Positions 1 through 64,000 of a stretch of 64,000 bases of DNA are shown one piece after another; within the stretch, counting starts at the first letter, position 1; the number at the start of each line of letters is the position of its first letter. The DNA comes from Krischvirus LF73P4. The translations under genes and the position numbers were made by a program. Below the pieces are notes generated by a model. That model was given only the letters and a program-made list of their open reading frames with translations. It had not been told where the DNA came from and searched no databases. The stretch lies in the sequence record OZ035795.1. The stretch is one strand, 5' to 3'.

Positions 1-48
1 ACCCCATTATCCCCGATCCGTCAAAGTTGCAGAATATTAATTTTTGTT

Positions 49-294
49 TCATATACGCCCCTTTAATCCAACACAGATTTTAGAAGGTTCTTTGCCGTGC
101 CACATTAAGTAAAGTCCGTTAATGCGGCCTTGTTTTGTGTATGATTCTTTTCTGATCTTCTTATAGTGTCGTGTTTCCTCTACCGATTGTTTAGAATACC
201 AATCATAAAGGAAGAGGAACAAAGGCCAACCATTAGCAACCTTAATGCAGTTATTCAAAAATTCCTTATTTCGTTTAATTAATTTTCTTTTCAC
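49..294 (-). CDS. hypothetical protein (81 aa, Trp-rich); GTG start, weak support
   Basis: ORF track; start codon is GTG overlapping the upstream stop; no clear SD. Confidence 0.3.
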   Translation of the reverse strand: MKRKLIKRNKEFLNNCIKVANGWPLFLFLYDWYSKQSVEETRHYKKIRKESYTKQGRINGLYLMWHGKEPSKICVGLKGRI

Positions 295-542
295 GCTGCC
301 CCCATTGGTTTGATAGTAACAGAATCTAAAAGACCTTTGTTAGCCAGTTCGCGGCAAGTTTTCAGATCCGCAACTTCCCAGCCAGCCGCAATCAGGTTAT
401 CAATGAGGCTGTTAGCAACTTCTTCGCTCATGAAAGAGCACTGTTTGCCGATGGTGTAGCGTACACGCTGTAATTTCAGTTTACGGAAGCCTTTAACGTT
501 CAGGTCTTTAGCGATTTTCTTTGCGGTTTCGATGTTAGCCAT
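291..542 (-). CDS. hypothetical small early protein (83 aa)
   Basis: ATG at 540-542 preceded by SD1 context and promoter 583-611. Confidence 0.6.
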   Translation of the reverse strand: MANIETAKKIAKDLNVKGFRKLKLQRVRYTIGKQCSFMSEEVANSLIDNLIAAGWEVADLKTCRELANKGLLDSVTIKPMGAA

Positions 543-582
543 TGTTTGATTCTCCTAAGTGGTATCTCGTCTTGATGGTTGT

Positions 583-611
583 ATTGTAGGGGAGTTATCC
601 TCCCCTGTCAA
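583..611 (-). promoter_or_regulatory. sigma70-type early promoter (PeSL-like)
   Basis: minus strand TTGACA (606-611), 17-nt palindromic spacer GGGGAGGATAACTCCCC, TACAAT (583-588). Confidence 0.7.
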
Positions 612-625
612 CACTTTTTATAAAA

Positions 626-793
626 TTATTTGTTAATTTCTGGTGCGTTGCTCGGATAGTAACCTTCTTTAACACCCAGATATTTTGCAACCATCCCTAC
701 AATCTTCTGTGCTACTACAATGTCAAATTTCAGATAATCTTCGCCGTGGGTTTCAATGATATATGCTTCACATGCTGCTTTAGTCTCGAACAT
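626..793 (-). CDS. hypothetical protein (55 aa); paralog of 3896..4063; not in ORF track
   Basis: ATG at 791-793 with SD1; nucleotide sequence nearly identical to 3896-4063. Confidence 0.5.
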   Translation of the reverse strand: MFETKAACEAYIIETHGEDYLKFDIVVAQKIVGMVAKYLGVKEGYYPSNAPEINK

Positions 794-826
794 TTTGATT
801 CTCCTATTTCGTTTCGGTATGTGTGT

Positions 827-855
827 ATTATAGGGGATCTCCCGATCCCCGTCAA
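827..855 (-). promoter_or_regulatory. sigma70-type early promoter (PeSL-like)
   Basis: minus strand TTGACG (850-855), palindromic 17-nt spacer, TATAAT (827-832). Confidence 0.7.
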
Positions 856-869
856 CAACTTTTTTAAAA

Positions 870-1151
870 TTATTCGTGATTAGTTTCGATGTTGTGCATT
901 TTGCACCAGTTCAGCCAATCACCCAGATCCTGATAGTTAATGCTTTTATCTGCTGCCATCGTTTTTGTCTTGATACCCATATGTGCGTTATGAGTAAGCA
1001 TTTTTACAGTGAACTCAATTTTATCGCCTTTAGCTTTAACATCAACCAGTTTGGTCCACTGGCTACCAGCGCCGCGAATGTTCATACCAACGATGTTTCC
1101 GATGTATGCTTCTTTGTTTTTCAGGATTTCGGTTGCTTTGATGAATTTCAT
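870..1151 (-). CDS. hypothetical small early protein (93 aa)
   Basis: ATG 1149-1151 with SD1; promoter 1185-1213. Confidence 0.6.
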   Translation of the reverse strand: MKFIKATEILKNKEAYIGNIVGMNIRGAGSQWTKLVDVKAKGDKIEFTVKMLTHNAHMGIKTKTMAADKSINYQDLGDWLNWCKMHNIETNHE

Positions 1152-1184
1152 TTTTGATTCTCCAGTTCGTTTCGGTATGGGTGT

Positions 1185-1213
1185 ATTATGCTATGTTCTT
1201 ACTTTGGTGTCAA
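1185..1213 (-). promoter_or_regulatory. sigma70-type early promoter (PeSL-like)
   Basis: minus strand TTGACA (1208-1213), 17-nt spacer, CATAAT (1185-1190). Confidence 0.65.
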
Positions 1214-1222
1214 CAACTTTTT

Positions 1223-1492
1223 TTAGATATTTTCAGAAATAAATTTTAAAACTTGACGTAAATGTTTCTCATCTTTGATAGTCGCCGGAAGTTCTTCTTT
1301 TACTTCCTGTGCAAGATAGATATTTCCGTTCCAAGTGAAAGATCCGTCTTCGTTTACGCGATAGCTGAACATCCACTCGCAATCATTTTCGATTTCATAT
1401 ACACACAGAAGGGTGTAATCGTTAAAGCTATTGATTTCAAGGTCGAAGCCGTGACGTTTTGCAAAGTTGGTAGTGGTTTTAGTCAGTGCCAT
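1223..1492 (-). CDS. hypothetical small early protein (89 aa)
   Basis: ATG 1490-1492 with SD1; promoter 1533-1561. Confidence 0.6.
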   Translation of the reverse strand: MALTKTTTNFAKRHGFDLEINSFNDYTLLCVYEIENDCEWMFSYRVNEDGSFTWNGNIYLAQEVKEELPATIKDEKHLRQVLKFISENI

Positions 1493-1532
1493 TGTTTGAT
1501 TCTCCTAAGTGGTATCTCGTTTCGATGGGTTT

Positions 1533-1561
1533 ATTATGCTATAGGCGTGATCTGGTGTCAA
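1533..1561 (-). promoter_or_regulatory. sigma70-type early promoter (PeSL-like)
   Basis: minus strand TTGACA (1556-1561), 17-nt spacer, CATAAT (1533-1538); module nearly identical to 20628-20656. Confidence 0.65.
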
Positions 1562-1583
1562 CAACTTTTTTAAAATTTTATGC

Positions 1584-1610
1584 AATAAAAAAGCCGACAC
1601 TAAGGTCGGC
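1584..1610 (-). terminator. rho-independent terminator (minus strand)
   Basis: hairpin GCCGAC/GTCGGC followed on minus strand by a T-run; downstream of gene 1619..1927. Confidence 0.6.
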
Positions 1611-1618
1611 TAATAAAA

Positions 1619-1927
1619 TCAACGAGATAGATAATCGTTTTGCGCGATCTGGTCGGCGTATGCTGGTGTTATGTCAATCGCCAACACTTTAACGCGTGCT
1701 TTCTTGCGACCTGGGTTTTCTCGTAACCAGTGCTCATGACCGTACACATTTTTATATTTTGATGCGGTTTCGAAGGTACGGATCGGACCAGGGTAATCAG
1801 CGTAAAGGATCTCTAGGTCTTCTGTGATGTAAAAATATACGTTGTAATTGCTGTTCTCTAGCTTAAGCAGAGACTTTCGGAACATTGGGAGATTTTCGCG
1901 GGTAAATTCAAAGATATTATCTTTCAT
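1619..1927 (-). CDS. HxHW-motif family protein, paralog 1 of 6 (102 aa)
   Basis: C-terminal HEHWL ... VKVLAIDIT motif shared with five neighbouring ORFs; SD2-type context. Confidence 0.6.
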   Translation of the reverse strand: MKDNIFEFTRENLPMFRKSLLKLENSNYNVYFYITEDLEILYADYPGPIRTFETASKYKNVYGHEHWLRENPGRKKARVKVLAIDITPAYADQIAQNDYLSR

Positions 1928-1950
1928 AGTATTATCCTCAATAGTTGGAT

Positions 1951-1972
1951 GAAAAGGGGGGCTTAATGCCCC
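1951..1972 (-). terminator. terminator-like hairpin (minus strand)
   Basis: GGGGC-TTAAT-GCCCC hairpin followed by T-run on minus strand, just downstream of 1978..2265. Confidence 0.5.
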
Positions 1973-1977
1973 GTATA

Positions 1978-2265
1978 TTAAAACAGTCCTTCCTGTACAC
2001 CGTAGTAGAGTTCATCGCTGATAATTTCATTAATGCGACGGTGTGCATATTCCTGATTTGCGAAGTTGTCAGCAAGTTCTACTTTAGTTTCGCCGTCATG
2101 AGTCCATTTAGTGATAACTTTACCATCTGCAAATTTGAAGTTGAACTCTTTAGCTACTGCATCGCGTACCAGACGTGCGAACTTGTTGTTACGGATTGCA
2201 TTATCGGTTTCGTGTGCAGCGTGAGCAAATTTGTTAACTTTCAGAGTGATAGTAATGTATGCCAT
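1978..2265 (-). CDS. hypothetical protein (95 aa); paralog of 5297..5608 (AKEFN motif)
   Basis: ATG 2263-2265 with SD1; shares RxxVRxAxAKEFNxK segment with 5297..5608. Confidence 0.6.
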   Translation of the reverse strand: MAYITITLKVNKFAHAAHETDNAIRNNKFARLVRDAVAKEFNFKFADGKVITKWTHDGETKVELADNFANQEYAHRRINEIISDELYYGVQEGLF

Positions 2266-2311
2266 AATTTGATTCTCCTAGTTAGAAAGTGTATCTCGTT
2301 TCGATGGGTGT

Positions 2312-2340
2312 ATTATGCTATACACCCGACCTCATGTCAA
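2312..2340 (-). promoter_or_regulatory. sigma70-type early promoter (PeSL-like)
   Basis: minus strand TTGACA (2335-2340), 17-nt spacer, CATAAT (2312-2317). Confidence 0.65.
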
Positions 2341-2346
2341 CACTTT

Positions 2347-2625
2347 TTATAAAATAATTTTTTGATATTTTTCTATGATGTTCGTGTAATTCACATCAAC
2401 CGCTAGCACCGTTGCTTCGAATCCACCGTTTAGCCAATGGCTATGATCGTGATCGTGAAAGAAACCTAGACCAGTACGAAGACCTTCTTTATATTCGGCG
2501 CGTACATTCAGTTTGTCGTCGATAAACAGATAAAACCATGAATTTTTACTAGGATTGATGATACAACCTTTCAGATTAGGGAGAATATCACGACTAAGAA
2601 TAAACTTATCACCTACCTTGAACAT
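2347..2625 (-). CDS. HxHW-motif family protein, paralog 2 (start adjusted to ATG 2625)
   Basis: HDHDHSHWL ... VLAVDV motif; SD2 context GTGAGGACTAATATT-ATG. Confidence 0.6.
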   Translation of the reverse strand: MFKVGDKFILSRDILPNLKGCIINPSKNSWFYLFIDDKLNVRAEYKEGLRTGLGFFHDHDHSHWLNGGFEATVLAVDVNYTNIIEKYQKIIL

Positions 2626-2629
2626 AATA

Positions 2630-2950
2630 TTAGTCCTCACTTATAAGGTCAAACCAATTGTTTTTCGCATAATGCTTAATGCGTGCTTGATCTGCTTCCG
2701 CTGGTGATAGATTCCATGCAACCACTACAACTTCTGACGCATCGTCATCCGTTTCTGATACCCAATGATTATGATTCATACAATTGTTTGCTATCGCGTG
2801 AGCAAATGATCTCATTACCGGAGACGTATAATCATAGTAACGGATTTTCAGATTTTCATCAACGTACAAGTAGATCGTATACGGCTTATATTCAGTAACC
2901 AGTAACAGACAGTTACGCAATTCTGGGAAAATCTTTTTAGTTAATTTCAT
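2630..2950 (-). CDS. HxHW-motif family protein, paralog 3 (start adjusted to ATG 2950)
   Basis: NHNHWV ... VVVAWNL motif; SD2 context before internal ATG. Confidence 0.55.
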   Translation of the reverse strand: MKLTKKIFPELRNCLLLVTEYKPYTIYLYVDENLKIRYYDYTSPVMRSFAHAIANNCMNHNHWVSETDDDASEVVVVAWNLSPAEADQARIKHYAKNNWFDLISED

Positions 2951-2951
2951 T

Positions 2952-3161
2952 TTATAATCCTCGGTCGCGGCTATAGTACACGGTACGCCATACAATTTCA
3001 TGTTTCGTGTCGCTCCAGCACACGATCTCATTTACTCTTAAATCTTTGTTATCAACAAAAGATGAACATTGTGACGCTTCTTTCATCATTTTATCTGCTG
3101 TTTTCTCATCAAATACAGCACAGATTTCTTTATACACTCGATAATCTTTAAACTTGCTCAT
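2952..3161 (-). CDS. hypothetical protein, MSKFKDY family paralog A
   Basis: N-terminus MSKFKDYRVY... with KMMKEASQC segment shared with 3164..3373. Confidence 0.5.
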   Translation of the reverse strand: MSKFKDYRVYKEICAVFDEKTADKMMKEASQCSSFVDNKDLRVNEIVCWSDTKHEIVWRTVYYSRDRGL

Positions 3162-3163
3162 AA

Positions 3164-3373
3164 TTAACACCAATCAAGAGTTTTTGAGAAAACCTCTATC
3201 CATTGTTGAGTATATGCGGTTTCTTTCCATGAGACAATACCGGTAGAATAATGGTTTTTGTTTCCAGAAAAGGACGGGCATTTTGATGCATCTTCCATCA
3301 TCTTTTCCGCGAACTCTGGTTCGTATACTCGCAAGATCTGTTGATATGCTTTGTAGTCTTTAAATTTGCTCAT
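3164..3373 (-). CDS. hypothetical protein, MSKFKDY family paralog B
   Basis: N-terminus MSKFKDYKAY... KMMEDASKC; tandem to paralog A. Confidence 0.5.
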   Translation of the reverse strand: MSKFKDYKAYQQILRVYEPEFAEKMMEDASKCPSFSGNKNHYSTGIVSWKETAYTQQWIEVFSKTLDWC

Positions 3374-3638
3374 AATCGTTAACTACCTTATCAGCTTCTT
3401 TTATTGTTTTTACATCAACTGCGATAACCCGTAAAGGTTCGTCGTGGTTCCACCAATGATCGTGAATATCAGCTTGTGATTTATCACCAAAGGAATCACG
3501 AATATCATTTTTACATTTATAGCTAATGTGACCGTCATAGTCAACATAAAGGTAATTATCGAAAATCGGCGTTTTTAAGATCATGCCGAAAAATCTTTCT
3601 TTGTGTGTCTTATCCAGTGTTGCAGTAATTCGCATCAT
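3360..3638 (-). CDS. HxHW-motif family protein, paralog 4 (92 aa)
   Basis: HDHWWNH ... VIAVDV motif; SD2 context. Confidence 0.6.
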   Translation of the reverse strand: MMRITATLDKTHKERFFGMILKTPIFDNYLYVDYDGHISYKCKNDIRDSFGDKSQADIHDHWWNHDEPLRVIAVDVKTIKEADKVVNDYEQI

Positions 3639-3650
3639 AATATATTCCTC

Positions 3651-3830
3651 TTAGAAAGGGATGGTCATTTCTTGAGCTTGTACATTCTCGTTAGGATTAA
3701 ACTTCATCCAACCGATATTGTCTACCAGCATATGCACATTTTTATCATATCCTACGTGAGTAGTCAATACTAAATGTGCTTTACCTTCAACGATGATTTC
3801 CATGTACTTCTGAACTTCGATAGCTTTCAT
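3651..3830 (-). CDS. hypothetical protein (59 aa); not in ORF track
   Basis: ATG 3828-3830 with SD1 and promoter 3864-3892; uninterrupted 59 codons. Confidence 0.45.
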   Translation of the reverse strand: MKAIEVQKYMEIIVEGKAHLVLTTHVGYDKNVHMLVDNIGWMKFNPNENVQAQEMTIPF

Positions 3831-3863
3831 TTTTGATTCTCCGTTTGTTGTCTTGATGGGAGT

Positions 3864-3892
3864 ATATTACTACTCCCTTTAATCATTGTCAA
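3864..3892 (-). promoter_or_regulatory. sigma70-type early promoter (PeSL-like)
   Basis: minus strand TTGACA (3887-3892), 17-nt spacer, TAATAT (3864-3869); GGGAGTA/TACTCCC palindrome around -10. Confidence 0.65.
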
Positions 3893-3895
3893 CTA

Positions 3896-4063
3896 TTATT
3901 TGTTAATTTCCGGTGCGTTGCTCGGATAGTAACCTTCTTTAACACCCAGATATTTTGCGACCATTCCGGTGATCTTCTGTGCTACTACAATGTCAAATTT
4001 CAGGTAGTCTTCACCGTGGTTTGCTACAATGTATGCTTCGCATTCTGCTTTAGTCTGGAACAT
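3896..4063 (-). CDS. hypothetical protein (55 aa); paralog of 626..793
   Basis: ATG 4061-4063 with SD1; near-identical to 626-793 at nucleotide level. Confidence 0.5.
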   Translation of the reverse strand: MFQTKAECEAYIVANHGEDYLKFDIVVAQKITGMVAKYLGVKEGYYPSNAPEINK

Positions 4064-4097
4064 TTTTGATTCTCCTATATCTCGTTGGTATGTGTGT

Positions 4098-4126
4098 AGT
4101 ATAGGGGATCGGTGATCCCCTGTCAA
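4098..4126 (-). promoter_or_regulatory. sigma70-type early promoter (PeSL-like)
   Basis: minus strand TTGACA (4121-4126), palindromic spacer GGGGATCACCGATCCCC, TATACT (4098-4103). Confidence 0.7.
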
Positions 4127-4133
4127 CAACTTT

Positions 4134-4442
4134 TTATTCTTCATCTTCATCTTTATCTTGATATGCGTACTTCATAAATTTGTCTGCTACTTTGTCCGCG
4201 TTTTCAGGTTCTACGTCTGACGCTAGGACAACAGCTAGTTCGGTTTTGTCGTTTCCATCATACCAATGATTATGAGTGTCGTTTTCTTCGATATAAAACG
4301 AATCGTTTGGAGTTGTGCGACAATATACGTCTAAATTCCCATCGATATAAAAGATCCAATCCGAATACAAAATGATTGTTTTAGCAAGATTTTTATTGTC
4401 TCTTACAAAAGGTTCCGCGACAAATAGCTTAGTTTGTTCCAT
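4134..4442 (-). CDS. HxHW-motif family protein, paralog 5 (start adjusted to ATG 4442)
   Basis: THNHWY ... AVVLASDV motif; SD2 context. Confidence 0.55.
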   Translation of the reverse strand: MEQTKLFVAEPFVRDNKNLAKTIILYSDWIFYIDGNLDVYCRTTPNDSFYIEENDTHNHWYDGNDKTELAVVLASDVEPENADKVADKFMKYAYQDKDEDEE

Positions 4443-4458
4443 AATATTTTCCTCAAAA

Positions 4459-4650
4459 TTATACAGCTTCGTAAACTTCCCAATGTTCAGCACCAACACG
4501 CTTAACGAAAAGGTTTTCTTTGATGTTATTCATAAACGTCTGGATGGATTTAATGCGGTTGGAAGGTTTCCAGTCTTCGTTGGCATTGCGGCGATACATA
4601 ATAATATTACCAGTTCGCTTATATTCAGCAACCATTTTAAGACCACACAT
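4459..4650 (-). CDS. hypothetical protein (63 aa)
   Basis: ATG 4648-4650 with SD2 context; promoter 4699-4727. Confidence 0.5.
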   Translation of the reverse strand: MCGLKMVAEYKRTGNIIMYRRNANEDWKPSNRIKSIQTFMNNIKENLFVKRVGAEHWEVYEAV

Positions 4651-4698
4651 AATATTATCCTCAATTTGTGGGAGAGTATTACCCTCCCGATTATTGTT

Positions 4699-4727
4699 AT
4701 ACTACATTACGCAAAATGGCGTGTCAA
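4699..4727 (-). promoter_or_regulatory. sigma70-type promoter
   Basis: minus strand TTGACA (4722-4727), 17-nt spacer, TAGTAT (4699-4704); overlaps 3' end of upstream gene. Confidence 0.5.
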
Positions 4728-5027
4728 TGCTTCTTTTGCTGTTCCGCTAAGATTCTCGATCTCTCCTGGCATAACATCAACCGCCAGAACTTCTACAACA
4801 TCCTCTGATCCTAACCAGTGAGTATGACCTTTGTAGAACTTGATAATCAGACTACCTTCCTCATCCCATTTAACGCTATCGCTAGCCCACCACACATCAC
4901 CGTCGATAAAGTTGATGTAAAGCACACTACGCCACATTGAATTAATTACTTTCAATACTGCGCCTTTCATATCTTCCACGGTGTGGTCTTCCATTTTGAA
5001 GACCTCGCCTACCTGAACTTTTGCCAT
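4707..5027 (-). CDS. HxHW-motif family protein, paralog 6 (106 aa)
   Basis: GHTHWLG ... VLAVDV motif; SD2-like context. Confidence 0.6.
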   Translation of the reverse strand: MAKVQVGEVFKMEDHTVEDMKGAVLKVINSMWRSVLYINFIDGDVWWASDSVKWDEEGSLIIKFYKGHTHWLGSEDVVEVLAVDVMPGEIENLSGTAKEALTRHFA

Positions 5028-5044
5028 TTAGTCACCTCTCTTTA

Positions 5045-5224
5045 TTACATAACAATTACGCCAGCCGTTGAAAGTTGATGTTTCAACTGAGCATTTTCTG
5101 CTACTGTCAAATCAATGATTTCTTGTGACGCTGCAATCATATAGCCATTGGTGATATTGTTTTGCATCAGTTCAATGGTTTCTTCGTTGTAGCGGATTTT
5201 AGCGATGATTTCGTTGAAGTTCAT
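5045..5224 (-). CDS. hypothetical protein (59 aa); not in ORF track
   Basis: ATG 5222-5224 with SD1 and promoter 5259-5288. Confidence 0.45.
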   Translation of the reverse strand: MNFNEIIAKIRYNEETIELMQNNITNGYMIAASQEIIDLTVAENAQLKHQLSTAGVIVM

Positions 5225-5258
5225 AATTGATTCTCCTAGTTCGTTTCGGTATGTGTGT

Positions 5259-5288
5259 ATTATAGGGGAGTTTAACCTCCCCTGTCAA
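5259..5288 (-). promoter_or_regulatory. sigma70-type early promoter (PeSL-like)
   Basis: minus strand TTGACA (5283-5288), palindromic 18-nt spacer, TATAAT (5259-5264). Confidence 0.65.
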
Positions 5289-5296
5289 CAACTTTT

Positions 5297-5608
5297 TTAA
5301 AGTTTTTCCATGATAACGGTCATAATTACATCTTCTGCGCGAGCGGTCAGATTATCAGCGTCAGCATGTGGGCGGTTGGTTGTTACAGAGATAACACCGT
5401 TGCGCACTGGTTTGATATTGATATCAAGATGATCCGCGAAACGTTCGCCAGTTACAGAATGAATTTTGGTGTTAAATTCTTTTGCCAGTGCCTTGCGAAC
5501 TTCACGAATCAGGGTAGCGTTTTTCAGTTGGTTCTCCGCGCTCATGGTCTTCTGAGTGTTCATGGTTCCGTCGAAGTCAATCATTGGCAGCGTTACGATG
5601 TATTTCAT
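5297..5608 (-). CDS. hypothetical protein (103 aa); paralog of 1978..2265
   Basis: ATG 5606-5608 with SD1; AKEFN segment shared. Confidence 0.6.
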   Translation of the reverse strand: MKYIVTLPMIDFDGTMNTQKTMSAENQLKNATLIREVRKALAKEFNTKIHSVTGERFADHLDINIKPVRNGVISVTTNRPHADADNLTARAEDVIMTVIMEKL

Positions 5609-5651
5609 TTTTGATTCTCCTTAAGAAAGTGTGTTTCGTTTTGATGTGTGT

Positions 5652-5680
5652 AGTATAGGGGATCACCGATCCCCTGTCAA
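5652..5680 (-). promoter_or_regulatory. sigma70-type early promoter (PeSL-like)
   Basis: minus strand TTGACA (5675-5680), palindromic spacer, TATACT (5652-5657). Confidence 0.7.
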
Positions 5681-5688
5681 CAACTTTT

Positions 5689-6018
5689 TTATGATTTTAG
5701 TGAATTAACCACTACATCAAAATGATGTACAGAGCACACCTTATTAAACACATATTCATCGTGTTTAGGAATAGCCCCTAATCGCTCGATTTCGCTCGCT
5801 GACACGATAAACCGTTTATCAGGTGCATTTACCTTATATGCTTCAACAACGCACGGAAAACGCGTTTTAGAGAGTTCGGGATAGTTTTCTGACTCCATCA
5901 GGACAATGAATACCCTATTACATTGATTGTAGAATCCGGTTTTTGATTTCATCAAGTTTTCTTCTCTGTGAAATTCGTGCAATCTTCCTTTCATGATTTC
6001 GTTGGTTCTTGTCTTCAC
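5689..6018 (-). CDS. hypothetical protein; start uncertain (possible internal ATG at 5994 or 5952)
   Basis: ORF track; last gene of an overlapping operon. Confidence 0.45.
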   Translation of the reverse strand: MKTRTNEIMKGRLHEFHREENLMKSKTGFYNQCNRVFIVLMESENYPELSKTRFPCVVEAYKVNAPDKRFIVSASEIERLGAIPKHDEYVFNKVCSVHHFDVVVNSLKS

Positions 6019-6259
6019 AGTTTACCCACTCAACAAGGTCTTTGCCTAACTCGAAAGCCCATTCTCGGTCCTGCTTTACGTTTTGTAGGTATGGACTTTC
6101 CGACACTCGACGAAGTGATCTTGTCGTAACAAGAATGATCCCAGGAATGTTCGGATGTTCCTTTCCATATACAATAGGACGCGAGTCACTATCAATACCC
6201 TGTAAGAAGGTGTATCCTGAATCACTTAGGATCATATACATTTTCATTTCATCCATCAC
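5918..6259 (-). CDS. hypothetical protein (about 112 aa)
   Basis: ORF track; start overlaps stop of upstream gene (translational coupling). Confidence 0.5.
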   Translation of the reverse strand: MMDEMKMYMILSDSGYTFLQGIDSDSRPIVYGKEHPNIPGIILVTTRSLRRVSESPYLQNVKQDREWAFELGKDLVEWVNCEDKNQRNHERKIARISQRRKLDEIKNRILQSM

Positions 6260-6516
6260 AGTTTCCTCAACCAGTTATTAAAGCGAGTAAACCATGATGC
6301 TTTTCGTGCTTCTTCTTCGGCTTTGCACGCACGCAAACCACTGAAACACCATTCATAATCATCACTGAAACATGATTCAACAGGAACACCCGCATTTCGT
6401 AGTTCTCTGGTCTTTATCATGAATCCTTGACATAAGGGGCGACCTTCAACAATGATAGGAAGTTTAACTTTTTCCATGAAAGTATACCCAGCACGGTCAA
6501 TAATTTCAATTTTCAT
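6256..6516 (-). CDS. hypothetical protein (86 aa)
   Basis: ORF track; coupled start/stop overlap. Confidence 0.5.
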   Translation of the reverse strand: MKIEIIDRAGYTFMEKVKLPIIVEGRPLCQGFMIKTRELRNAGVPVESCFSDDYEWCFSGLRACKAEEEARKASWFTRFNNWLRKL

Positions 6517-6760
6517 TTACATTATCTCCATAGATCTTTCCATCAATATCAATTTCACCAGCGCGAACATCTAGGATAAGATGTGGTAGGTGTATGCAGT
6601 TTTCCCACCCTACGCGCTTCATTTCTTCTACGGTAACGTAAGCCCACCCGTTCGCTGTAATAAAGTCTACTTCAACCTTGAGAGGAAAGCAAGACTTTTC
6701 TATGTCTTCGAATCCGACAATATGTTTTGTTGTTGAATATGGAATATATCCGGTGATCAT
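6506..6760 (-). CDS. hypothetical protein (84 aa)
   Basis: ORF track; ATGA start/stop overlap with upstream gene. Confidence 0.5.
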   Translation of the reverse strand: MITGYIPYSTTKHIVGFEDIEKSCFPLKVEVDFITANGWAYVTVEEMKRVGWENCIHLPHLILDVRAGEIDIDGKIYGDNVNEN

Positions 6761-7191
6761 TTTGTGATCTCCTTATACTCAACACACCATAAGCGGGTAG
6801 CCCATGATAAACGCTCATAACGCTGGCAGAAATCGGACCATAGATATTGTGTACCGTCTTGCATGGTTGAAATATGCGTTTTCTCTCCAACTTTCACGAA
6901 AGAAGTATTCGATTTTGTGATCTCGACCGGAGTATATCCGAAAGCGGGTTCCAACTCAACATCTGAACTAAATGCCAATTTAACAGAATTTGTTTTTCTG
7001 ACCGCTGTCCGGTTTCCTTCTGGGTACAGCACAGCAGGTTTAGCGCCTAAGCGGATAAACTCAGTATTTTTAATGAACAGAATATCATGATAACCGTCAT
7101 ATTCCGACACTTCCATAGTAACAGGAAAATCGACATGTGCTAAACCTGGTAGATCTCGCATATCATGAAATGTAGCCATAATCTTTTTCAT
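6757..7191 (-). CDS. hypothetical protein (start adjusted to ATG 7191)
   Basis: SD2-like context before internal ATG; ORF track 6757..7218. Confidence 0.5.
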   Translation of the reverse strand: MKKIMATFHDMRDLPGLAHVDFPVTMEVSEYDGYHDILFIKNTEFIRLGAKPAVLYPEGNRTAVRKTNSVKLAFSSDVELEPAFGYTPVEITKSNTSFVKVGEKTHISTMQDGTQYLWSDFCQRYERLSWATRLWCVEYKEITK

Positions 7192-7201
7192 TCTATATTC
7201 C

Positions 7202-7399
7202 TCACTCTTCTGTTTCATTTCTTTTATATGGTACTATAACAGGATTAATACAGCAAGCACCAATTACGTTATGAGCACCACAATTTAAGCATTTATAATC
7301 ATGGAACTTATTAAGGAATCGCCCGAACTCATAACCGACTAACGCCGCGTGTACTTGAGTCTCGATCTCATCCATATCAGCCAATGTTTTAACCTTCAT
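7202..7399 (-). CDS. hypothetical Cys-containing protein (65 aa; start adjusted)
   Basis: SD2 context TTGAGGATTATATT-ATG at 7399; CLNCGAHNVIGACC segment. Confidence 0.5.
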   Translation of the reverse strand: MKVKTLADMDEIETQVHAALVGYEFGRFLNKFHDYKCLNCGAHNVIGACCINPVIVPYKRNETEE

Positions 7400-7409
7400 A
7401 ATATAATCC

Positions 7410-7700
7410 TCAAATACTGGTTTTGCGAAGATGGTCATTACATGCTTTTAATGCATCAGTCGAGGTGTCATAGCGAGTATTATCATAGCACCAATAACCA
7501 TCTGTCAACTGATAAATTAATCCATCCTTTTTAGCGTCGATGAAAGACAATTCTTTGAAAGTTTCTACTTTCTTTGCTGATACTCCACGGTCACGGCGTT
7601 TATAGAGTTTAGCTAAAATGCGTTCAGCTTGTTCCTCTTTATCGCCAGACAGATCCCAGATGATGTTTCTGATATGCTTGATTAATTGTTCAGTGGTCAT
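7410..7700 (-). CDS. hypothetical protein (96 aa), first gene of operon
   Basis: ATG 7698-7700 with SD1; promoter 7731-7758. Confidence 0.6.
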   Translation of the reverse strand: MTTEQLIKHIRNIIWDLSGDKEEQAERILAKLYKRRDRGVSAKKVETFKELSFIDAKKDGLIYQLTDGYWCYDNTRYDTSTDALKACNDHLRKTSI

Positions 7701-7730
7701 ATTTGATTCTCCTTAGTTGGTATGGTTATC

Positions 7731-7758
7731 ATTATACGGGGATTTCTCCCCGTGTCAA
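7731..7758 (-). promoter_or_regulatory. sigma70-type early promoter (PeSL-like)
   Basis: minus strand TTGACA (7753-7758), spacer CGGGGAGAAATCCCCG, TATAAT (7731-7736). Confidence 0.7.
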
Positions 7759-7761
7759 CAA

Positions 7762-7983
7762 TTAAATGATCTCTGCTTCACCGTTAAGGAAGAAAGACCA
7801 TGTTTTGTTAGGATAACGAAGCGCCCACGATTCAGCAGTTTTAACACCAGCTTCGAACAATTGACGGCTGGTTACTTTAGCCATACCATCTTCGATGGCA
7901 ACGTTTTCAATAATCATCGGGTACTTAGCGCCACGCATGAAACCGAAGCCAGCGGAAGATTTGATAATTTTAACAGTTGCCAT
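7762..7983 (-). CDS. hypothetical protein (start adjusted to ATG 7983)
   Basis: SD1 context before ATG 7981-7983; promoter 8023-8051. Confidence 0.55.
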   Translation of the reverse strand: MATVKIIKSSAGFGFMRGAKYPMIIENVAIEDGMAKVTSRQLFEAGVKTAESWALRYPNKTWSFFLNGEAEII

Positions 7984-8022
7984 TTTTGATTCTCCTAGAA
8001 AGTGTCGTGTTTCGATGGGTGT

Positions 8023-8051
8023 ATTATGCAATAACACCGGATCGCTGTCAA
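8023..8051 (-). promoter_or_regulatory. sigma70-type early promoter (PeSL-like)
   Basis: minus strand TTGACA (8046-8051), 17-nt spacer, CATAAT (8023-8028). Confidence 0.65.
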
Positions 8052-8070
8052 CACTTTCTAAGAAAAATTT

Positions 8071-8355
8071 TTAAACTAATCGAATATAGCCCAGAATTTC
8101 AGCACCTTTAGCCAGTCCTAAAACTTCCCATTCAAGGTCGCCGTAGTCATAATTTGCAACCATCAACTGACCATTTTTCATGCAGCAATCATGAGAGAAA
8201 ATTTGCCCCGCATAAACTACGATAGTAATAAACTTTCCTGATTCTGGCGGTGTGGAAGACAAAGCGACCATATGACCATTCAGCTTAGTAACCAGTGATG
8301 GAACAATAAAATTCGGGCTTACCTTAATACCGTTAAATTCGTTTGTGTCTTTCAT
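8071..8355 (-). CDS. hypothetical protein (94 aa)
   Basis: ORF track; coupled to upstream gene. Confidence 0.5.
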   Translation of the reverse strand: MKDTNEFNGIKVSPNFIVPSLVTKLNGHMVALSSTPPESGKFITIVVYAGQIFSHDCCMKNGQLMVANYDYGDLEWEVLGLAKGAEILGYIRLV

Positions 8356-8702
8356 GCCAGACCTCGCAAAACACTAATAGCATAATCATGCTGGTTATTC
8401 ATAATATCAATTGCATTGTGATAACGAGCTAAACCATCAAGGATAAATTCTTGTTTATCCTGTTTCAGTTTGGTATCACGCGCAGCCATAAGAGCATCAA
8501 GAACAGGTCCAAAGTGATTATCTAATTCATCTTCGGTTGCAATGTTTCCTATTGCCTCGTCGATCCGTGATTCTAATGCTTGCTTTTCGTTGATCACTTG
8601 CTGGGTATATTCCAACACATCAAGAATATCGCGGGTAACGTCGCCATGATAAGGTATTCCCGCATGAAGATGATCAATTAATCGCTGAATATCAATGTTC
8701 AT
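8352..8702 (-). CDS. hypothetical protein (116 aa)
   Basis: ORF track; ATGA overlap with upstream gene. Confidence 0.5.
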   Translation of the reverse strand: MNIDIQRLIDHLHAGIPYHGDVTRDILDVLEYTQQVINEKQALESRIDEAIGNIATEDELDNHFGPVLDALMAARDTKLKQDKQEFILDGLARYHNAIDIMNNQHDYAISVLRGLA

Positions 8703-9037
8703 TTGTAACCCTCCTCTGAAAGCACATCCCAGATCGTTGAGTCAAGGTGCATTAAATTCCACATAATAGAGTCATAACTACCGAAGCCAGAAGTAAAAAT
8801 TACATCACACTGGCGATAGGTCTTATGAAAATCGGTGGCTGTCTCTGCATCAATCGGCATATCGTCACCTGAAAGCACCAGACATTTAAGAATCATAACT
8901 CTGTTAGCCGTTGGCGCTTGCTTAGTCTTTTCAGCATATTTTTCGATGATCCGTTTTGCCTTTTCTTCTTTGATACGTCCAGACCAAATCCGGTTTCGGT
9001 ATTGATTCATAATAATTTCAATCACATCATTTTGCAT
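8699..9037 (-). CDS. hypothetical protein (112 aa)
   Basis: ORF track; SD-like GGAG upstream. Confidence 0.5.
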   Translation of the reverse strand: MQNDVIEIIMNQYRNRIWSGRIKEEKAKRIIEKYAEKTKQAPTANRVMILKCLVLSGDDMPIDAETATDFHKTYRQCDVIFTSGFGSYDSIMWNLMHLDSTIWDVLSEEGYK

Positions 9038-9236
9038 TCTTCACGGTCTCCATAATTGTTTTGTAAGCCAGCTTAAGATGATCACCGAAAAACTTTGCAG
9101 TGTTACCCTTCGGATCGCGAAGCATGGTTTCTACGATCTCATCGGCAGTAACAATTTCTCCTTTCTTTGCTGCATGTTCTACCATATACTTCAAAGTTTC
9201 TTCGGAGGCAAGTGCTGCGGCTACTGGATTAATCAT
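9027..9236 (-). CDS. hypothetical protein (69 aa)
   Basis: ATG 9234-9236 with SD (AAGGAGAACC); promoter 9266-9294. Confidence 0.55.
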   Translation of the reverse strand: MINPVAAALASEETLKYMVEHAAKKGEIVTADEIVETMLRDPKGNTAKFFGDHLKLAYKTIMETVKNAK

Positions 9237-9265
9237 TTTGGTTCTCCTTTGTTGTCGATGTGTGC

Positions 9266-9294
9266 ATTATGCTATACCCTATTCCGGTTGTCAA
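9266..9294 (-). promoter_or_regulatory. sigma70-type early promoter (PeSL-like)
   Basis: minus strand TTGACA (9289-9294), 17-nt spacer, CATAAT (9266-9271). Confidence 0.65.
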
Positions 9295-9306
9295 CACCTA
9301 AAAACG

Positions 9307-9334
9307 AAAAAGCCACCCTTTCGGATGGCTTTTT
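9307..9334 (-). terminator. rho-independent terminator (hairpin flanked by A- and T-runs, potentially bidirectional)
   Basis: AGCCACCC-TTTC-GGATGGCT hairpin with flanking AAAA and TTTT. Confidence 0.6.
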
Positions 9335-9564
9335 GATTATATTTTATTCACGTCCATTTGTATAGTAGTGTTTGAATCGACCTTTGCTAAACTAGTTAAA
9401 CATAGTAACCAATTCACCATCCCTTTCCAATGATAACCCTTCCTCGTCTTAGACGGGTCTTCCGATTCGGCAGTAATTGAACACGCGAAAGTATGAGGAA
9501 GCCAAATGGTTGTGTTAATGCTAGTTTTCTTTTACTTCTGATATGTATCCCACGGTGACTAACA

Positions 9565-9963
9565 TTAAGCCAGTCGAGTGAGTTTATAAATTGTTTTAAA
9601 GCATAGAGCTTTGATATCGTCTAAAACGCTCTGTAACGAGCTATCAACATCATTATAAATCTCACTAGCCATTTGCGTTAACTCTTGCAAATAGGCAATT
9701 TCGCTAATCTCCTTGCGGACGACCAACTTTGGCTGATAACGACCAGTGATCCCAATATTGGTTTCAGTGAAATTATCAACCAATTCTTGCATTTCAAGAT
9801 AGAACTCTTCTAGAGCCTTATGTTTTGCATAAGATCCAGGACCAGTTACCCCAAAATGCGCAGAATGCATATAAGTAACACTCATCAGACATTCACCGAT
9901 AAAGCGGTCAACTTTATTAGCCTTTCCCTCTTCGGACGTCTTTAGAAAATCACTGAATTTCAT
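9565..9963 (-). CDS. hypothetical protein (start adjusted to ATG 9963, 132 aa)
   Basis: SD-like GGAGAATCGAGAAC-ATG; ORF track 9565..10062. Confidence 0.5.
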   Translation of the reverse strand: MKFSDFLKTSEEGKANKVDRFIGECLMSVTYMHSAHFGVTGPGSYAKHKALEEFYLEMQELVDNFTETNIGITGRYQPKLVVRKEISEIAYLQELTQMASEIYNDVDSSLQSVLDDIKALCFKTIYKLTRLA

Positions 9964-10252
9964 GTTCTCGATTCTCCATATTATGCAACAGAACAAATTG
10001 TTGTGCGGCATATCCCCCCATAATAAAACACTGCCTAGAATCCATACATTTACTACGAGCATACATCTTCATAATATGGGCATGAAATTTCTGGCTGGTT
10101 TCAATGGAAGGAGATATTTTGTTTACATATACTATCATTGCGCCGTCGAAATAATCAGTAAAGTCACCAGTTGGATCATATTGATCAGCACTGACACTTC
10201 CGACCGCAGTCAAGCATATTGCCGCTGTTAGAGTTTTACGAATAAATGACAT
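9950..10252 (-). CDS. hypothetical secreted protein (N-terminal signal-peptide-like segment)
   Basis: hydrophobic N-terminus LTAAICLTAVGSVSA; GGGGGAA SD; TATAAATA motif upstream at 10287-10294. Confidence 0.5.
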   Translation of the reverse strand: MSFIRKTLTAAICLTAVGSVSADQYDPTGDFTDYFDGAMIVYVNKISPSIETSQKFHAHIMKMYARSKCMDSRQCFIMGGYAAQQFVLLHNMENREHEIQ

Positions 10253-10320
10253 AAGTCATTCCCCCAGATTGAAAATATTCAGTTATATTTATAATCTGGG
10301 GCTTTATTTATGATTAACTC

Positions 10321-10917
10321 TTATTTGGTAGTACCGTCAATAAAATGTTTACGGCACACAGAAACATATTTATCCTCTGCACCAACTTCGATTTGAGCAC
10401 CATCGCGAATAACATTACCCTCTTTATCTACACGAAGGACCATTGTTGCTTTCTTGCCACAATGACAAATACCCTTCATTTCGACCAGTTTATCAGCAAA
10501 TGCCATTAATGCCGCAGATCCTTCAAATAGATTGCCCTGAAAGTCAGTGCGAAGGCCATAGCACAGTACAGGGATATTAGCATCATCAACAAGCGCACAC
10601 AAGCCTAAAACATGCTCTTTAGTCATAAATTGGGCTTCATCTACAAATACTGCATCTGGACGCCATCGATCCGGTCTACGCTTACCTAACGATTCACGAT
10701 AAACCAAATCGAAAAGATCATCCGATTTAGTGAAGGTGATCGCTGGGGCACTTAGGCCAATTCGGGAAACGACTTCACTTTCTGAATCTCGATTATCAAT
10801 CGCTGGCTTAAGAATTAATACTCGCATATCACGTTCGGTATAGTTATAAGCACTTTGTAACAGAGAAGTTGATTTGCCAGCGTTCATAGATGCATAGTAG
10901 AAATATAATTGCGCCAT
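10321..10917 (-). CDS. tdk: thymidine kinase
   Basis: MAQLYFYYASMNAGKST P-loop, LCYGLRTDF and VSVCRKH segments closely match E. coli Tdk as recalled. Confidence 0.95.
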   Translation of the reverse strand: MAQLYFYYASMNAGKSTSLLQSAYNYTERDMRVLILKPAIDNRDSESEVVSRIGLSAPAITFTKSDDLFDLVYRESLGKRRPDRWRPDAVFVDEAQFMTKEHVLGLCALVDDANIPVLCYGLRTDFQGNLFEGSAALMAFADKLVEMKGICHCGKKATMVLRVDKEGNVIRDGAQIEVGAEDKYVSVCRKHFIDGTTK

Positions 10918-11210
10918 TAATTAATCTCCAAAAATCCAACAAGGCCTAAACCGATATAAGTCCAGATACCAATGAAAAAGATGTTAATGCTCATGGCAAG
11001 GATAAACCCTTTCAGAGTTTTGGGATACCCGACCCAATATTCCCGACCATCTTCTAACCGGATCAACTTATTGCCTTGCGAGTCCATATCAACTACAACA
11101 TGTTTATTTCGAGATTGCAATAGATATTGTTTTACAATCTCTACACCCGCCATAATAACAATAACGAAAATAAAAGTCCACACAACAAGATTAATGATAG
11201 TCTCAAGCAT
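10917..11210 (-). CDS. hypothetical membrane protein (97 aa)
   Basis: two hydrophobic segments; SD GGAGGTGATAGAAA-ATG; stop overlaps tdk start. Confidence 0.55.
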   Translation of the reverse strand: MLETIINLVVWTFIFVIVIMAGVEIVKQYLLQSRNKHVVVDMDSQGNKLIRLEDGREYWVGYPKTLKGFILAMSINIFFIGIWTYIGLGLVGFLEIN

Positions 11211-11418
11211 TTTCTATCACCTCCACCCAATCAGGTGTTTCCTGAAAGACTCCTTCACCTTCATGATGGTCGCAACCTTTATTGCTACAGTACATCCACC
11301 AATCCCACATTCCCCACGGTAAACGCTGCATATCGTCGTTACAGCAAGTGAAGATGATAGGCCAACCACATCTACCACATCGGCAGTTTTCCTTCATGTG
11401 TGCGCTATTAGGCTTCAT
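11203..11418 (-). CDS. hypothetical Cys-rich protein (start adjusted)
   Basis: CRCGRCGW ... CC ... C..H.H cysteine cluster; ORF track 11203..11457. Confidence 0.45.
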   Translation of the reverse strand: MKPNSAHMKENCRCGRCGWPIIFTCCNDDMQRLPWGMWDWWMYCSNKGCDHHEGEGVFQETPDWVEVIENA

Positions 11419-11863
11419 ATTCAACCACCACAATATTGATATCCGGCGTAAAATCATTAATAATTTCTTCTACGCATTCCCACTCAAGACCGCCAATCCC
11501 ACAACCAATTTTAGGAATATAGAACGGCTTAACAGTACCTTCAAATGCGGAGTTAAGTTGTTCGAATCCACGGATGATAGCGGAATATTCAGCATTTGGT
11601 CCTGGACGGAATTGCGTATAAAGATTAATACCCATCCAGTTATAACCATTAACGGTATGATGCCAAACATTAAACTCGCCTAGCTTACTCGCCGTTCCTC
11701 TCGGTGTCTTTTTGTCAGTAGCCAATGCTTGCGGGAACTCTTTCGCGATCTTCGCAGCAATACCAGCACCCATAGTATGAAAACAATTACAACCATGAAT
11801 TAAATGACCGTTTCCTTGTTTAAACAGGGCGATGAGATCGCCCTTTACAGTATCAATAATCAT
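11408..11863 (-). CDS. macro-domain protein (ADP-ribose binding/processing)
   Basis: HGCNCFHTMGAGIAAKI and IGCGIGGL motifs typical of macro domains; SD2 context. Confidence 0.75.
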   Translation of the reverse strand: MIIDTVKGDLIALFKQGNGHLIHGCNCFHTMGAGIAAKIAKEFPQALATDKKTPRGTASKLGEFNVWHHTVNGYNWMGINLYTQFRPGPNAEYSAIIRGFEQLNSAFEGTVKPFYIPKIGCGIGGLEWECVEEIINDFTPDINIVVVEYEA

Positions 11864-11878
11864 AATATAAACCTCTCA

Positions 11879-12238
11879 TTAGTCACGGGAAGACAACCCA
11901 GCCATAAAACGGCTTAACAGTGTGTCGCGATAAGCAAAGCATAATTGCTTATCAGGGGCAGTATCACAAAGGTTGCGTTTTGTTTTAGCAAAGCTGGCAA
12001 TACTCAGATCCCACGCTCGATTTTTTCGTTTTTCATCTCGACCTTGTTTGTATGCTTCATCAAGTTCGAGCGCGATAAAATCACTACACATGTTATCATC
12101 ATCACAGAAAGTTTTAATGATCTTTTTGTTGATCTCAAATCCTTTGTATTCGAACTTTGGATAAGGGCGCTCATTACTAGCAAGCGCACCAGCCGAGAAC
12201 ATCATAGCAATCATAGCAATTATTGTCAACTTTTTCAT
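11879..12238 (-). CDS. hypothetical secreted/periplasmic protein (119 aa)
   Basis: signal-peptide-like N-terminus MKKLTIIAMIAMMFSAGALA; several Cys. Confidence 0.55.
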   Translation of the reverse strand: MKKLTIIAMIAMMFSAGALASNERPYPKFEYKGFEINKKIIKTFCDDDNMCSDFIALELDEAYKQGRDEKRKNRAWDLSIASFAKTKRNLCDTAPDKQLCFAYRDTLLSRFMAGLSSRD

Positions 12239-12245
12239 ATATTCC

Positions 12246-12836
12246 TCAATAGCGTTTAGTCTTAAGAATGCCTTTACTCTTTAGATGGTTAGCCTTTTTT
12301 AGTACATCATCAGCATAACCTAACCCGGCTTTATAGTTCCATCCAGCATTGTAAGAAGCTAGCGCGAGTCGGATATTACCGTTTCGAACATCCAGCCAGT
12401 ATGCTAACTCATCCATCGCGTAGAATGCAGAAACCTCGCGATTCATGATAAAGTTGATAGTCTGGCGATCACTCATTTTAACACCGCGCTTTGCATTTTT
12501 CGCTTTCACCGTTTTAAGGTAATTTTGAAATAATCCATAAGCATGATGATTTTTCTTTGGTGCTAAGTTTGCACCCGCGCTTGATTCTTGCCATGCGATA
12601 CCCGCCAGGATGTGACCTAAACCCTTTCCGTTATAGCGAATATTCGGATGGTCCTTTTTCAACTTACCGCTTTTCTCGAATTGCTCGCCGTATTGATAGG
12701 CGAAATGTAAATTATCTAGTTGGTGTGCTGTAAAGTTGTCTATCGGCGCTTTTTTGATCGGTGCGCTAGTCGATGCGTGTGTAGCACCAACGGCTAGTGA
12801 CAGACTCAATACTATCGCTTTTAGAACTTTTAACAT
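12246..12836 (-). CDS. secreted lytic transglycosylase (SLT-domain protein)
   Basis: signal peptide; AWQESSAG, YGLFQ and ASYNAG motifs of the SLT catalytic domain. Confidence 0.75.
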   Translation of the reverse strand: MLKVLKAIVLSLSLAVGATHASTSAPIKKAPIDNFTAHQLDNLHFAYQYGEQFEKSGKLKKDHPNIRYNGKGLGHILAGIAWQESSAGANLAPKKNHHAYGLFQNYLKTVKAKNAKRGVKMSDRQTINFIMNREVSAFYAMDELAYWLDVRNGNIRLALASYNAGWNYKAGLGYADDVLKKANHLKSKGILKTKRY

Positions 12837-12870
12837 TAATTTCTCCTGTTTGGCTTAACTTTCTGATTCC

Positions 12871-12899
12871 ATAATATAGCCCTATCACCAGAAAGTCAA
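12871..12899 (-). promoter_or_regulatory. sigma70-type promoter
   Basis: minus strand TTGACT (12894-12899), 17-nt spacer, TATTAT (12871-12876). Confidence 0.55.
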
Positions 12900-12922
12900 G
12901 CATTATTTTTAACCAATTTCCA

Positions 12923-13345
12923 TTATTGGTCTACCTTCAAAACAACCGCCGACATTTTACCCGCCAGTCGTTTTGGATTCTCTATAATCATTCGGCAGCA
13001 TAGACCGTGATATGGCTTACCCTCTTCGATTAGATCTACTGTCATCCCGATCCACATGTTACCGTCAGTAATTTCTAATCGATTCGGACGGTCTTCCATT
13101 TTCAGGAAGTCGAAGATCTCCGGCAAACGAGTTTCTATCTTATTGAATAGTTCCATTGTCTTATGTTCATCGATATGACGATCGGTTAGACGGTCGATCA
13201 TATGCGGACTAAAGCGAATGAAAATATACTCACCATAACCATCATTCAAGCACTTTTCTTTGATCTGTGCATTGGTTTTGCGCATTTCGGTTTCGAAGAA
13301 TCTACGCAGCTTACTACGGCGAACATGTACGTTAATTGTTTCCAT
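12923..13345 (-). CDS. hypothetical protein (start adjusted to ATG 13345, 140 aa)
   Basis: SD2-like context AGAAAGGATAATAAA-ATG; ORF track 12923..13417. Confidence 0.5.
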   Translation of the reverse strand: METINVHVRRSKLRRFFETEMRKTNAQIKEKCLNDGYGEYIFIRFSPHMIDRLTDRHIDEHKTMELFNKIETRLPEIFDFLKMEDRPNRLEITDGNMWIGMTVDLIEEGKPYHGLCCRMIIENPKRLAGKMSAVVLKVDQ

Positions 13346-13349
13346 TTTA

Positions 13350-13685
13350 TTATCCTTTCTTAAACAAATTGCGAAGCCAGTATACAAACGGGATTTCTTT
13401 AAACTTGAACTTGTCAATAGTTAATTCTTTAGTAGCAAGATGAATACCATAAGCATCATGTGTAACTATATGCCATTTTCTATAGTCCAAATGTGAACAA
13501 CCGTCTGGATCTAGGTTAATAAGAGTTTCTCGCTCACTAGAATTATTTTTCCACAATTTTGTAATAGGATCGCACATAATTCGACCTAGCGTACCATGAA
13601 TAATCTCACAACGGTAAAGTTTTCCAGCAGTGAGATAGGCGCACCCGTCATAGTCGGTATAAACAAACACTTCTTTAACACTCAT
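13350..13685 (-). CDS. hypothetical protein, CSHL-motif family paralog (start adjusted)
   Basis: SD1 and promoter 13717-13745; motif DPDGCSHLDYRKW shared with two upstream ORFs. Confidence 0.5.
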   Translation of the reverse strand: MSVKEVFVYTDYDGCAYLTAGKLYRCEIIHGTLGRIMCDPITKLWKNNSSERETLINLDPDGCSHLDYRKWHIVTHDAYGIHLATKELTIDKFKFKEIPFVYWLRNLFKKG

Positions 13686-13716
13686 TTTAATACTCCTTTG
13701 TTGTTTCGATGGGGGT

Positions 13717-13745
13717 ATATTACTACCCCCGATCATGGGTGTCAA
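13717..13745 (-). promoter_or_regulatory. sigma70-type early promoter (PeSL-like)
   Basis: minus strand TTGACA (13740-13745), 17-nt spacer, TAATAT (13717-13722); GGGGGTA/TACCCCC palindrome. Confidence 0.65.
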
Positions 13746-13991
13746 CTACTTTTTCAAGATTTTTTTGAGTGCATTCCAAAGACCTTTATTCCCAGGTTGT
13801 TTTGGTTCTTCGATCAGTGTCCATGTTCGACCGTCTAAGTGTGCACAATTTTTAAGACAAATAAAAATCTGGTGTCCCTTATCATCACGGATATAACCAC
13901 TATTCGCAAATCTTTCATGTGGTGTATATTCATACAGTGTATTAGGTGTAATATACTTGCGGTTACTATAAGGTGTCATCACATACATCAT
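13746..13991 (-). CDS. hypothetical protein, CSHL-motif family paralog
   Basis: motif NCAHLDGRTW; ATGA overlap with upstream gene. Confidence 0.5.
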   Translation of the reverse strand: MMYVMTPYSNRKYITPNTLYEYTPHERFANSGYIRDDKGHQIFICLKNCAHLDGRTWTLIEEPKQPGNKGLWNALKKILKK

Positions 13992-14182
13992 GGTACTAAC
14001 TCCCAACGATCACCGCGAAGATGAGAACATCTACCATCAAGAAGTATTGTAATACGATAACCTATATCATCTTTGATGTAACCGATTGTCGGTGGATTTT
14101 CGTCGTCTCGTGCCGGGGTAAAATCATACATCTTTCCGGGCGTAATATCTTGTCCTTTATTGCTATTGGTATAAACTTGCAT
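13988..14182 (-). CDS. hypothetical protein, CSHL-motif family paralog
   Basis: motif GRCSHLRGDRW; SD AGGAGATTAAGAAA-ATG. Confidence 0.5.
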   Translation of the reverse strand: MQVYTNSNKGQDITPGKMYDFTPARDDENPPTIGYIKDDIGYRITILLDGRCSHLRGDRWELVP

Positions 14183-14203
14183 TTTCTTAATCTCCTATAT
14201 TAA

Positions 14204-14902
14204 CTAACCACGGGTATAGTGTTCCAGAACAACTGTCAGATGAATATATTCTAATAGATCTTTCCAAAAGTCAACATCTGGTTCTTCCGGCATACCGTTT
14301 TTCTTTGCCTCTTCACGCGAGAGTTTAACACGCTCGTAGAGATCTTTCAATTCTTCCCGCACATTATCAAAGGTTCTTTCTCCTAACTTACACGCTAAAA
14401 TAGAAGAACGTCGCGCGAGCGGGAATTGTAGATCACCTGTCTGATAGATTTCAAGTAGCTGATAACCAACACGCAGAGCATGAGAAAGATCTTTCCAGTT
14501 ACTGAAATACTTTTCAGATTTGGCTACCTGCTTTTTGAGATAGCCAGACAAACCCCACATACCAACATGATAGAATTTATCTCGATGTGTTCGGATGTAT
14601 TCCCATTCTCTGGAGGATTCAATCAACATGTTACTAGGAGCGTGCACCATGTCAATAGCGCCGATATCGCCTTTACATGCCAGATTGATAAACCGTTTTA
14701 GACTGAACATATTAACATCAATATCGTCTTTGGTGTTCTTGATACCTTGACCGCTAGTGCTTTGGTCATAGTGTTCTTTCATAGATCCTAAGATAATTTC
14801 TTTCGCAGTCGGAACAAAGATACCACGATAATCTTTATCTGAATTTTCAGTATCAAGGCCGTACAAGTGAGATCCGAAGACCATTTTAACCATTGTATGC
14901 AT
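14204..14902 (-). CDS. predicted nucleotidyltransferase (Pol-beta superfamily fold)
   Basis: N-terminal GSHLYGLDTENSDKD matches GS-x3-G-x5-SD-x-D minimal nucleotidyltransferase signature. Confidence 0.6.
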   Translation of the reverse strand: MHTMVKMVFGSHLYGLDTENSDKDYRGIFVPTAKEIILGSMKEHYDQSTSGQGIKNTKDDIDVNMFSLKRFINLACKGDIGAIDMVHAPSNMLIESSREWEYIRTHRDKFYHVGMWGLSGYLKKQVAKSEKYFSNWKDLSHALRVGYQLLEIYQTGDLQFPLARRSSILACKLGERTFDNVREELKDLYERVKLSREEAKKNGMPEEPDVDFWKDLLEYIHLTVVLEHYTRG

Positions 14903-14920
14903 AATTAAACCCTCAGTTGA

Positions 14921-15514
14921 TTAAACGTATTCAGCAACAACATTATGTTTAAAATTACCGCTCCTTTTTGGATTTGGATTTTTCAATCGACTATGTATTA
15001 AATTTTTGTTGTATCCGGTTGCTTTAGACGCTTCGCCAATACTTTGATAAACAACACCATTAACACGAATCGGACGAGACTTATTAAACAGTTTATTCAA
15101 TCCGGCATCATATGCATGGTTTTGGTTTTCTTGCCTCGTTGCGATCTCAAGATTCCAAACACAATTACAAGATTTTACCCCACTTTTATGATTAATTTCA
15201 AGACCTTCACAATCACCTATAAAGTGTTCAGCAACTAGTCTATGAATATAGCTATATTTCTTACTTTCCCCATCATGCAAGCATACATTATAATAACCAT
15301 CACCAGCGCGTTTAGGTCGGAGTAGTTTACCTTTAACACGTTTTATAGTAGGGAACTCACCAAATTGATTTCTCTGGATAAACGGAATCTCGCGGTCTAA
15401 TGAACGGATTCGACCATAGTTAGACACTTGATAAAAACTTTCATATCCTTTAATTGGCTTCCATATCTCAGGGATTTCTACACCATCAATAACAACAAGT
15501 TTAAATTCTTCCAT
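14921..15514 (-). CDS. HNH homing endonuclease
   Basis: NUMOD4-like YQVSNYGRIRS, HNH core HRLVAEHF ... EINHK ... N..NLE; sits directly after grcA terminator without own promoter. Confidence 0.8.
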   Translation of the reverse strand: MEEFKLVVIDGVEIPEIWKPIKGYESFYQVSNYGRIRSLDREIPFIQRNQFGEFPTIKRVKGKLLRPKRAGDGYYNVCLHDGESKKYSYIHRLVAEHFIGDCEGLEINHKSGVKSCNCVWNLEIATRQENQNHAYDAGLNKLFNKSRPIRVNGVVYQSIGEASKATGYNKNLIHSRLKNPNPKRSGNFKHNVVAEYV

Positions 15515-15525
15515 ATTTCACCTCA

Positions 15526-15557
15526 TAAAAATAAAGCCAACCCTTTCGGATTGGCTT
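15526..15557 (-). terminator. rho-independent terminator (minus strand)
   Basis: AAGCCAACCC-TTTC-GGATTGGCTT hairpin followed by T-run on minus strand. Confidence 0.65.
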
Positions 15558-15562
15558 GTCGA

Positions 15563-15976
15563 TTACATAGATTCCGTAAAGGTACGGGTGATAATATCAA
15601 GTTGTTGTTCGCGTGTCAAGGCGTTGAAGCGGGTAGCATAACCACTGATTCGAATTGTAAGCTGCGGGTACTTCTCAGGATGTTCAACCGCATCAAGAAG
15701 AGTCTCCCGACGCAGTACATTCGCGTTGAGATGATGACCCGCGTTACTATTTACCCCGTTATCAATTGCTAAAGGACGGAAGCTAGTTGTGTGCAGTGCC
15801 AGCGAATCGACGTCTTCTGCGGTGATCACATGGTCTTCTGCGAAAGTTTTACTAACAATTACTTTAGCGCCGATCAGTGCTTTCGGTTCGGATACCAGAA
15901 TCATAGGCGCGAAGTGTCCACCAATAATAGTACCTTTATGCTCACCTTTCATGATTTGAATTGCTTTAAATTCCAT
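15563..15976 (-). CDS. grcA: autonomous glycyl radical cofactor (GrcA/YfiD-like)
   Basis: C-terminal [10 protein letters not shown] glycyl-radical motif and [27 protein letters not shown] segment match E. coli GrcA. Confidence 0.9.
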
Positions 15977-16111
15977 AATTCACCTCTTATAGATCAGGAC
16001 GTTCGTCATTAATTTTACCAACCAAAACACCATAGAGTTTATCAGGTTGGACTTTACGATTCTTATTGATTGTAGAACGGAATCGACGAGCTACGCTATC
16101 TTTATTTTTCA

Positions 16112-24124: not shown

Positions 24125-24715
24125 TTACTTTCTAAAAGCAGGGTGCATAGCTTTAATACCTTCCACCCTCTGACGATCCGCCGCCTGAATTGCTGGGCGA
24201 GGAACGATCAGTTGACCATCACGCTCAATGCTCATTGTTTTAAAGGGAAGAATTGCAGTACACACCAGAGATTCATGCATATCATCGGTGTATGTTAACT
24301 CAAGTTCCCCCAATTGTGAACACCAACAACCATAAAAGTTAAAAGTGCACACAATGTTACGTCGTTCGTTGTCCATCATGTGAACTTGAACGGCTTCCGG
24401 CATTGAATCCTTCCACGCAGTGGAGTTACCGTTATTGTAGTCTACTATAGAAAGCATCCATGTGTAAAGGTTTAGATAGCTTTCCAAATGCTCATCGACA
24501 ATAAACCGGACTACCAACGGGTCAAACTCCACATGACTAGACGGATAATCAGCGACCGCCAAACCATATTGACCAGCAACTTGCTTAGTCGGTGGAATGG
24601 TTATAGCCGGAAGTGTAACACCTTGAGCATTTAAAGTAAAGCCTTTTGTTAGTTGTCCATCTGGAATATTGATCTGCCAGTTGCTGGGGTTAGCATAGTT
24701 AAAGAGATTAGACAT
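24125..24715 (-). CDS. hypothetical structural protein (196 aa), downstream of tail fibre genes
   Basis: position in late fibre operon; SD2-like context; no recognisable motif. Confidence 0.4.
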   Translation of the reverse strand: MSNLFNYANPSNWQINIPDGQLTKGFTLNAQGVTLPAITIPPTKQVAGQYGLAVADYPSSHVEFDPLVVRFIVDEHLESYLNLYTWMLSIVDYNNGNSTAWKDSMPEAVQVHMMDNERRNIVCTFNFYGCWCSQLGELELTYTDDMHESLVCTAILPFKTMSIERDGQLIVPRPAIQAADRQRVEGIKAMHPAFRK

Positions 24716-24856
24716 TACTGATTCCTCAAATGAAAATATTTATTAACAATTGTCGCTTTGCGACGTGCCGGAGGCACTGACTACTTTTTAACCGAAACAA
24801 ATTTTCTATTATTCTAAAGATCTTTCTTCGTTTTGGTTATGTTTTAACCAACTGTA

Positions 24857-24886
24857 TAAAAATAAAGCCGACCACGAGGATCGGCT
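24857..24886 (-). terminator. rho-independent terminator (minus strand)
   Basis: AGCCGA/TCGGCT hairpin followed by T-run on minus strand. Confidence 0.6.
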
Positions 24887-24897
24887 TGTTAAAAATG

Positions 24898-26037
24898 TTA
24901 ATCAACATCGAACTCTTTAAAGTTGTTGGATGTGATATGTTTATTGTCTCTAGGTAATTTAAGAAGACTCATAACAGGGTTATCGAAATTGCCGTTATCC
25001 TGAATGTGAGTTGTTCTAATACCGTTAACACCAAATGAAGTAGGACCAGTAGTTTTGACGACTCCACTGATCGGCGTTATTAGTATGTTTCTAATTTTAA
25101 CAATACCTTCATTTGAGTTGGTTGGATATCTGATACAACCAGTGGTAACACTATCAACTCCTTCCGGTACGGTATAGACGGCTTCAAACTTTTCCCATTG
25201 ATCTTTCTGGCTGGCATTATAACGAACGCCAGTTTGATATTGTCCATCAGTGAAGTAGTTGTGATAGAAACGCGCTGTTACGTTGGCTGCGGCTGCGGCA
25301 CTATCACGGAACAATTCAAAGGATATTGATAGTTTGTCACCTGCCTTTATGTTAAAATCTTCAAGTGGTGCGCTGATCTCATCATGAGGCCATTGTATTA
25401 GCTCGAAATGTTCGGCATCTTCGCTAACATATTCAACCGGATAATCTAAAAATCGTTGTGGTGTTCCTGTTATTGCAAGATCGTCTATAGTATCATAAAC
25501 TTTCTCGATCTGTATAGACGAATCTTGACCTTCCCCGTTCGTTGCTTGCATCCCTTCGCACACAATTTTGCCCATTTTAGTAGAATAAATTGCTGCATAG
25601 GATATACGAGGCATTTGCTGTAGCAAAATGTGATTCGGGAATGATACAGATCCCATCTTAGAGAATACAACATCACTTATCGGATCTGCAAACAATTCTC
25701 CATGCGTTGCCATCGCAATGATATAGTCACCTTTCAGCAAAGAGAGATAATCACGCATTGCCAAAACAGCACCGCGACCATAGAATACCTTTTCTTCGTG
25801 TAGTTGTCCAGTTGGAGTAAGAACTTTAAAATTTAGGCCATTTTCATAGCCAGTGCCAACTATCTCCACTCCATTAAATCTAATCCTTGCTGGTTTGGAA
25901 GAATCCGCATTAGATCCGCGCACTTCCAGCTTATACATCACAGAGTTGTTTTCTGAAATGCTTGTAAATGTCGCGGAGTCTTCGTCGAAATGCGCAAACT
26001 TAATTCCAGTATTGCGTAATTCTATCTCTTGTGTCAT
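24898..26037 (-). CDS. putative tail fibre hinge protein (gp35-like by size and position)
   Basis: 379 aa ORF immediately downstream of gp34-like gene; assignment by synteny only. Confidence 0.45.
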   Translation of the reverse strand: MTQEIELRNTGIKFAHFDEDSATFTSISENNSVMYKLEVRGSNADSSKPARIRFNGVEIVGTGYENGLNFKVLTPTGQLHEEKVFYGRGAVLAMRDYLSLLKGDYIIAMATHGELFADPISDVVFSKMGSVSFPNHILLQQMPRISYAAIYSTKMGKIVCEGMQATNGEGQDSSIQIEKVYDTIDDLAITGTPQRFLDYPVEYVSEDAEHFELIQWPHDEISAPLEDFNIKAGDKLSISFELFRDSAAAAANVTARFYHNYFTDGQYQTGVRYNASQKDQWEKFEAVYTVPEGVDSVTTGCIRYPTNSNEGIVKIRNILITPISGVVKTTGPTSFGVNGIRTTHIQDNGNFDNPVMSLLKLPRDNKHITSNNFKEFDVD

Positions 26038-26071
26038 AATAACCCCATAGGGGGGCTTTCGCCCCCTTTAA

Positions 26072-29000
26072 TTAGTCTTCCCAGATAAAATCTACGGTAC
26101 GAGTCAAATTATTGGCAATAATTTTAACATTACCAACCTTGATCCAATCACGAACCGTCATAGAGTTCATCAAACCACCTTCGGCAACCACTGCCCCGAT
26201 TTCCTGAGCGGTAGGCTTGTTCTGTTTGGTGTAAATTTCGCCCCATGCAGTCCATTGACCATCTGTACCGGAACGGATATAATGCTTATGAGTACCATCA
26301 GGCGACCAGATTTGGGTAAGGCCGTTTTCATCAGTACCCCATTGCATCAATGTACCATTTTTCTTTTCTGGGTAGGTTTCTTTGATGTTTTGGGTAGTAA
26401 CTCGCATATTCCAGAAACCGATGTTACCGATTGCCGGAGCGGTTGCCGCGCTAGCTTCATGCTTAACAGAAACAATAGGCGCATTATCCATAGTCAGCTT
26501 ACCGACCATTGTATCGCCAGCATTCTTAACAAACTGACGGTTAAGAACTTCGTCAGCGTTTCCTGCGTGTACGATCTGATATTTCTGTCCGGCGATCTCT
26601 GTAGTTAACGTTTGATGACCTGCCTTGATGTTAACACTTCCACCGTGACCGATATTCAGCATACCATCAGAGGAACGAGTCATCGCCGGATTAGACTGAT
26701 CAACAATGTACAAACCGCCTTGTTTCGCATACAGGTTACGACCTGCAATAAAGTCTCTATAGGCTAACGCATCGCCGTCATGTTCCATAGCAAAGGAGTA
26801 ATGCTCGACGACTCCACCATCACTGATTTTACCGAAAGCGATAGCATCACTATCAACGACTTGCGCTGTTCCAGTACCACCAACGATAATAGACCATGAG
26901 TTTTCCATACCTTCCGATGCGGTTGTGCCATGCAGAGTAATTCCGGTGTGACCGTCAACTCCACGCTCACCCAACACCAGATGACCATTACTCGGATCAT
27001 CAGTAGAGTTCTTAGTCACAGACAGAGTTTCAAAGGAACCAGATTTTAAGCACTCTAAATCGCCCTTCACGTTAACGTTTTTATTAAACGTGTAATTGCT
27101 CTCTATGATCTGGTCAATGTCTCTACGCGCCCATTTAGCGGCCTCTACGTTACCCAATTTCAAACTATTCTGAGCGGTTGCCATCTTAGGTAAGAAATTA
27201 GCAAGTGCGTAGTTTAATCCTTTCGGAGTAACAGCAATTCCGTCATGCTGGTAGTTTCCTAGTTCTTGAGTAGAACCTTGCAGATTATCACCAACAAAAC
27301 AGTTTTCCTGAGTAGCAACTTTCAAGAATCCACGACGCGCTTCGGTTGCTTTCCATGTATCCTCTGTCTGAACAACATATTTGAAGTTCTTCGGAGAAAT
27401 TGCTACATTAGCCAGTGTACCAGCCACGGTTTCGGCTTGAGTACCAACTCGGATAATACCTTCTTTACCTTCGGTGGCTTTTTTGCCTTGCAGCTTTTTA
27501 GGCGTGATGATTGTAGTATCATCTTGACCAGCGTCAGTAAGCTGACTAGTTGCAACTTTCGCGACACCTTTTGTATCTTCGGTTGCATCAAGACCACTGA
27601 TCATGATACCCTGCCACAAGTCACCAGTAAGGTTAAGTCCTTGAGTCGGATCTACTTTCAAACGCTGTGCGTTCTCAAAGAAGGTTTTAATCTTCAATGG
27701 AGTAGAAATGCGAGCGTCGTCACGACCTGCGTCAAATTCCGGTTGAGTTGCAATTTCTGCTAAACCATGTAAAGTTTCCGTAGCACGGCGAGTATGCAGT
27801 TTTTTAGGTGTGATAATATGGTTATCACTTTGGCCTAAGTTAGTTTCTTCCTGCGTAGCAATTTCAGCGATACCAGTACGGGATTCGGTAGCAGTACGCT
27901 TGGTTAACGTGCGAGTAGTGATCAGCAATGCATCTTGCGGGGTTGATTCAGTAGCCCCTTGCACTTCCGCGTCAGTTGCCAGATACCCAACACCACGAGA
28001 AGTTTCAGTAGCTTTAACTTCGTTGATGTTTTGCGGAGTAACGATTTTAGCGTGGTCGTTGATGTTATAGATCCCTGTACCAGCTTCACCCCTTAGAGCG
28101 GCAGCATTACCGCCTACCTGAACAATTTCAGCGATACCAGCAAGATCCTCTGACGCTCGACGCTCTTCTAACTTCTTAGGAGTGATTGCGCGAGTATCGT
28201 CTAAACCTTCGTTGGTTTCATGTTGAGTTGCAATTTCCATCACACCACGACGGTCTTCGGTAGCAACACAGTCATTTAACTTTTTAGGTGTAACGATAAC
28301 ATCATCCAGGAAGCTGGAACCAGTATCTTGATGCGTTTCCGCTTGAGTTGCAATGCGAGCAATACCGCGTCGAGTTTCGTTGGCTGTTTTATTAGCCAGA
28401 ACCTTTGGAGTCACCGCAACTTCGTCGCTAGGATTATCTTCATGGTTTTTGTTTGTTTCATCCTGGGTAGCCAGTGCAATTACACCAACACGATCTTTAC
28501 GTGTAGGATCTACTCGTTCTACAATCGGGTGAGCATGTGCAACCAACCAGTATTTCTTACCATCATCACCTTCTGAATAAGAGAACTCCAGATAAGGTAC
28601 ATAATCATTTGCAGCGTTGAAAGACAATTCAGACACTCCCGTCCATGTATCGGTCCCATTGAATGGGTACTCGCTACGCTTAGGAAACTGAACCATGTTT
28701 TTCTGCATAAGGATTTTTGTATCCTCTTCTGAGGTAACGATTCGGCAAGTCTGGTTTCCGTGCATATACTGCATAGAAACTTGGATACGATCACCCGGCT
28801 CGACATTGGTCGGTAAAGTCAAGGTAACATCACGATCACCAAATACTGCAACATAGCTATTAGGGGATAAGCGAGTATCACTAATGATAGGATTCAAGCG
28901 AACAGACTGATCGCCATCCCACAAACGCCATAAGTTTTCCGGTTTGTCAAAGATGAATACACCATGACCGCTACGCTTACCAACAATTTCTTTTACCCCG

Positions 29001-29812
29001 AAAGTACCGATCGATTGTTCTTGCGCACCTTCATGTACTTTTACTGTAACATGGTTGGTTGCAGTCAATCCGTCAAGATCGGTAGTCTGGATCATATCAC
29101 CGTTATTAGCAAACTTAGGAAGCATCAAAACAATGTTACCTAAAGAACTACGACGGAATACCTGATCACCGTTTTGCATCTGAATCGGATCAATAGATGG
29201 CTGTGCATATACCCCGCGCGGCTCCGTTCCCGTCTGGTAAACGTGCCAGCGATTGCGAACAAAAATGAAGTAGTTCATTGCATAAGGGGTAGTACAATAC
29301 CATTTGCGGTTGTTTACCACACCGTTATGATAGAACTCATGACCAGCCGCAAGGAACGATAACTCATTAACACCGCACTTGCCACCGATATCTTTTACTG
29401 TTATAGTGTCGCCCTCTGCCGGATTAGTAGGCATTGAGAATGTCAAGTTTGCAAACTGACAGTCCGCTGCGATATAATCACCGGACTTTAAAGGAGTATC
29501 GCCGGAAGTTGCTGCAACATAATCCCAACGTGGGTCCGTGCGCAGTGCTTGCCATTTAGTCGGGTCAAAGTCACCTGCTGGTTTTGCGATATCTTCTTTT
29601 GCATAATACGGACGGTTTTGATAGATTGTAGTTCCGTATTGATCATAACCGCGAGTTGTGTCATACTGAGTAATACCATTATGGTAATTGAAAAATTCAA
29701 CGTTGACCGCATCCGTTGATGTGTTTTTATCTGCGTATGCTACATTGACGACCTTTTCATTACCAGCGTCAAAGCCAAATGTGGCCTTGAAATGTTGAGA
29801 AAAATCTGCCAT
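26072..29812 (-). CDS. 34: long tail fibre proximal subunit (T4 gp34-like)
   Basis: KPAGDFDPTKWQALRTD, VQFPKRSEYP, RISTPLKIKT and repeated ATE..G.AEIATQ...ITPKKL fibre repeats match T4 gp34. Confidence 0.9.
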   Translation of the reverse strand: MADFSQHFKATFGFDAGNEKVVNVAYADKNTSTDAVNVEFFNYHNGITQYDTTRGYDQYGTTIYQNRPYYAKEDIAKPAGDFDPTKWQALRTDPRWDYVAATSGDTPLKSGDYIAADCQFANLTFSMPTNPAEGDTITVKDIGGKCGVNELSFLAAGHEFYHNGVVNNRKWYCTTPYAMNYFIFVRNRWHVYQTGTEPRGVYAQPSIDPIQMQNGDQVFRRSSLGNIVLMLPKFANNGDMIQTTDLDGLTATNHVTVKVHEGAQEQSIGTFGVKEIVGKRSGHGVFIFDKPENLWRLWDGDQSVRLNPIISDTRLSPNSYVAVFGDRDVTLTLPTNVEPGDRIQVSMQYMHGNQTCRIVTSEEDTKILMQKNMVQFPKRSEYPFNGTDTWTGVSELSFNAANDYVPYLEFSYSEGDDGKKYWLVAHAHPIVERVDPTRKDRVGVIALATQDETNKNHEDNPSDEVAVTPKVLANKTANETRRGIARIATQAETHQDTGSSFLDDVIVTPKKLNDCVATEDRRGVMEIATQHETNEGLDDTRAITPKKLEERRASEDLAGIAEIVQVGGNAAALRGEAGTGIYNINDHAKIVTPQNINEVKATETSRGVGYLATDAEVQGATESTPQDALLITTRTLTKRTATESRTGIAEIATQEETNLGQSDNHIITPKKLHTRRATETLHGLAEIATQPEFDAGRDDARISTPLKIKTFFENAQRLKVDPTQGLNLTGDLWQGIMISGLDATEDTKGVAKVATSQLTDAGQDDTTIITPKKLQGKKATEGKEGIIRVGTQAETVAGTLANVAISPKNFKYVVQTEDTWKATEARRGFLKVATQENCFVGDNLQGSTQELGNYQHDGIAVTPKGLNYALANFLPKMATAQNSLKLGNVEAAKWARRDIDQIIESNYTFNKNVNVKGDLECLKSGSFETLSVTKNSTDDPSNGHLVLGERGVDGHTGITLHGTTASEGMENSWSIIVGGTGTAQVVDSDAIAFGKISDGGVVEHYSFAMEHDGDALAYRDFIAGRNLYAKQGGLYIVDQSNPAMTRSSDGMLNIGHGGSVNIKAGHQTLTTEIAGQKYQIVHAGNADEVLNRQFVKNAGDTMVGKLTMDNAPIVSVKHEASAATAPAIGNIGFWNMRVTTQNIKETYPEKKNGTLMQWGTDENGLTQIWSPDGTHKHYIRSGTDGQWTAWGEIYTKQNKPTAQEIGAVVAEGGLMNSMTVRDWIKVGNVKIIANNLTRTVDFIWED

Positions 29813-29840
29813 TATTGGGTCTCCTTTTATAGTATGTTCA

Positions 29841-29848
29841 TATTTATA
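29841..29848 (-). promoter_or_regulatory. T4-type late promoter motif TATAAATA (minus strand)
   Basis: exact TATAAATA about 29 nt upstream of the gp34 start codon. Confidence 0.55.
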
Positions 29849-29886
29849 AAATAAGGCTTGATAGAAACAAAAGAGGATGATATATT

Positions 29887-30072
29887 ATGGTTAAAGTTGA
29901 TTTGTCAGACGGTGCAAAATGGGTAGTTGACCGAATCCCTGATAAGGATTACAATTATTTTCGCGCAGAACTAAACAATGCAATTCTGCGAGTTATGGAG
30001 AAATACGGGTATGATCGTGAAGTATCTAGCTCGTTTGATGAGTCTGTTGTTGTGAGAGTGGAGAGAACTTAA
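29887..30072 (+). CDS. hypothetical protein (61 aa)
   Basis: ATG 29887 with SD2-like AAGAGGATGATATATT-ATG. Confidence 0.5.
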   Translation: MVKVDLSDGAKWVVDRIPDKDYNYFRAELNNAILRVMEKYGYDREVSSSFDESVVVRVERT

Positions 30073-30074
30073 TT

Positions 30075-31022
30075 ATGACGTATAACCCGTTTACAAAAAC
30101 TACCGCTACACTTAATGATTTCTTTGATGATCCAGAAGATAAACTGCCGGAAGGTGTGCATTTGATTGATATGTCGCAGCTTATGATTGCTACTATCTCG
30201 CATACCTTTAAACCGGAAGATCCTATTAATGAAGGCATGATCCGTCATCTTATTCTTGACACCATGCGTTATAATATGACAAAATTCAAAGATCAATACC
30301 CAATCACGGTACTTGCTTTTGATTCAAGCAAAGGTTACTGGCGACGTGATATCGCACCTTACTATAAACGCAACCGTAAGGAAAAACGAGACGCAGATCC
30401 GCGTGATTGGGAGATGATCTTTGCTGCGATCAATAAGATCACCGAAGAGTTTAAAGAGAACATGCCTTATCACGTTATTAAGGTTGACAAAGTTGAAGCA
30501 GATGATATAATCGCTGTGTTAACTAAAAAGTTTTCTGTAGAAGGTCGTAAGGTGCTAATCAACTCCGGCGATGGTGACTACACACAGTTGCACAAATACA
30601 AAAATGTGAAACAGTGGGCGCCAGTACAGAAAGCATGGAAGAAATGCAAATATGGTAGCCCTTACAAAGACCTTATGGTAAAATGTGTTAAGGGTGACGC
30701 AAAAGACGGTGTGGCTTCTGTCAAGTGTCGTAGTGATTTCATTATCTCTCGACTGGAAGGGGAACGAGCTAAACCAGTTCCAACCAAATGGTTGGAGCAA
30801 ATTTTCGATGCCGATGATCCAAAGTCTTTGATGACAGAGGAAGAAGCACGACGATTTGACGAAAACCGCGAACTTATTGATTTCGATTACATCCCAGATG
30901 ATATTCAGAATCAGATTCTGGAGTCATGGGAAAAATCTAAACCAGCACCACGCGGTAAAATTTATAACTATTTTGTAACAAATGCGTTAGTTAAAATGTT
31001 GCAGAAAATTAGTGAGTTCTAA
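30075..31022 (+). CDS. rnh: RNase H / 5'-3' exonuclease (T4 rnh-like FEN)
   Basis: KGYWRRDIAPYYKRNR, EADDIIAVL, SGDGDYTQLHKYKNVKQW and C-terminal PRGKIYNYFV match T4 RNase H. Confidence 0.9.
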   Translation: MTYNPFTKTTATLNDFFDDPEDKLPEGVHLIDMSQLMIATISHTFKPEDPINEGMIRHLILDTMRYNMTKFKDQYPITVLAFDSSKGYWRRDIAPYYKRNRKEKRDADPRDWEMIFAAINKITEEFKENMPYHVIKVDKVEADDIIAVLTKKFSVEGRKVLINSGDGDYTQLHKYKNVKQWAPVQKAWKKCKYGSPYKDLMVKCVKGDAKDGVASVKCRSDFIISRLEGERAKPVPTKWLEQIFDADDPKSLMTEEEARRFDENRELIDFDYIPDDIQNQILESWEKSKPAPRGKIYNYFVTNALVKMLQKISEF

Positions 31023-31032
31023 GGGTTGACAT

Positions 31033-31632
31033 ATGAAAGAACTTGAATTAAAATACTATGCACACTCACAAATTGGCGTCGAAACCATCTGTGATTTGTG
31101 GGTGGCAATGTATGACGGATACAATCTCTTAGACCGAGATAACATTCTAAAACACGAATTTTATTATGATACCGAAGATCATGCGCTACGTCAAAAAGGA
31201 ATTTATGCACGACTTGACTGTCGAAAATCAGAGATCATGGTCAAAATGGGTGATAATGAATCTGGACTATTCAACCGCGAGGAAATGACATTTTCAAATT
31301 GGGATGAGTTTGTCCATTTTATTGATAGTATAGGGGTAAACTCAGACTATATCACTACAACAATGCAAGTAATGACATATCGCAAGTCATTGACTATAGA
31401 TATGGGTTGTGGTATAGTGGAAATGTGCAAAGACACTTTCTATTATGGCAAAGTAGGCGAAGGATTGGGCGACACTGCTCATTATGAACTTGAGTTCGAG
31501 TTAAAATCAGGTGATGAAAAAGCACTTGACATTATCCGAGAAATGATGCTAGAATATGTGGGTGACGATTTACGTCCTAGCGAAATCTCAAAAGCTGAAC
31601 GTGGTTTTCAATTAATGACGAAAGAGGGTTAA
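31033..31632 (+). CDS. CYTH-domain protein (triphosphate tunnel metalloenzyme-like)
   Basis: N-terminal ELELK (ExExK), YYDTEDHALRQKGIYARLDCRK and C-terminal HYELEFELK (ExExE) signatures. Confidence 0.55.
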   Translation: MKELELKYYAHSQIGVETICDLWVAMYDGYNLLDRDNILKHEFYYDTEDHALRQKGIYARLDCRKSEIMVKMGDNESGLFNREEMTFSNWDEFVHFIDSIGVNSDYITTTMQVMTYRKSLTIDMGCGIVEMCKDTFYYGKVGEGLGDTAHYELEFELKSGDEKALDIIREMMLEYVGDDLRPSEISKAERGFQLMTKEG

Positions 31633-31636
31633 TATT

Positions 31637-31912
31637 ATGACTGAACAGAAAAAAGAAAAAGTAGTATTTGACGAAAATGTACACGGAAATACCCTGGCAC
31701 AACTGATTAAAGAAGCCAGCGATCAGAAAACCATTCAAGAAGCATACGGCGATAAGATCAAAGAGATCAAACAGCGTGCTAAAGAAGAATTAGGCGTAGA
31801 CGGTAAAATGTGGGGCATTCTGTTTAAACTGTATCACCAGCAACAGCGCGAAACCTTCGAAGCAGAACGCGATGAAGCGGTAGAACTCTATGATCGGGTG
31901 TTCAATGCTTAA
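31637..31912 (+). CDS. hypothetical protein (91 aa); position corresponds to T4 dsbA/33 region
   Basis: SD2-like AAGAGGGTTAATATT-ATG; synteny only. Confidence 0.5.
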   Translation: MTEQKKEKVVFDENVHGNTLAQLIKEASDQKTIQEAYGDKIKEIKQRAKEELGVDGKMWGILFKLYHQQQRETFEAERDEAVELYDRVFNA

Positions 31913-32159
31913 TGAACATGCGGTAAAAGCCGCGAATAAAACAGCAAACGGTCTTGCAATCGAAAAACTGGTTGTTGAAGAGGGATTGACTTATCTTGAA
32001 GCGACCACTCAGTTTGTAGAGGAAAACTCTATCGAATATGGTCACTATCAGAAATATATTCCGGTGTCCATTATTGACAAGATCACACAAGAATGTATAG
32101 TAAATAGAACGCTCAGGAAGGGAGTGATCGACGAACCGACCAACACTCTCGATATTTAA
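31890..32159 (+). CDS. hypothetical protein (about 85 aa); possible late-transcription accessory protein by position
   Basis: ORF track; start may be ATG 31905; synteny between rnh and gene 59. Confidence 0.45.
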   Translation: MIGCSMLNEHAVKAANKTANGLAIEKLVVEEGLTYLEATTQFVEENSIEYGHYQKYIPVSIIDKITQECIVNRTLRKGVIDEPTNTLDI

Positions 32160-32168
32160 GGGGTATGT

Positions 32169-32849
32169 ATGATCAGAAACCGTCTTCCTCCAGATCCAGA
32201 TATGCGAATTAATGCTAAATCTGTGTATATGTTATATTGCATGATGAAAGCTCACATGAACGGGCGTTATGATTGCGTAAAATACAATTGGAGGATGCGG
32301 TTGTCTGATGCCGCATTCAATAAACGCAGAGATAAGTATTATTTCGCAAAATTAGCGGAAAAGTACAATCTAAGAGAATTATACTTCCTATTCCTAAGCA
32401 ATCTGGTAGCTAATACCGATGCATGGGTAGGTGAAATCACTGATGTTGACGCATACGGCTTTTATATGGAATACATAGGAAAGATAACCGATGCAGCAAC
32501 ACGATTTGACGATGACATTAAAAGTCTGGTATACTTCTCCGAGAAACGCGGGGTTACTCTTAAAGAGCTAATTACATACAATCCCACAACCGAAACAAGC
32601 GGTATCTTTAAACTACTGCAAAATCGGATTATATCGTTTGAGTCGTTTATGTTGTTAGATAGCTTTCTAAATATAATCGACGAACACGACAAGGTAGCCA
32701 AAGACTTGATTTGGCAAACTTATAGTGTTAAAATGAAGGCGTACAAGAAACTACTTGTTATTGACGCCGCAAAAGCAAGAGCATTATTTGTTAAAGTAGT
32801 TAAAGAGTGTAAAGAAATATCTCAATTAAAAGCCGAAACAAATAGTTGA
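32169..32849 (+). CDS. 59: helicase loader (T4 gp59-like)
   Basis: KSVYMLYCMMKAHMNGRYDCVKYNWRMRLSDAAFNKRRDKYYF and ISFESFMLLDSFLNIIDEHD closely match T4 gp59. Confidence 0.85.
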   Translation: MIRNRLPPDPDMRINAKSVYMLYCMMKAHMNGRYDCVKYNWRMRLSDAAFNKRRDKYYFAKLAEKYNLRELYFLFLSNLVANTDAWVGEITDVDAYGFYMEYIGKITDAATRFDDDIKSLVYFSEKRGVTLKELITYNPTTETSGIFKLLQNRIISFESFMLLDSFLNIIDEHDKVAKDLIWQTYSVKMKAYKKLLVIDAAKARALFVKVVKECKEISQLKAETNS

Positions 32850-32873
32850 CAAGTAAATTTAAATCTGTATAAT
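32846..32873 (+). promoter_or_regulatory. sigma70-type promoter
   Basis: TTGACA (32846-32851), 16-nt spacer, TATAAT (32868-32873). Confidence 0.6.
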
Positions 32874-32903
32874 AGTCTAGTAAATTAATCAAAAGAAGGA
32901 ATA

Positions 32904-33878
32904 GTGAATATGTTTAAACGCCAAGATTCTTCCAAACTGCAAGCTCAACTGGCCTCACTGAAAGGTGGCAACGGTTTCTCCAAAGAAGATCCGAAAGAGT
33001 GGAAGATTAAGACTGATGCAGCAGGTAACGGTGAAGCCCTGATTCGCTTCCTGCCGTCTAAGACAGAAGACGGTCTGCCGATTGTGAAACTGGTAAACCA
33101 TTCCTTCAAAGTTAATGGCAAATGGTATTGGGAAAACTGCTCCAGCACCCACGGTGATTTTGATTCTTGCCCTGTGTGCAAATATATTAACGAAAAAGAC
33201 CTGTACAATACCGATAAAACCGAATGGCAACTGATTAAGCGTAAAGCGTCTTACTACGCAAACATTCTGGTACTGAAAGATCCTCAAGCACCAGAAAATG
33301 AAGGTAAGGTATTCAAATTCCGCTTCGGTCAGAAAATTTATGATAAGATCGTTGCAATGGTGAACGTGAATACCGATATGGGCGAAGTTCCGGTAGATGT
33401 AACTTGTGTGTTCTCCGGTGCTAACTTCCTCCTGAAAGCTAAGAAGGTTGATAAACACCAGAACTATGATGATTCTCGTTTCATGCAGCAATCACAGCTT
33501 CCGAAAATTGAAGACGAAGCATATCAGAAATATCTGATGGAAAACATGGTTGATCTGGGTGAGATTGTAGCGCCTAGCCAGTTTAAACCGTTCGATGAAC
33601 TGGAAACCAAATTTAAGAAAACTATGGGCGTTTCTATGGTAGCTGGTGCTGCGGCTTCCAGTGCTGCGGCAGCGATTAACAGTCAGCTTGACGATTTTGA
33701 CGCACAGATGAATGCATTCGACTCTGGTATTACCGCAGCTAGCACTGTAGTTGGTATTAACGCAGCTAGCACGGCGTTAGATTCTTCCGCTGATGACCTG
33801 ATGGCATCGCTGGATCTGGGTGGCGGTACTTCCTCCGCTTCTGATCTGGATGACCTGGACTCACTTCTGAATCTGTAA
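32904..33878 (+). CDS. 32: single-stranded DNA-binding protein (T4 gp32-like)
   Basis: [40 protein letters not shown] zinc-binding segment match T4 gp32. Confidence 0.9.
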
Positions 33879-33888
33879 TGAATTTTTA

Positions 33889-33914
33889 AAGCCTTCCTTC
33901 GGGGAGGCTTTTTA
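33889..33914 (+). terminator. rho-independent terminator
   Basis: AGCCTTCC-TTCG-GGGAGGCT hairpin followed by TTTTTA. Confidence 0.65.
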
Positions 33915-33939
33915 TTGCCTAAAATTTTATGAAAAAGGT

Positions 33940-33967
33940 GTTGACATGCTGATGTGGTAATGTATAA
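33940..33967 (+). promoter_or_regulatory. sigma70-type early promoter
   Basis: TTGACA (33940-33945), 16-nt spacer, TATAAT (33962-33967), conserved CATCGAAAC leader. Confidence 0.65.
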
Positions 33968-33999
33968 TACACACATCGAAACAAAGAGAGGATTATATT

Positions 34000-34329
34000 A
34001 TGTGGACTGTAGAACAAATCGTAAACGACTCAACCGAAATTATCTCATGCGGCACTATTGAAGAATGTCTTAAAGCCGCTAACCGTGAATGTATTACGGT
34101 TTATGAATCACGTCGCGGTGATGGCAGCTTGATTCAAAGCGATTACCGCTACACCGCAAATAAAATTATCTTCCGTTTCTGGGAAAATGGTGTTAATGTT
34201 GGTGTCAGCCTACTGAAAATGTGGCGTGATTATTCCGAACGCTATTATGTTTCTCCTGATGTTGGTAATGAGTTTAAAACCGAGATCACAGAAGAAAACG
34301 TTAACGAAAACTATCTCAAGCTGGTTTGA
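34000..34329 (+). CDS. hypothetical protein (109 aa)
   Basis: exact SD2 context GAGAGGATTATATT-ATG. Confidence 0.55.
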   Translation: MWTVEQIVNDSTEIISCGTIEECLKAANRECITVYESRRGDGSLIQSDYRYTANKIIFRFWENGVNVGVSLLKMWRDYSERYYVSPDVGNEFKTEITEENVNENYLKLV

Positions 34330-34344
34330 TAGGAGATTTATATT

Positions 34345-34926
34345 ATGATTCAATGTGTATTTGCGATTGGTGACACTAAAATGTCGGATGAAAATTGGGC
34401 TTTTGGTTTTAAAGGCGGTTTACCGTGGGGTCGTCCAATCAAAAAGGACATGGAAAACTTTAAAATGCGCACTATGGGAGATGTTGATCTTGCGGCGGTT
34501 GTAATGGGACGCAATACCTTTGAAAGTCTTCCTAAAGCACTGGAAGGTCGTGTGAATGTGGTTGTTAGTACCGATACCAGTAAGCCAGCACCGAAAGCAA
34601 AAAACGGCGAACAACCTGATGTGTATACCGCGATTACTAATGATGGTGGATTGAAGGAATTATTAGAAGTCATAGAGAAATTGCAAGGTTTGGTAAGCGT
34701 TATCGGCGGACCTTCCCTGATTGAAAAAGCGGTTGACTTTGCGGACCGTATTGTGTTAACGTATGTTCAACGTTCAGGGGTCAACGATCCATTTGAATAT
34801 GATGTTGGTATCTCTAAGGAAATGATTCAGGAATTATATTTTGATTTTGCAACAAAAGAAGAACATAATTACTTCCTTGATGATTACCTGATCAGCGAAC
34901 AAATTTTAGAACGTAAGAAGGCGTAA
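34345..34926 (+). CDS. frd: dihydrofolate reductase
   Basis: GLPWGRP and VIGGPSL DHFR motifs; position next to td as in T4. Confidence 0.8.
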   Translation: MIQCVFAIGDTKMSDENWAFGFKGGLPWGRPIKKDMENFKMRTMGDVDLAAVVMGRNTFESLPKALEGRVNVVVSTDTSKPAPKAKNGEQPDVYTAITNDGGLKELLEVIEKLQGLVSVIGGPSLIEKAVDFADRIVLTYVQRSGVNDPFEYDVGISKEMIQELYFDFATKEEHNYFLDDYLISEQILERKKA

Positions 34927-34927
34927 C

Positions 34928-35020
34928 ATGAAAATTCTGACAGATTATGAGTGCAAACATTGTGGTGAATCTTTGATGTTTGCTGGTAGTCGGTGTTTAC
35001 ATTGTGGACGGGAACAATAA
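34928..35020 (+). CDS. zinc-ribbon mini-protein (30 aa, CxxC...CxxC); not in ORF track
   Basis: MKILTDYECKHCGESLMFAGSRCLHCGREQ; stop overlaps next ATG (TAATG). Confidence 0.4.
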   Translation: MKILTDYECKHCGESLMFAGSRCLHCGREQ

Positions 35021-35289
35021 TGAAAATAACCATTATTCAATTATGGTCAGCTACCAGTGAAAACTACGCAGTAGCCGTAGATTATTACGGGTTACAATAT
35101 CTCTATGATGAAGCTAAAGCGTCATGGCTTCCAGTACAGGAAAATAGCGACATTTCAAGACCTGTTACTGTATTCGATCCGGGCGTTGTCTTTATCGATA
35201 TTGACGAGACAGTAGCAAAACTGCGTAAGAAAGCAATCAATAAGAAAAAGGTGAAGTGGGATGAAAGAATATTTGAAACTGTTGCGTGA
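35020..35289 (+). CDS. hypothetical protein (89 aa; start adjusted to ATG 35020)
   Basis: translationally coupled to upstream mini-ORF; ORF track 34993..35289. Confidence 0.5.
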   Translation: MKITIIQLWSATSENYAVAVDYYGLQYLYDEAKASWLPVQENSDISRPVTVFDPGVVFIDIDETVAKLRKKAINKKKVKWDERIFETVA

Positions 35290-36484
35290 TGTTCTTGATA
35301 ATGGTTGGCCTCGTGAAGACCGCACGGGGGTAGGTACGCTCTCTAAATTCGGCGCAGAGATGCGAATTGATTTAAGCAAGGGTTTCCCCTTACTGACCAC
35401 TAAAAAGATGGCTACAGCCTCTGTAATTGGCGAATTGCTATGGTTTATGGAGGGATCACTTGACCGCCGTCGTTTACAGGAAATTACACGCGGTAAGTTT
35501 GACGAAGAAGCCTTCGACATTTGGCGCGGTAACTGTCTTGATATGAAAGAAAAGAATCCTTTGCGATTCAATGGTTATAATGTCGGTAATATGTATGGTA
35601 TGGCATGGCGACGCAAACCGATTCATCCACACGGTGAAATCAAAATTAAGCGCGTTAAGAGCAAATATACACATACATTTAAGCACCCGTGGGTAGAAGA
35701 CTTTACGCCAACTAACGACACAGAAGACCGTTTATGTGCTATCTGGCGTGGTATGCGTTATGAAGAGTTTGATTATATTCTGGTAGCAGACCACTGGAAG
35801 ACTCAATCTAATTTTGTTAATGATGCATATTGCTTGTGGGGATTCCAGGAATGGGTAGATGATGGTTATTTCGGTTATCTGCTTGATAATGAATATCTGG
35901 GCGGTGACATTTTAGCACCGGATACCACGATCTTTGTTAGTATGGACGTAGACACATCAAGCCCTAAAGACGATGAAGAATATGTCTATCGCCAGAAGAT
36001 CTGGGAAGACCAGTTACAAAAAGTTATTGACATGATCAAGAATGATCCATATAGTCGTCGTATTATCATTGATTCATGGAACGTACAGGAAACGCATAAT
36101 GCTGTGTTAGGTGTATGTCATCCGATGGTACAGTTTTATGTTTCCAACGACAACAAATTGAGTTGTTTATTTTTCATGCGTTCGAATGATCTCTTTTTAG
36201 GGAATCCGTTCAACGTAGCGAGCTATGCACTGTTAACGCATATCATCGCGAAGATTTGCGGGTTAGAAGTTGGCGAACTGGTTTATCAGTGTGGGGATTG
36301 CCACATTTACAAAAACCATTTTGATCAAGTTATGGAACAGTTAAGCCGTGTTCCGTTTGATAAACCAACAATTGAGTTGCCGGAATTTAAATCTTTAGAT
36401 GAGGTATTGACAAAGACTCCGAAAGACTTTAAAATTCACAACTATCAAAGCCATCCAGCAATCACCGCTCAAATGGCAGTATAA
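35261..36484 (+). CDS. td: thymidylate synthase (ThyA-type) with a large internal insertion
   Basis: N-terminal DRTGVGTLS, FPLLTTKK; C-terminal DPYSRRIIIDSWNV, CHPMVQFYV, LGNPFNVASYALLTHIIA match ThyA; 407 aa versus about 265-290 typical. Confidence 0.85.
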   Translation: MKEYLKLLRDVLDNGWPREDRTGVGTLSKFGAEMRIDLSKGFPLLTTKKMATASVIGELLWFMEGSLDRRRLQEITRGKFDEEAFDIWRGNCLDMKEKNPLRFNGYNVGNMYGMAWRRKPIHPHGEIKIKRVKSKYTHTFKHPWVEDFTPTNDTEDRLCAIWRGMRYEEFDYILVADHWKTQSNFVNDAYCLWGFQEWVDDGYFGYLLDNEYLGGDILAPDTTIFVSMDVDTSSPKDDEEYVYRQKIWEDQLQKVIDMIKNDPYSRRIIIDSWNVQETHNAVLGVCHPMVQFYVSNDNKLSCLFFMRSNDLFLGNPFNVASYALLTHIIAKICGLEVGELVYQCGDCHIYKNHFDQVMEQLSRVPFDKPTIELPEFKSLDEVLTKTPKDFKIHNYQSHPAITAQMAV

Positions 36485-36490
36485 ACAAAT

Positions 36491-36508
36491 GCGGGGAGAA
36501 ATCCCCGC
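36491..36508 (+). promoter_or_regulatory. conserved GCGGGG-AGAAAT-CCCCGC hairpin element
   Basis: perfect 6-bp stem hairpin between td stop and next SD; same element recurs in promoter spacers and after other genes. Confidence 0.5.
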
Positions 36509-36520
36509 TAGGAGTATCAA

Positions 36521-36838
36521 ATGAAAATATGCCGCGTTGTAAACAAGTACAATAGCGATTTTGATGTTAACATTCAGCGTGGTACTATGTGGGGAAATCC
36601 ATACACCGCCAAAGAATACGGACGCGAGAAAGCTATTGCATTATACAAAGAGTGGTTGTATAATAAGATTCGAAATGGTGAGATAACACGAGCGCATTTA
36701 GAAGTATTAAGACATATGCGCTTAGGTTGTACTTGTTACCCTAAGAAATGCCACGGTGAAGTATTGGCGGATCTCGTTAATAGAGTTTTCGGCGATACTC
36801 CAGAAAATACGCTTGATATATTAAGTGAGGTAATATGA
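36521..36838 (+). CDS. hypothetical protein, DUF4326-like (recalled family, unverified)
   Basis: GNPY ... CTCYPKKCHG pattern; directly upstream of nrdA with ATGA overlap. Confidence 0.5.
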   Translation: MKICRVVNKYNSDFDVNIQRGTMWGNPYTAKEYGREKAIALYKEWLYNKIRNGEITRAHLEVLRHMRLGCTCYPKKCHGEVLADLVNRVFGDTPENTLDILSEVI

Positions 36839-39078
36839 TTAAAAATGTTGTTAAGTCTTCCGGTCTGACTGTTCCGTTTGAAAAAGAAAAAGTAATGAAA
36901 ATTCTGGAAGCGGCAGCCGAAGGTCATAACGTTGATCCATATGAATTGTTTGATATGGTTGAACCACTTCTGACAGAAGGTATGTCTACCAATGATATCC
37001 AGAAAGTATTGATTAAGGTCGCCGCAGATAACATCACGGTAGAAACTCCTGATTATCAATATGTAGCAAGTAACCTTGCAATGTTCGCGCTTCGCAAATC
37101 AGTATACGGTCAATTCCAACCGATTGATTTTTACAGCCATATTGAGCGTAATATTGCAACCGGAAAATATGATCGCGAAATTCTGCAAAAATATTCCCGT
37201 GAAGAAGTGGAATATCTGGAGAAATTCATCGACCATAAACTTGATTTTAAAATGACCTATGCTGGTGCGATGCAGTTAAAAGAGAAATATCTTGTTCAAG
37301 ATCGCAGCACCAAGAAAATCATCGAAACACCGCAATTTGCGTATATGCTGATCGGTATGTGCTTGCATCAAGAAGAGACAGAAAATCGACTTGAACATGT
37401 GATTGATTTTTATAATGCGGTTGCGAATAAGCAAATCTCTCTGCCTACTCCGATTATGGCAGGTGTGCGTACCCCAACACGCCAATTTAGTTCGTGTGTG
37501 GTGATTGAAAGTGATGACTCATTGCAGGGTATTAATGAAACCGCAAATGCAATCATCAAGTATATTAGCAAGCGTGCTGGTATCGGTATCAACGCTGGCA
37601 TGATTCGCGCGGAAGGATCTAAGATCGGGCATGGTGAAGTTCGTCATACTGGAGTTATCCCATTCTGGAAACATTTTCAGACTGCCGTTAAGTCATGCTC
37701 ACAAGGCGGTATTCGTGGCGGGGCAGCGACACTCTATTACCCAATGTGGCATTTAGAGTTTGAAAGTCTGATTGTGTTAAAGAACAATAAGGGCGTGGAA
37801 GATAACCGCATTCGTCATCTTGATTACGGCGTACAGATTAATAACCTGATGGTAGAGCGATTCCTTAAACGGGATTACATTACTCTGTTTAGTCCAGATG
37901 TTGCGGGTGGCTTGTTGTGGGATCTGTACTTCCGAGACGAGGAAGGTTTCCGCCAACTTTACGAAAAACTGGAAAAAGATCCGAGTGTTCGTAAAACTCG
38001 TGTTAAAGCCGAAGACCTGTTTTTAGCGGTGGCAATTGAACGTTTTAACACTGGTCGAATCTACCCAACGTTCACAGACAACATGAACAATCACGGGGCG
38101 TTTATTCGTAATGTAGCACCGATTAAACAATCTAACCTGTGTTGTGAAATTGCACTGCCTACTAAACCGATGGGTCGTGATGATTCAGAGATCAGCCTAT
38201 GCACTTTGGCAGCATATGTTTTAGGTAATTTCGATATCGAAAACATGGAAGAAGTAGAACGCATTGCTATGGTTATGGTGCGTGCACTTGACAACCTGTT
38301 AGATTATCAGGATTATCCTGTAGAACAAGCTCTGACAGCAAAAAAACGTCGCTCTCTGGGCGTTGGTGTTACTAACTTTGCATCATATCTCGCGGATAAT
38401 TTCTTCACATATGAAGACGCTAACGAGTTTACGCATAAAACGTTTGAACGCTTGCAATATGCTCTGATTAAGGCTAGTGTGCAACTCGCAAAAGAGAAGG
38501 GTGCTTGCGAACTGATGCACGAAACACGCTACGGTCGCGGTGAACTTCCTATCGACTGGTACAAAAAGACAGTAGATGAACTGGTTGATCCGGTGTATGA
38601 GATGGATTGGGAAGAACTGCGCGAAGACCTGAAAAAATATGGCATTCGTAACAGTACGCTTTCGGCTCTGATGCCTTGTGAGTCGTCTTCTCAGGTATCT
38701 AACAGCACAAACGGTATTGAACCGCCTCGCGGGATTGTATCGGTTAAAGGATCGAAAGAAGGGCAATTTAATCAGGTTATTCCGAACGTAGAGAATAATG
38801 CTGATGTTATTGACCTGCTTTGGACACTGATCAAGAAAGGTAACAAGCCTTATCTGACACTTGCAGCGATCATGCAGAAGTTTGTAGACCAGGCGATTAG
38901 TTCCAACACATCCTACGATCCAAGCACTTATAAGACTGGTAAAGTCGATATTGCTGATGTGTTAGATGATATGTTGTTCGCTCAACATTACGGTCTGAAA
39001 ACCCTGTATTATGCGAACGTTCGCGACGGTGCAGATGGTACGGAAGACGCTAGCGAGTGTTCATCCTGTAAGCTGTAA
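36835..39078 (+). CDS. nrdA: ribonucleotide reductase class Ia, large subunit
   Basis: N-terminal ATP-cone, active-site region NLCCEIALP, C-terminal Cys pair; 747 aa. Confidence 0.95.
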   Translation: MIKNVVKSSGLTVPFEKEKVMKILEAAAEGHNVDPYELFDMVEPLLTEGMSTNDIQKVLIKVAADNITVETPDYQYVASNLAMFALRKSVYGQFQPIDFYSHIERNIATGKYDREILQKYSREEVEYLEKFIDHKLDFKMTYAGAMQLKEKYLVQDRSTKKIIETPQFAYMLIGMCLHQEETENRLEHVIDFYNAVANKQISLPTPIMAGVRTPTRQFSSCVVIESDDSLQGINETANAIIKYISKRAGIGINAGMIRAEGSKIGHGEVRHTGVIPFWKHFQTAVKSCSQGGIRGGAATLYYPMWHLEFESLIVLKNNKGVEDNRIRHLDYGVQINNLMVERFLKRDYITLFSPDVAGGLLWDLYFRDEEGFRQLYEKLEKDPSVRKTRVKAEDLFLAVAIERFNTGRIYPTFTDNMNNHGAFIRNVAPIKQSNLCCEIALPTKPMGRDDSEISLCTLAAYVLGNFDIENMEEVERIAMVMVRALDNLLDYQDYPVEQALTAKKRRSLGVGVTNFASYLADNFFTYEDANEFTHKTFERLQYALIKASVQLAKEKGACELMHETRYGRGELPIDWYKKTVDELVDPVYEMDWEELREDLKKYGIRNSTLSALMPCESSSQVSNSTNGIEPPRGIVSVKGSKEGQFNQVIPNVENNADVIDLLWTLIKKGNKPYLTLAAIMQKFVDQAISSNTSYDPSTYKTGKVDIADVLDDMLFAQHYGLKTLYYANVRDGADGTEDASECSSCKL

Positions 39079-39086
39079 AATAACTG

Positions 39087-39115
39087 TTGACGCGGGGAGA
39101 AATCCCCGCTATAAT
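39087..39115 (+). promoter_or_regulatory. sigma70-type early promoter (PeSL-like)
   Basis: TTGACG (39087-39092), spacer CGGGGAGAAATCCCCGC, TATAAT (39110-39115); 32-bp identical copy at 39977-40008. Confidence 0.7.
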
Positions 39116-39133
39116 GTGAGGTGAATTGTAAGA

Positions 39134-39983
39134 ATGAATTATTACAATGAGTGGGATAAAGGCGCGGCTAACTGGTTACGTGAACTTATAGCAAACAAAT
39201 TAATTCCTTATGGGTATGTCGATGAAAGATCAATTACAGAAGTCACCCCTAGAGATCTGGAAGGATTTACACAATGTCACTTCTTCGCGGGGATTGGGGG
39301 GTGGTCAAGAGCATTGCAACTCGCTGGAGTACCAGAAACAACAAGGCTATGGGCCGGATCGCCACCATGTCAACCATTTTCAAGAGCCGGAAAGCAAAAA
39401 GGAAAGTTCGACGAAAGACACCTTGCACCGACATTTCTTAAACTCGTGTCAGCGTGCAAACCTCCAATGCTCTTTGGGGAACAGGTTGCAAAAGCTATCG
39501 AAACCGGGTGGTTGGATGATCTTCACGAGGAATTGGAAAGAGAAGGTTACAGTGTCGGGGCTGCGGTATTATCATGTGATATCGTCGGTGCGCCGCACAA
39601 GCGGGACAGACTTTTCTTCGGGGCTATTAACGAGTTGGCAAACACCTACTGTAACGAATATATCAGCAAGATCGCCGGGCAATGCAACGGAGAATGGAAG
39701 CGAGACTTGCAACGGGGAGGAAATCACTAGCGCCGGGAAATTTATCAGAACAAGTGAAGATGTATTACGGTTTTGGGACAGTGGAACAGAGTATCTATGC
39801 AGAGACGGGAAAAAACGAATTGTTGAACCCACGATTCCCTTGTTGGCTGATGGGGTATCCTCAACAATGGGACGATTGCGCGGTTATGGCAATGCGATAG
39901 TTCCTCAAGTCGGAGCACTTTTTATAGAAAGTTTTGTAGGTGCTTACATTGATGCTTGCGATGGATTGTCAAATAGCTGTTGA
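39134..39983 (+). pseudogene. DNA cytosine-C5 methyltransferase (Dcm-like) disrupted by frameshifts
   Basis: frame 2 carries motifs I (FAGIGG), IV (SPPCQPFS), VI (EQV), VIII (RDRLF); motif IX-like LMGYPQQW lies in frame 1 (39850-39879) and motif X GNAIVPQV in frame 0 (39888-39911). Confidence 0.6.
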
Positions 39984-40008
39984 CGCGGGGAGAAATCCCC
40001 GCTATAAT
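39980..40008 (+). promoter_or_regulatory. sigma70-type early promoter (PeSL-like)
   Basis: TTGACG (39980-39985), CGGGGAGAAATCCCCGC spacer, TATAAT (40003-40008). Confidence 0.7.
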
Positions 40009-40039
40009 ACAACCATCAAAAACAAGTGAGGATTTTATT

Positions 40040-40207
40040 ATGACCAAATTAAAATGTGTTGCTGTAGATTTTGAACTAGCTGATAGCTTTGTTGTTGGTG
40101 ATGAATATGATGCTCGACATGATGGGACTTGCTACTACGTCGAGGATGAATACGGTGTAGAATGGGCGATTCTTCCTGATGATAAATGTTTTGAGGTTGT
40201 CGGATAA
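40040..40207 (+). CDS. hypothetical protein (55 aa)
   Basis: SD2 context GTGAGGATTTTATT-ATG; ORF track 39980..40207 trimmed. Confidence 0.45.
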   Translation: MTKLKCVAVDFELADSFVVGDEYDARHDGTCYYVEDEYGVEWAILPDDKCFEVVG

Positions 40208-40380
40208 TGGCTACTGTATGGTTATTGATTGCAATAAGCAATTCAATGTATAATTACGGAAATATGTCAAGCATTGAGTTTGCAACAAAGCAGGATTGCG
40301 TTAAAGCTCGCGAGATTATCCGCGAAGACAATAAACGCTTTATGAATCTATATTGCGTTGAAAAACAAAAGGTGAACTAA
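40207..40380 (+). CDS. hypothetical small protein (57 aa), MATxWLL family A; not in ORF track
   Basis: TAATG-coupled ATG; N-terminus MATVWLLIAIS... Confidence 0.4.
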   Translation: MATVWLLIAISNSMYNYGNMSSIEFATKQDCVKAREIIREDNKRFMNLYCVEKQKVN

Positions 40381-40547
40381 TGGCTACATTATGGTTATTG
40401 CTTTCCGTTAGCGTAGGCGTATATAATAAAGGAACTGTTACCAGCGTAGAGTTTTCATCATATCAAAATTGTTTTGAAGCTGTGCAGGAATTGCAGCAGG
40501 ATAGCGAAATAAACAGAAATACTAAGTTCTTTTGTGTTAAAAAGTGA
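40380..40547 (+). CDS. hypothetical small protein (55 aa), MATxWLL family B; not in ORF track
   Basis: TAATG-coupled ATG; N-terminus MATLWLLLSVS..., paralog of preceding ORF. Confidence 0.4.
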   Translation: MATLWLLLSVSVGVYNKGTVTSVEFSSYQNCFEAVQELQQDSEINRNTKFFCVKK

Positions 40548-40562
40548 TAGTGAGGTGAATTA

Positions 40563-41726
40563 ATGAGCGTATTTAACCGCGAACATGTTGATATTATGAA
40601 CGAACCGATGTTTCTGGGTAGTGGGTTGGGTATCGCTCGCTATGATATTCAGCGTCATCAAGTATTTGAAGAATTAATTGAAAAATCTCTGTCATTTTTC
40701 TGGCGTCCAGAAGAGATTTCACTTGCAACCGACCGCATTCAATATCTTAATATGGGTGACGTTGAAAAGCGTTTCTTTACCGAAAACTTGAAGTATCAGA
40801 CATTACTTGATTCTATTCAAGGTCGCGCACCGTCCGCAGCATTTGGTCCAATTGTATCTGATCCAACTCTCGATACATGGTTGCAAACATGGACATTCAG
40901 CGAAACGATTCATAGCAGAAGCTATACACACATTATGCGTAACTGTTTCATTGATCCGGCTAGTGAGTTCGACCAGATCATCGATAACCCTGCTATCATG
41001 AAGCGAGCGGAATCTATCGGGAAATATTATGATGATGTTCTGGTGAAAATCCGTGAATACGAGGACGCTAAAGAAAGTTTTAGTCGTTCTTCTGAAAATG
41101 AATTTGACCTTGATGCATATTCTGATAGCATTTCGTACGTGGAAGAAACTAAACGCAATCTGATGGAATCACTCTATCTGTGTATGCATTGCGTTAATGC
41201 ACTGGAGGCAATCCGTTTTTATGTGTCCTTTGCATGTACTTTCAGCTTTGCCGAACGTGGTTTACTGGAAGGTAACGCGAAGATCATGAAATTTATTGCG
41301 CGTGATGAACAACTTCACTTAAAAGGCACACAATACATTATTCGTCAATGGCAAACGGGGGTTGATGGTGATGAGTGGAAACAGATTGCGGAAGAACTTG
41401 AAGGCGAAGCAACGAAAATCTTTCTGGATGTTGTCGAGCAAGAAAAAGAATGGGTAGACCACCTATTCGCAATGGGGTCAATTCCTGGCTTGTCACCGGA
41501 AATTCTGAAAACTTATGTAGAATACCTGGCAGATTCCCGTATGCGTGCTGTCGGACTGAAAAGCCCGTTTAGTGTTCGTCGTCATCCTTTACCGTGGATG
41601 CGTAAGTGGTTAAACTCTGACGAAGTACAGAATGCAGCGCAAGAAGTAGAGATTATGTATCTGGTATCTCAGGTTAATACCGATTTAACAGACGATGACT
41701 ACAACCGATTCGGGAAATATCTATGA
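40563..41726 (+). CDS. nrdB: ribonucleotide reductase class Ia, small subunit
   Basis: diiron/tyrosyl radical protein signature segments; 387 aa; SD2-like GTGAGGTGAATTA-ATG. Confidence 0.95.
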   Translation: MSVFNREHVDIMNEPMFLGSGLGIARYDIQRHQVFEELIEKSLSFFWRPEEISLATDRIQYLNMGDVEKRFFTENLKYQTLLDSIQGRAPSAAFGPIVSDPTLDTWLQTWTFSETIHSRSYTHIMRNCFIDPASEFDQIIDNPAIMKRAESIGKYYDDVLVKIREYEDAKESFSRSSENEFDLDAYSDSISYVEETKRNLMESLYLCMHCVNALEAIRFYVSFACTFSFAERGLLEGNAKIMKFIARDEQLHLKGTQYIIRQWQTGVDGDEWKQIAEELEGEATKIFLDVVEQEKEWVDHLFAMGSIPGLSPEILKTYVEYLADSRMRAVGLKSPFSVRRHPLPWMRKWLNSDEVQNAAQEVEIMYLVSQVNTDLTDDDYNRFGKYL

Positions 41727-42199
41727 TATATTTTGTCGATTTAGATTTTACGATCACAGATCCAACGCATCGACTAGCAAAGATGCCAACCGAAAATCTT
41801 GATAAAGTCGAGTCATGGATCGAATATAACAAAGCATGTGGGGGAGATTCCCCCATTTACGATGTAATTCGTGTTATTAATGCTCTTTCCGACAACGGGC
41901 ATTTGATTTACATCCTCACAGGACGAAGTTCACATGCTTACATGGAAACAATTGATTGGTTAATTTCTAACGGGGTGTGTTTTGATAAAATCTTTATGAG
42001 AGGCCGTACCGATTCCCGTAAAGACTATCACATCAAATTAGAGGTAATTAAATCCTTTGATAAAGATGAAGTTGTCGGAGTCTTTGAGGATAACCCAGAA
42101 GTGATTAAAGTTTTGCGTGAAAATGGTTATCGTGTCTTTGACGTAGGAAATCACAAAGATAAGACGCGAGCGGATATTGCAAATCACGGTCATGATTAA
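41723..42199 (+). CDS. HAD-superfamily phosphatase-like protein
   Basis: N-terminal VDLDFTIT (DxDxT) motif; ATGA overlap with nrdB stop. Confidence 0.55.
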   Translation: MIYFVDLDFTITDPTHRLAKMPTENLDKVESWIEYNKACGGDSPIYDVIRVINALSDNGHLIYILTGRSSHAYMETIDWLISNGVCFDKIFMRGRTDSRKDYHIKLEVIKSFDKDEVVGVFEDNPEVIKVLRENGYRVFDVGNHKDKTRADIANHGHD

Positions 42200-42208
42200 T
42201 GTTTGTTC

Positions 42209-42236
42209 AAAGTCGCCCATAGTGGCGACTTTTTTG
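42209..42236 (+). terminator. rho-independent terminator
   Basis: AGTCGCC-CATAGT-GGCGACT hairpin followed by TTTTTTG. Confidence 0.7.
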
Positions 42237-42246
42237 TTATTGGGTG

Positions 42247-42275
42247 TTGACAATCTGATCTTGCCATAGCATAAT
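42247..42275 (+). promoter_or_regulatory. sigma70-type early promoter
   Basis: TTGACA (42247-42252), 17-nt spacer, CATAAT (42270-42275). Confidence 0.65.
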
Positions 42276-42299
42276 ACGCACATCGAAACGGAGGAACAT

Positions 42300-42518
42300 A
42301 TGGAAACAGAAGAACAAGTCATTGCATATTTTCATCGTAAAAAGATGAAACTTAGAATCGAAAAGCAGTACATCAATCACTACATTGACCGAGTTCACTT
42401 AACAAGTACACCTTACCTATTCCGGTTGATAAACCCTAGAAAACGGTGGGAGAAGTTGGATAGAAACACAAAAATAATTGATAAGCTCACCCAATGGTGG
42501 AATGAATACAACAAGTAA
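42300..42518 (+). CDS. hypothetical protein (72 aa)
   Basis: SD ACGGAGGAACAT-ATG downstream of promoter. Confidence 0.5.
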   Translation: METEEQVIAYFHRKKMKLRIEKQYINHYIDRVHLTSTPYLFRLINPRKRWEKLDRNTKIIDKLTQWWNEYNK

Positions 42519-42525
42519 AAAGTAG

Positions 42526-42554
42526 TTGACACTGAATAACGGGGGTAGTAAGAT
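42526..42554 (+). promoter_or_regulatory. sigma70-type early promoter (PeSL-like)
   Basis: TTGACA (42526-42531), 17-nt spacer, TAAGAT (42549-42554); GGGGGTAGTA...TACTCCC palindrome. Confidence 0.65.
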
Positions 42555-42587
42555 ACTCCCATCGAAACGAAACAAAGGAGAATCAAA

Positions 42588-42806
42588 ATGAAATTTACTT
42601 GCACCGACTCTATCAGCAAACACTTTGTAGTAGGCGAAGTATACGAATCTACTACCATTCGCCAGCGTGACCTGATGGGTCGCCTTTACAATCAGCCAGT
42701 ATTCATTATTGGCGAAGAATTGTTCTACATTGAAAACCGTCCGTGGGTTGCTTTCAATAAACGAGGACGCAAGGTAGCAAAATTCGAACTTGTCATTAAA
42801 AAGTAG
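42588..42806 (+). CDS. hypothetical protein (72 aa)
   Basis: SD1 context. Confidence 0.5.
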   Translation: MKFTCTDSISKHFVVGEVYESTTIRQRDLMGRLYNQPVFIIGEELFYIENRPWVAFNKRGRKVAKFELVIKK

Positions 42807-42835
42807 TTGACAGCATGAAACGGGGGTAGTAATAT
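42807..42835 (+). promoter_or_regulatory. sigma70-type early promoter (PeSL-like)
   Basis: TTGACA (42807-42812), 17-nt spacer, TAATAT (42830-42835). Confidence 0.65.
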
Positions 42836-42873
42836 ACCCCCATCGAAACGAAATACACTTTAAGGAGAATCAA

Positions 42874-43023
42874 ATGAACAACTTTGACGCGGTACTGAAA
42901 ATGGCAATCGAAACTTACGCGGAGATCTCCGGCGAGAAAGTAGAGGACATTATCAAAGAATGTCAGAACTTTGAAAGCCAGACAGCCAAGAATGTTCAAA
43001 TGTTGATGTTTGCGGTTGCATAA
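42874..43023 (+). CDS. hypothetical protein (49 aa); not in ORF track
   Basis: SD1 context AAGGAGAATCAA-ATG after promoter. Confidence 0.45.
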   Translation: MNNFDAVLKMAIETYAEISGEKVEDIIKECQNFESQTAKNVQMLMFAVA

Positions 43024-43031
43024 AAAAGCAG

Positions 43032-43060
43032 TTGACAGCATATCACGGGAGTAGTAAGAT
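43032..43060 (+). promoter_or_regulatory. sigma70-type early promoter (PeSL-like)
   Basis: TTGACA (43032-43037), 17-nt spacer, TAAGAT (43055-43060). Confidence 0.65.
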
Positions 43061-43093
43061 ACTCCCATACCAAAACAACTAAGGAGTATCAAG

Positions 43094-43492
43094 ATGATTA
43101 AATTTCAAACTCGCAAAGATGTTCTGGACTTCGTTAAAGTTTTCGGTTACGCTGCATTGCAACATGCAATGGACAAAATGGCCATCTCCCCAGATCAGAC
43201 TATGCTGATCCGTATGGTTAAAGCAACCGCCTACAAAAACGACATTACCCTCTCAGAAATCAACGACGGTAATACTGTTCGCGAGGTAATTGTTTCTTTC
43301 GAATCACCGAAAATTGGCGGTTTTCATACCACGATGTTAGGTGAAATCACTGTCACTGTATACGGGCAAGGTGGCGGAGTGTTTACCGTCAAAGAAGCAA
43401 TGGAAAATGGAACGCTGAACAAAGAAAAACTGGAATTTGTCCTGAAAATCATCAAGGAGCGTAACGAAGCTCGCGATATTCTGGAAAGTTAA
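43094..43492 (+). CDS. hypothetical protein (132 aa)
   Basis: SD AAGGAGTATCAAG-ATG. Confidence 0.55.
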   Translation: MIKFQTRKDVLDFVKVFGYAALQHAMDKMAISPDQTMLIRMVKATAYKNDITLSEINDGNTVREVIVSFESPKIGGFHTTMLGEITVTVYGQGGGVFTVKEAMENGTLNKEKLEFVLKIIKERNEARDILES

Positions 43493-43498
43493 TAAGGT

Positions 43499-43523
43499 GG
43501 GCGGGAGAAATCCCGCCTTTGTT
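43499..43523 (+). terminator. terminator-like hairpin (GCGGGA-GAAA-TCCCGC)
   Basis: hairpin followed by CTTTGTTG; weak U-tract. Confidence 0.45.
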
Positions 43524-43542
43524 GTGACGTGAGGAAAGGATA

Positions 43543-44004
43543 ATGATTAATGAGCTAATAGAAAACTATGGATTCGTTAAATATTCATGTTTAGAGTGTA
43601 AAGATGGTGATGTGATTCTGCCGCCTCAGAAGAACCGTTTAAATGTTCTTTACGCTATTGTTGTTGATGATGAACTGGTATACATTGGTCAGACTGTCAA
43701 TCTCAGAAAGCGGATCAATTATTACCGGACTAGCATTAACAGACAAACACCAACAGCGGATACTCGCAAGAGTAAGAATATTCATAAGGCGCTAGAGGAA
43801 GGTAAGACAGTAACATTCTATTACCGCCAGTGTTTTGAGTTGTACATCGAGAATCCAACGGGTAAGGATATTATAAGCACTGCCGATATCGAAGAACCTG
43901 TTTTGATCACCAAATTTAAACCAGAATGGAACACAAATTATGTCAACAAAAGAAAACAACAAAAAAGTTTTAGCATTGTTCAAAAATCTGATGGCACTAT
44001 GTGA
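43543..44004 (+). CDS. GIY-YIG domain protein (Seg-like homing endonuclease candidate, short)
   Basis: VLYAIVVDDELVYIGQTVNLRKRINYY matches GIY-YIG motif. Confidence 0.6.
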   Translation: MINELIENYGFVKYSCLECKDGDVILPPQKNRLNVLYAIVVDDELVYIGQTVNLRKRINYYRTSINRQTPTADTRKSKNIHKALEEGKTVTFYYRQCFELYIENPTGKDIISTADIEEPVLITKFKPEWNTNYVNKRKQQKSFSIVQKSDGTM

Positions 44005-45109
44005 CGGATCTGATACGTTCTATTACAAAGATGAAATTACGGCGATGCAAACTCGTATGCGCATTTTTAGCTATCTGTACTTGAGCAAACCGGAAATGTG
44101 GAATAAACCAGATGCGTTAGAGTGTCGCGGGATCATGTTTGAAATTGACGATAAAGGTCGTCCGGTCCGCATTGCATCTCGTCCTATGGAGAAGTTTTTT
44201 AATTTAGGCGAGAATGATCGCGCTCGCTTTAAGCCGGAAGATGTGGAAATGGTCATGGACAAAATGGACGGTAGTCTAGTAAGCACATACATTGATAACG
44301 GCTATGTTCAGTTGAAGTCTAAAGCGGCCTTGTACTCAAGCCAGGCAGAGAGAGCAAACGGTCTTCTGTATTCAGAGAAGTATGCGGATCTACGCGCTAA
44401 GATTGCTGATATTGGGTCTGATTATACTTTCAACTTTGAATATACAGCGCCCAGCAACCGAATTGTTGTAGAATATTCTGAACCGTCGCTAACACTTCTG
44501 AATGTACGCCATAACGTCACAGGAGAGTACGTACCGCATCAAATGCTATTTGTTGACGCAATCCTACGTCCTCATCTGGTAAATGCGTTACAGGTTGATT
44601 CAGCGCGTTTTGGCAATATTCTTGACGAAGTTCGGACCGCAGAAGGTATCGAAGGAATTGTTGCACGCACTAAAGACGGTCAAATGTTCAAAGTGAAGAG
44701 TGAATGGTATATTGGTGTGCATAACATTAAAAACACATCGATGTTTCCTAATAACCTGATCTACTATGTCGTAGAAAGCGAAACCGATGATTTGCGTGCT
44801 GCATATGAAGGCGAACCGGAAGCACTGGAACGAATCGAGCTATTCGAGGAAGCATTCAGGTCTATTCTTCGCAATGCCTTCACGACAGCAACAGAATTTT
44901 ATAGCGCACACGCGGGAGAAGACAGAAAGACATATGCATCAAATGCGACTATCGAATCACGTAAACATGGTGATGCACAAGCATATATTTTCATGTGTCT
45001 GATGATTGCATTTGATGGTCTTGATTATGACCGTATTCTGGATTCAATGAAAACTTACTATCTACGGAATTATAAGAAACTTATTCCGGCTGATAAGATT
45101 GATTGGTAA
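43940..45109 (+). CDS. rnlA: RNA ligase 1 (T4 RnlA-like)
   Basis: PDALECRGIMFEIDDKGRPVRIASRPMEKFFNL and KMDGSLVSTY (KxDG) match T4 Rnl1. Confidence 0.9.
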   Translation: MSTKENNKKVLALFKNLMALCDGSDTFYYKDEITAMQTRMRIFSYLYLSKPEMWNKPDALECRGIMFEIDDKGRPVRIASRPMEKFFNLGENDRARFKPEDVEMVMDKMDGSLVSTYIDNGYVQLKSKAALYSSQAERANGLLYSEKYADLRAKIADIGSDYTFNFEYTAPSNRIVVEYSEPSLTLLNVRHNVTGEYVPHQMLFVDAILRPHLVNALQVDSARFGNILDEVRTAEGIEGIVARTKDGQMFKVKSEWYIGVHNIKNTSMFPNNLIYYVVESETDDLRAAYEGEPEALERIELFEEAFRSILRNAFTTATEFYSAHAGEDRKTYASNATIESRKHGDAQAYIFMCLMIAFDGLDYDRILDSMKTYYLRNYKKLIPADKIDW

Positions 45110-45114
45110 TAATA

Positions 45115-45139
45115 AGCGGGGCTAGTTCCCCGCCTTTTG
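45115..45139 (+). terminator. terminator-like hairpin (GCGGGG-CTAGTT-CCCCGC)
   Basis: hairpin followed by CTTTTGTCG. Confidence 0.5.
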
Positions 45140-45154
45140 TCGTTGGGGGGTAAT

Positions 45155-45478
45155 ATGTCAAAGCTGATATACATTGTTATCATATCTGTATTGCTGGGGG
45201 TAGGTGGCAATATGTGGTGGGAAAATAAAAAGGAGGTAGATCGACTGAATCAGGAATTTACAGAATATAAGAAAAAGACAGATGAGAAGATGAAGATTGT
45301 AGACTCGCTGCAAAAGGAGATGTACGGAATAAGAACTAAGTTTGCAGAAGAACAAAACAAAGCAATGAAAGACGCTACACGAGGCGATGTAGTAGCACAA
45401 AAACCCAAGTTGGTAGAGAAACAGCTTAATGACTCATTTAAGGAGTTTACCGAAGAATTAAGGGAGGCTACTAAATGA
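45155..45478 (+). CDS. i-spanin-like protein (N-terminal TM helix plus coiled coil)
   Basis: LIYIVIISVLLGVGGNMWW then charged helical region; located just upstream of pseT. Confidence 0.5.
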   Translation: MSKLIYIVIISVLLGVGGNMWWENKKEVDRLNQEFTEYKKKTDEKMKIVDSLQKEMYGIRTKFAEEQNKAMKDATRGDVVAQKPKLVEKQLNDSFKEFTEELREATK

Positions 45479-45927
45479 GCATAGAAATATTTCCTACACA
45501 AGAGCAGATAAGCAATTTTAATCTGGTTGATTATCTGTGGATAGGTGCAAGCATTATTATCCTGATGGTGTTTTCAATTTTCGTGATACACTGGATGTTT
45601 AAGAAAGCACATAAGAATTTTCAGACCGCCATAATCCATGTCTTCGCTGTGCCTATTGTATTTGCGCTTTCTTCGTGTACAATGGACCATTATTCACAGG
45701 AACCGAAATTACATCCTCCACTACCAGCACCAATAGAAAAAGTTGACATTGACCTGAAAGTTGATACAATAGACGGTAAACCTAGAGTTTCTATGTCGTG
45801 GGAGGACTCCCAAAAATTCAGAGTCTGGCTTGCGGATATTAAGAGATATACACTTGAAAGTAAGTTGATCATGTGTTATTATCGAAAAGAACTTAATGAG
45901 GAACGGTGCAAACCGAAGGAGAAATAA
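45475..45927 (+). CDS. o-spanin-like lipoprotein (possible internal start at 45595)
   Basis: lipobox-like VFALSSC preceded by MFKKAHK n-region; Cys and Pro-rich mature part. Confidence 0.45.
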   Translation: MSIEIFPTQEQISNFNLVDYLWIGASIIILMVFSIFVIHWMFKKAHKNFQTAIIHVFAVPIVFALSSCTMDHYSQEPKLHPPLPAPIEKVDIDLKVDTIDGKPRVSMSWEDSQKFRVWLADIKRYTLESKLIMCYYRKELNEERCKPKEK

Positions 45928-46805
45928 TGCCGAAATGTGAAGTGATTTTAACCGTTGGTTGTTCTGGGTCTGGTAAAACTACATGGGCGATGGAAACATG
46001 TAAACGGTTTAGTAATTATCGTAATGTGAATCGTGATGATCTTCGTCTTATGTTGTTTGGTGTTGACTCACATTTGAAATACAAGTATACTAAGGAAAAA
46101 GAAAAACTGGTGGAGTCTATTCAGAGAATGATTGCTCGTGAGACTCTATCACGCGGATTGAGTATCATTATCTCTGATACCAACCTGAAAGAAAAACATC
46201 GTGTATTCTACAAAGAACTTGCAAAAGAATTTAACGCGGTGTATACTGAACAAGTGTTCAATGAATCATTTGAGACACTAAAGAAACGTAATTTCTATCG
46301 CGGCGAGAAAGCAATTCCACTTTCTCATTTGCGCAACCAATTTTATCTGATGCAGGAATATATGGGTCAAGAAGTATACAAACCGAATACCATGCTGCCA
46401 AAGGCAGTGATCTTTGATATTGATGGAACATTAGCGGATAAGGGCGGTCGTCATCCGTTTGACTGGACAAAGGTCAAAGAAGATAAACCGCGTCCGCAAG
46501 TGATCGAAATGCTTAAACTGTATCGTGATAATGGCTATCGTATCATTACATGCTCAGGGCGTGAGGATGTTTGCGAAGAAGATACTCTGCAATGGCTGCG
46601 TGAACAAGGTATTGAACCTAGTGATCACTTTCAACGTGAAACTAATGATCGTCGTCCTGATCATGAAGTGAAGAAAGAGATTTTCTTCTCTGAAATTGCA
46701 CCGCGTTATCATGTTGTTTTGGCGGTAGATGACCGTGATCAAGTGGTTGACATGTACCGCTCAATTGGTGTAGAATGTTTTCAGGTTAACTACGGAGAAT
46801 TTTAA
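45927..46805 (+). CDS. pseT: polynucleotide 5'-kinase/3'-phosphatase
   Basis: Walker A GCSGSGKTT, HAD motif VIFDIDGTLAD and C-terminal IGVECFQV match T4 Pnk; start adjusted to ATG 45927. Confidence 0.9.
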   Translation: MPKCEVILTVGCSGSGKTTWAMETCKRFSNYRNVNRDDLRLMLFGVDSHLKYKYTKEKEKLVESIQRMIARETLSRGLSIIISDTNLKEKHRVFYKELAKEFNAVYTEQVFNESFETLKKRNFYRGEKAIPLSHLRNQFYLMQEYMGQEVYKPNTMLPKAVIFDIDGTLADKGGRHPFDWTKVKEDKPRPQVIEMLKLYRDNGYRIITCSGREDVCEEDTLQWLREQGIEPSDHFQRETNDRRPDHEVKKEIFFSEIAPRYHVVLAVDDRDQVVDMYRSIGVECFQVNYGEF

Positions 46806-47008
46806 TGTTTACCGATAAACTCAAGCAATTAGGCGAAGCACTTGCTAAACGTGGTTTTAGTGTTGATATTGAACCAGCGCCAGTTATGCCGTTTAGCGAT
46901 GAACGTCGCAGTGTATATGTCATCATGAGAAATAATCATGGTGTGAATACATTCAATGTAAAACAGTATAGCGACGGATCAGTAGAATACTTTCGCGTAT
47001 ACGGTTAA
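46805..47008 (+). CDS. hypothetical protein (67 aa)
   Basis: TAATG coupling to pseT stop. Confidence 0.5.
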   Translation: MFTDKLKQLGEALAKRGFSVDIEPAPVMPFSDERRSVYVIMRNNHGVNTFNVKQYSDGSVEYFRVYG

Positions 47009-47029
47009 TTACTATGTGAGGATTATATT

Positions 47030-47536
47030 ATGTTGTCACAAACTTACATGCAGATCGCCTATCTGATCGCAAAGAACTCTAAATGTGTTTCGTGGAAGGT
47101 AGGCGCACTGATCGAAAAAGACGGGCGAATCATTTCTACTGGATTTAACGGAACTCCAGCAGGGCAAGTAAATTGTAGCTGTCATGCACATAAAAACGGT
47201 TGGCTGGATGATGACGGCAAAATGATCCCAGAAAAACGACCAGAGCATAGTGCATGGTCACAGAAAAACGAGATCCATGCTGAATTAAATGCTATTTTGT
47301 TTGCTGCCCGTAGCGGTGTATCGATTGAAGGCGCTAGTATGTGGTGTACTGCTTCACCGTGTCCAGATTGCGCTAAAGCAATTGCAAACAGTGGTATTAA
47401 ACATCTATACTATTGCGACACATATGATCGAAATGGTGGGCGTGATTGGGCTGATATTCTGAATAATGCAGATATTACGATCACGCGTATTCCAAAAGCA
47501 TTATTGACTGATTTGAAGGGTATTGATAATGACTGA
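47030..47536 (+). CDS. cd: dCMP deaminase
   Basis: zinc-binding HAELNAI and PCPDCAKAI motifs of cytidine/dCMP deaminases. Confidence 0.85.
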   Translation: MLSQTYMQIAYLIAKNSKCVSWKVGALIEKDGRIISTGFNGTPAGQVNCSCHAHKNGWLDDDGKMIPEKRPEHSAWSQKNEIHAELNAILFAARSGVSIEGASMWCTASPCPDCAKAIANSGIKHLYYCDTYDRNGGRDWADILNNADITITRIPKALLTDLKGIDND

Positions 47537-47843
47537 ACAAGTTGATAATATCGCACTTCGTGAAGCACTAAAGAAAATGTTTTCGGTCGGTACTCACTCT
47601 TTGCAGTTTACTAAGAAAGATGGTACTGTCCGTGAGATGATCGCCACGCGAGATCCGGCACTGATGCCGTTTGAAACATACGAAAAGTGGTTAGTTCCGA
47701 ATGTTGAAAAACCGCGTAAAGAATCAGAAACATCTTTGCCAGTATATGAAATTACAGTTGAAGGTTTCCGTAGTTTTGGGCTTGATAGTCTGATTAATGT
47801 AGATGGGCTGACTCCAGCGCAGATCGTCGAAATTTATAAATAA
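47523..47843 (+). CDS. hypothetical protein (106 aa)
   Basis: ORF track; overlaps end of cd. Confidence 0.5.
   Translation: MIMTEQVDNIALREALKKMFSVGTHSLQFTKKDGTVREMIATRDPALMPFETYEKWLVPNVEKPRKESETSLPVYEITVEGFRSFGLDSLINVDGLTPAQIVEIYK
47835..47842 (+). promoter_or_regulatory. T4-type late promoter motif TATAAATA
   Basis: exact TATAAATA about 43 nt upstream of the gp31-like start. Confidence 0.4.
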
Positions 47844-47884
47844 TTCATCATTAAACTGTATTGATTTGAAGAGGTAATAAAATT

Positions 47885-48208
47885 ATGACCGTTAAAACTC
47901 CTAAAGCACTTGGTGATTATGTAATTATCGAAGCTAAAGCAGAAAGCGCAGGGACCGAAGTAAAAAGCTCTATGGGGATCATTATTGAGCAAAAGCGCAC
48001 TATGGGTGAGATTCCGCTGGTAGGTAAGATTATTGATATTGGCGAGACGGTAGATAAAGAATTGCTGGGTAAAACTGTTTTACTGCCACATGGAAAGATG
48101 AATAAAGTTCCTCATCCAGACGTTATTAACGGCGTTAAGAAGGAAGAAGAGATCGACCTGAAATGGACTGTAACGCACAAACAGAATATTGTGGTAGTTT
48201 ACGGTTAA
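47885..48208 (+). CDS. 31: co-chaperonin (GroES-like, T4 gp31-like)
   Basis: LGDYVIIEAKAESAGTEVKSSMGIIIE ... NKVPHPDVI resemble T4 gp31; position next to cd. Confidence 0.7.
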   Translation: MTVKTPKALGDYVIIEAKAESAGTEVKSSMGIIIEQKRTMGEIPLVGKIIDIGETVDKELLGKTVLLPHGKMNKVPHPDVINGVKKEEEIDLKWTVTHKQNIVVVYG

Positions 48209-48219
48209 TGATTTTAAAC

Positions 48220-48248
48220 GGCGGGAAATAATCCCGCCTATATTTTGG
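48220..48248 (+). terminator. terminator-like hairpin (GGCGGGA-AATAA-TCCCGCC)
   Basis: hairpin followed by T-rich TATATTTTGG. Confidence 0.5.
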
Positions 48249-48290
48249 CTATATGATTTTGTAAGTTATTGATTATTAAGGAATTTTATT

Positions 48291-48455
48291 ATGAAAACTA
48301 TGAATGTAAACATCCACGAAATCCATACCGAAGTATTCACCGAAGAAGACCAGTTTGGTGTATGGGTAAATCCTCATTCGATTACTATCGATATTCCTAA
48401 TGACGATTATGATCCGTTCTCTCTGATTAGCGAGATTAGTTTCAATGACTTCTGA
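48291..48455 (+). CDS. hypothetical protein (54 aa); not in ORF track
   Basis: ATG 48291 after AAGGAATTTTATT; acidic. Confidence 0.4.
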   Translation: MKTMNVNIHEIHTEVFTEEDQFGVWVNPHSITIDIPNDDYDPFSLISEISFNDF

Positions 48456-48924
48456 AATTGATATCTATGCGGGTGGACCTTATCCATCGGGTGAATTGAG
48501 CAATTTCAATAAAAGACCATTCCGTCTATTTGGTTGCGATATTAACAGCACAGAAGGATTTTTACAGGGGCTAAGATTTAAGAACCCTCAGAGACAAAGA
48601 GAAATCTTTTTGATGCACGGTGGCAAAGCAAAAAGAACCGGAAGAACTGAAAAGATTGAGAATCACATGTTATATTTTCAGGGTCGCCCGATTCATCGAA
48701 TGAGTGAGCATTATTACAGACTGGTACATCTGGCATTTGTTACGATGGCACGGAATAACCCAGAATTTTGTAAAGCATTACTCGCTACCGGAAATAAGAA
48801 ATTGCGTCATAGCATAGGTGGAACTGATCCGTTAAAGACTATATTGACTGAATCGGAATTTTGTAGTATCCTCAATGATATTCGTGAACGTTTAACAAAA
48901 CGAGGTGAAAATGTCAATTCTTAA
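48445..48924 (+). CDS. NADAR-domain protein (YbiA-like, ADP-ribose processing)
   Basis: GELSNFNKRPF, STEGFLQGLRF and LLATGNKKL segments match NADAR family hallmarks. Confidence 0.65.
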   Translation: MTSEIDIYAGGPYPSGELSNFNKRPFRLFGCDINSTEGFLQGLRFKNPQRQREIFLMHGGKAKRTGRTEKIENHMLYFQGRPIHRMSEHYYRLVHLAFVTMARNNPEFCKALLATGNKKLRHSIGGTDPLKTILTESEFCSILNDIRERLTKRGENVNS

Positions 48925-50407
48925 TATCATTAATCAGCTTGCAGCGACCGACAAAACATCGCTGAAAGAAAAGATCCTGAAAGAATCCGCAAGCAATGAA
49001 ACTCTGAAAGAATGCTTTTATCTGGCATATTGCAAACAGGTTACGTTTGGCGTAAAGAAATACGATAAACCATCTCGCTATTCGTCTGTATTGTCTTTAT
49101 CCGGTGCATTGCAGGTCTTTAAAAATAAACTTGCCACGCGTCAAGTAACTGGTAACGCAGCATTACAGCTAGTTACCGATACTCTGACTTGCTTGTCAGA
49201 AGATGATGCTAAAGTTGCAATGATGGTCCTGAATCGTGATCTGGAATGTGGTTGTTCCGCTACTACTGCAAACAAGGTATGGAAGAAACTGATCCCCCAG
49301 CAGCCGTGCCACCTTGCATCGTCATGTTCTGATAAGACTATTGCTAATATCAAGTATCCGGCGTATGCACAACTTAAAAGCGATGGCGCTCGTGGTATGG
49401 CTGATATTGACGGGGAAACATTAGCAATCTATACCCGCTCAGGTAATACCTATCAAGGACTTGATGATTTGTTTGCGGTTTTAGAGCGTCTACGAGGCCG
49501 TGGAATTGTTCTAGATGGCGAATTGGTATATATGCCTACCCTTTCGCAAACACCAGCGCAGAACTTCGTTGAAAGCGTTTATGATGGTACTCTGTCATGG
49601 ATATTTGAAGAAGAGGAAATGCCATTAACGCCAGTAGCGGAAGCAGTGAAAGAATCCGTTGTTGCAGATCGTCAGACCGGAAATGGTATCCTCAACAAAT
49701 CACTTAAAGGAACTATTCCAAAAGAAGAAGCCCAATGTATTGTTTATACTGTCTGGGATGTTATCGACCGTGATGTGTATTACGGAAATGAGAAAGCAAC
49801 GAAGCAATATAAAGATCGATTCGAAGAACTAAAACAGATTGTTGAAGAACTTAACGATCCTCGTGTTCAGATAATCGAAAACACTGTAGTTAACAATATA
49901 GATGAAGCTCGCGAAGTATATCATCGCTATGTAAACATGGGCTTAGAAGGTATTATCCTTAAAAATTTACATGGTGTATTTGAAGATCGCCGTAGTAAAG
50001 ATCAGGTTAAATTTAAAGAAGTGATTGACTTCGACGCGGAAATTGTTGATGTATATCCGCATAGTAAAGACCCCAATAAGGTAGGCGGTTTTACTGTCCG
50101 TAGTGCGTGCGGACGAATGATGACTAACACCGGATCGGGATTGACCGACACCACAACCGAAAAAGGCGATGATGGTATTGAACGTGTGATTCCGTTTGAC
50201 CGTCGAAATGAACTTGACCGAGAAATGTTATGGGCTGACCGTCATAACCTGATTGGAAAAGTTATTGAGATGACATGCAACGGGTATATCCGCAGCAAAT
50301 CACGTAAAGAAGATGAACCGGAGTTCTCTTTATTTCTCCCAATCATCAAACGTATTCGCTACGACAAGACCACTGCAAATACAGTAAAAGAGGTATTCGA
50401 TGTGTGA
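48911..50407 (+). CDS. 30: ATP-dependent DNA ligase (T4 gp30-like)
   Basis: N-terminus and KYPAYAQLKSDGAR (KxDG), EGIILKN, C-terminal IRYDKT match T4 DNA ligase; start adjusted to ATG 48911. Confidence 0.9.
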   Translation: MSILNIINQLAATDKTSLKEKILKESASNETLKECFYLAYCKQVTFGVKKYDKPSRYSSVLSLSGALQVFKNKLATRQVTGNAALQLVTDTLTCLSEDDAKVAMMVLNRDLECGCSATTANKVWKKLIPQQPCHLASSCSDKTIANIKYPAYAQLKSDGARGMADIDGETLAIYTRSGNTYQGLDDLFAVLERLRGRGIVLDGELVYMPTLSQTPAQNFVESVYDGTLSWIFEEEEMPLTPVAEAVKESVVADRQTGNGILNKSLKGTIPKEEAQCIVYTVWDVIDRDVYYGNEKATKQYKDRFEELKQIVEELNDPRVQIIENTVVNNIDEAREVYHRYVNMGLEGIILKNLHGVFEDRRSKDQVKFKEVIDFDAEIVDVYPHSKDPNKVGGFTVRSACGRMMTNTGSGLTDTTTEKGDDGIERVIPFDRRNELDREMLWADRHNLIGKVIEMTCNGYIRSKSRKEDEPEFSLFLPIIKRIRYDKTTANTVKEVFDV

Positions 50408-50873
50408 TAATGAAGGGGCGAAAGCCCCTAAACCTAAAAAATTGTCAAAGAAAGAGCAACGCCAGATCCTGAAAATGAAATATGGTGGACGTTGTGCCTA
50501 TTGTGGCGAGGAACTAGGGGATCGCTGGCACGCAGACCACATCAAACCAGTATTGCGACGCTCAAAGGTAGTCTATGATGAAAATGGACGAATTGCCCGT
50601 AATGATGATGGATCGTGGAAGTATAAGGTTGTAGGAATGCATAAACCGGAACATGATATACTTGATAACATGAATCCGGCGTGTGTGCAATGCAATCTTT
50701 ATAAAAGCTGTATGGGCTTAGAATACTGGCGTAAGTGTATACGCGAGAACTTCCAGAAGTACATTCAGCGCAATATGGGATTGCGAGCGGCTAAACGCTT
50801 TGGCTTGCTGTCAATTCATGACCAGCCAGTAGAATTTTATTTCGAAAAGTACGAGCGCGAAAATAAGGAGTAA
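50400..50873 (+). CDS. HNH endonuclease
   Basis: CAYCGEELGDRWHADHIKP ... NMNPACVQCN HNH motif. Confidence 0.7.
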   Translation: MCDNEGAKAPKPKKLSKKEQRQILKMKYGGRCAYCGEELGDRWHADHIKPVLRRSKVVYDENGRIARNDDGSWKYKVVGMHKPEHDILDNMNPACVQCNLYKSCMGLEYWRKCIRENFQKYIQRNMGLRAAKRFGLLSIHDQPVEFYFEKYERENKE

Positions 50874-50880
50874 CCATTAT

Positions 50881-51225
50881 ATGTTCTTTCTGTTTATCTA
50901 TATCCTTTTTGTTTTCCTGGTAGGCATGTACGCAAGCCGTTTAAACCGTAGCGTTATCGGTTATGTTATCCTATCATTGATCATTAGCCCGTTGATCACC
51001 TTTATCATTTTGTTGGTGTTGGGTCCAACGAAATCATATGAACAGGAACAAGCAGACAAGCTAAAAGCCGAGATGGTAGAGAAACAATTTGTTCAACTGT
51101 ATCTAGAAAACCCAGATTTTGAGGAAGTTTCCACCCTTAAGCGAATGTATGACGATCTAACACGATACCCTAACTATCGAAATGTGCTGGCTATGGAAGA
51201 AGCCATTAAGCTCATGAAAAAATAA
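50881..51225 (+). CDS. hypothetical membrane protein (114 aa)
   Basis: two N-terminal hydrophobic helices; SD AAGGAGT. Confidence 0.5.
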   Translation: MFFLFIYILFVFLVGMYASRLNRSVIGYVILSLIISPLITFIILLVLGPTKSYEQEQADKLKAEMVEKQFVQLYLENPDFEEVSTLKRMYDDLTRYPNYRNVLAMEEAIKLMKK

Positions 51226-51238
51226 TTCAAAAAAGTTG

Positions 51239-51267
51239 TTGACAGGGGATCACGTATCCCCTATACT
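51239..51267 (+). promoter_or_regulatory. sigma70-type early promoter (PeSL-like)
   Basis: TTGACA (51239-51244), palindromic spacer GGGGATCACGTATCCCC, TATACT (51262-51267). Confidence 0.7.
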
Positions 51268-51309
51268 ACACACATCAAAACGAAACACACTTTCTTAAGG
51301 AGAATCAAA

Positions 51310-51588
51310 ATGAGCAACCTGTCTTTCGCTAAAGTAGAAATTTCTAAAACTCGCGGTGGCTTTAAAATCAAAACTTCCAATATCACTTCCTGCCGTGGTT
51401 GCGTCCGGTTTGCGTTCGACTTGGCAGCGAAGCTGGGTATTAAAACCTTTACCGTTGAGAGCGGATCTAACTGGACCACTCTGATTGTTACTGCCGCTTG
51501 GATTAATGGCGAGTATGTGGAAAAAGCATACTTTGACATTTTCTATGACTATGAAGAAAAATGCTTTTATGCACTGCAAGACATGTAA
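51310..51588 (+). CDS. hypothetical protein (92 aa)
   Basis: SD1 context. Confidence 0.55.
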   Translation: MSNLSFAKVEISKTRGGFKIKTSNITSCRGCVRFAFDLAAKLGIKTFTVESGSNWTTLIVTAAWINGEYVEKAYFDIFYDYEEKCFYALQDM

Positions 51589-51598
51589 GGAGGATAAC

Positions 51599-51907
51599 GT
51601 GACAACACAAGATATTGTTAATGTGCTTTATATCTGGACTACTGGTGCAATGATCTCGTATCTAGTATTCTGCTTGTACGCCAGATTCGACAAGGACACC
51701 AAAGAGGTCGATACAGGAGCATTTTGTATTGCTGCAATCGTATGGCCTATAACGTGGACCGTGGTTGATATTGTTATGTGTTATAAAGGATTGAAATGTT
51801 TTGGTTTGATGATTGCTGGTAAACCGGAAGCGAAGCCGCGCAAGCATAAAGGATTTACTCCAAAACAAGAAGACGACGGTCGATATAAACCGGAAGAAGA
51901 TTTTTAA
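51599..51907 (+). CDS. hypothetical membrane protein (GTG start after AAGGAGGA)
   Basis: strong SD 5 nt upstream of GTG; hydrophobic helices; ORF track 51485..51907. Confidence 0.4.
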   Translation: MTTQDIVNVLYIWTTGAMISYLVFCLYARFDKDTKEVDTGAFCIAAIVWPITWTVVDIVMCYKGLKCFGLMIAGKPEAKPRKHKGFTPKQEDDGRYKPEEDF

Positions 51908-51912
51908 AACAG

Positions 51913-51941
51913 TTGACATGAAAATGCGGTTATCCTATAAT
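51913..51941 (+). promoter_or_regulatory. sigma70-type early promoter (PeSL-like)
   Basis: TTGACA (51913-51918), 17-nt spacer, TATAAT (51936-51941); GCGGTTAT/ATAACCGC palindrome around -10. Confidence 0.65.
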
Positions 51942-51975
51942 AACCGCATCAAATGAACGATGTGAGGATTATATT

Positions 51976-52284
51976 ATGTTTATCTCTTCTGCTACTCCAG
52001 TTAAAGTTTACGGCGAAACTGTGTATCTTCCGGCTGGCTATCGCTATGTTATCGTTGACCGTCACGGTGTAGTGTATGCTTTTAAAGGCCGTCCGGTTGA
52101 GATTGATTCTGAATATGGCACATGGGGATATAAAGCCGCATACATGGATATTCCTGATTTGGGAGTACGTTTAGGAAGATTTGATAATGATGTTAAACCA
52201 TGCTTGATTAAGTATGCATCCTATGGTAAAACTGTTAAACCAAATAGCGTCGGCTGGATTGATGACGGCGTTAACGTGAAATAA
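51976..52284 (+). CDS. hypothetical protein (102 aa)
   Basis: exact SD2 context. Confidence 0.5.
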   Translation: MFISSATPVKVYGETVYLPAGYRYVIVDRHGVVYAFKGRPVEIDSEYGTWGYKAAYMDIPDLGVRLGRFDNDVKPCLIKYASYGKTVKPNSVGWIDDGVNVK

Positions 52285-52298
52285 TGTGAGGTGAATTT

Positions 52299-52592
52299 AT
52301 GCTGTCTACTCGTAAAATGGTTGTTGGTGTCGCTGAAAATGCTTTAGAAATCGCTGATGAGGCTTTGACCGTCGCTTATGTTCGACGTGAAGAATTGCTA
52401 TTGAAACACGCGGATCTATTGGTTGAACGGAAAGAGACTATGAAAGCTGGTAAAAGCACGCTCGCGATTGCCATTAAACTATCTGATAGTGAAGATGAGA
52501 TCGTGGAGATCCACACTAAGATCAAGGAAGTAGAAAAATACTCTGAAATGCTGCGACATAATCTTGATGAATTAGGGGTAAATCATGGCTAA
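52299..52592 (+). CDS. hypothetical protein (97 aa)
   Basis: SD2-like GTGAGGTGAATTT-ATG. Confidence 0.5.
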   Translation: MLSTRKMVVGVAENALEIADEALTVAYVRREELLLKHADLLVERKETMKAGKSTLAIAIKLSDSEDEIVEIHTKIKEVEKYSEMLRHNLDELGVNHG

Positions 52593-52806
52593 GTTACGAT
52601 CTGGACGAGTTTTAACGCTGGCTGAACTGAAAGAAAAAGGTTTAGACCCTGATTCTGTAGGTATTAGACCTATTAATTACATTCTGTTTCTAGAGGGTAA
52701 ACTCTTTACTAATGCTCATCCAGCATTAAATGCACCACATTTTTATAAGTGTAATGACTTTAACGGTTATATCGTTCCAGAATATTTCTTAGAATTTGAT
52801 GATTAG
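52585..52806 (+). CDS. hypothetical protein (73 aa)
   Basis: ORF track; coupled to upstream gene. Confidence 0.45.
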   Translation: MAKLRSGRVLTLAELKEKGLDPDSVGIRPINYILFLEGKLFTNAHPALNAPHFYKCNDFNGYIVPEYFLEFDD

Positions 52807-53092
52807 TATAAAACACTCACCGACCGGAAAGGGGTCGGTGATCTTCAATGACGATAAACCGTTAATCTTGATTCGTAATGGTGACTGGACATTGCATGAT
52901 ACCCGTGTTACTATCCATTCACCGCCTAAAGAGATTCAACGGGAATTGGTTAGGATCGCCCTAACCGATAAGCATAAAGAGGCGGTAGGCTATTCTCTTC
53001 TGAAATTAGGTGTTGACTTTCCTTTCGAGTATACGCTAACATTCAGAGAGCAGTCAGTGAAGCTAACAGAGATTCTATTCTCTGAGATATGA
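52796..53092 (+). CDS. hypothetical protein (98 aa)
   Basis: ORF track; no clear SD. Confidence 0.4.
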   Translation: MMISIKHSPTGKGSVIFNDDKPLILIRNGDWTLHDTRVTIHSPPKEIQRELVRIALTDKHKEAVGYSLLKLGVDFPFEYTLTFREQSVKLTEILFSEI

Positions 53093-53102
53093 GGATTATA
53101 TA

Positions 53103-53534
53103 ATGGTTTATCCAACTCCTAGTAAGATTTACATTGACGATACTCATTTTCTTGTTGAAATTATGGGTATAAAGTTTAGTGGTAATGTTAAAATTGTAGA
53201 ATGGGAATTGCACGGTCAACCTGTAACCGATTATGACAATTATATCCCTTTCGGTGGCGATGATAACTTTGTTTCATTCGACCATGAAGGTTACATGAAC
53301 TTTGAGCAAGACGATGTACCTTTGTATCTGGCAATGATGGATATTCCTACCAAAACAGAATATACAGAGGGTGATTGCGATTGTTGCGGATACTACAGCG
53401 TAACAGATATTAAGCTGCCATCCGGTAAAGAACTTTACAAAGAGGATCATTTCGGAAACTGCAATTTTCCGTGTGATTGGCAAGAATTTTTTGAACTGGT
53501 AGAGATTGAGCGAACTTATTTGAGGAAGGGATAA
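53103..53534 (+). CDS. hypothetical Cys-containing protein (143 aa)
   Basis: SD2 context; CDCCGY and CNFPC cysteine clusters. Confidence 0.5.
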   Translation: MVYPTPSKIYIDDTHFLVEIMGIKFSGNVKIVEWELHGQPVTDYDNYIPFGGDDNFVSFDHEGYMNFEQDDVPLYLAMMDIPTKTEYTEGDCDCCGYYSVTDIKLPSGKELYKEDHFGNCNFPCDWQEFFELVEIERTYLRKG

Positions 53535-54346
53535 TGAAGAAAGCATTAGGTTTAATTCCCTATACGGGCAATAAGGAAAAGTTATTGCCTGGTGTTAGTA
53601 AGTATTTCCCTAAGCACTATAACCGCTTTGTCGATGCCTTTTGTGGCGGTTTGAGCGTGTCTCTGTACGTCGAAGGGGATGTTCTGGCTAATGACTATGA
53701 TCACCGCTTAATTGATGCTTACAAAGCGATTGACGAGTGTCCTGATCCGGTTTTTATGATCAAGCGGATTATTGCCGAAAATGGTTTGTCTCGTGATGAT
53801 AAAGATGCTTACATGGCATTCCGTAAGAAGTATAATGAGAATCCAGATCCGCTATCTCTGTTTGTTCTGATTCAGCACAGTTTTAGCAACATTAACCGCC
53901 ATAACCGGAAGGGCGAATTTAATGCTAATTTTGGTCGCCGGACTTTTAACGAAAACGCGGTAGAGCGTGTCCTGAATTTTAAGGAAGAAAACAAAGACGG
54001 TCGAATCAATTTTACGTCTGGTCGTTATGACGAGATCGAGATCTTGCCCGGTGATTTCGTTTATTTGGACCCGCCGTACCTTATCACTTCTGCGGAATAT
54101 AATAAGTTCTGGAGTGACGAGGAAGAGATTAAATTCTATCAGTGGGTGGAATCTATTATGGCGCGTGGTTTTCAGTTTGGTATCAGTAATGTCACGCATC
54201 ATAAGGGAAAGGTAAATGATCATCTTCTTGACTTTATCAAGCGGAATGATCTAAACTGCGTCCTGTTGAATAAGACCTATTGCCTAGATCGTTCAGGTGG
54301 CAAGTCTTCTGATACGCAAGAAGTTTATGTAACTAACGTAGATTGA
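53534..54346 (+). CDS. dam: DNA adenine (N6) methyltransferase, T4 Dam-like
   Basis: FVDAFCGGLSVSL, DPPY motif (FVYLDPPYLITSAEYNKFWS) closely match T4 Dam. Confidence 0.9.
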   Translation: MKKALGLIPYTGNKEKLLPGVSKYFPKHYNRFVDAFCGGLSVSLYVEGDVLANDYDHRLIDAYKAIDECPDPVFMIKRIIAENGLSRDDKDAYMAFRKKYNENPDPLSLFVLIQHSFSNINRHNRKGEFNANFGRRTFNENAVERVLNFKEENKDGRINFTSGRYDEIEILPGDFVYLDPPYLITSAEYNKFWSDEEEIKFYQWVESIMARGFQFGISNVTHHKGKVNDHLLDFIKRNDLNCVLLNKTYCLDRSGGKSSDTQEVYVTNVD

Positions 54347-54354
54347 GGTATAAT

Positions 54355-54636
54355 ATGGTAGAAATTTTTGGTTTTGAAGGTTACAACTGTAAGTATTGCC
54401 AGAATGCAAAGCGCCTTTGTGAATCGCGTAAGATCCCTTACATCTACATTCCGGTTAATGATGGTGTAGACGAAAACGGTCGTCCGGTAAAGATTGATTC
54501 TATCATTGCCGACATTCAGGATCGCGCAGGGGTAGAAGTTATTGCCACCATGCCGCAGATTTTCTATAATGGTGATTATATAGGTGGTTTTGATGAGTTC
54601 AGATCCTTTGTAGTCAAAAACAAGATTAATGGTTAA
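54355..54636 (+). CDS. nrdC: glutaredoxin/thioredoxin (T4 NrdC-like)
   Basis: CKYCQNAKRL redox motif and TMPQIFYNGDYIGGFDEF; start adjusted to ATG 54355. Confidence 0.8.
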   Translation: MVEIFGFEGYNCKYCQNAKRLCESRKIPYIYIPVNDGVDENGRPVKIDSIIADIQDRAGVEVIATMPQIFYNGDYIGGFDEFRSFVVKNKING

Positions 54637-54660
54637 ATACCTTCTTTGGAGGGTGAATTT

Positions 54661-55134
54661 ATGTTACTGACTGCTAAGAGTGCTAAAGAGTACAAACAAG
54701 AACTATTCGAAAAACAGGGGGGCATTTGCCCCCTTTGTCAATTGCCCCTTTTTGAGGATATGAGCAAAAACCATCTTGACCACGACCACGATCTAGATGG
54801 GAAAGGTCAAGGCCGTGTAAGGGGATTGCTTCATTCGTGTTGCAACCGCCTAGAAGGATCGTTGACCGGAGACTTTAAGCGGTTTGGAGTTGGTGCTTTA
54901 GGTGCTGATTTCGTTGTTTGGGCTACAAACTATGTTAATTACATCAAAGGAGACTACACCAACAATCATTTACATCCTCAATATGCTGTTGATAAAGTAA
55001 AACGATTTTCACGCTTGACACGCGCGGAGATGGTTGCTATTATGGACGCAGAAGGTTTCGATTACTGCGACGCTGATACACGAGAAGAAATCACGAAGAA
55101 GTATAAGAAACAATTTATACAAAGATTAAGATAG
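54661..55134 (+). CDS. 49: endonuclease VII (T4 gp49-like Holliday junction resolvase)
   Basis: CPLCQ ... NHLDHDHDLDGKGQGRVRGLLHSCCN and C-terminal region match T4 endo VII; start adjusted to ATG 54661. Confidence 0.9.
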   Translation: MLLTAKSAKEYKQELFEKQGGICPLCQLPLFEDMSKNHLDHDHDLDGKGQGRVRGLLHSCCNRLEGSLTGDFKRFGVGALGADFVVWATNYVNYIKGDYTNNHLHPQYAVDKVKRFSRLTRAEMVAIMDAEGFDYCDADTREEITKKYKKQFIQRLR

Positions 55135-55137
55135 TGG

Positions 55138-55166
55138 TTGACAATAAGAAATGGGAGTAGTAAAAT
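55138..55166 (+). promoter_or_regulatory. sigma70-type early promoter (PeSL-like)
   Basis: TTGACA (55138-55143), 17-nt spacer, TAAAAT (55161-55166). Confidence 0.65.
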
Positions 55167-55197
55167 ACTCCCATCTAATCAAGAAGGAGAATCAACA

Positions 55198-55470
55198 ATG
55201 CGTAAGATGTTTAAAGCTGGTGTGGCCTATGTTTTTAAATCTGAGCAAGCACGTAAAGACTTCTTAGAGGACGACTACGAAGGTCTGAAAGATACCTACG
55301 AAGCAATCAAGAATGGATTTACTGTTCTTAAAGTGTCACCTATTGGTTATGTAAGTGAAATCTCGGTTGATGGGAAAACCTACACCGCTAAAGACTTTGA
55401 TCCGCGTTGGGAATTTATGCTGCTTCCATGTGACCGCATTCTGTTTCGTGCTGTTCAATTAGTGAAATGA
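55198..55470 (+). CDS. hypothetical protein, GFxVL/KDF family member (start adjusted)
   Basis: SD1-like AAGGAGAATCAACA-ATG; shares NGFTVLKV segment with following genes. Confidence 0.5.
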   Translation: MRKMFKAGVAYVFKSEQARKDFLEDDYEGLKDTYEAIKNGFTVLKVSPIGYVSEISVDGKTYTAKDFDPRWEFMLLPCDRILFRAVQLVK

Positions 55471-55484
55471 TAGAGGATTATATT

Positions 55485-56051
55485 ATGGTACAGAAAACGT
55501 ATAAATTGTATCCGGCTAAGTCTTCAAATGATGCTGTTTTTGAACGAGGTCGTTATTACACTTTCCGTAATGCTGAGTCCGCAGTGGAATTTGTTAAACG
55601 CTATCCACAACATAACAAATTCCTGCATGATGTGCTTCGCAATGGCTTTAAAGTTCTGACGGTTAATGTTATGGGTAAAGTGTATTTGGTAGAAACTCAT
55701 GATTATGAGGGCGCGTCAATAATGATTGATGCAAGCGAGCGAAAATACTTTAAACGCATCACTAAAAAGCAGTTTGAAGAAATGAAACCAGTTAAGAAAG
55801 AAGAATCTCTGGAAGACCTGATTAACTTGTTTGCGAAGTCTTCTTTGGTGTCATTGACGCTGGAAGATTTTAGCTTTGATAATCAGCTATACTTTAAAAA
55901 TGCAGATGACTTGAAAGATTTTCTGATTGAGAATAAACCTAAGCTAGAAACCTATATCAAAGGTGAGCTTAAGCGCATGGAACATCAAGCAAAATATAGC
56001 GCCGATAAAGTAGCTGAACTGAAAGAGATCCAAAAGTCATTTAACGCTTGA
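55485..56051 (+). CDS. hypothetical protein, GFKVL/ERKYFKRI family member
   Basis: exact SD2 context; RNGFKVLTV and ERKYFKRITK segments. Confidence 0.5.
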   Translation: MVQKTYKLYPAKSSNDAVFERGRYYTFRNAESAVEFVKRYPQHNKFLHDVLRNGFKVLTVNVMGKVYLVETHDYEGASIMIDASERKYFKRITKKQFEEMKPVKKEESLEDLINLFAKSSLVSLTLEDFSFDNQLYFKNADDLKDFLIENKPKLETYIKGELKRMEHQAKYSADKVAELKEIQKSFNA

Positions 56052-56076
56052 CATGATGAAACGGGAGTAGTAAGAT
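56048..56076 (+). promoter_or_regulatory. sigma70-type early promoter (PeSL-like)
   Basis: TTGACA (56048-56053) overlapping upstream stop, 17-nt spacer, TAAGAT (56071-56076). Confidence 0.65.
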
Positions 56077-56107
56077 ACTCCCATCTAAACAACGAGAGGA
56101 TTATATT

Positions 56108-57286
56108 ATGGCTAAATTCTTTGAAGGTCATTACTATGCATTCCGTGAAGGCGGTAAAGATGAGTTTCTAGACTTTTCTCGCTATTCAATTATTCTGACC
56201 GATGCTTCGCGCCGTGGTCATATTCGGGTTGCTGAAATCGTAGAAAAGGGCTTTAAAGTATTAGAAAAAGATGACCACGGTCATGTTATTACTATTGAAG
56301 CTGGAGATGTAGTTTATTCCGCTAATGATATTGTTGATTATTGGGCTACTATGATTATGAACAATGAGCGCAAATACTTTAAACGTATCTCAAAAGAGGC
56401 ATACGAAGCGATGAACAAGAAAGAGGATGCAATGCCGACTTACTTTGAAAAAGGTAAATGTTATTCGTTTACCCCAGAAGGTTTGCAAGAATTTAAGCGA
56501 TTCTGGGGAGAGCATGACCCAGAGCACAAAGAAGCTATGAAACTTGTTGATTTTGTCGAATATGGCTTTTTAGTTGAAGAAGAATTGCACGGATCAGCTA
56601 CCATGATCACCGCGAAAGGTGAAACTGTTAAGGCAGATCGTTTTTGTGACCAATGGAATTGCTTGTTTGACGGTAGCGAATTTGAATACTTCGCGGAAAT
56701 CACGCGAGTTGAATATGTCCGTATGCAGGAGCGTGGTCAGAGATTTAAAGTAGGCGAACGCTACAAACCAAATCCACATAATTTGCCTCATTGGTTTAAC
56801 ACTGAAACCGTATCCAGTCATGTTATTGAAATTGTTCAAAAGCTGGAACATGGATTTAAGGTAACTAAAGTAGATTCTTTCGGAAGTGTTGACGCGGTTG
56901 AAATTGATGGTGTAGAATATACACCGAAATCTTTCGGGCTTTGCTGGTATCACTTGATCAGCAATGATGAACGTTATAACTTTGTTGAACTGCCATCTGA
57001 ACCGGAAGAAGCACTAGAAGATCATGATCATCTGTCTGAACTGGTTAAGCTGTTTGGTGATCTGCCGGATGGTGTGGGTGTTGCGGTAATGGGTGAAGGT
57101 ACTGTTATTCGCAACCTGAAAGACCTTAAAAAGTTCTTGATCGACATGCTTCCTAAACTCGATGAGAATCTAGATACAGATATTCAGAATCGCAAAGAAA
57201 TTGTTAAAGAGACTGAAAAAGAGATCGAAGAGATTCGAGCAATTCGCCAGAAGGTGAAAGCAGTAAAGAAAAAAGTTAGTGTTTGA
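56108..57286 (+). CDS. hypothetical protein with internal repeats, GFKVL/ERKYFKRI family (392 aa)
   Basis: repeated GFKVL/GFLVE/GFKVT units and NERKYFKRISK; C-terminus similar to 55485..56051. Confidence 0.5.
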   Translation: MAKFFEGHYYAFREGGKDEFLDFSRYSIILTDASRRGHIRVAEIVEKGFKVLEKDDHGHVITIEAGDVVYSANDIVDYWATMIMNNERKYFKRISKEAYEAMNKKEDAMPTYFEKGKCYSFTPEGLQEFKRFWGEHDPEHKEAMKLVDFVEYGFLVEEELHGSATMITAKGETVKADRFCDQWNCLFDGSEFEYFAEITRVEYVRMQERGQRFKVGERYKPNPHNLPHWFNTETVSSHVIEIVQKLEHGFKVTKVDSFGSVDAVEIDGVEYTPKSFGLCWYHLISNDERYNFVELPSEPEEALEDHDHLSELVKLFGDLPDGVGVAVMGEGTVIRNLKDLKKFLIDMLPKLDENLDTDIQNRKEIVKETEKEIEEIRAIRQKVKAVKKKVSV

Positions 57287-57310
57287 CATGCGAAGGGAGT
57301 ATGCTATAAT
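57283..57310 (+). promoter_or_regulatory. sigma70-type early promoter (PeSL-like)
   Basis: TTGACA (57283-57288), 16-nt spacer, TATAAT (57305-57310). Confidence 0.65.
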
Positions 57311-57340
57311 ACTCCCACTTAACAACGAGAGGATTATATT

Positions 57341-57835
57341 ATGTGGGTACAAGATGTTTGGTATACTGTAACTAAAGAAAACCTTGACGCATTCAGCGAC
57401 CAATCTTGCGCTAATAGCTCAATTGCTGGTATACTTACTGATGTGTTTGGTGGTGTTGATAAAATTCGTTTTAAAGTTGTTGTTAGTTCGATGGGGCATG
57501 TGCAAGATCTTTACACCGAAGATAAAGACCTTGATCTTGAACTTCGTCTTCGTATTGAGAATGCAAGTCTAGGTTATTGGTTTGAAGATAACGAGTATGA
57601 ATACTTCACACCAGCAATTAAAGTTTTTGCAACTAAACTGGAAGCTGTACTAAATCTCCGACCAATTAATGTTGACGGTTACATTATCAAAAATATTCAG
57701 GAGTGGGATTCATATCTAGATCAGATTATCCGAAATAGTAAGCAGGAAGCCGCTAATAAGAAGCGACAAGAGATCAAACAACTGAAAGCTGAACTGGAAG
57801 CGGCGGAAAAAGAATTAGCAGAACTGGTAAAATAA
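57341..57835 (+). CDS. hypothetical protein (164 aa) with C-terminal coiled coil
   Basis: exact SD2 context. Confidence 0.5.
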   Translation: MWVQDVWYTVTKENLDAFSDQSCANSSIAGILTDVFGGVDKIRFKVVVSSMGHVQDLYTEDKDLDLELRLRIENASLGYWFEDNEYEYFTPAIKVFATKLEAVLNLRPINVDGYIIKNIQEWDSYLDQIIRNSKQEAANKKRQEIKQLKAELEAAEKELAELVK

Positions 57836-57844
57836 CTATCAACG

Positions 57845-57867
57845 AGCGGGAGAAATCCCGCTTTTTC
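57845..57867 (+). terminator. rho-independent terminator (AGCGGGA-GAAA-TCCCGCT)
   Basis: hairpin followed by TTTTTC. Confidence 0.6.
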
Positions 57868-57879
57868 ATAGGTGATACA

Positions 57880-59742
57880 ATGGAAAAACTAATCAAAGAC
57901 ATTACAGAGATCGCAACGGGTAAAGAAAACGAAGTAAGCAAAGAGAACGCGAACAAAGACGCGCGAACATTCCCGACACGTCGAGATCTGATTGCTGGTG
58001 CTGTGTCTAAACAGATTGCTAAAACCGTGTTACCTGAGCACATCTATAAAGCGCATGTAGACGGTGACATTCATTATCATGATATGGATTATGCACCCGC
58101 TATGCCGTTTACTAACTGCTGTCTTGTTAATCTCAAAGACATGTTAGAGAATGGTTTTAAATTGGGTAGCGCACAAATCGAAAGTCCGAAATCAATCGGC
58201 GTTGCTTGTGCTGTAACCGCTCAAATTATCGCACAGGTGGCAAGTCATCAATATGGCGGGACCACAATTGCAAACATCGATCAGGTTTTAGCGCCATACG
58301 TTGAGAAAACATATCATAAACACCTTGCTGATGCCGAAACCTACGGAATCAAAGCGGATACTCTCTATGCACAAGAGAAGACAGAAAAAGAAACGCTAGA
58401 CGGGTATCAAGCGTTGGAATATGAAATCAACACTTTGTTCTCCACCAACGGTCAAACACCTTTTGTGACTTTAACATTTGGTATGGGTACTAGCTGGGAA
58501 GAAAAACTGATTCAGAAAGCGATCCTGAACGTTCGAACTAAAGGTTTAGGTAAAGATGGTATCACTCCGGTGTTTCCTAAGCTGGTGATGTTCTTAGAAG
58601 AAGGATTAAACCTTAAACCGGAAGATCCGAACTACGACATTAAGCAACTTGCATTGGAATGTTCTAGTAAGCGTCTTTACCCTGATTATATCTCTGCGAA
58701 GAATAACCGTAGTATCACCGGATCTAGTGTTCCGGTTAGCCCGATGGGTTGTCGTAGCTTCCTGGGTGTGTGGCATAATGAGAAAGGCGAAGAAGTATTA
58801 GACGGACGTAATAACTTAGGTGTTGTGACTCTGAATCTTCCGCGTATTGCCCTTATTGCCGCTCGTCGTGCTGGTAAAGCGTCTGTAATGCGCAGAATTG
58901 AGCTATTCGAACAAGAGCTAGCTAATCGTATGCCTATTTGCTTTGATGCGCTCATGAGTCGCGTAGACGCTTTAAAAGGGGCTAAAGCCAATGTTGCTCC
59001 GGTGCTGTATACAGAAGGTGCATTTTTCCGTATTCATCAAAACGATGAAATTTTGGAAGTGCTGAAAGATGGTCGCGCTAGTATCTCTCTTGGATATATT
59101 GGTTTACATGAGGTATTGAGCGTCCTGTTTGGTGTTCATCCGTTTGATTCGGAAGATGCGCAGCGATACGGTAAACATATTCTTAAGATCTTGCGTCATT
59201 ATACTGAAAAATGGAAGGACGAAACCGGACTTGGGTTTAGTCTTTACGGTACTCCAGCCGAGAGCCTTTGCTATCGATTTAATCGACTGGACCGAGAGCA
59301 ATTTGGTATTGTTAAGGGTGCTACCGATAAAGACTGGTACACCAACTCATTCCACCTTGACGTAGACCGGAAAGTCACACCGTTTGAGAAAATCGACTTT
59401 GAGAAAGATTATCACTGGCTGGCGTCCGGTGGCATGATCTCTTATGTTGAGTTCCCAGACATGAAAAACAACCTGAAAGGTCTTGAAACTGTAGTAGACT
59501 ATGCAATGGATAAATTGCACTACTTCGGTGTTAATACTCCTTCTGATGTATGTCATGTATGCGGATCTAATAAGGAAATGAGAGCGACCGAGTCTGGTTT
59601 TGTTTGCCCTGATTGCGGCAATGACAATCTGGAAAAGATGAATGTTATCCGTCGCGTTAGTGGATATCTTGGATCTGTTGATCTGCGTCCATTTAACCAC
59701 GGGAAACACTCCGAGATGGTAAACCGCGTTAAGCACATGTAA
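57880..59742 (+). CDS. nrdD: anaerobic ribonucleoside-triphosphate reductase (class III)
   Basis: C-terminal CPDCG zinc ribbon and RRVSGYLG glycyl-radical motif; 620 aa. Confidence 0.95.
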   Translation: MEKLIKDITEIATGKENEVSKENANKDARTFPTRRDLIAGAVSKQIAKTVLPEHIYKAHVDGDIHYHDMDYAPAMPFTNCCLVNLKDMLENGFKLGSAQIESPKSIGVACAVTAQIIAQVASHQYGGTTIANIDQVLAPYVEKTYHKHLADAETYGIKADTLYAQEKTEKETLDGYQALEYEINTLFSTNGQTPFVTLTFGMGTSWEEKLIQKAILNVRTKGLGKDGITPVFPKLVMFLEEGLNLKPEDPNYDIKQLALECSSKRLYPDYISAKNNRSITGSSVPVSPMGCRSFLGVWHNEKGEEVLDGRNNLGVVTLNLPRIALIAARRAGKASVMRRIELFEQELANRMPICFDALMSRVDALKGAKANVAPVLYTEGAFFRIHQNDEILEVLKDGRASISLGYIGLHEVLSVLFGVHPFDSEDAQRYGKHILKILRHYTEKWKDETGLGFSLYGTPAESLCYRFNRLDREQFGIVKGATDKDWYTNSFHLDVDRKVTPFEKIDFEKDYHWLASGGMISYVEFPDMKNNLKGLETVVDYAMDKLHYFGVNTPSDVCHVCGSNKEMRATESGFVCPDCGNDNLEKMNVIRRVSGYLGSVDLRPFNHGKHSEMVNRVKHM

Positions 59743-59747
59743 TTTTC

Positions 59748-59775
59748 AGCCGATCCGAAAGGGTCGGCTTTTTCG
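59748..59775 (+). terminator. rho-independent terminator
   Basis: GCCGATCC-GAAA-GGGTCGGC hairpin followed by TTTTTCGTTTT. Confidence 0.7.
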
Positions 59776-59785
59776 TTTTGGGGTG

Positions 59786-59813
59786 TTGACAACCTGATTA
59801 GCTAATGTATAAT
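59786..59813 (+). promoter_or_regulatory. sigma70-type early promoter
   Basis: TTGACA (59786-59791), 16-nt spacer, TATAAT (59808-59813). Confidence 0.65.
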
Positions 59814-59842
59814 GCTCACATCGAAAACAACGAGAGGACAAC

Positions 59843-60385
59843 ATGATGATGATGTTTTGTGTACTGAGCAAAGAAGTTAAACTTCGTAAACTGGAAATTG
59901 GCGATGGTGTTGTTGTTAAAATGCACGCTAGCACATTGGCTAGTTTTAATTTAAAGGAAAGTTTTTTTATTAGAGGAACGGTGGTTAATATCTGCTGGAG
60001 TCAAGGCGAAGGAATCCGTAGCTTTTGCGTAATTGACGATGATAATAACCTGTATGTGATTCGCTATCATAATAATTCTGTATTGGTCTATACCGACAAT
60101 TCACGAGAATTATATACTCTTGAATTTGTTAAGCGTACTGATTGCGACCGATTTGTTCGTGCTTATGAAGAAGATGGCTGTTTTGCGACTGAAACAGAAA
60201 CAAATGAATATGTTCCTATGGAAGTAGGGGCAGAAATTAAACACAAGATCACGGATCGTATTTTTAAGGTTGTGGCGGTTGCTCATACTCAATTTGTAGC
60301 GCAAGCGCCGGATGAAGAATTTATTATCTACAATATTGGTAATGCAAGTTCTCATTTTCATAATGTACTATATCGCGACCTTTGA
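59843..60385 (+). CDS. hypothetical protein (180 aa)
   Basis: SD CGAGAGGACAAC-ATG. Confidence 0.5.
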   Translation: MMMMFCVLSKEVKLRKLEIGDGVVVKMHASTLASFNLKESFFIRGTVVNICWSQGEGIRSFCVIDDDNNLYVIRYHNNSVLVYTDNSRELYTLEFVKRTDCDRFVRAYEEDGCFATETETNEYVPMEVGAEIKHKITDRIFKVVAVAHTQFVAQAPDEEFIIYNIGNASSHFHNVLYRDL

Positions 60386-60402
60386 TAATGTGTGAGGTGA
60401 AT

Positions 60403-60930
60403 ATGAAATCATTAAACCGTAAGCGTAAAGCACAACGACACAAAGAACGAGCTAAAAAGATTGCTATTGAACTGGTTGAGCGTGAGGATAGCTATTTGTC
60501 TACGGGTCGTTTGTATACATTCCATGCATTGATTGATGGTAAGCTAGTGTTGCATAATCATGATTGTTTGGCACTGTTTCACGAGATCGAACCAATCCAT
60601 CGTGAATGGGATGACAACAAAGCAAAAGGACAATATTTCCTTACTTGTTCGTGTGGTCATGCTGGATGTGCTGGATATTGGGAACCTGTTACTATCCGTG
60701 AGAAAAATGATACCATTCAATGGGTCGCCCGTACCCGCGATGGTTATGATAAAGGTGCTGATGGTACTGGCGATAACGTAGTTTACTTTAATCGTGATTG
60801 GTATTATATGGCGCGATGTATGATCCTGTTTTATCTTGACTCGATGCCGTATGAATATTTCAGTTTCCAGAATGGGACCGAACTGACAGGGAAGGAATGG
60901 TCTGACTACATTCGAAAAAATTTAAAATAA
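60403..60930 (+). CDS. hypothetical protein (start adjusted to ATG 60403)
   Basis: SD2-like GTGAGGTGAAT-ATG; ORF track 60382..60930. Confidence 0.5.
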   Translation: MKSLNRKRKAQRHKERAKKIAIELVEREDSYLSTGRLYTFHALIDGKLVLHNHDCLALFHEIEPIHREWDDNKAKGQYFLTCSCGHAGCAGYWEPVTIREKNDTIQWVARTRDGYDKGADGTGDNVVYFNRDWYYMARCMILFYLDSMPYEYFSFQNGTELTGKEWSDYIRKNLK

Positions 60931-60934
60931 ATGC

Positions 60935-60963
60935 TTGACGGGGATCGCGAGATCCCCTATACT
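60935..60963 (+). promoter_or_regulatory. sigma70-type early promoter (PeSL-like)
   Basis: TTGACG (60935-60940), palindromic spacer GGGATCGCGAGATCCCC, TATACT (60958-60963). Confidence 0.7.
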
Positions 60964-61005
60964 ATATTCATCAAGACGAGATACAACTTTACAGGAGAAT
61001 CAAAT

Positions 61006-61158
61006 ATGTGGACTTTACTGATTTGGGAAACTGAAAACGCACAAGTAGAAATCCGTGAATACGAATACCTAAGCCCAGCTTATCTATTGGCATCTCGCGG
61101 TGGTTACTATAAAGCGCAGATTGTAAACGAGTTCGGGGTAATTGAATATGAGTTCTGA
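61006..61158 (+). CDS. hypothetical protein (50 aa; start adjusted)
   Basis: SD1 context before ATG 61006; ORF track 60931..61158. Confidence 0.45.
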   Translation: MWTLLIWETENAQVEIREYEYLSPAYLLASRGGYYKAQIVNEFGVIEYEF

Positions 61159-61651
61159 TACATACGGAAAACTACGCTATGCCGATATTAAAGATTGTGA
61201 TATGGTTAACGGTGAGGGAGTGAGAGTCTCCCTTTACGTTACCGGATGTTCACACGCATGTGATGGTTGCTTTAATGCTAGCCTACTCAATCCTAAGAAC
61301 GGGGAACCATTCACCGATGATACAATGGGATTGATTCTGGATCTGCTTAGACCTGATTTTATTCAGGGGCTAACATTCTTAGGTGGCGATCCACTGTATA
61401 AACGCAATTTAAAGGGTGTACAGCGGATCATCGATGAAGTAAAATCATGGATGCCAAATAAAGATATTTGGCTATGGTCCGGTTATACCCTTGACCAATT
61501 GAATGATGAGCAAAGAAAAATCGTAGAATCAGTTGACATGTTCATCGATGGGCGTTATATTAAAGATATGCCAACGAAGAAGCCGTGGCGGGGGTCTGAC
61601 AATCAAGTACAATACAAGATTGTTAATAGTATTCCAGTAAAAATTATTTGA
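61142..61651 (+). CDS. nrdG: anaerobic ribonucleotide reductase activating protein (radical SAM)
   Basis: CSHACDGC (Cx3Cx2C) radical-SAM motif; overall match to T4 NrdG as recalled. Confidence 0.9.
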   Translation: MNMSSDTYGKLRYADIKDCDMVNGEGVRVSLYVTGCSHACDGCFNASLLNPKNGEPFTDDTMGLILDLLRPDFIQGLTFLGGDPLYKRNLKGVQRIIDEVKSWMPNKDIWLWSGYTLDQLNDEQRKIVESVDMFIDGRYIKDMPTKKPWRGSDNQVQYKIVNSIPVKII

Positions 61652-61661
61652 GGTGATTGCT

Positions 61662-62150
61662 ATGAAATGGGAATTGGGTAAGATGTACACTCTTGATGGT
61701 GATGAGAAGAAAGCAGAATTTACCAAATCTGAACTGTCAATCAACCGTCAAGTTGCTGAGTTTCTTGATGGACGTCCTTTTACAGTCGAGGTTATGAGTA
61801 ATGAGGGTCATGTTCTTGAAATCTCGTTAAGTGATGGTAAATGTATTTCTGTTCGAGACACTCCAATTGGTGCGCACGGTGCATGGTTTTGGGCTGGTGA
61901 ACGTCGATTCTTTAAAGAAGTTAAAGAACCAGATCTAACTTTAGAACGTCTGGGTCTGCTTATGGAAGCCTACGACATTCAGTTAATCGATAAGACGGGG
62001 TTACAACATAGTATTGCCAAAATTACTACCCTAGAAGGTATTAAGAGCGTTCTAAATGGTATGCCTAGCCGGATTGGTGCTATCCGCGAATACAAGCAAA
62101 CGCGAGACCGTATGATCCAATTAGAATCACGTATCAAAAATGAGAGATAA
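61662..62150 (+). CDS. hypothetical protein, KWExGKTY family member 1
   Basis: MKWELGKMYT ... RPFTV ... RRFFKEV; start adjusted to ATG 61662. Confidence 0.5.
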   Translation: MKWELGKMYTLDGDEKKAEFTKSELSINRQVAEFLDGRPFTVEVMSNEGHVLEISLSDGKCISVRDTPIGAHGAWFWAGERRFFKEVKEPDLTLERLGLLMEAYDIQLIDKTGLQHSIAKITTLEGIKSVLNGMPSRIGAIREYKQTRDRMIQLESRIKNER

Positions 62151-62154
62151 TATT

Positions 62155-62640
62155 ATGAAATGGGAAGAAGGTAAGACCTATGCGTTGGTTGGCGAATACG
62201 AAAAGCGTATTTTGCGTGATTGTTGGAGTTACGAACAAAGACCTAATATTGATGGTATGTTTACATATCTAGATAAACCATTTACTGTCGCTACGGTAGA
62301 CCGTTGGGGTAATGTGCGTTCAATCTATAATCACGAAGGGGATTATATTAGTTCTATCGATATTGGTGATAATATATGGTTTTCCGATGGTGACCGAGCG
62401 TGCTTCAAAGAAGTTTTATTACCTGGTCATGAATATGATCTAATAGACCTTCTCAAATTGGCGATGGATAATTATAAAATCCGCTTTGAATGCAAATCAC
62501 ATGCGGCTATCGGTGCTAACGCCTTGCGTCATATCTCCAGTTTTGAAGAGTTGAAAGATTTTCTTGACAAAATGCCGGAAAGGGTGCAAGCTATACAGGA
62601 AGCAGAGAAAGCATTAAACGAACTTGATAAAATCGGTTAA
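62155..62640 (+). CDS. hypothetical protein, KWExGKTY family member 2
   Basis: MKWEEGKTYA ... KPFTV ... RACFKEV; SD2 context. Confidence 0.5.
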   Translation: MKWEEGKTYALVGEYEKRILRDCWSYEQRPNIDGMFTYLDKPFTVATVDRWGNVRSIYNHEGDYISSIDIGDNIWFSDGDRACFKEVLLPGHEYDLIDLLKLAMDNYKIRFECKSHAAIGANALRHISSFEELKDFLDKMPERVQAIQEAEKALNELDKIG

Positions 62641-62652
62641 GGGGAATATATT

Positions 62653-63477
62653 ATGAAATGGGAAATTGGTAAAACTTACACTTGGAAAGATGAAAACGCT
62701 AAAACTGAGTTTATTACTAACGGAGAAGGTGTTCTTTCTCCACTTAACAGCGATATTAGTGCATCTATTGGTGACAAGCCATTTACCATCATCGAGATCG
62801 ATGGCAACGGTTGGATTAATGCAATAGAGCTAGACGGTGTTTATCATACGGCGAAAACTGCTACAGGAAAAGACATTTGGACTGCAACATATTTCTTTAG
62901 TCCATTCGATAGAAAATTCTTTCGTGAAGTTGAAGAAGTTCCCCAGAAATGGGAAGTTGGTAAAACTTATACTTGGAAAGATGTGAATGCTATGACAGAC
63001 TTCTGCCATTATGCTGAAAACGTATCTAACCTTAATTATGTTATTGCACGAGCAATAAATTATAGACCTTTTACTGTTAAAAATGTTAGTCCATGTGGGC
63101 AAATTGATGTAATTGAAATTGATGGTAAAGACCATACTCTAATGAGCGCAACCGAAGATAGAGACCATAAAGGAACTAGCTGGTTTATTGATTCTGATAG
63201 AAAATTCTTTCGTGAAGTAGAAGAATTGGAAGTTATAACCACTGATTCTAAAATCGTTGGACAGTTGAAACGTCTGTTTAGTAGTCGTTACGGCCTGACA
63301 ATGGTTAAATTTGGCGAAGCAAATGAAGGTAAAACCTTTGAACGTTTCGATGATTTCATCGCAGCACTTGACAAGATGGACGAAATAATGCAAGATCGCC
63401 AGAAGATTAAAGACCTTCAAGAAGACATTAAACGTCGTGAAGTTGAATTTTTGATTGGTAAAGAGCGAGGATGGTAA
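62653..63477 (+). CDS. hypothetical protein, KWExGKTY family member 3 (two tandem copies of the domain)
   Basis: MKWEIGKTYTWKD ... RKFFREV and QKWEVGKTYTWKD ... RKFFREV within one ORF. Confidence 0.5.
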   Translation: MKWEIGKTYTWKDENAKTEFITNGEGVLSPLNSDISASIGDKPFTIIEIDGNGWINAIELDGVYHTAKTATGKDIWTATYFFSPFDRKFFREVEEVPQKWEVGKTYTWKDVNAMTDFCHYAENVSNLNYVIARAINYRPFTVKNVSPCGQIDVIEIDGKDHTLMSATEDRDHKGTSWFIDSDRKFFREVEELEVITTDSKIVGQLKRLFSSRYGLTMVKFGEANEGKTFERFDDFIAALDKMDEIMQDRQKIKDLQEDIKRREVEFLIGKERGW

Positions 63478-63478
63478 T

Positions 63479-63958
63479 ATGTTTGTTGTTGGTATGACCT
63501 ATCAGTGGAAAAACGATCGAGCGCGGAAAGCCTTTGCAACCAGTGTTGCAAATGATGCAATAGCAGACTTTATCGGTGACCGTACATTTAAAGTTATCGC
63601 TTTTGAAAAAATTGCGTCAGATATCGAATATGTTTCTGCGATTGAAATTGATGGAAAAACATACACCTGTCGAGATGTTGATGATGTACGGGAATACGCG
63701 CACAACTGGTTTTTGCAATCAGAAGAACGTTATTTTAAAGTGGTGTCGTCAGAACTGACTACTGATGCAATGTTGGAACAATTTTTCAACAACTACGAAG
63801 TTTCTGTACGTCGCTATGGCGAAGAAGAAGTGTTTAAAATCGATGATTACAATCAGTTTAAACGAGTATTCGCCACTAAGTTGCAGCGTGACTTTGAACG
63901 TGACCAACGGATCAAGGAACTGGAAGAAGAATTGGAAAGATTAAAGGCTGAGAAATGA
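63479..63958 (+). CDS. hypothetical protein, KWExGKTY family member 4 (divergent)
   Basis: MFVVGMTYQWKND ... RTFKV ... ERYFKVV; start adjusted to ATG 63479. Confidence 0.5.
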   Translation: MFVVGMTYQWKNDRARKAFATSVANDAIADFIGDRTFKVIAFEKIASDIEYVSAIEIDGKTYTCRDVDDVREYAHNWFLQSEERYFKVVSSELTTDAMLEQFFNNYEVSVRRYGEEEVFKIDDYNQFKRVFATKLQRDFERDQRIKELEEELERLKAEK

Positions 63959-64000
63959 TCGAGATATACGGTATACCGAAAGAGGCTTATCATTGTTATG
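63955..64000 (+). CDS. partial CDS running off the window end (N-terminus MIEIYGIPKEAYHCY)
   Basis: ATGA-coupled start; truncated by window. Confidence 0.3.
   Translation, partial: MIEIYGIPKEAYHCY

Follow-up and report, generated by a model that had tools for sequence, protein, structure and literature searches.

The 232-aa open reading frame (ORF) at 14204..14902 on the minus strand of the window, that is, of the whole 64-kb stretch of DNA analysed here, is by sequence comparison the Krischvirus (RB49/JSE-type) ortholog of phage T4 nrdC.11, and its product is almost certainly a nucleotidyltransferase (NTase) of the RlaP family (PF10127). The assignment was made from the ORF list, Pfam and PHROG. 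The nrdC.11 nucleotidyltransferase is already known, as an annotated gene whose family has been named and recently characterised.

Identity and predicted architecture of the nrdC.11 product

Re-translation agrees exactly with the 232-aa ORF and the N-terminal sequence (MHTMVKMVFGSHLYGLDTENSDKDYRG) claimed by an earlier reading made from the sequence only, with an ATG start and a stop codon at 14204-14206. A GAGGG ribosome-binding site, recognised in the sequence, lies at 14910..14914 (minus strand) and also forms the downstream boundary of the endonuclease cassette described below. The nucleotidyltransferase interpretation is supported by matches far above chance. Indeed, the Pfam RlaP family ("RNA repair pathway DNA polymerase beta family") is matched at 53.5 bits against a cut-off of 23 (E = 3.6e-14), in a nearly colinear alignment of protein residues 7-191 with model positions 24-198 of 249, and PHROG 388 (phrog_388, nucleotidyltransferase) at E = 4.1e-79. 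The relatives P0002, Deep Blue and Octobien14 reach 54-101 bits with RlaP across nearly the whole model. The RB49 counterpart is 99.6% identical, the JSE counterpart is listed in RefSeq as gene nrdC.11 with the product name nucleotidyltransferase, and the match of nrdC.11 orthologues to a nucleotidyltransferase domain (COG3541) was recorded already in 2006 (PMC1524935).

The family is widespread. A megablast search with 13300-15600 retrieved 58 phage records at 90-99% identity, all from RB49/JSE-like coliphages (Krischvirus, Straboviridae), and tblastn with the protein found homologues in 1,598 phage records, belonging to T4-like phages of enterobacteria, Aeromonas and Acinetobacter and also to unrelated Bacillus, Gordonia and Mycobacterium phages; at E <= 0.001, 3,538 representatives of 50%-identity clusters are homologous. 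The gene is under strong purifying selection, with a pN/pS of 0.04-0.06 in five of the six pairs formed by four Krischvirus genomes and no nonsynonymous difference in the sixth.

No NCBIfam model and no Pfam family other than RlaP matched the protein, PADLOC gave no defence-system NTase match, and neither a CD-NTase model match nor a cGAS/OAS-like fold was found. We also rejected its identification as an MNT, a single-domain protein of ~100-150 aa beside a HEPN toxin, as this protein has 232 aa and a fused helical domain; membership of an MNT-HEPN pair was set aside with it, there being no MNT Pfam family, no adjacent HEPN gene and no PADLOC match. The word "minimal" in the first description of this NTase has therefore to be given up, the protein being a two-domain RlaP-family enzyme, orthologous to T4 nrdC.11. 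In GenBank/UniRef many NrdC.11 orthologues go under the name "thioredoxin" and one under "HNH homing endonuclease", others being called "putative nucleotidyltransferase". Since these proteins match only PF10127, the wrong names have apparently been transferred from neighbouring genes (nrdC, mobD).

The AlphaFold2 (AF2) model, built on 35 homologues, has a mean pLDDT of 91.8 and a pTM of 0.88. The predicted architecture is a Pol-beta NTase domain followed by a helical bundle, and the NTase fold suspected from the letters is thus present in the model. From the AF2 secondary structure and the fold matches, the N-terminal Pol-beta-type NTase domain covers residues ~1-112 (14567..14902, minus strand), with beta1 at residues 2-9, a short helix at 11-14, strands at 23-30, 44-48 and 61-67, helices at 68-86 and a strand at 93-96. 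The C-terminal helical domain (residues ~116-232; 14207..14557, minus strand) opens with a bundle (residues 116-201) and closes with a long helix (210-229). The part previously described as ~150 residues of unknown fold is in fact predicted to be a helical bundle, of the type fused to NTase domains in RlaP and related families.

The putative catalytic residues are found where a Pol-beta-type enzyme would have them. The G10-S11...D22-x-D24 nucleotide/metal-binding motif (14831..14875, minus strand), established by checking the codons and by conservation among homologues, has 10 residues between G10-S11 and D22-K-D24, a spacing that fits the superfamily pattern hG[GS]x9-13Dh[DE]h. The candidate third catalytic carboxylate (hDh) lies in D60-I-D62 (14717..14725, minus strand), which the alignment and the AF2 strand place at the start of strand 61-67; in 11 of 11 sequences of our alignment D60 is invariant and D62 is D or E, and the metal ligand would be either the one or the other. 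The homologues aligned include distant ones from Bacillus phage Deep Blue, Gordonia phage Octobien14 and Mycobacterium phage Miley16, at 22-27% identity. Down to 22% identity, G10, S11, D22, D60, K137 and R144 are invariant, and D24, D62 and H141 are at least 90% conserved, K137, H141 and R144 being part of a conserved W136-K137-x3-H141-x2-R144 helix of the C-terminal domain (14471-14497, minus strand). The acidic triad on which the NTase interpretation depended (D22, D24 and D60/D62) is accordingly kept in distant phage homologues.

Mobile and genus-restricted neighbours

Over most of its length the window has a G+C content of ~39-41%, and its genes lie on the minus strand until ~30 kb and on the plus strand beyond. 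Scans of the whole 64 kb detected neither tRNA genes nor Rfam matches exceeding the gathering score of their family.

The sequence-only reading correctly placed a homing endonuclease beside the ORF. A free-standing HNH gene, identified by its Pfam domains (NUMOD4 + HNH_3), lies directly upstream at 14921..15514 (minus strand) and ends 18 nt before nrdC.11. Comparison of related genomes identifies it as a mobile cassette. In phage KFS-EC there is no endonuclease, and the vs.6 terminator hairpin is followed by ~50 nt and then by TCAACTGAGGGTTTAATT-ATG, as before nrdC.11 in the window; TCAACTGAGGGTTTAATTATG, the GAGGG ribosome-binding stretch, is common to both. JSE carries at the same vs.6-nrdC.11 site a different HNH gene, weakly NUMOD4/HNH_3-like. 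In the divergent contig L004 the HNH gene is 88% identical to that of the window, vs.6 75%, nrdC.11 56% and the small paralogs discussed below 46-61%. We rejected a functional link between the endonuclease and nrdC.11 in view of the absence of the cassette from KFS-EC, its replacement in JSE and its better conservation than its flanks in L004. The variable occupancy was seen in a comparison of 14921-15514 (minus strand) of the window with L001 (7618-8148), L004 (3951-4547) and L002 (2308-3087), and in T4 the HNH gene mobD overlaps the start of nrdC.11 (T4 record; PMC2988022). Because occupancy varies and because T4 has mobD there, homing endonucleases seem to have settled repeatedly in the 5' flank of nrdC.11. 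Such insertion beside a conserved gene is their expected behaviour.

Downstream of nrdC.11, three related small ORFs had been noticed, and their relationship is well founded: their mutual BLASTP E-values are 7e-13, 0.001 and 0.002, and they cross-match PHROG 6261 and 15978. Their extents had to be revised on the basis of annotated orthologues and ATG starts, as paralogs 2 and 3 most likely begin at ATG codons and not as longer TTG-initiated ORFs. All three are on the minus strand. Paralog 1 (13988..14182) is a small beta-barrel protein of 64 aa, paralog 2 (13746..13991) has 81 aa from its ATG, which shares the sequence ATGA with the stop codon of paralog 1, and paralog 3 (13350..13685) has 111 aa from its ATG. 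The "CSHL motif" ascribed to them is present, but its consensus is C-[SA]-[HY]-L followed by a Trp, with only C52 and W60 near-invariant. Matches of paralog 3 to FosA (~20 bits against cut-offs of 180-305) and of paralog 1 to tetrabrachion were discarded as spurious. From the literature, Gp54 triggers the CapRel(SJ46) defence protein (PMC11578894).

Co-conservation of the paralogs with the NTase does not hold. The paralog family, with 20 protein clusters overall, is confined to 58 phage records, all Krischvirus, against 1,598 with NrdC.11, and the neighbours of T4 nrdC.11 are different. The paralogs being restricted to the genus and the endonuclease being a mobile cassette, neither can be regarded as a conserved partner of NrdC.11.

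The other genes around nrdC.11 are ordinary T4-type accessory early genes, all on the minus strand: those of the Tk.4 macro domain (11408-11863), the Vs.1 SLT-like transglycosylase domain (12246-12836), the RegB endoribonuclease (12923-13345) and the Vs.6 glycyl-radical (GrcA-like) protein (15563-15976). Several signals lie among them on the same strand. A strong terminator-like hairpin follows vs.6 at 15534..15557, before the point at which the cassette is inserted, and KFS-EC and JSE have conserved it. A short way ahead of this hairpin, the last part of vs.6 contains a near-consensus sigma-70-like promoter (TTGACA-17-TATTAT with TG; 15591-15619). Another sigma-70-like promoter (TTGACA-17-TAATAT) precedes paralog 3 at 13717-13745, with its -10 element in the loop of a GGGGGT/ACCCCC stem.

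Proposed RNA 3'-end addition and the competing roles

The function of the protein, at first described as open, is now less so. RlaP was predicted to replace the nucleotides that a damaged RNA has lost, before the RNA is ligated, according to the accounts of Burroughs and Aravind 2016 given in PMC12776372 and PMC7824862. Two Pseudomonas enzymes, PfRlaP and PaRlaP, label E. coli RNA and neither DNA nor protein (PMC12776372, December 2025 preprint). They extend RNA 3'-OH ends by one or two NMP or dNMP, with a preference for a nicked-tRNA mimic and for Mn2+, and Pseudomonas RlaP partly rescues the aminoacylation of a tRNA missing one anticodon-loop nucleotide (PMC12776372). Since rRNA-sized RNAs, full-length RNAs and single-stranded RNA oligonucleotides are labelled too (PMC12776372), the bacterial enzymes are not tRNA-specific. 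In the family network of the same study, T4 NrdC.11 falls in cluster 5 and PfRlaP and PaRlaP in cluster 1a (PMC12776372).

From the bacterial activity and the placement of T4 NrdC.11 in this family, the most likely role of the phage protein is the restoration of RNA ends before the action of Pnk/Rnl1. We infer that phage NrdC.11 shares both the activity and the RNA-repair function of bacterial RlaP, and we consider it probable, with reservations, that it adds 1-2 nt to RNA 3'-OH ends and so restores RNAs for resealing by Pnk/Rnl1. In the mechanism that we propose, G10-S11 and the carboxylates D22, D24 and D60/D62 would bind an NTP and two divalent metal ions, probably Mn2+, while the RNA 3' end would be held where the NTase and helical domains meet, in a cleft whose walls carry K137, H141 and R144. 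The enzyme would then add one or two untemplated nucleotides to the 3'-OH. In this way, the enzyme could put back what nucleotide-excising host ribonucleases (e.g., RloC-type anticodon nucleases) have taken out of host tRNAs or other RNAs, after which the phage polynucleotide kinase/phosphatase (pseT) and RNA ligase 1 (rnlA) would reseal a functional RNA.

What does the genomic context say? The RNA-ligase or RNA-repair gene neighbourhood from which RlaP takes its name is true of "some" members (PMC12776372), and among jumbo phages the distribution of RlaP mirrors that of RNA ligases (PMC7824862). The bacterial genes lie inside RtcB/RtcA or other RNA-ligase operons, whereas Krischvirus nrdC.11 adjoins no ligase. 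JSE, which is 98% identical to the window in the nrdC.11 region, does encode pseT and rnlA, at a distance of ~78 kb from nrdC.11 in its genome, and no RNA ligase was found next to nrdC.11 or within the 64-kb window. Because of this distance, and with no ligase in the window, the defining "RNA-ligase-associated" context is absent in Krischvirus. An "RNA ligase" annotated in phage MIZ4 proved to be misnamed: its counterpart at 22693-23163 (minus strand) is Acb1, the anti-CBASS 2H phosphodiesterase corresponding to T4 57B (Pfam PF23474, E = 1.5e-51). T4 remains viable in the laboratory when nrdC.11 is deleted (PMC9825161), a dispensability that fits a conditional counter-defence role and says nothing about which one.

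Other homologues have different surroundings. In Gordonia phage Octobien14, RlaP adjoins a tRNA cluster and has an RNA ligase four genes away (contig L006, 1-7200), in a run comprising RNA ligase, ribose-phosphate pyrophosphokinase, nicotinamide phosphoribosyltransferase, a hypothetical gene, RlaP and six tRNA genes. Elsewhere the neighbours are ribonucleotide reductase (Deep Blue), NrdH glutaredoxin (Miley16) and thymidylate synthase (Miami).

The same addition to RNA 3' ends could serve another purpose, tagging RNA ends to steer mRNA turnover, for example on RegB-cut fragments healed by polynucleotide kinase. The labelling of more than tRNA by bacterial RlaP is in line with such a role, as is the position of nrdC.11 in one minus-strand early-gene run with regB (four genes downstream), vs and the Tk.4 macro-domain gene. 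However, this early-gene region is broken up by a terminator-like hairpin and separate promoter-like sites. Moreover, as the neighbours of T4 nrdC.11 are mobD and nrdC.10 and the 10-kb T4 record examined contains no regB, the proximity to regB is lineage-specific, and we hold a role in turnover to be unlikely.

A change of acceptor would be a more radical departure. The protein might nucleotidylylate a protein or a small molecule, as do the MNT antitoxins, which AMPylate HEPN toxins, or the ANT/Lnu enzymes, which act on antibiotics, and its target might be a host defence toxin. The best solved-structure matches of the AF2 model are HalB, kanamycin NTase and LinB, streptomycin NTases also being among the matches, and the C-terminal domain resembles the HEPN/KNTase-C bundles. 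Kanamycin NTase ANT(4') and LinB indeed share with our protein a Pol-beta NTase domain joined to a helical substrate-binding domain (Foldseek E = 2e-5, probability 1.00); they differ from it in belonging to other Pfam families and in having small-molecule acceptors, and the identity is 8-13%, with TM-scores of 0.28-0.42. For the kanamycin, lincosamide and streptomycin NTases and the other structural matches together, TM-scores are low (0.3-0.5) and identity is 10-14%, and matches as weak as those to the antibiotic NTases are therefore best seen as reflecting a shared superfamily architecture. The sequence, for its part, assigns the protein to RlaP and not to ANT or MNT, with no other Pfam match and no NTase match in PADLOC, and the RlaP enzymes tested did not label E. 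coli proteins (PMC12776372). On these grounds, nucleotidylylation of such targets seems to us improbable.

It is even less probable that the protein synthesises oligonucleotides, free or primed by a protein, in the manner of HalB from the Hailong anti-phage system (PDB 9dbh), to serve as signals or decoys against host immunity. HalB comes up among the best structural matches, but its identity in the structural alignment is 13% and profiles detect no sequence similarity; membership in the HalB group was rejected. RlaP enzymes halt after 1-2 additions and require an RNA 3'-OH (PMC12776372), whereas HalB makes long tyrosine-primed poly-dA and is paired with the HalA channel; no HalA-like partner gene is found near nrdC.11. 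The restoration of RNA ends thus remains the reading that we prefer.

The short Krischvirus form

T4-type NrdC.11 proteins have a length of 300-345 aa (336 aa in T4 itself), against 232 aa in Krischvirus. The N-terminal 130 and the C-terminal ~95 residues of the two forms align at ~44-45% identity, with the same invariant residues, and in both cases the gene belongs to the early region and is directly preceded by that of an HNH homing endonuclease (mobD in T4). The genomic positions are different, Krischvirus nrdC.11 lying between vs.6 and regB and T4 nrdC.11 between mobD and nrdC.10. The main difference is an internal insert of ~100 aa between the NTase and helical domains of the T4-type proteins, which the Krischvirus protein does not have. 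A YGxKGS(R) stretch, near-invariant in the T4-type proteins, belongs to the insert segment and is missing with it, and for this reason the substrate range of the Krischvirus protein might differ.

Which of the two forms is the elaborated one? The ~100-residue segment is also lacking in P0002, a metagenomic relative of 234 aa and 56% identity, and the 150 closest representatives include a scattering of further short proteins, of 231-258 aa, whose boundaries differ slightly. The short Krischvirus form and the Bacillus and Gordonia phage proteins are colinear with the 249-position Pfam model, whereas the T4-type protein gives a contiguous match only to the first half of it. From these alignments, the Krischvirus copy would be of canonical RlaP size, and the T4 insert appears to be a lineage-specific elaboration, absent in some members. 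The short form is thus a minor variant and not a new kind of protein. PfRlaP and PaRlaP likewise belong to the same Pfam family, share the conserved aspartates and have the canonical length of ~230-250 aa. In the PfRlaP crystal structure an NTase domain is followed by a helical domain, and a C-terminal helix returns to pack against the NTase domain (PMC12776372); our AF2 model has these three elements in the same order, PfRlaP being compared by its description only; PDB sequence searches for PfRlaP or a solved relative, with the protein and with two profiles, gave matches at chance level only (haemoglobins, designed cages).

That the short protein is an inactive, decaying remnant of the 336-aa T4-type enzyme, as the missing ~100 residues and the otherwise near-invariant YGxKGS(R) segment could suggest, is extremely improbable, given a pN/pS of 0.00-0.06 in four genomes, the retention of all motif residues, the same short form in the 56%-identical relative, a length equal to that of the canonical Pfam model and of other short phage members, and a compact and confident AF2 model.

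In conclusion, the value of this identification is mainly one of bookkeeping, the gene being one of ~1,600 phage copies of a named family for which an activity, and a proposed role in replacing, ahead of ligation, the nucleotides that "smart" ribotoxins remove, were published in late 2025. The question that it raises is whether T4 NrdC.11 and the other phage enzymes put back missing nucleotides in RNA repair during infection. If this is true, it would complete the classical story of T4 tRNA repair by Pnk/Rnl1, by showing how phages could counter nucleases of the RloC type. The compact Krischvirus form, of canonical size and without the T4 insert, could be a convenient protein for testing phage RlaP activity.

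Follow-up and report, generated by a model that had tools for sequence, protein, structure and literature searches.

Free-standing homing endonucleases of bacteriophage T4 cleave hundreds of bp away from their insertion sites and co-convert flanking sequence, and some are served by promoters located within the 3' terminus of the preceding gene; promoters specific to these endonucleases belong to the middle or late type, with no early ones reported (PMC2988022). Phage T4 also encodes Y06I (vs.6), which, like YfiD (GrcA) of E. coli, has been shown to rescue oxygen-cleaved pyruvate formate-lyase (PFL; Wagner 2001, as cited in PMC8683613). YfiD and Y06I are the only proteins of this kind for which activation by PFL activase and rescue of cleaved PFL have been shown (PMC8683613). 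In all likelihood, the Krischvirus locus described here brings counterparts of both systems together, namely a phage GrcA and a putative I-HmuI-like free-standing HNH homing endonuclease lodged in the 86-nt spacer between grcA and nrdC.11. It was identified in a 64-kb window, i.e. the whole stretch of DNA analysed, which originates from an RB49-like, T4-like coliphage, and positions 14921-15976 consist of exactly two minus-strand ORFs, the grcA-like gene and the HNH gene (all coordinates refer to the minus strand unless stated otherwise). Like the T-even endonucleases of the Seg and Mob groups (SegF, SegG, MobE), the HNH gene occupies an intergenic slot beside a conserved gene in the orientation of its neighbours, is polymorphic for presence and absence among relatives, is linked to a divergent flank resembling a co-conversion tract and has a possible promoter within the 3' terminus of the gene that precedes it. 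A further endonuclease family uses this slot as well, comparable to the replacement of mobC/mobE by SegH/Hef (cited in PMC2988022).

The grcA-like gene (15563-15976) encodes a homolog of T4 vs.6/Y06I with 137 aa. Its product matches the Pfam family Gly_radical (PF01228, 9.8e-16) with profile positions 66-106 of 106 covered, and its residues 37-137 align to residues 29-127 of E. coli GrcA (PDB 6owr, 1.4e-28). Residues 78-137 align to PFL 700-759, i.e. the PFL C-terminus (5e-24, PDB search). Judged by these alignments, phage GrcA is a 137-aa stand-alone PFL-type glycyl-radical domain, a small protein (~14 kDa class) consisting essentially of the C-terminal glycyl-radical domain. The first-pass annotation was thus right to regard it as a homolog of the E. 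coli spare-part protein with a counterpart in T4: the homolog is annotated as vs.6 or GrcA in RB49 and T4, T4 vs.6 is listed as GrcA in RefSeq, and the window gene is syntenic with vs.6 of both phages, near vs.8 and regB. With Y06I and YfiD/GrcA it shares the small stand-alone format, the PFL-like C-terminal ~60 residues and the radical glycine, but its N-terminal half is longer and Krischvirus-specific, and it contains NAGHH where the others have EGGQH. The window protein scores 114.5 bits against the NCBIfam GrcA equivalog TIGR04365, below the cut-off of 170 bits; the experimentally validated T4 vs.6/Y06I likewise falls below it (151.1 bits), and this cut-off is therefore not informative for phage members.

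The radical glycine is retained as G112 (codon at 15641-15643), which aligns with PFL G734 in the SGY motif. The surrounding R-I-S-G-Y codons (15638-15652; GrcA/PFL alignment) read CGA ATC AGT GGT TAT. The glycine motif named in the first-pass annotation is retained on alignment, but the heptad is RISGYAT instead of the canonical RVSGYAV, with two of seven residues changed. Among 120 homologs, RVSGYAVRF occurs in 103 and RISGYATRF in seven, and the window protein departs from the otherwise invariant RVSGYAVRFNSL. The RVSGYAV heptad is presumably the peptide recognized by the activase. Homology to Y06I of T4 and YfiD of E. coli suggests that the PFL activase of the host would activate phage GrcA, which would then substitute for the oxygen-cleaved C-terminus of host PFL. 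The two substitutions in RVSGYAV and the score under the equivalog cut-off weigh against a GrcA function. The proposal that the protein may serve the phage's own anaerobic ribonucleotide reductase found no support: NrdD is indeed encoded at 57880-59742 on the plus strand (Pfam NRDD, 2.6e-175), but the C-terminus of the grcA-like protein is PFL-type and no NrdD chain is present among its 30 PDB hits. T4 NrdD structures are present in the PDB.

The HNH gene (14921-15514, 197 aa) is an independent ORF preceded by a ribosome-binding site (GAGGTG, 15519-15524) of its own; it is located between grcA and nrdC.11 and, in the sense of transcription, immediately downstream of grcA, as originally annotated. 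It encodes a NUMOD4 domain (aa 16-80, 15275-15469; PF07463, 67 bits, cut-off 23.4, 1.7e-18), an HNH_3 nuclease domain (aa 89-131, 15122-15250; PF13392, 39.9 bits, cut-off 24.8, 3.2e-10) and a putative C-terminal helix-turn-helix DNA-binding module (aa 145-178, 14981-15082), for which the sole hit is a weak match to I-TevI_DNA-bd (16.6 bits, under the cut-off of 27). The sole and best PDB sequence match is I-HmuI (1u3e, 2.3e-12), the intron-encoded HNH nicking endonuclease of Bacillus phage SPO1, which has the same NUMOD4 module (WK.IKGYE..YQVSN.G) and HNH_3 core. The HNH_3 domain aligns to the HNH region of I-HmuI, pairing INHKSG...NLE...QEN with VDHKDG...NLR...KIN, and we take the aligned residues to be the catalytic His and the metal-binding Asn of the beta-beta-alpha-metal motif. 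Unlike I-HmuI, the window enzyme is free-standing rather than intron-encoded (neither an intron nor another known RNA was detected in 14000-17200, with no Rfam family at E <= 1), and its C-terminal DNA-binding part matches weakly. Kinship with T4 MobD, the HNH neighbour of nrdC.11, was rejected, as BLASTP gave no meaningful alignment (E = 0.04). The endonuclease is under purifying selection, with an intact ORF in 12 of 12 copies and dN/dS values of 0.07-0.21.

A 48-nt spacer separates grcA from the HNH gene and contains an intrinsic-terminator-like hairpin (AAGCCAATCC-GAAA-GGGTTGGCTT) with a T-run (15524-15557, terminator scan), in agreement with the earlier description of the HNH gene as directly following the grcA terminator. 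The GC-rich hairpin proper (15534-15557) comprises 10 bp, precedes the T-run and is common to all allele classes, in empty and occupied slots alike. A function as translational repressor was rejected, since the ribosome-binding site of the HNH gene is not involved in its base-pairing. Within the spacer itself no promoter was identified; the designation of the gene as 'promoter-less' is nevertheless probably wrong, as a sigma-70-type promoter-like site (15591-15619; TTGACA, 17-nt spacer, TATTAT, TG extended -10) with an 11/12 match lies inside the recoded 3' end of grcA. Measured from this site, the grcA stop follows after 28 nt and the HNH ATG after 76 nt, and the predicted start falls at about 15584; the site is absent from the class A (RB49) and class C (KFS-EC) grcA tails. 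Sites of such quality number 41 in the 64-kb window versus 2.5 expected by chance, all of them oriented in the direction of the genes; most precede an ORF start by 24-100 nt. The only T4-type late promoters (TATAAATA) on the minus strand are more than 4 kb away, the nearest at 10293 and 20866, and this promoter type was thus rejected. Based on the sequence, the endonuclease would most likely be expressed from this putative early promoter, which is made by recoded codons (TTG ACA ... CTT GAT ATT ATC), and the hairpin just downstream would damp it, resulting in low read-through expression. Two features weigh against the main explanation: a good terminator hairpin is positioned between the promoter-like site and the HNH gene, and an early sigma-70-type promoter differs from the middle or late endonuclease-specific promoters of T4 (PMC2988022).

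The HNH gene is carried by eight of 58 related GenBank records, and most others, including RB49, contain an empty 86-nt spacer; records without the gene match at about 81% coverage because the ~600-nt insert is missing. One and the same spacer sequence is present in all empty slots irrespective of the grcA tail, and in the window the downstream junction with the ribosome-binding site of nrdC.11 (14903-14920) is the same as in empty slots from TTAATCAACTGAGGG onward. This presence/absence polymorphism, with most relatives lacking the HNH ORF at this position, supports the view that the arrangement is typical of a free-standing homing endonuclease that has invaded beside a conserved gene. None of nine IMG/VR loci contains this endonuclease. 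Furthermore, a second HNH family with 28% protein identity to the window enzyme occupies the same slot in the four phages JSE, 011D4, Whisky and phiS. As the phiS and JSE types are variants of one another with 78% identity, the slot hosts two families, and the presence of three separate endonucleases was rejected. The JSE/phiS-type enzyme (JSE EpJSE_00101) shares the grcA/nrdC.11 slot, the hairpin and ribosome-binding-site context and the domain family (weak NUMOD4 and HNH_3 matches), and it, too, shows linkage to a recoded RVSGYAVRF region. In the accompanying tail the RVSGYAV residues are preserved and mostly synonymous positions are changed, unlike in the window tail, and the slots of JSE, 011D4 and Whisky lack the promoter-like site. 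A single slot is contested by two unrelated HNH endonucleases, and each of them is associated with a different recoding of the most strongly conserved stretch of the adjacent gene.

The N-terminal half of grcA (about codons 1-67, 15777-15976) is nearly invariant across Krischvirus relatives (dS 0.02-0.2 between allele classes), and the C-terminal half encoding the PFL-like glycyl-radical domain (15563-15776) is mosaic, with strongly diverged allele classes that share 52-76% identity and have saturated dS values (at least 1.6) across the final 58 codons. The last 87 nt including the stop (15563-15649) constitute a recoded tail that is always linked to the HNH gene: identities of at least 91% are found solely in the eight HNH-bearing records and values of 60-80% in 651 others, so the tail allele segregates as 8/8 versus 0/651, and it is also present in three metagenome contigs bearing the HNH gene. 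Phage FL20, like the window phage, combines this tail (class B) with the endonuclease. HNH-diagnostic positions are confined to the R-I-SGYA-T codons and the 3' junction, with positions 333 and 345-347 falling within the recoded tail and two positions at the 3' junction; none were detected in the 600 nt upstream or in the flanking nucleotidyltransferase gene nrdC.11 (14204-14902, Pfam RlaP). Synonymous changes are fewer in the tail (2/21 sites) than in the endonuclease ORF (48/125; Fisher p = 0.012). A host-derived patch was considered, but RB49-type and window-type tails are just 72-75% identical to E. coli pflB/grcA across all 5,426 genomes, and recent recombination with the host is therefore rejected. 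The idea that every tail substitution is endonuclease-driven was likewise rejected, because RISGYAV, RISGYAC and RVSGYAT tails as well as the REQQLDIIT stretch are also found where this endonuclease is missing, which makes import of the tail from a related lineage appear more likely than evolution in place. For annotation purposes, the C-terminal diversity of grcA in these phages would reflect mobile-element traffic and not functional divergence. The strict linkage between the endonuclease and the recoded grcA end, the main feature of the locus, and the second family in the same slot had been overlooked in the first-pass annotation.

Compared with a divergent phage contig (backbone identity 45-80%), the window contains an island of 95-100% identity that covers the tail, the hairpin and the beginning of the ORF (about 15675 to 15450) and continues at 85-97% as far as about 15040, thus including ~470 nt of the endonuclease ORF. 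This high-identity island in a divergent backbone argues that the mobile unit is the endonuclease plus the grcA tail and hence larger than the ORF, extending from the glycyl-radical motif codons (about 15650-15675) through the tail, hairpin and ribosome-binding site into the endonuclease gene. Transfer of the cassette into a divergent phage has made its boundaries visible. KFS-EC and contig L029 have empty slots with non-RB49 tails, and tail and endonuclease are therefore separable; in contig L020, the other endonuclease family is accompanied by the 3' portion of the tail that includes the promoter-like site. Both observations count against the main explanation. We infer the target site and homing of the window enzyme from these comparisons: in a mixed infection, the enzyme would cut or nick an endonuclease-less genome near the slot, repair would copy the donor so that endonuclease and recoded grcA tail are inherited together, and the donor's own allele would escape cutting. 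If so, the locus offers a clean case of intronless homing in nature beyond the T-even phages.

Candidate targets in silico are the RVSGY codons and the empty spacer. The cut could not be placed from the recombination junctions, since these coincide with the positions where homology resumes and are therefore uninformative. As the most likely target we tentatively favour the DNA encoding RVSGYAVRF in the common, RB49-type allele of grcA, some 120 bp away from where the gene is inserted. An extended version, in which the cassette carries a rewritten, cleavage-immune copy of this DNA whose recoded codons also create the endonuclease's early promoter, is possible but doubtful as a whole. The main alternative, though rather unlikely, is that the empty 86-nt spacer itself serves as the recognition site, as with intron-encoded enzymes, so that insertion destroys the site and the tail is hitch-hiking donor DNA, co-converted because it is too divergent (about 25%) for a recombination junction. 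The single spacer sequence common to all empty slots regardless of the grcA tail, the two diagnostic positions at the 3' junction and the placement of the junctions at the first long identical patch, where homology-driven repair would put them wherever the cut falls, are in agreement with such a target. It would leave unexplained, however, why each endonuclease-bearing lineage has its own recoding of RVSGYAVRF, the stretch most conserved at the protein level, why no divergent tract exists on the nrdC.11 side and why synonymous sites are more conserved in the tail than in the endonuclease ORF; in addition, those free-standing phage endonucleases that have been characterised cleave DNA some distance away from the gene that encodes them (PMC2988022).

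A target in nrdC.11 would parallel the situation in T4, where the HNH gene mobD (56429-57208) sits immediately upstream of nrdC.11 and the MobD target is listed as unknown (PMC2988022). This reading was rejected as highly improbable, because no endonuclease-linked variant is present in 900 nt of nrdC.11, so that carriers would not be immune, and because MobD and the window enzyme are unrelated. Domestication of the HNH protein, which would no longer be mobile but kept by selection on the phage, e.g. for exclusion of co-infecting relatives or as a regulator, is also improbable. The purifying selection on the gene, the possible new promoter that the cassette supplies ahead of nrdC.11 and the known marker exclusion by homing endonucleases (PMC2988022) would fit such a function. 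Active homing also maintains the ORF, however, and exclusion and homing are not mutually exclusive; moreover, presence in just eight of 58 relatives, together with the sharp high-identity island shared with a divergent phage, indicates recent horizontal spread.

If the extended version, with a rewritten and cleavage-immune copy of the RVSGYAVRF-coding DNA, is correct, a selfish element would force V->I, V->T and R->L changes into the otherwise invariant, presumed activase-recognition region of a radical enzyme cofactor. Current concepts are unchanged by this locus, which represents a well-documented but ordinary mobile-element case. An RB49 x FL20-type cross together with in-vitro cleavage offers a ready system for studying how a free-standing endonuclease chooses its target and confers immunity on its carrier, and whether it supplies a promoter of its own. 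As a natural GrcA variant, RISGYAT could furthermore show the tolerance of PFL activase to changes beside the radical glycine.

The segment 14921-15976 contains two minus-strand ORFs. The grcA-like gene (15563-15976) encodes a 137-aa protein with a Pfam Gly_radical domain (9.8e-16), whose PDB matches include E. coli GrcA (6owr, 1.4e-28) and the C-terminal 60 residues of pyruvate formate-lyase (PFL; 5e-24), in agreement with the homology to the E. coli spare-part protein proposed in the first-pass annotation. The RB49 record labels this gene vs.6, and T4 vs.6 is listed in RefSeq as autonomous glycyl radical cofactor GrcA. Directly downstream, as also proposed, lies an HNH endonuclease gene (14921-15514; 197 aa) with NUMOD4 (1.7e-18) and HNH_3 (3.2e-10) Pfam domains and a sub-threshold match to the I-TevI DNA-binding region on its C-terminal side. 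Its sole sequence relative in the PDB is the SPO1 homing endonuclease I-HmuI (2.3e-12), with which the His and Asn residues that we take to be catalytic align. The 48-nt spacer separating the two genes harbors a terminator-like hairpin (15557..15534, minus strand; 10 bp, GAAA loop) followed by a T-run, after which the GAGGTG ribosome-binding site of the HNH gene is located; no pairing between hairpin and ribosome-binding site was found. The nrdC.11 nucleotidyltransferase gene (14204-14902, minus strand) starts 18 nt past the HNH stop codon.

The region shares 94-98.5% identity with 58 GenBank phage records, all of which are Krischvirus (RB49-like). Rather than occupying this position in all relatives, the HNH gene was detected by blastn in exactly eight phage records (pEJ01, MIZ4, MIZ5, FL20, AV108, JK32, FL04 and G37-3), each time in the grcA/nrdC.11 slot and with 94.6-99.8% identity. 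Nearly all remaining relatives cover ~81% of the region because some 600 nt are absent, and RB49, KMB43, ECD7 and KFS-EC contain an 83-86-nt spacer in place of the gene. Beyond these phages, the nearest proteins share <60% (typically 30-45%) identity and derive mostly from phages of Gram-positive hosts. JSE, 011D4, Whisky and phiS encode another HNH endonuclease (175-176 aa, 28% identical to the window protein) in the same slot, the JSE and phiS versions of which share 78% DNA identity and thus represent one family. The slot is therefore contested by two endonuclease families, a situation known from T4-like phages (PMC2988022). All 12 endonuclease copies are intact, with dN/dS values of 0.07-0.21 and dS of up to 0.55. 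Partial matches to the JSE/phiS-type endonuclease (71-77% DNA identity) in FL20 (21773-21966) and in ECD7, KMB43, Cognac, TB34 and SAP (near 11.3-11.5 kb or 98.4-98.6 kb) coincide with other HNH genes annotated at different positions in Krischvirus genomes, which suggests paralogous endonucleases at further loci.

The presence of the endonuclease is linked to a recoded 3' end (tail) of grcA. Codons 1 to ~67 are 98-100% identical across all Krischvirus genomes, and from codon ~68 onward the allele classes (RB49-type, window-type and JSE-type) are mutually 52-76% identical; dS is saturated (at least 1.6) in the last 58 codons and 0.02-0.2 in the first 65. Only the eight HNH-bearing records match the final 138 nt of the window grcA at ≥91% identity; in the other 651 matching records, identity is 60-80%. 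The metagenome contigs L024, L030 and L025, which encode a window-type endonuclease, share the window-type tail, with no more than 3 differences over 87 nt. In L024, grcA switches from RB49-like to window-like sequence between the Arg and Ile codons of the glycyl-radical motif, so that the obligatorily linked stretch comprises the last 87 nt (15563-15649, minus strand), encoding 28 residues. In a column-by-column association scan, endonuclease-diagnostic positions were confined to grcA (column 258; Ile and Thr codons of R-I-SGYA-T) and the endonuclease 3' junction; 600 nt of upstream sequence and 900 nt of nrdC.11 contained none. The backbone of L025 shares only 45-80% identity with the window, which jumps to 95-100% at ~15675, stays at 85-100% to ~15040 and then drops, apart from a short 86-90% stretch around the HNH stop codon (~14940-14900). 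This identity island delimits the mobile unit: the grcA tail, the hairpin, the ribosome-binding site and the greater part of the endonuclease ORF. Domain content, presence/absence polymorphism, linked tail and island together support the earlier proposal that a free-standing HNH homing endonuclease has inserted beside a conserved phage gene, which makes the locus a further case of a well-known kind. The last ~40 endonuclease residues differ between L025 (~3440-3561; …NPDAIRKSEKFIAGIIAEYV) and the window (14921-15040; …NPNPKRSGNFKHNVVAEYV), the remainder of the gene being 85-100% identical at the DNA level, which may mean that the DNA-binding region was swapped or changed rapidly at its C-terminal end.

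By analogy with what is known of free-standing phage endonucleases (PMC2988022), the enzyme most likely cuts or nicks genomes without the endonuclease gene in co-infected cells; repair would then take the donor as template, and all sequence from the cut to the endonuclease gene would be co-converted. We favour the RVSGYAVRF-coding stretch of the RB49-type grcA allele as the target, because this stretch shows the highest protein-level conservation in the vicinity and is recoded differently in each endonuclease-bearing lineage, and because the divergence lies entirely on the grcA side and none of it on the nrdC.11 side. Under the main rival explanation, the enzyme targets the empty spacer and the tail only hitch-hikes; as the junctions sit where homology resumes, the sequence data are compatible with the RVSGYAVRF target and the spacer target alike. 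Tail and endonuclease can be separated: KFS-EC (1104-1603 of locus L017) has a JSE-type tail and contig L029 (200-698) a related RISGYAC...REQQLDIIT tail, both with an empty spacer and no endonuclease, and in contig L020 a JSE-type endonuclease is joined to the 3' part of a window-type tail. KFS-EC and L029 may represent resistant alleles that persisted once the endonuclease was lost, or else ancestral backgrounds. A JSE-like tail is likewise present in FL15, which is absent from the matches to the JSE endonuclease.

All empty slots share one common spacer (RB49, 2404-2489 of locus L001; loci L004, L005 and L017; contig L029), which is either a deletion scar or a pre-existing sequence into which both endonucleases plugged. 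Its ATGATGATATGATG resembles the ribosome-binding site and ATGATG start of the JSE-type endonuclease (ATGAGGTGATATGATG), and its TTAATCAACTGAGGG is identical to the 3' end of the window-type insert. A 10-codon mini-ORF (MMQSLNQLRV) is also present in the spacer and ends in the region of the nrdC.11 ribosome-binding site. In T4 (locus L033, 6436-8209), the HNH gene mobD is likewise located directly upstream of nrdC.11 but is unrelated in sequence to the window endonuclease; the nrdC.11 neighbourhood may be a recurrent landing site. A second slot, the spacer at 16604-16665 between the vs.8 homolog (16112-16603) and the endolysin gene (16666-17055), holds a 184-191-aa HNH_3+AP2 endonuclease in JK32, KMB43, FL04, JSE, Whisky and phiS, which is absent in the window and RB49.

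Rescue of oxygen-cleaved PFL by a spare-part protein has been validated only for T4 Y06I and E. coli YfiD (PMC8683613). The first-pass annotation suggested that the phage GrcA may protect either host fermentation or, as NrdD is encoded at 57880-59742, the phage's own anaerobic dNTP supply. The NrdD gene was confirmed, but the C-terminus of the grcA-like protein is PFL-like and no NrdD chain was among its 30 PDB matches, which points to host fermentation rather than the anaerobic reductase for any such role. The radical glycine, loss of which would have spoken against the GrcA assignment, is retained. At five positions that are otherwise invariant, from the glycyl-radical motif stretch through L.I.T, the window GrcA differs from its counterparts in RB49, JSE, T4 and enterobacteria. 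RVSGYAVRF is present in 103 of 120 homologs and RISGYATRF in seven. As each single change of R-I-SGYA-T is also seen in other alleles and dN/dS between the window and G37-3 tails is ~0.2, the allele looks functional. The window protein fails the NCBIfam GrcA equivalog model TIGR04365 (114.5 bits, 170-bit cut-off), as does the validated T4 vs.6 (locus L032, 3558-3920; 151.1 bits); this model will overlook phage GrcAs. Recent exchange with the host was rejected as the source of the tails, which share 72-75% identity with host pflB/grcA and are no closer to these than to each other. At 15650-15776, the conserved ..VVEGGQHLN.. of GrcA/PFL is replaced, with one codon lost, in the window, FL20 and JK32 alleles; the patch also occurs in the endonuclease-less metagenome contigs P0007 and L026 and is thus not tied to the endonuclease.

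The 48-nt spacer is too short to accommodate a promoter, and a search for T4-type late promoters found none near the HNH gene. The recoded tail itself, however, contains a sigma-70-type promoter-like site (15619..15591, minus strand; TTGACA-17-TATTAT, 11/12 match, TG extended -10), located 28 nt ahead of the grcA stop and 76 nt ahead of the HNH ATG and made of Leu-Thr (TTG ACA) and Leu-Asp-Ile-Ile (CTT GAT ATT ATC) codons. This site is lacking in RB49-type and JSE-type tails. The earlier description of the HNH gene as promoter-less is therefore probably wrong, and the cassette probably contains an embedded promoter. Synonymous sites are better conserved in the tail (2/21 changed) than in the endonuclease ORF (48/125; p = 0.012), which fits constraint at the DNA level. 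A transcript from the predicted start (~15584) would meet the hairpin terminator before reaching the HNH gene, so that expression would require read-through. T4 segA, segG, mobC and mobD are likewise served by promoters within the 3' end of the preceding gene, although these are middle or late (PMC2988022), in contrast to the early sigma-70 type predicted here. Sigma-70 matches of at least 11/12 number 41 in the 64-kb window versus 2.5 in shuffles; all are co-oriented with the genes around them, in most cases with an ORF start 24-100 nt downstream. As a class, they are almost certainly the early promoters of the phage. Minus-strand matches span 611-22648 (all <23 kb) and plus-strand matches 26255-61533 (all >26 kb), implying a divergent early-transcription switch point between ~22.6 and 26.2 kb.

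Follow-up and report, generated by a model that had tools for sequence, protein, structure and literature searches.

A CYTH-domain gene in the Krischvirus replication cluster: a probable YgiF-like triphosphate hydrolase with an exchangeable allele cassette

The gene between rnh and dsbA

The window analysed here is a stretch of 64,000 nucleotides from Krischvirus LF73P4 (record OZ035795.1). On its + strand, at 31033..31632, an open reading frame running from ATG to TAA encodes a 199-aa protein, the orthologue of RB49 ORF244c; the first-pass annotation had its position, strand and length right. That annotation also had the protein begin with ELELK and end with HYELEFELK. The former motif is present at the N-terminus, although the actual start is MKELELK. 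The latter is not the end of the protein, since it occupies residues 150-158 and 41 residues are still to come. A further stretch, YYDTEDHALRQKGIYARLDCRK, corresponds to residues 44-65.

The gene is tightly packed among its neighbours, all of them on the + strand. A Shine-Dalgarno-like AAGGG (31021..31025, +), read from the sequence and kept in all Krischvirus alleles, overlaps the rnh stop codon 7 nt before the ATG. Upstream, across a 10-nt gap, lies rnh, the gene of the T4-type RNase H/5'-3' exonuclease (30075..31022; Pfam RNaseH_C 3.4e-39, 5_3_exonuc_N 8.7e-18). Downstream, after 4 nt, come dsbA, encoding the late-transcription dsDNA-binding protein (31637..31912; Phage_DsbA 5.4e-22), gene 33, the late-transcription co-activator (31890..32159; Trans_coact 1.8e-26), and gene 59, the helicase loader (32169..32849; T4_Gp59_N and T4_Gp59_C). 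Pfam also names gene 32 among the neighbours. The program-made reading frame of gene 32 begins at a GTG (MNMFKRQ...; window 32904-32912); because the RB49 annotation is two codons shorter, the start is probably the ATG at 32910. Phage T2, the only T-even genome examined, has dsbA, 33, 59 and 32 right behind rnh and no CYTH gene in that slot. This agrees with the T-even order given in the first-pass annotation, namely only two small late-transcription genes between rnh and gene 59. The CYTH gene is extra relative to the T-even phages.

A sigma-70-like promoter match upstream of orf61-rnh-CYTH (29858..29886, +; 10/12, extended TG) is a candidate early operon promoter, and a perfect sigma-70 consensus inside rnh (30484..30511, +; 12/12) is a possible internal early promoter reading into the CYTH gene. 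The late-promoter motif closest to the gene, TATAAATA, belongs to gene 34 and is on the other strand. Combined with the close spacing of the genes, these features suggest early co-transcription with rnh, and the CYTH gene is probably transcribed before replication. Another near-consensus sigma-70 match (31526-31555, +; TTGACA, 18 nt, TAGAAT, extended TG) lies within the CYTH gene itself, at its conserved 3' end and some 80 nt before dsbA, and could serve dsbA, 33 and 59 as an early promoter of their own.

With 99.8% identity to Escherichia phage vB-Eco-KMB43 and 95-97% to Phi1, RB49 and JSE, the region falls in genus Krischvirus, the RB49 group. By tblastn, the protein is found in 58 phage records, all of them Krischvirus, against 1,574 records with RNase H orthologues. 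RB49 ORF244c and its Krischvirus orthologues (PHROG 14893) are the same gene at the same position: it occupies the slot between rnh and dsbA in every one of the 58 cultured relatives, and uncultured relatives further away have it there as well. Protein identity is 80-99% in 56 of these 58 genomes and 57% in Skers. In G2494 (MK327935.1) the copy is frameshifted by a 1-nt deletion at codon 58-59 (nt 474 of locus L019), so that it is annotated as two ORFs and aligns in two pieces at 79.7% identity; the rest of this copy, the only such case among the 58, is intact. The deletion is either a very recent inactivation, giving a pseudogene, or a sequencing error. Unless it is the latter, the CYTH gene may be dispensable in culture.

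A pattern scan of IMG/VR returned only three near-identical loci, so divergent relatives were sought by profile search and exact-protein look-ups. In an exhaustive search of 1.84 billion representatives, the profile found only three at E <= 1e-30 and six at E <= 1e-10, followed by weak matches to stand-alone proteins of about 200 aa and to proteins of about 500 aa, a length consistent with CYTH-CHAD fusions. Relatives at 66%, 59%, 50%, 41% and 30% identity all prove, by exact-protein look-up, to be encoded immediately upstream of dsbA, with gene 33 following and rnh preceding wherever the contig is long enough. P0046, which comes next in similarity, is a cellular protein encoded on an archaeal contig beside a PRK-family kinase. 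Since its GC and GC3 match those of the neighbouring phage genes and since distant relatives hold it in the same slot, the gene appears to be an old resident of the Krischvirus lineage rather than a recent capture. Recent acquisition of a host ygiF in particular is out, given 22% identity, the lack of a CHAD domain, phage-like base composition, and a slot shared with relatives whose flanking proteins are only 63-80% identical. The CYTH gene is an old, lineage-specific accessory gene of Krischvirus and its uncultured relatives.

Most records call the product hypothetical; four call it 'adenylate cyclase' and two 'inorganic triphosphatase'. The RB49 GenBank entry describes it as 'similar to P45267, P30871, HI1598, ygiF', and its entry in Nolan et al. 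(2006) reads 'RB49ORF244c, CYTH domain, E = 0.0026' (PMC1524935). For the RB49 orthologue, the ygiF-like or CYTH assignment thus dates back to 2003-2006, and the domain call alone adds nothing to it.

The window as a whole is collinear with none of the 58 reference Krischvirus genomes; it has a joint at 24852-24897 (context 23453-26037). Positions 2-24851, which end with a dNMP kinase gene and the tail-completion gene 3 on the - strand, map to one genome region, while the sequence from about 24898 (the hinge gene 35, then gene 34, - strand) maps far away from it and inverted. Where the two parts meet, the distal tail-fibre genes 36, 37 and 38 are absent. A genuine inversion or rearrangement could account for this, as could a chimeric assembly or the construction of the window itself. 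Around the CYTH gene, some 6 kb away from the joint, local synteny is normal.

Fold and tunnel residues

The Pfam CYTH profile (PF01928) matches residues 27-191 with 26.9 bits (E 4.9e-6), only 3.7 bits over the gathering cutoff of 23.2; the same match is precomputed for most cluster relatives. This above-threshold match bears out the CYTH identity that the first-pass annotation had proposed. NCBIfam gave no match. With the single sequence, phmmer finds only marginal matches in the PDB; YgiF of E. coli is reached with a profile of 14 family members, and is the one PDB sequence that this profile matches. An AlphaFold model built on the family alignment (pLDDT 90.9, pTM 0.84) shows an eight-stranded beta-barrel tunnel closed by a C-terminal plug helix, residues 187-196. 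Its best structural neighbour is again YgiF, and its best neighbours are all triphosphate-tunnel enzymes: after YgiF come BH2851, plant TTM3-like proteins, thiamine triphosphatase, archaeal triphosphate-tunnel (TTM) enzymes, and viral and fungal RNA triphosphatases. Structure prediction, which had been suggested as a check on the CYTH call, thus yields a confident model of that fold. The evidence supports a small triphosphate-tunnel enzyme of the YgiF branch. YgiF (PDB 5a60/5a61), a CYTH-CHAD inorganic triphosphatase, is its best match by both sequence profile and structure, yet the two share only 22% identity. YgiF has 433 aa, whereas the phage protein stops at residue 199, immediately behind the plug helix, with dsbA 4 nt further on, and leaves no room for a CHAD domain. 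Many of the weak relatives of about 200 aa likewise stand alone.

Residues were mapped by MAFFT alignments with YgiF and eleven other relatives, and by direct indexing. In YgiF, the second metal is held by E4, E6 and E162, and E160, invariant in all TTM proteins characterised by 2015, holds the first; R56 is the catalytic arginine and K69 aids substrate binding (PMC4641920). All of these have counterparts in the phage protein. The ExExK motif (31039..31053, +) supplies E3, E5 and K7, aligned to YgiF E4, E6 and K8, with E3 and E5 at metal site 2. R60, in the R60-L61-D62 strand (31210..31218, +), corresponds to the catalytic R56. K71 (31243..31245, +), the putative substrate-binding lysine by the role published for YgiF (PMC4641920), corresponds to K69, and the R82-E83-E84 strand (31276..31284, +) provides R82 and E84, the equivalents of R81 and E83. 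In E152-L-E154-F-E156 (31486..31500, +), E154 matches the metal-1 ligand E160, and E156 matches E162 as the third glutamate of the acidic patch, roles again taken from YgiF (PMC4641920). E3, E5, K7, R60, K71, R82, E84, E154 and E156 are invariant in all 45 family sequences; the acidic tunnel residues, whose absence had been named as grounds for giving up the CYTH assignment, are thus all in place. R117 (31381..31383, +), aligned to the arginine of YgiF 'FYREKW', is invariant too. The plug helix carries S186-K187-A-E-R190-G191 (31588..31605, +), an SKxxRG motif typical of the YgiF branch that is invariant, or nearly so, in the phage clade and in bacterial YgiF-like relatives. An alternative HMMER register, placing R60 on YgiF R58, was rejected in favour of R56 on the strength of the MAFFT alignments with many relatives and the conserved G-x-x-[LA]-R spacing.

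One member of the basic tunnel set is missing. The second arginine of R-x-R, R58 in YgiF, is replaced by D62, an acidic side chain where every characterised hydrolase examined has arginine; aligned bacterial and archaeal relatives keep the arginine as well. Aspartate is invariant at this position in 43 of the 45 sequences and is also found in P0044, with asparagine in the deepest member, P0045. The second arginine is typical of the CYTH family but not strictly defining. Indeed, the AtTTM3 mutant R54A, altered at the equivalent position, is still active and not strongly impaired (PMC4641920), and the class IV cyclase YpAC-IV has methionine there (sequence VLREM, confirmed against the PDB). D62 therefore argues for altered substrate binding rather than lost activity. 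The substitution suggests a changed specificity, in which the affinity for the substrate or its identity may differ. As far as our searches show, this clade-specific Arg-to-Asp change is undescribed.

An allele cassette with sharp edges

Within the gene, codons 10-150 (31060..31482, +) form an exchangeable allele cassette of 141 codons, delimited by DNA identity, breakpoints and dS, with sharp edges at the two glutamate motifs. In sliding 50-nt blocks from about 31051 to 31500, DNA identity of the window to Skers is 46-66% and to RB49 74-94%. The flanks (orf61, rnh, dsbA, 33, 59 and 32) are 92-100% identical to Skers in nearly every 50-nt block, except for one late-rnh block (72%) and blocks around the junction of genes 59 and 32, where Skers has an HNH endonuclease gene. 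On the left, the first 26 nt (MKELELKYY) are common to all Krischvirus alleles; on the right, the alleles are identical again from codon Y151 (TAT GAA CTT GAG TTC GAG). The flanking proteins are 93-100% identical, while residues 8-150 share 78% with RB49, 56% with P0034, 42% with P0041 and 41% with Skers. Equally low core identity is seen in an uncultured relative, where even the flanking proteins reach only 77-80%.

Clustering of the 45 sequences reveals at least four deep lineages in Krischvirus backbones, 41-62% identical to one another: the supergroup of the window and RB49, P0034, the Skers type and the P0041 type. The window allele is of the Phi1/KMB43 type, and RB49 carries a different sub-allele with 78% identity in the body. 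Skers and two metagenomic lineages have deeply different cassettes (41-57%). By the Nei-Gojobori method, dS between classes is saturated inside the block (at least 2, or not computable) with a dN/dS of 0.18-0.30, versus a dS of 0.02-0.28 in the flanking genes and the CYTH gene's own 3' end. These values led us to reject the idea that the block diverged in place under rapid positive selection. Nor does the gene's 3' end call for a selective explanation of its own: its dS of 0.035-0.11 equals that of the backbone, so that it merely lies outside the cassette. Judging from the sequence comparison, recombination at the two motif-coding ends has brought these ancient, functional alleles into young backbones or kept them there.

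The residues shared by all alleles follow a regular spacing. Invariant positions fall at i, i+2 on every strand (E3/E5/K7/Y9, Y44/D46, R60/D62, K71/G73, F80/R82/E84, T115/R117, T121/D123, C132/D134/F136/Y138 and E152/E154/E156/K158), the pattern that an inward-facing tunnel lining would give. The variation falls in helices and in the positions between the invariant strand residues.

Over the 31 kb of window alignable with Skers, no other aligned block is as large or as divergent as the cassette. Elsewhere identity dips only over short stretches or at insertions and deletions, homing endonucleases for example. Much smaller blocks of 72-82% DNA identity, in a backbone of about 97%, lie at window positions 1601-1700, 4101-4400, 34601-34700 and 41001-41200; the block at 34601-34700 is within the ORF 34345-34926, counterpart of a KMB43 gene annotated as dihydrofolate reductase. 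In the Skers locus (L007), an HNH homing endonuclease gene (5802-6398) lies between genes 59 and 32, and a GIY-YIG nuclease gene (7554-8597) just after gene 32; both are absent from the window (at about 32850-32903 and 33900, respectively) and are typical mobile insertions in this cluster.

T4-like phages are known for mosaic gene exchange and hyperplastic regions (reviewed in PMC2993671), and the cassette shares with these the replacement of a segment in an otherwise near-identical backbone. The CYTH cassette, unlike gains or losses of whole ORFs or homing-endonuclease insertions, is intragenic, bounded by the coding sequences of two catalytic motifs, and always a homologous functional replacement. 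The pattern could stem from balancing selection, as in a conflict with the host, or from neutral persistence of a core too diverged to recombine. As far as our searches show, the cassette polymorphism has not been described before.

Candidate activities and their meaning

The reading that we favour, and consider reasonably probable, is a stand-alone, catalytically competent triphosphate-tunnel enzyme of the YgiF branch, acting as a two-metal triphosphate hydrolase; its gene is probably transcribed before replication, and the central 141 codons circulate as ancient allele cassettes. By homology with YgiF and AtTTM3, a triphosphate-metal complex would enter the tunnel, where E154 would complete metal site 1 and E3, E5 and E156 would hold a second Mg2+ or Mn2+ for water activation. 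The phosphates would be gripped by K7, K71, R82 and R117 together with K187 and R190 of the plug helix, and R60 would polarise the beta-gamma bridging oxygen. A small triphosphate substrate would then lose its terminal phosphate by hydrolysis.

Homology makes tripolyphosphate (PPPi) the default substrate. YgiF hydrolyses this compound specifically, acts slowly on ThTP, and does not attack ATP, GTP, ITP, PPi or long polyP (PMC3440374). The bulk of PPPi hydrolysis in E. coli extracts is, nonetheless, already accounted for by inorganic pyrophosphatase, and the same authors doubt that PPPi is the physiological substrate of YgiF (PMC3440374). A phage tripolyphosphatase would for these reasons look redundant. 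According to Nolan et al. (2006), two genes of other T4-like phages, nudE and the bifunctional Nudix gene, are absent from RB49 (PMC1524935). For phage members of this widespread enzyme fold, our full-text literature searches found no functional characterisation.

A different triphosphate is the alternative that survives best, though we regard it as unlikely. The enzyme would then act on a 5'-triphosphate of a nucleic acid or nucleotide signal instead of inorganic PPPi, with the allele cassettes as the trace of an arms race. Its targets might be 5'-ppp RNA primers or transcripts, hydrolysed in conjunction with the adjacent RNase H or as a means of promoting RNA decay, or else a triphosphate-bearing alarmone or immune signal, as a form of counter-defence. 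The TTM mRNA 5'-triphosphatases (fungal Cet1, mimivirus, vaccinia D1) resemble the phage protein in their tunnel fold and in the glutamates on strands 1 and 8 that bind metal (PMC4641920). They match our model at a lower Z (10-12.6), and Pfam detects no guanylyltransferase domain in the CYTH protein or in the products of the adjacent rnh, dsbA, 33, 59 and 32, so that the fusion or partner of a capping enzyme is missing here. ATP, GTP and ITP are not hydrolysed by YgiF, as noted above, and gene adjacency in T4-like genomes often has no functional meaning. As for counter-defence, the protein has no PADLOC match and our literature search found no link between CYTH proteins and defence or counter-defence. 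An arms race is not required by the cassettes either, as the same pattern would arise without selection if the flanks were homogenised by recombination while the divergent core could not recombine. Moreover, the variable residues lie outside the tunnel, so that all alleles probably share one substrate.

Less likely still is a broader version of host conflict, in which the CYTH enzyme destroys or makes a triphosphate small molecule or a 5'-ppp end in host immunity or stress signalling, D62 tunes it away from PPPi, and the exterior is under balancing or frequency-dependent selection. If true, the exterior variation might, for example, serve to escape a host inhibitor or sensor, and the hypothesis would account for the presence, in near-identical Krischvirus genomes, of at least four ancient cassettes whose tunnel lining does not vary.

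Of the two roles offered in the first-pass annotation, triphosphate hydrolysis is favoured over cAMP synthesis. A class IV-type adenylyl or other nucleotidyl cyclase, whose cAMP or cyclic nucleotide would reprogramme the host cAMP-CRP regulon or disturb signalling, has some points in its favour. The fold and the two-metal chemistry are common to TTM hydrolases and CyaB (PMC4641920), the ExExK motif is shared with CyaB/YpAC-IV (PDB 2fjt, 3n0y), and YpAC-IV, too, is without the second R-x-R arginine. Furthermore, cyclases have been reported among the TTM3-like proteins of plants (8h92 and 6yp4 figure in the structural matches), and there are the four records that name the gene adenylate cyclase. 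CYTH proteins are, however, routinely over-annotated in this way, and YgiF itself has no detectable cyclase activity (PMC3440374). The residues point in the same direction. Metal site 2 of CyaB is completed by His-122 (PMC4641920), whereas in alignment A4 (17% identity, anchored on conserved motifs) the phage protein has E130, in the strand E130-M-C132-K-D134 (31420..31434, +), and E156 where YpAC-IV has H122 and A138; YgiF likewise has glutamate at the His-122 position and keeps the third acidic-patch glutamate. It is YgiF rather than the CyaB clade that the protein most resembles, and the model is structurally much more distant from the cyclase than from YgiF. A hydrolase is favoured on these grounds, and we consider cyclase activity distinctly improbable.

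A non-catalytic CYTH-fold protein (a ligand binder, a sponge or a structural partner, like the eukaryotic Med18 and Med20) is very improbable indeed: it could draw on the loss of one tunnel arginine, on Med18 and Med20 among the fold matches and on the frameshift in one genome, but the metal ligands and the catalytic arginine are all invariant even though synonymous sites are saturated between lineages, a pattern difficult to account for if the protein neither performed catalysis nor at least bound metal-triphosphate.

For the annotation of these phages, the residue and structure comparisons give a concrete reason to correct the 'adenylate cyclase' entries, which are probably wrong. For their biology, a putative triphosphate hydrolase of the YgiF branch that combines a conserved catalytic interior with an ancient, diverged exterior bears a signature that often marks host-interaction genes, and the cassette alleles constitute ready-made natural variants for experiments.

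What the first reader, a model, noticed from the sequence alone, without database searches (positions are those of the whole stretch)
35615..35995. About 125-aa in-frame insertion within thymidylate synthase
The td product is 407 aa. Both flanks align to ThyA (N-terminal dUMP-binding region; C-terminal DPYSRRIIIDSWNV, catalytic CH, LGNPFNVASYALL), but roughly residues 119-245 have no ThyA counterpart. The reading frame is continuous, so this is not an intron. The segment contains no obvious intein termini and may be a novel accessory domain.
Basis: seen in the sequence. Interest (0 to 1): 0.6.

Follow-up and report, generated by a model that had tools for sequence, protein, structure and literature searches.

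The report
Endonuclease-derived domain nested in thymidylate synthase
This RB49-like coliphage makes a thymidylate synthase with a well-folded ~127-residue extra domain in one surface hairpin, and that domain is a stripped-down, non-splicing relic of a homing-endonuclease-like phage protein that sits full-length at the same spot in the thymidylate synthases of many other phages.

Summary
The td ORF (35261-36484, 407 aa) is an intact ThyA with about 127 extra residues (121-247; nt 35621-36001). They replace the 5-residue hairpin turn T103-R107 of E. coli ThyA, between the conserved WR and DQ motifs. This is the loop that carries the 8-residue eukaryotic insert, not the L. casei insert site.

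It is not an intron: Rfam finds nothing and the codons are under purifying selection. It is not an intein: there is no Hint domain and no junction nucleophiles. There is no hidden out-of-frame gene. AlphaFold2 models it as confidently as the enzyme core, as a small alpha/beta domain on a long two-stranded beta ribbon.

The domain has an identifiable origin. At least 100 thymidylate synthase clusters carry inserts of 127-365 aa at this same site. The large inserts match free-standing phage proteins annotated 'HNH/homing endonuclease' (PHROG 2081/953/374), some with an I-HmuI-type C-terminal HTH.

The window's version keeps only the central module's hydrophobic core. It has lost the N-terminal beta domain, the HTH and the near-invariant polar residues (R-C-Y, D-K-D, Y, C, N), and it is acidic (pI 4.7, against about 9 for the relatives). 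It is fixed in all 58 Krischvirus records found and constrained (dN/dS about 0.25).

Verdict: a degenerate or domesticated in-frame endonuclease-like insertion. Its present role is unknown.

The parts
35261..36484 (+). td (thyA-type thymidylate synthase), 407 aa, host gene of the insertion
   Evidence: ORF. PF00303 7.5e-84. TIGR03284 277 bits against a cut-off of 108. All catalytic and substrate-binding residues fall in invariant alignment columns: R21, E58, W88, Y112, R266/R267, C286, H287, R307, S308, D310, N318, H348, Y350. frd-td-nrdA synteny.
35261..35620 (+). TS N-terminal core, residues 1-120, ending in the conserved GNMYG..WRRKP motif (= E. coli Y94..W98-R99..P102)
   Evidence: Alignments A1/A4; PDB phmmer alignment; motif coordinates.
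35621..36001 (+). Nested insertion, residues 121-247 (~127 aa), acidic (net charge -11, pI 4.7)
   Evidence: Alignments; charge; AF2 pLDDT 92-98 across these blocks.
35615..35650 (+). Ascending strand of the beta-ribbon stalk (residues 119-130, KPIHPHGEIKIK), basic
   Evidence: DSSP on the AF2 models: E119-130, E2-14 in the insert-only model. Conserved 'RKPI.P.G.I.IKR' in all insert-bearing TS.
35732..35953 (+). Remnant of the central endonuclease-family module (residues 158-231). It keeps the family's hydrophobic core (W162, W179, F185, L208, T224, F227). The family's polar near-invariant residues are replaced: R-C-Y -> E-E-F, D-K-D -> D-N-E, Y -> L, C -> T, N -> D
   Evidence: Column conservation in 9 small inserts, 76 large inserts and 42 free-standing proteins. 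An HMM built from free-standing proteins alone hits this stretch at E 2.2e-7. hhalign E 3.6e-5. Foldseek hit to the free-standing KIL3b protein, E 1.4e-4, probability 1.0.
35981..36007 (+). Descending strand of the beta-ribbon stalk (residues 241-249, YVYRQKIWE), leading into the conserved DQL of TS
   Evidence: DSSP E241-249. 'YV.RPKI..DQ' is conserved in insert-bearing TS.
36002..36481 (+). TS C-terminal core, residues 248-407 (DPYSRR, catalytic C286, RS.D, C-terminal MAV)
   Evidence: PDB alignment of query 250-407 to E. coli 110-264; invariant columns.

Best explanation
The segment is a nested protein domain that is translated and stays in the mature enzyme. It is inserted at the tip of the surface beta-hairpin that follows the WR motif of ThyA. 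The two hairpin strands are extended into a long two-stranded ribbon (119-130 and 241-249). The ribbon carries a small alpha/beta domain, so I infer that the TS fold and active site can form without any splicing.

By descent, the domain is the central module of a widespread family of phage proteins that resemble homing endonucleases. Their full architecture is an N-terminal beta domain, a central W..M..RCY / W..F.NF..D / LDKD..Y..TC.F...N module, and a C-terminal I-HmuI-type NUMOD-like HTH. In many other phages the complete protein sits in frame at exactly this TS site with its conserved polar residues intact. I infer that those are, or recently were, mobile elements that colonise td without an intron or an intein.

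In the Krischvirus lineage the element is fixed and reduced. The flanking DNA-binding modules are deleted, the conserved polar residues are replaced and the charge has flipped to acidic. Neither DNA binding nor cleavage is expected. It persists under purifying selection. I infer three possible reasons: a misfolding insert would damage TS, no precise deletion is available, and an occupied site is immune to related endonucleases.

Shown here: the position, the continuity of the frame, the confident fold prediction, the homology, the loss of motifs and charge, and the sequence constraint. Inferred: the direction of evolution (reduction), the nuclease or homing activity of the full-length relatives, and the reason for retention.
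For: Position and integrity of TS.

Not RNA-spliced: no Rfam match in 34900-36900 at E<=10 other than noise. dN/dS in the insert is 0.23-0.26, with p=2e-5 for fewer nonsynonymous changes than neutral.

Not an intein: no Hint or intein Pfam hit. The junction residues are P120/I121 and W248-E249/D250.

Fold: full-length AF2 model pLDDT 95.7, pTM 0.93, with the insert blocks at 92-98. Insert-only model pLDDT 93.9.

Same site in many TS: 100 of 193 full-length TS analysed carry more than 60 extra residues between E. coli positions 99 and 110.

Homology of the large inserts to free-standing genes: tblastn finds 1,346 phage records, many annotated HNH or homing endonuclease. PHROG 2081/953/374/3377 match at 1e-17 to 1e-66. 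PF22083, the I-HmuI NUMOD-like domain, is found in P0045 and in Sophrita gp146. hhalign to I-HmuI residues 112-171 gives 94.8%.

Homology of the window's small insert to that family: nested alignment, hhalign E 3.6e-5, free-standing-only HMM E 2.2e-7, Foldseek against BFVD E 1.4e-4 to a 178-aa free-standing protein.

Degeneration: motif loss and acidic charge against basic relatives.

Fixation: 58 Krischvirus-type records, all full length. The same reduced form occurs in a 169-kb metagenomic T4-like contig with frd-td-nrdA synteny.
Against: Nuclease activity of the family is only an annotation. No Pfam nuclease domain was found in the inserts, in 3 free-standing phage proteins, or in 20 further hits.

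The window's insert alone matches no PHROG or Pfam model.

The direction of change (reduction rather than growth) is inferred from the distribution of the family. The NJ tree of TS cores leaves the deep nodes unresolved, with 10 inferred gains or losses.

dN/dS of about 0.25 and near-identical protein sequence across the genus are also what an exapted, functional domain would show.

Confidence: 0.7

Rival explanations
1. Exapted accessory domain. The reduced acidic domain now does something useful for the phage, and that function, not mere tolerance, explains its conservation. Examples would be docking Td to partners of the T4-type dNTP-synthesising or replication machinery, acting as a DNA-mimicking decoy, or modulating TS activity.
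For: The insert is under purifying selection (dN/dS 0.23-0.26, p=2e-5). It is retained in all 58 Krischvirus-type records and in relatives whose TS core differs at 31-38% of positions. The fold prediction is very confident. The shift to an acidic surface is consistent across all 9 small-insert representatives, which looks directional rather than like decay.
Against: No partner, motif or activity is identified. The insert evolves about 1.6 times faster than the core in this lineage, and its dN/dS is about twice that of the core. Folding constraint on a nested domain inside a useful enzyme would by itself give dN/dS well below 1.
Confidence: 0.22
2. The domain is an ancestral, TS-specific accessory domain. 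The free-standing 'endonuclease' genes would then be derived from it, rather than the other way round.
For: Insert presence is strongly clustered on the TS core tree (10 changes against 64.7 expected at random). Core and insert distances are positively correlated (Mantel 0/500). Both fit long vertical co-descent.
Against: The family is vastly larger outside TS: 33,419 representatives, with most of the best non-TS hits being 175-300 aa stand-alone proteins, and 1,346 phage records. The free-standing proteins sit at typical homing-endonuclease positions between nucleotide-metabolism genes. E. coli ThyA, the eukaryotic TS and the 93 short (260-310 aa) TS analysed here all have a short loop at this site (PMC5929524).
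Confidence: 0.05
3. An intein, possibly a degenerate mini-intein, that is removed by protein splicing.
For: It is an in-frame insertion in a conserved region of a nucleotide-metabolism enzyme, which is a typical intein habitat. Inteins are reported in actinophage ThyX-type thymidylate synthase (bioRxiv 10.1101/2025.01.02.630785).
Confidence: 0.01
4. A group I intron, another RNA-level recoding element with an open frame, or a ShiLan-type insertion carrying a hidden out-of-frame endonuclease.
For: T4 td famously carries a group I intron. The ShiLan element shows that in-frame read-through insertions with an out-of-frame HNH gene exist (PMC11855218).
Against: No Rfam family matches. The segment shows amino-acid-level conservation and dN/dS of about 0.25 in the td frame. 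No alternative-frame open stretch longer than 59 codons lies within the insert, and none of the alternative-frame stretches matches Pfam. GC content is indistinguishable from the flanks.
Confidence: 0.01

Closest known systems
ShiLan domain of mycobacteriophage DNA methylases (Arsenault, Gosselin & Gogarten 2025, PMC11855218)
   Same: It is an insertion in a phage enzyme gene that reads through in frame. It has no intron or intein features and is predicted to stay in the host protein as a hairpin-like protrusion held away from the catalytic body. It is associated with an HNH-type homing endonuclease.
   Different: In ShiLan the endonuclease is encoded out of frame, and the in-frame product is not the nuclease. 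Here the endonuclease-like protein is itself in the host frame (in the large-insert TS), and the window's copy has no alternative-frame ORF. ShiLan is sporadic and apparently still homing. The Krischvirus insert is fixed and degenerate. The host enzyme and the endonuclease family both differ.
Inteins with nested homing endonucleases, and their degenerate mini-intein stage
   Same: It is an in-frame selfish insertion at a conserved site of a nucleotide-metabolism enzyme. There is a size series from full-length inserts to reduced remnants, consistent with the invasion, fixation and degeneration cycle.
   Different: There is no splicing domain and there are no splice-junction residues. The insert has to be tolerated structurally in the mature enzyme.
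Free-standing phage 'HNH endonuclease' proteins of PHROG 2081/953/374 (for example Pseudomonas phage KIL1 gp50, Bacillus phage Sophrita gp146, Bacillus phage DIGNKC gp67)
   Same: They share the same central module: W..M..R.., W..F.NF..D, L.G...W, LD.., T..F. The homology rests on an HMM match at E 2.2e-7, hhalign at E 3.6e-5 and Foldseek at E 1.4e-4.
   Different: The window's copy lacks the N-terminal beta domain and the C-terminal NUMOD-like HTH. It has lost R-C-Y, D-K-D, Y, C and N, and it is acidic (pI 4.7 against 8.8-9.4). It is embedded in TS rather than free-standing.
I-HmuI (PDB 1U3E), HNH homing endonuclease of Bacillus phage SPO1
   Same: The C-terminal NUMOD-like HTH of the full-length relatives is homologous to I-HmuI residues 112-171 (PF22083; hhalign 94.8%). 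The overall order of beta domain, central module and HTH is similar. By eye, the family's D-K-D...N has the same 22-residue D-to-N spacing as I-HmuI D74...N96.
   Different: The central module does not match the I-HmuI HNH region by profile comparison. A Lys stands where the HNH general-base His would be. None of this part survives in the window's insert.
Known length variation in ThyA: the L. casei/S. aureus 50-residue small-domain insert and the two eukaryotic inserts (12 aa at hTS 117, 8 aa at hTS 146; PMC5929524)
   Same: The site used here, between WR and DQ, is the loop that holds the 8-residue eukaryotic insert. It is therefore a naturally indel-tolerant surface position.
   Different: The insert here is 127 aa (up to 365 aa in relatives) and is an autonomous folded domain of foreign origin. 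The L. casei insert is at a different site, upstream of LG.VYG (alignments).
Homing-endonuclease insertions that split phage genes (for example mobE splitting nrdA in Aeromonas phage Aeh1; my own recollection of Friedrich et al. 2007)
   Same: An endonuclease gene invades a nucleotide-metabolism gene of a T4-like phage, and the host enzyme stays functional.
   Different: There the host gene is broken into two polypeptides. Here the reading frame is continuous and the product is a single chain.

Membership tests
ThyA-type thymidylate synthase (PF00303 / TIGR03284) | Profile match above the curated cut-off over the whole fold | tested here: met
   PF00303 281 bits against a cut-off of 24.3, covering profile positions 1-266. 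TIGR03284 277 bits against 108.
ThyA-type thymidylate synthase (PF00303 / TIGR03284) | Catalytic Cys and the dUMP/folate-binding residues (E. coli R21, E58, W80, Y94, R126/R127, C146, R166, S167, D169, N177, H207, Y209) | tested here: met
   All correspond to invariant columns: R21, E58, W88, Y112, R266/R267, C286, R307, S308, D310, N318, H348, Y350.
ThyA-type thymidylate synthase (PF00303 / TIGR03284) | dTMP synthesis activity | not testable with these tools
   This needs an enzyme assay or complementation of a thyA mutant.
Intein | Hint (splicing) domain detectable by profile or fold | tested here: not met
Intein | N-terminal Cys/Ser (or Ala) and C-terminal His-Asn followed by Cys/Ser/Thr at +1 | tested here: not met
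   The junctions are ...WRRKP|IHPHG... and ...RQKIWE|DQL..., and the +1 residue is the conserved Asp of TS.
Group I intron | Match to an intron covariance model; no coding constraint in the host frame | tested here: not met
   Rfam E-value search of 34900-36900 gives only two chance hits outside the insert. dN/dS is 0.23-0.26 in the td frame.
ShiLan-type insertion with a hidden out-of-frame endonuclease | A long alternative-frame ORF inside the insertion that encodes an HNH enzyme | tested here: not met
   The longest alternative-frame open stretch inside the insert is 59 codons. None of six such stretches matches a Pfam family above noise.
PHROG 2081/953/374 homing-endonuclease-like family (free-standing or TS-embedded) | Sequence or structure homology of the central module | tested here: met
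   An HMM of 42 free-standing proteins hits window Td at E 2.2e-7, the only hit among 628 ORFs. hhalign E 3.6e-5. Foldseek E 1.4e-4, probability 1.0, to the KIL3b 178-aa protein. However, hmmscan of the insert alone against PHROGs finds nothing.
PHROG 2081/953/374 homing-endonuclease-like family (free-standing or TS-embedded) | Near-invariant polar residues R-C-Y, D-K-D, Y, C, N (each 84-100% in the 76 large inserts and the 42 free-standing proteins) | tested here: not met
   The window has E-E-F, D-N-E, L, T and D at these columns. The other small inserts also lack them.
PHROG 2081/953/374 homing-endonuclease-like family (free-standing or TS-embedded) | N-terminal beta domain and C-terminal NUMOD-like HTH (PF22083) | tested here: not met
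   Both are absent from the window's insert in alignment A5. They are present in P0045, Sophrita gp146 and DIGNKC gp67.
HNH (beta-beta-alpha-metal) nuclease superfamily | HNH profile match, or the catalytic His / Asn / metal-ligand motif | tested here: not met
   No HNH Pfam hit in the window's Td, in the large inserts or in the free-standing members. hhalign against I-HmuI aligns only the HTH. The family has Lys where the general-base His would be, and the window has Asn.
HNH (beta-beta-alpha-metal) nuclease superfamily | Fold similarity to a solved HNH enzyme | tested here: inconclusive
Active homing endonuclease (mobile element) | Site-specific cleavage of the empty allele, and sporadic presence/absence among close relatives | tested here: not met
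   In Krischvirus the insert is fixed: 58 records, none with an empty site. For the large-insert forms, related ~350-kb jumbo phages differ in presence or absence, but at only 64% core identity. Cleavage cannot be tested here.

The most novel reading that the evidence does not exclude
ThyA of phages may host a previously unrecognised class of selfish element. This would be a complete homing-endonuclease-like protein that invades the WR/DQ surface hairpin in frame. It would be expressed as part of the enzyme and need neither intron nor intein, because the host fold tolerates a domain on a beta-ribbon stalk. The data set would then show the whole life cycle: full-length, motif-intact, basic inserts in at least 76 TS clusters; intermediate forms that have lost one flanking module; and the fixed, acidic, motif-less Krischvirus domain. 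That last form would have been exapted, for instance as a permanent block of the homing site or as a protein- or DNA-mimic surface.
Probability: 0.3. Interest if true: 0.8.

Novelty: new variant of a known kind. Interest (0 to 1): 0.6.

Why it matters
Homing endonucleases are thought to survive inside essential genes only by hiding in self-splicing introns or inteins, or else by sitting between genes. Here a family of endonuclease-like proteins sits in frame and unspliced inside a conserved enzyme, at one precise structural site, in at least 100 thymidylate synthase sequence clusters (50% identity). A graded series runs from complete inserts to stripped-down ones. If the complete forms are active, this would be a further persistence strategy, structural tolerance instead of splicing. 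Only one loosely similar case, ShiLan, turned up in the literature I could search.

The finding also has practical uses. It marks a permissive domain-insertion site in ThyA. It explains why some phage td genes are annotated as 'HNH endonuclease'. It offers the Krischvirus Td as a natural test of what happens to such an element after fixation. And the central module belongs to a very large family (33,419 cluster representatives) that has no Pfam model and no solved structure.

Tried and rejected
- Pfam, PHROG and PDB sequence searches with the window's insert alone found nothing.
- A word-indexed homologue search with the insert alone found no candidates. The same search with the insert profile returned only 14 proteins.
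- A profile search of PDB with the insert alignment returned nothing.
- Foldseek against PDB returned nothing. The afdb50 library was unavailable.
- I considered F-CphI and the Endo VII (DHHRN) family after a cyanophage 'HNH homing endonuclease' Foldseek hit. I rejected it because no Endonuclease_7 profile hit exists in any member and that family is defined by different residues (PMC6083498).
- I looked for nuclease domains fused to the module in 20 longer or shorter non-TS hits. None was found. Several appear to be tandem copies of the module.
- I looked for other host enzymes carrying the module. Among the top 150 representatives only TS was recognisable.
- I tried to decide between one and several acquisitions with an NJ tree of TS cores. 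Deep nodes had bootstrap support below 50, so this is unresolved.
- Core-versus-insert distance correlation is saturated at this sampling depth (Pearson 0.25, Spearman 0.08).
- Papers on RB49, T4-like genome diversity and T4 mobile elements do not mention the long td. The RB49 genome paper is not held.
Full report
**Context.** The window is a Krischvirus, an RB49/Phi1/JSE/GEC-3S-like T4-type coliphage. The td ORF matches 58 GenBank phage records over its full length at 80-98% nucleotide identity. Gene order is frd (34345-34926), a small ORF, td (35261-36484), a DUF4326/nrdA.1-like ORF (36521-36838) and nrdA (36835-39078).

**The observation.** td is one uninterrupted ORF of 407 codons. Pfam's thymidylate synthase model covers residues 2-407 (7.5e-84). 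phmmer against PDB splits the match into residues 3-88 and 250-407, with 250-407 aligned to E. coli ThyA 110-264.

In multiple alignments with insert-less TS and E. coli ThyA, GNMYGMAWRRKP aligns with GPVYGKQWRAWP (E. coli Y94...W98-R99...P102), and EDQL aligns with I109-D110-Q111-I. Residues 121-247 (nt 35621-36001) therefore replace the five-residue turn T103-R107.

This is not the site of the L. casei 50-residue insert, which lies upstream of LG.VYG (alignments). It is the loop that holds the 8-residue insertion of mammalian TS at position 146 (PMC5929524). All catalytic and substrate-binding residues of TS are in invariant columns, so the enzyme is very probably active.

**What it is not.**
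- Not an intron. An Rfam E-value scan of 34900-36900 finds no intron or other RNA family, and base composition matches the flanks.
- Translated in the td frame. Across 12 Krischvirus td genes, dN/dS in the insert is 0.23-0.24 pairwise and 0.26 column-wise. Nonsynonymous changes are significantly fewer than neutral (p = 2e-5).
- Not an intein. There is no Hint or intein profile. The junctions (P120|I121, E249|D250) carry none of the splicing nucleophiles.
- No hidden gene. No alternative-frame open stretch longer than 59 codons lies inside the insert, and none matches a protein family. This excludes the ShiLan arrangement.

**Structure.** AlphaFold2 was run on a 47-sequence alignment. It gives pLDDT 95.7 and pTM 0.93 for the whole protein, with the insert predicted as confidently as the core. 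Strands 119-130 and 241-249 form a long ribbon that extends the native hairpin. Between them lie helices 153-168, 177-189 and 195-200 and two short strands. The insert modelled alone gives the same fold (pLDDT 93.9). Model coordinates are not exposed, so I could not measure the distance to the active site or the dimer interface.

**Relatives inside other thymidylate synthases.** Searching with the full protein returned many TS of 400-553 aa. A profile of the inserts was searched against 1.84 billion cluster representatives. It returned 33,419 hits at E<=1e-3 and 224 at E<=1e-30. Of 193 full-length TS in hand, 100 carry more than 60 extra residues, always between E. coli positions about 100 and 109.

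The aligned inserts form a nested series. All share the two stalk strands (RKP..P.G.I.IKR and YV.RPKI..DQ) and a central module. Inserts of about 180-200 aa add either a C-terminal or an N-terminal extension. Inserts of about 245-280 aa add both:
- an N-terminal beta domain (G.I..S..G.Y.V.G......V.F..TG....I..G..KD...PSV.GVGY.G);
- a C-terminal segment that in P0045 and P0122 is recognised as the I-HmuI NUMOD-like HTH (PF22083).

**Relatives outside thymidylate synthase.** The large insert of P0108 finds 1,346 phage records by tblastn. Most are stand-alone genes annotated HNH endonuclease, homing endonuclease or DNA-binding protein. Three were examined:
- Pseudomonas phage KIL1 gp50, 178 aa;
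- Bacillus phage Sophrita gp146, 231 aa, between an RNR subunit gene and dUTPase;
- Bacillus phage DIGNKC gp67, 236 aa, between PRPP synthetase and NAMPT.

These have the same architecture as the large inserts. Large inserts and free-standing proteins both hit PHROG 2081, 953, 374 and 3377, all labelled 'HNH endonuclease', at 1e-17 to 1e-66. The C-terminal HTH is homologous to I-HmuI residues 112-171 (hhalign 94.8%). My recalled I-HmuI sequence was verified against 1U3E.

**Is the window's small insert really a member?** Four independent lines say yes:
- It aligns column by column with the large inserts at the same site of a homologous enzyme: LWGFQEWVDDGY...LLDNEYLGGDILAPDTTIF against LWGFQEFVDSGY...LDKDYYGSNIYSPDTCIF.
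- hhalign of seven small inserts against three free-standing proteins gives E 3.6e-5.
- An HMM built only from 42 free-standing proteins hits the window's Td at E 2.2e-7, and hits no other of the 628 ORFs in the window.
- Foldseek of the insert-only model against viral predicted structures returns TS-with-insert proteins. It also returns the free-standing 178-aa KIL3b protein (E 1.4e-4, probability 1.0), followed by proteins named homing endonuclease or I-HmuI-like.

**What has been lost.** Column statistics show that 76 large TS inserts and 42 free-standing proteins share near-invariant residues. These are W, M, R-C-Y, V, W, F, D, L, D-K-D, Y, T-C and N, each at 84-100% in both groups. The nine small inserts keep the hydrophobic ones (W162, W179, F185, L208, T224, F227 in the window). 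They have replaced the polar ones: R-C-Y becomes E-E-F, D-K-D becomes D-N-E, Y becomes L, C becomes T and N becomes D.

Charge has flipped as well. The window's insert has net charge -11 and pI 4.7, and its globular part is -18. The small inserts have a median pI of 4.75, against 8.89 for the large inserts and 8.8-9.4 for the free-standing proteins. The window's copy therefore preserves the fold but has lost everything expected of a DNA-binding or catalytic surface.

**Is the family a nuclease?** This is not established.
- No Pfam nuclease model hits any member examined.
- The central module has no sequence-detectable relative in PDB.
- By eye, the family's D-K-D...N has the same 22-residue D-to-N spacing as D74...N96 of I-HmuI, with Lys in place of the general-base His. 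Profile comparison does not support this alignment, so I treat it as a lead only.

**Evolutionary pattern.** Insert presence is strongly clustered on an NJ tree of TS cores (10 changes against 64.7 for shuffled labels), but the deep nodes are unsupported. Core and insert distances correlate weakly overall because of saturation. In the window's own lineage they rise together: core and insert p-distances are 0.09/0.06, 0.31/0.53, 0.38/0.61 and 0.43/0.68. This indicates vertical co-descent, with the insert evolving about 1.6 times faster than the core.

The reduced form is older than the genus. A 169-kb metagenomic contig with frd-td-DUF4326-nrdA-nrdB synteny has a td that is 51% identical and carries a 127-aa insert.

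Among ~350-kb jumbo phages of enterobacteria, KP13-7, UE-S1 and ph0011 carry insert-bearing TS. 121Q, SP27, Sharanji and Muenster carry ~309-aa TS with 64% core identity. That is a sporadic distribution, but it is not close enough to prove recent homing.

**Interpretation.** The simplest account has three steps.
- An endonuclease-like mobile gene was captured in frame at a conserved but structurally permissive hairpin of ThyA.
- It persisted in many phage lineages with its functional residues intact.
- In the Krischvirus lineage it became fixed and was trimmed to a fold-only, acidic domain.

This matches the invasion, fixation and degeneration cycle known for introns and inteins, except that nothing is spliced. 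Continued purifying selection has two possible readings. One is a folding constraint on a domain nested in a useful enzyme, plus immunity of an occupied site. The other is a new function. I favour the first (about 0.7 against 0.2) but cannot exclude the second.

**Prior description.** I found no description of this td insert in the searchable literature. The closest published analogue is the ShiLan insertion in mycobacteriophage methylases (PMC11855218).

Noticed in passing
window ~35990-36310 (td codons ~245-350): td is a sharp mosaic within Krischvirus. The window, ELT3, JSE and KFS-EC share one allele of the active-site half of TS. RB49, Phi1, G2248, PHB13, ECD7, Makalu_003 and SSG23 carry another allele that is 20-48% different at the nucleotide level (peak at codons 291-320). 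The flanks on both sides differ by only 0-3%. In most phages the 5' breakpoint coincides with the 3' edge of the insert; GoldenSnicker breaks at about codon 275. The window's patch resembles the P0003-P0005 type TS. This could be a gene-conversion tract or an exchange for endonuclease resistance, since from my own knowledge I-TevI and I-BmoI target this part of td.
   Followed up: partly
window ~35765-35775 (td residue ~170): There is a 4-codon indel polymorphism among Krischvirus td genes...EEFDY--ILV... against ...EEFDSEYNLFLV.... It lies exactly where the full-length relatives have the Y..YGGKG hairpin, so it looks like a residual trace of that element.
   Followed up: partly
metagenomic TS P0166, P0172, P0183, P0186, P0203, P0204, P0211, P0213, P0223, P0259: Besides the main insert, these TS have a second extra segment of about 20-50 aa near E. 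coli positions 152-159, just after the catalytic Cys region. P0205 (739 aa) and P0220 (676 aa) also have extra N-terminal or further internal length.
   Followed up: no
L004 2141-3574 (Vibrio phage D69, VPHD69_0093); also D181 and D148: A 477-aa CDS that contains a homologue of the window's insert, matching from the TS-conserved RKP stalk onwards, is annotated 'HNH endonuclease'. It is presumably a td with a large insert that was named after the insert. Klebsiella phage phiKp_21 td (517 aa) is annotated 'hypothetical protein'.
   Followed up: partly
L001 (Pseudomonas phage KIL1, 19968-23558): The free-standing homologue gp50 lies between two CDS that are each annotated as joined from two pieces, the large terminase subunit and a hypothetical protein. 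This suggests an intron- or split-gene-rich hotspot around it.
   Followed up: no
P0130, P0132, P0134, P0137, P0139, P0147, P0154, P0196, P0214, P0250: Proteins of 380-724 aa match the insert profile in 2-6 separate stretches. The seven scanned against Pfam (P0130, P0132, P0137, P0139, P0147, P0154, P0196) have no domain above the cut-off. They are apparently tandem arrays of the module. The family as a whole (33,419 representatives) lacks a Pfam model for its central module.
   Followed up: partly
~350-kb jumbo phages (KP13-7, UE-S1, ph0011 against 121Q, SP27, Sharanji, Muenster): Related jumbo phages differ in whether their thyA carries the ~245-aa insert. The insert-bearing and insert-less TS cores are only 64% identical and lie at different genome coordinates, which suggests replacement of the gene rather than simple gain or loss of the insert.
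   Followed up: no
window 35261-35289: The td start overlaps the end of the upstream 98-codon ORF (34993-35289) by 29 nt. The same overlap is annotated in ELT3, JSE, RB49 and other records.
   Followed up: no
P0261 (436 aa), P0156 (381 aa), P0219 (335 aa), P0175 (337 aa): Some representatives consist of the module plus only the C-terminal or only the N-terminal half of TS. They may be genes cut at contig ends, or td genes genuinely split at the insertion site.
   Followed up: no
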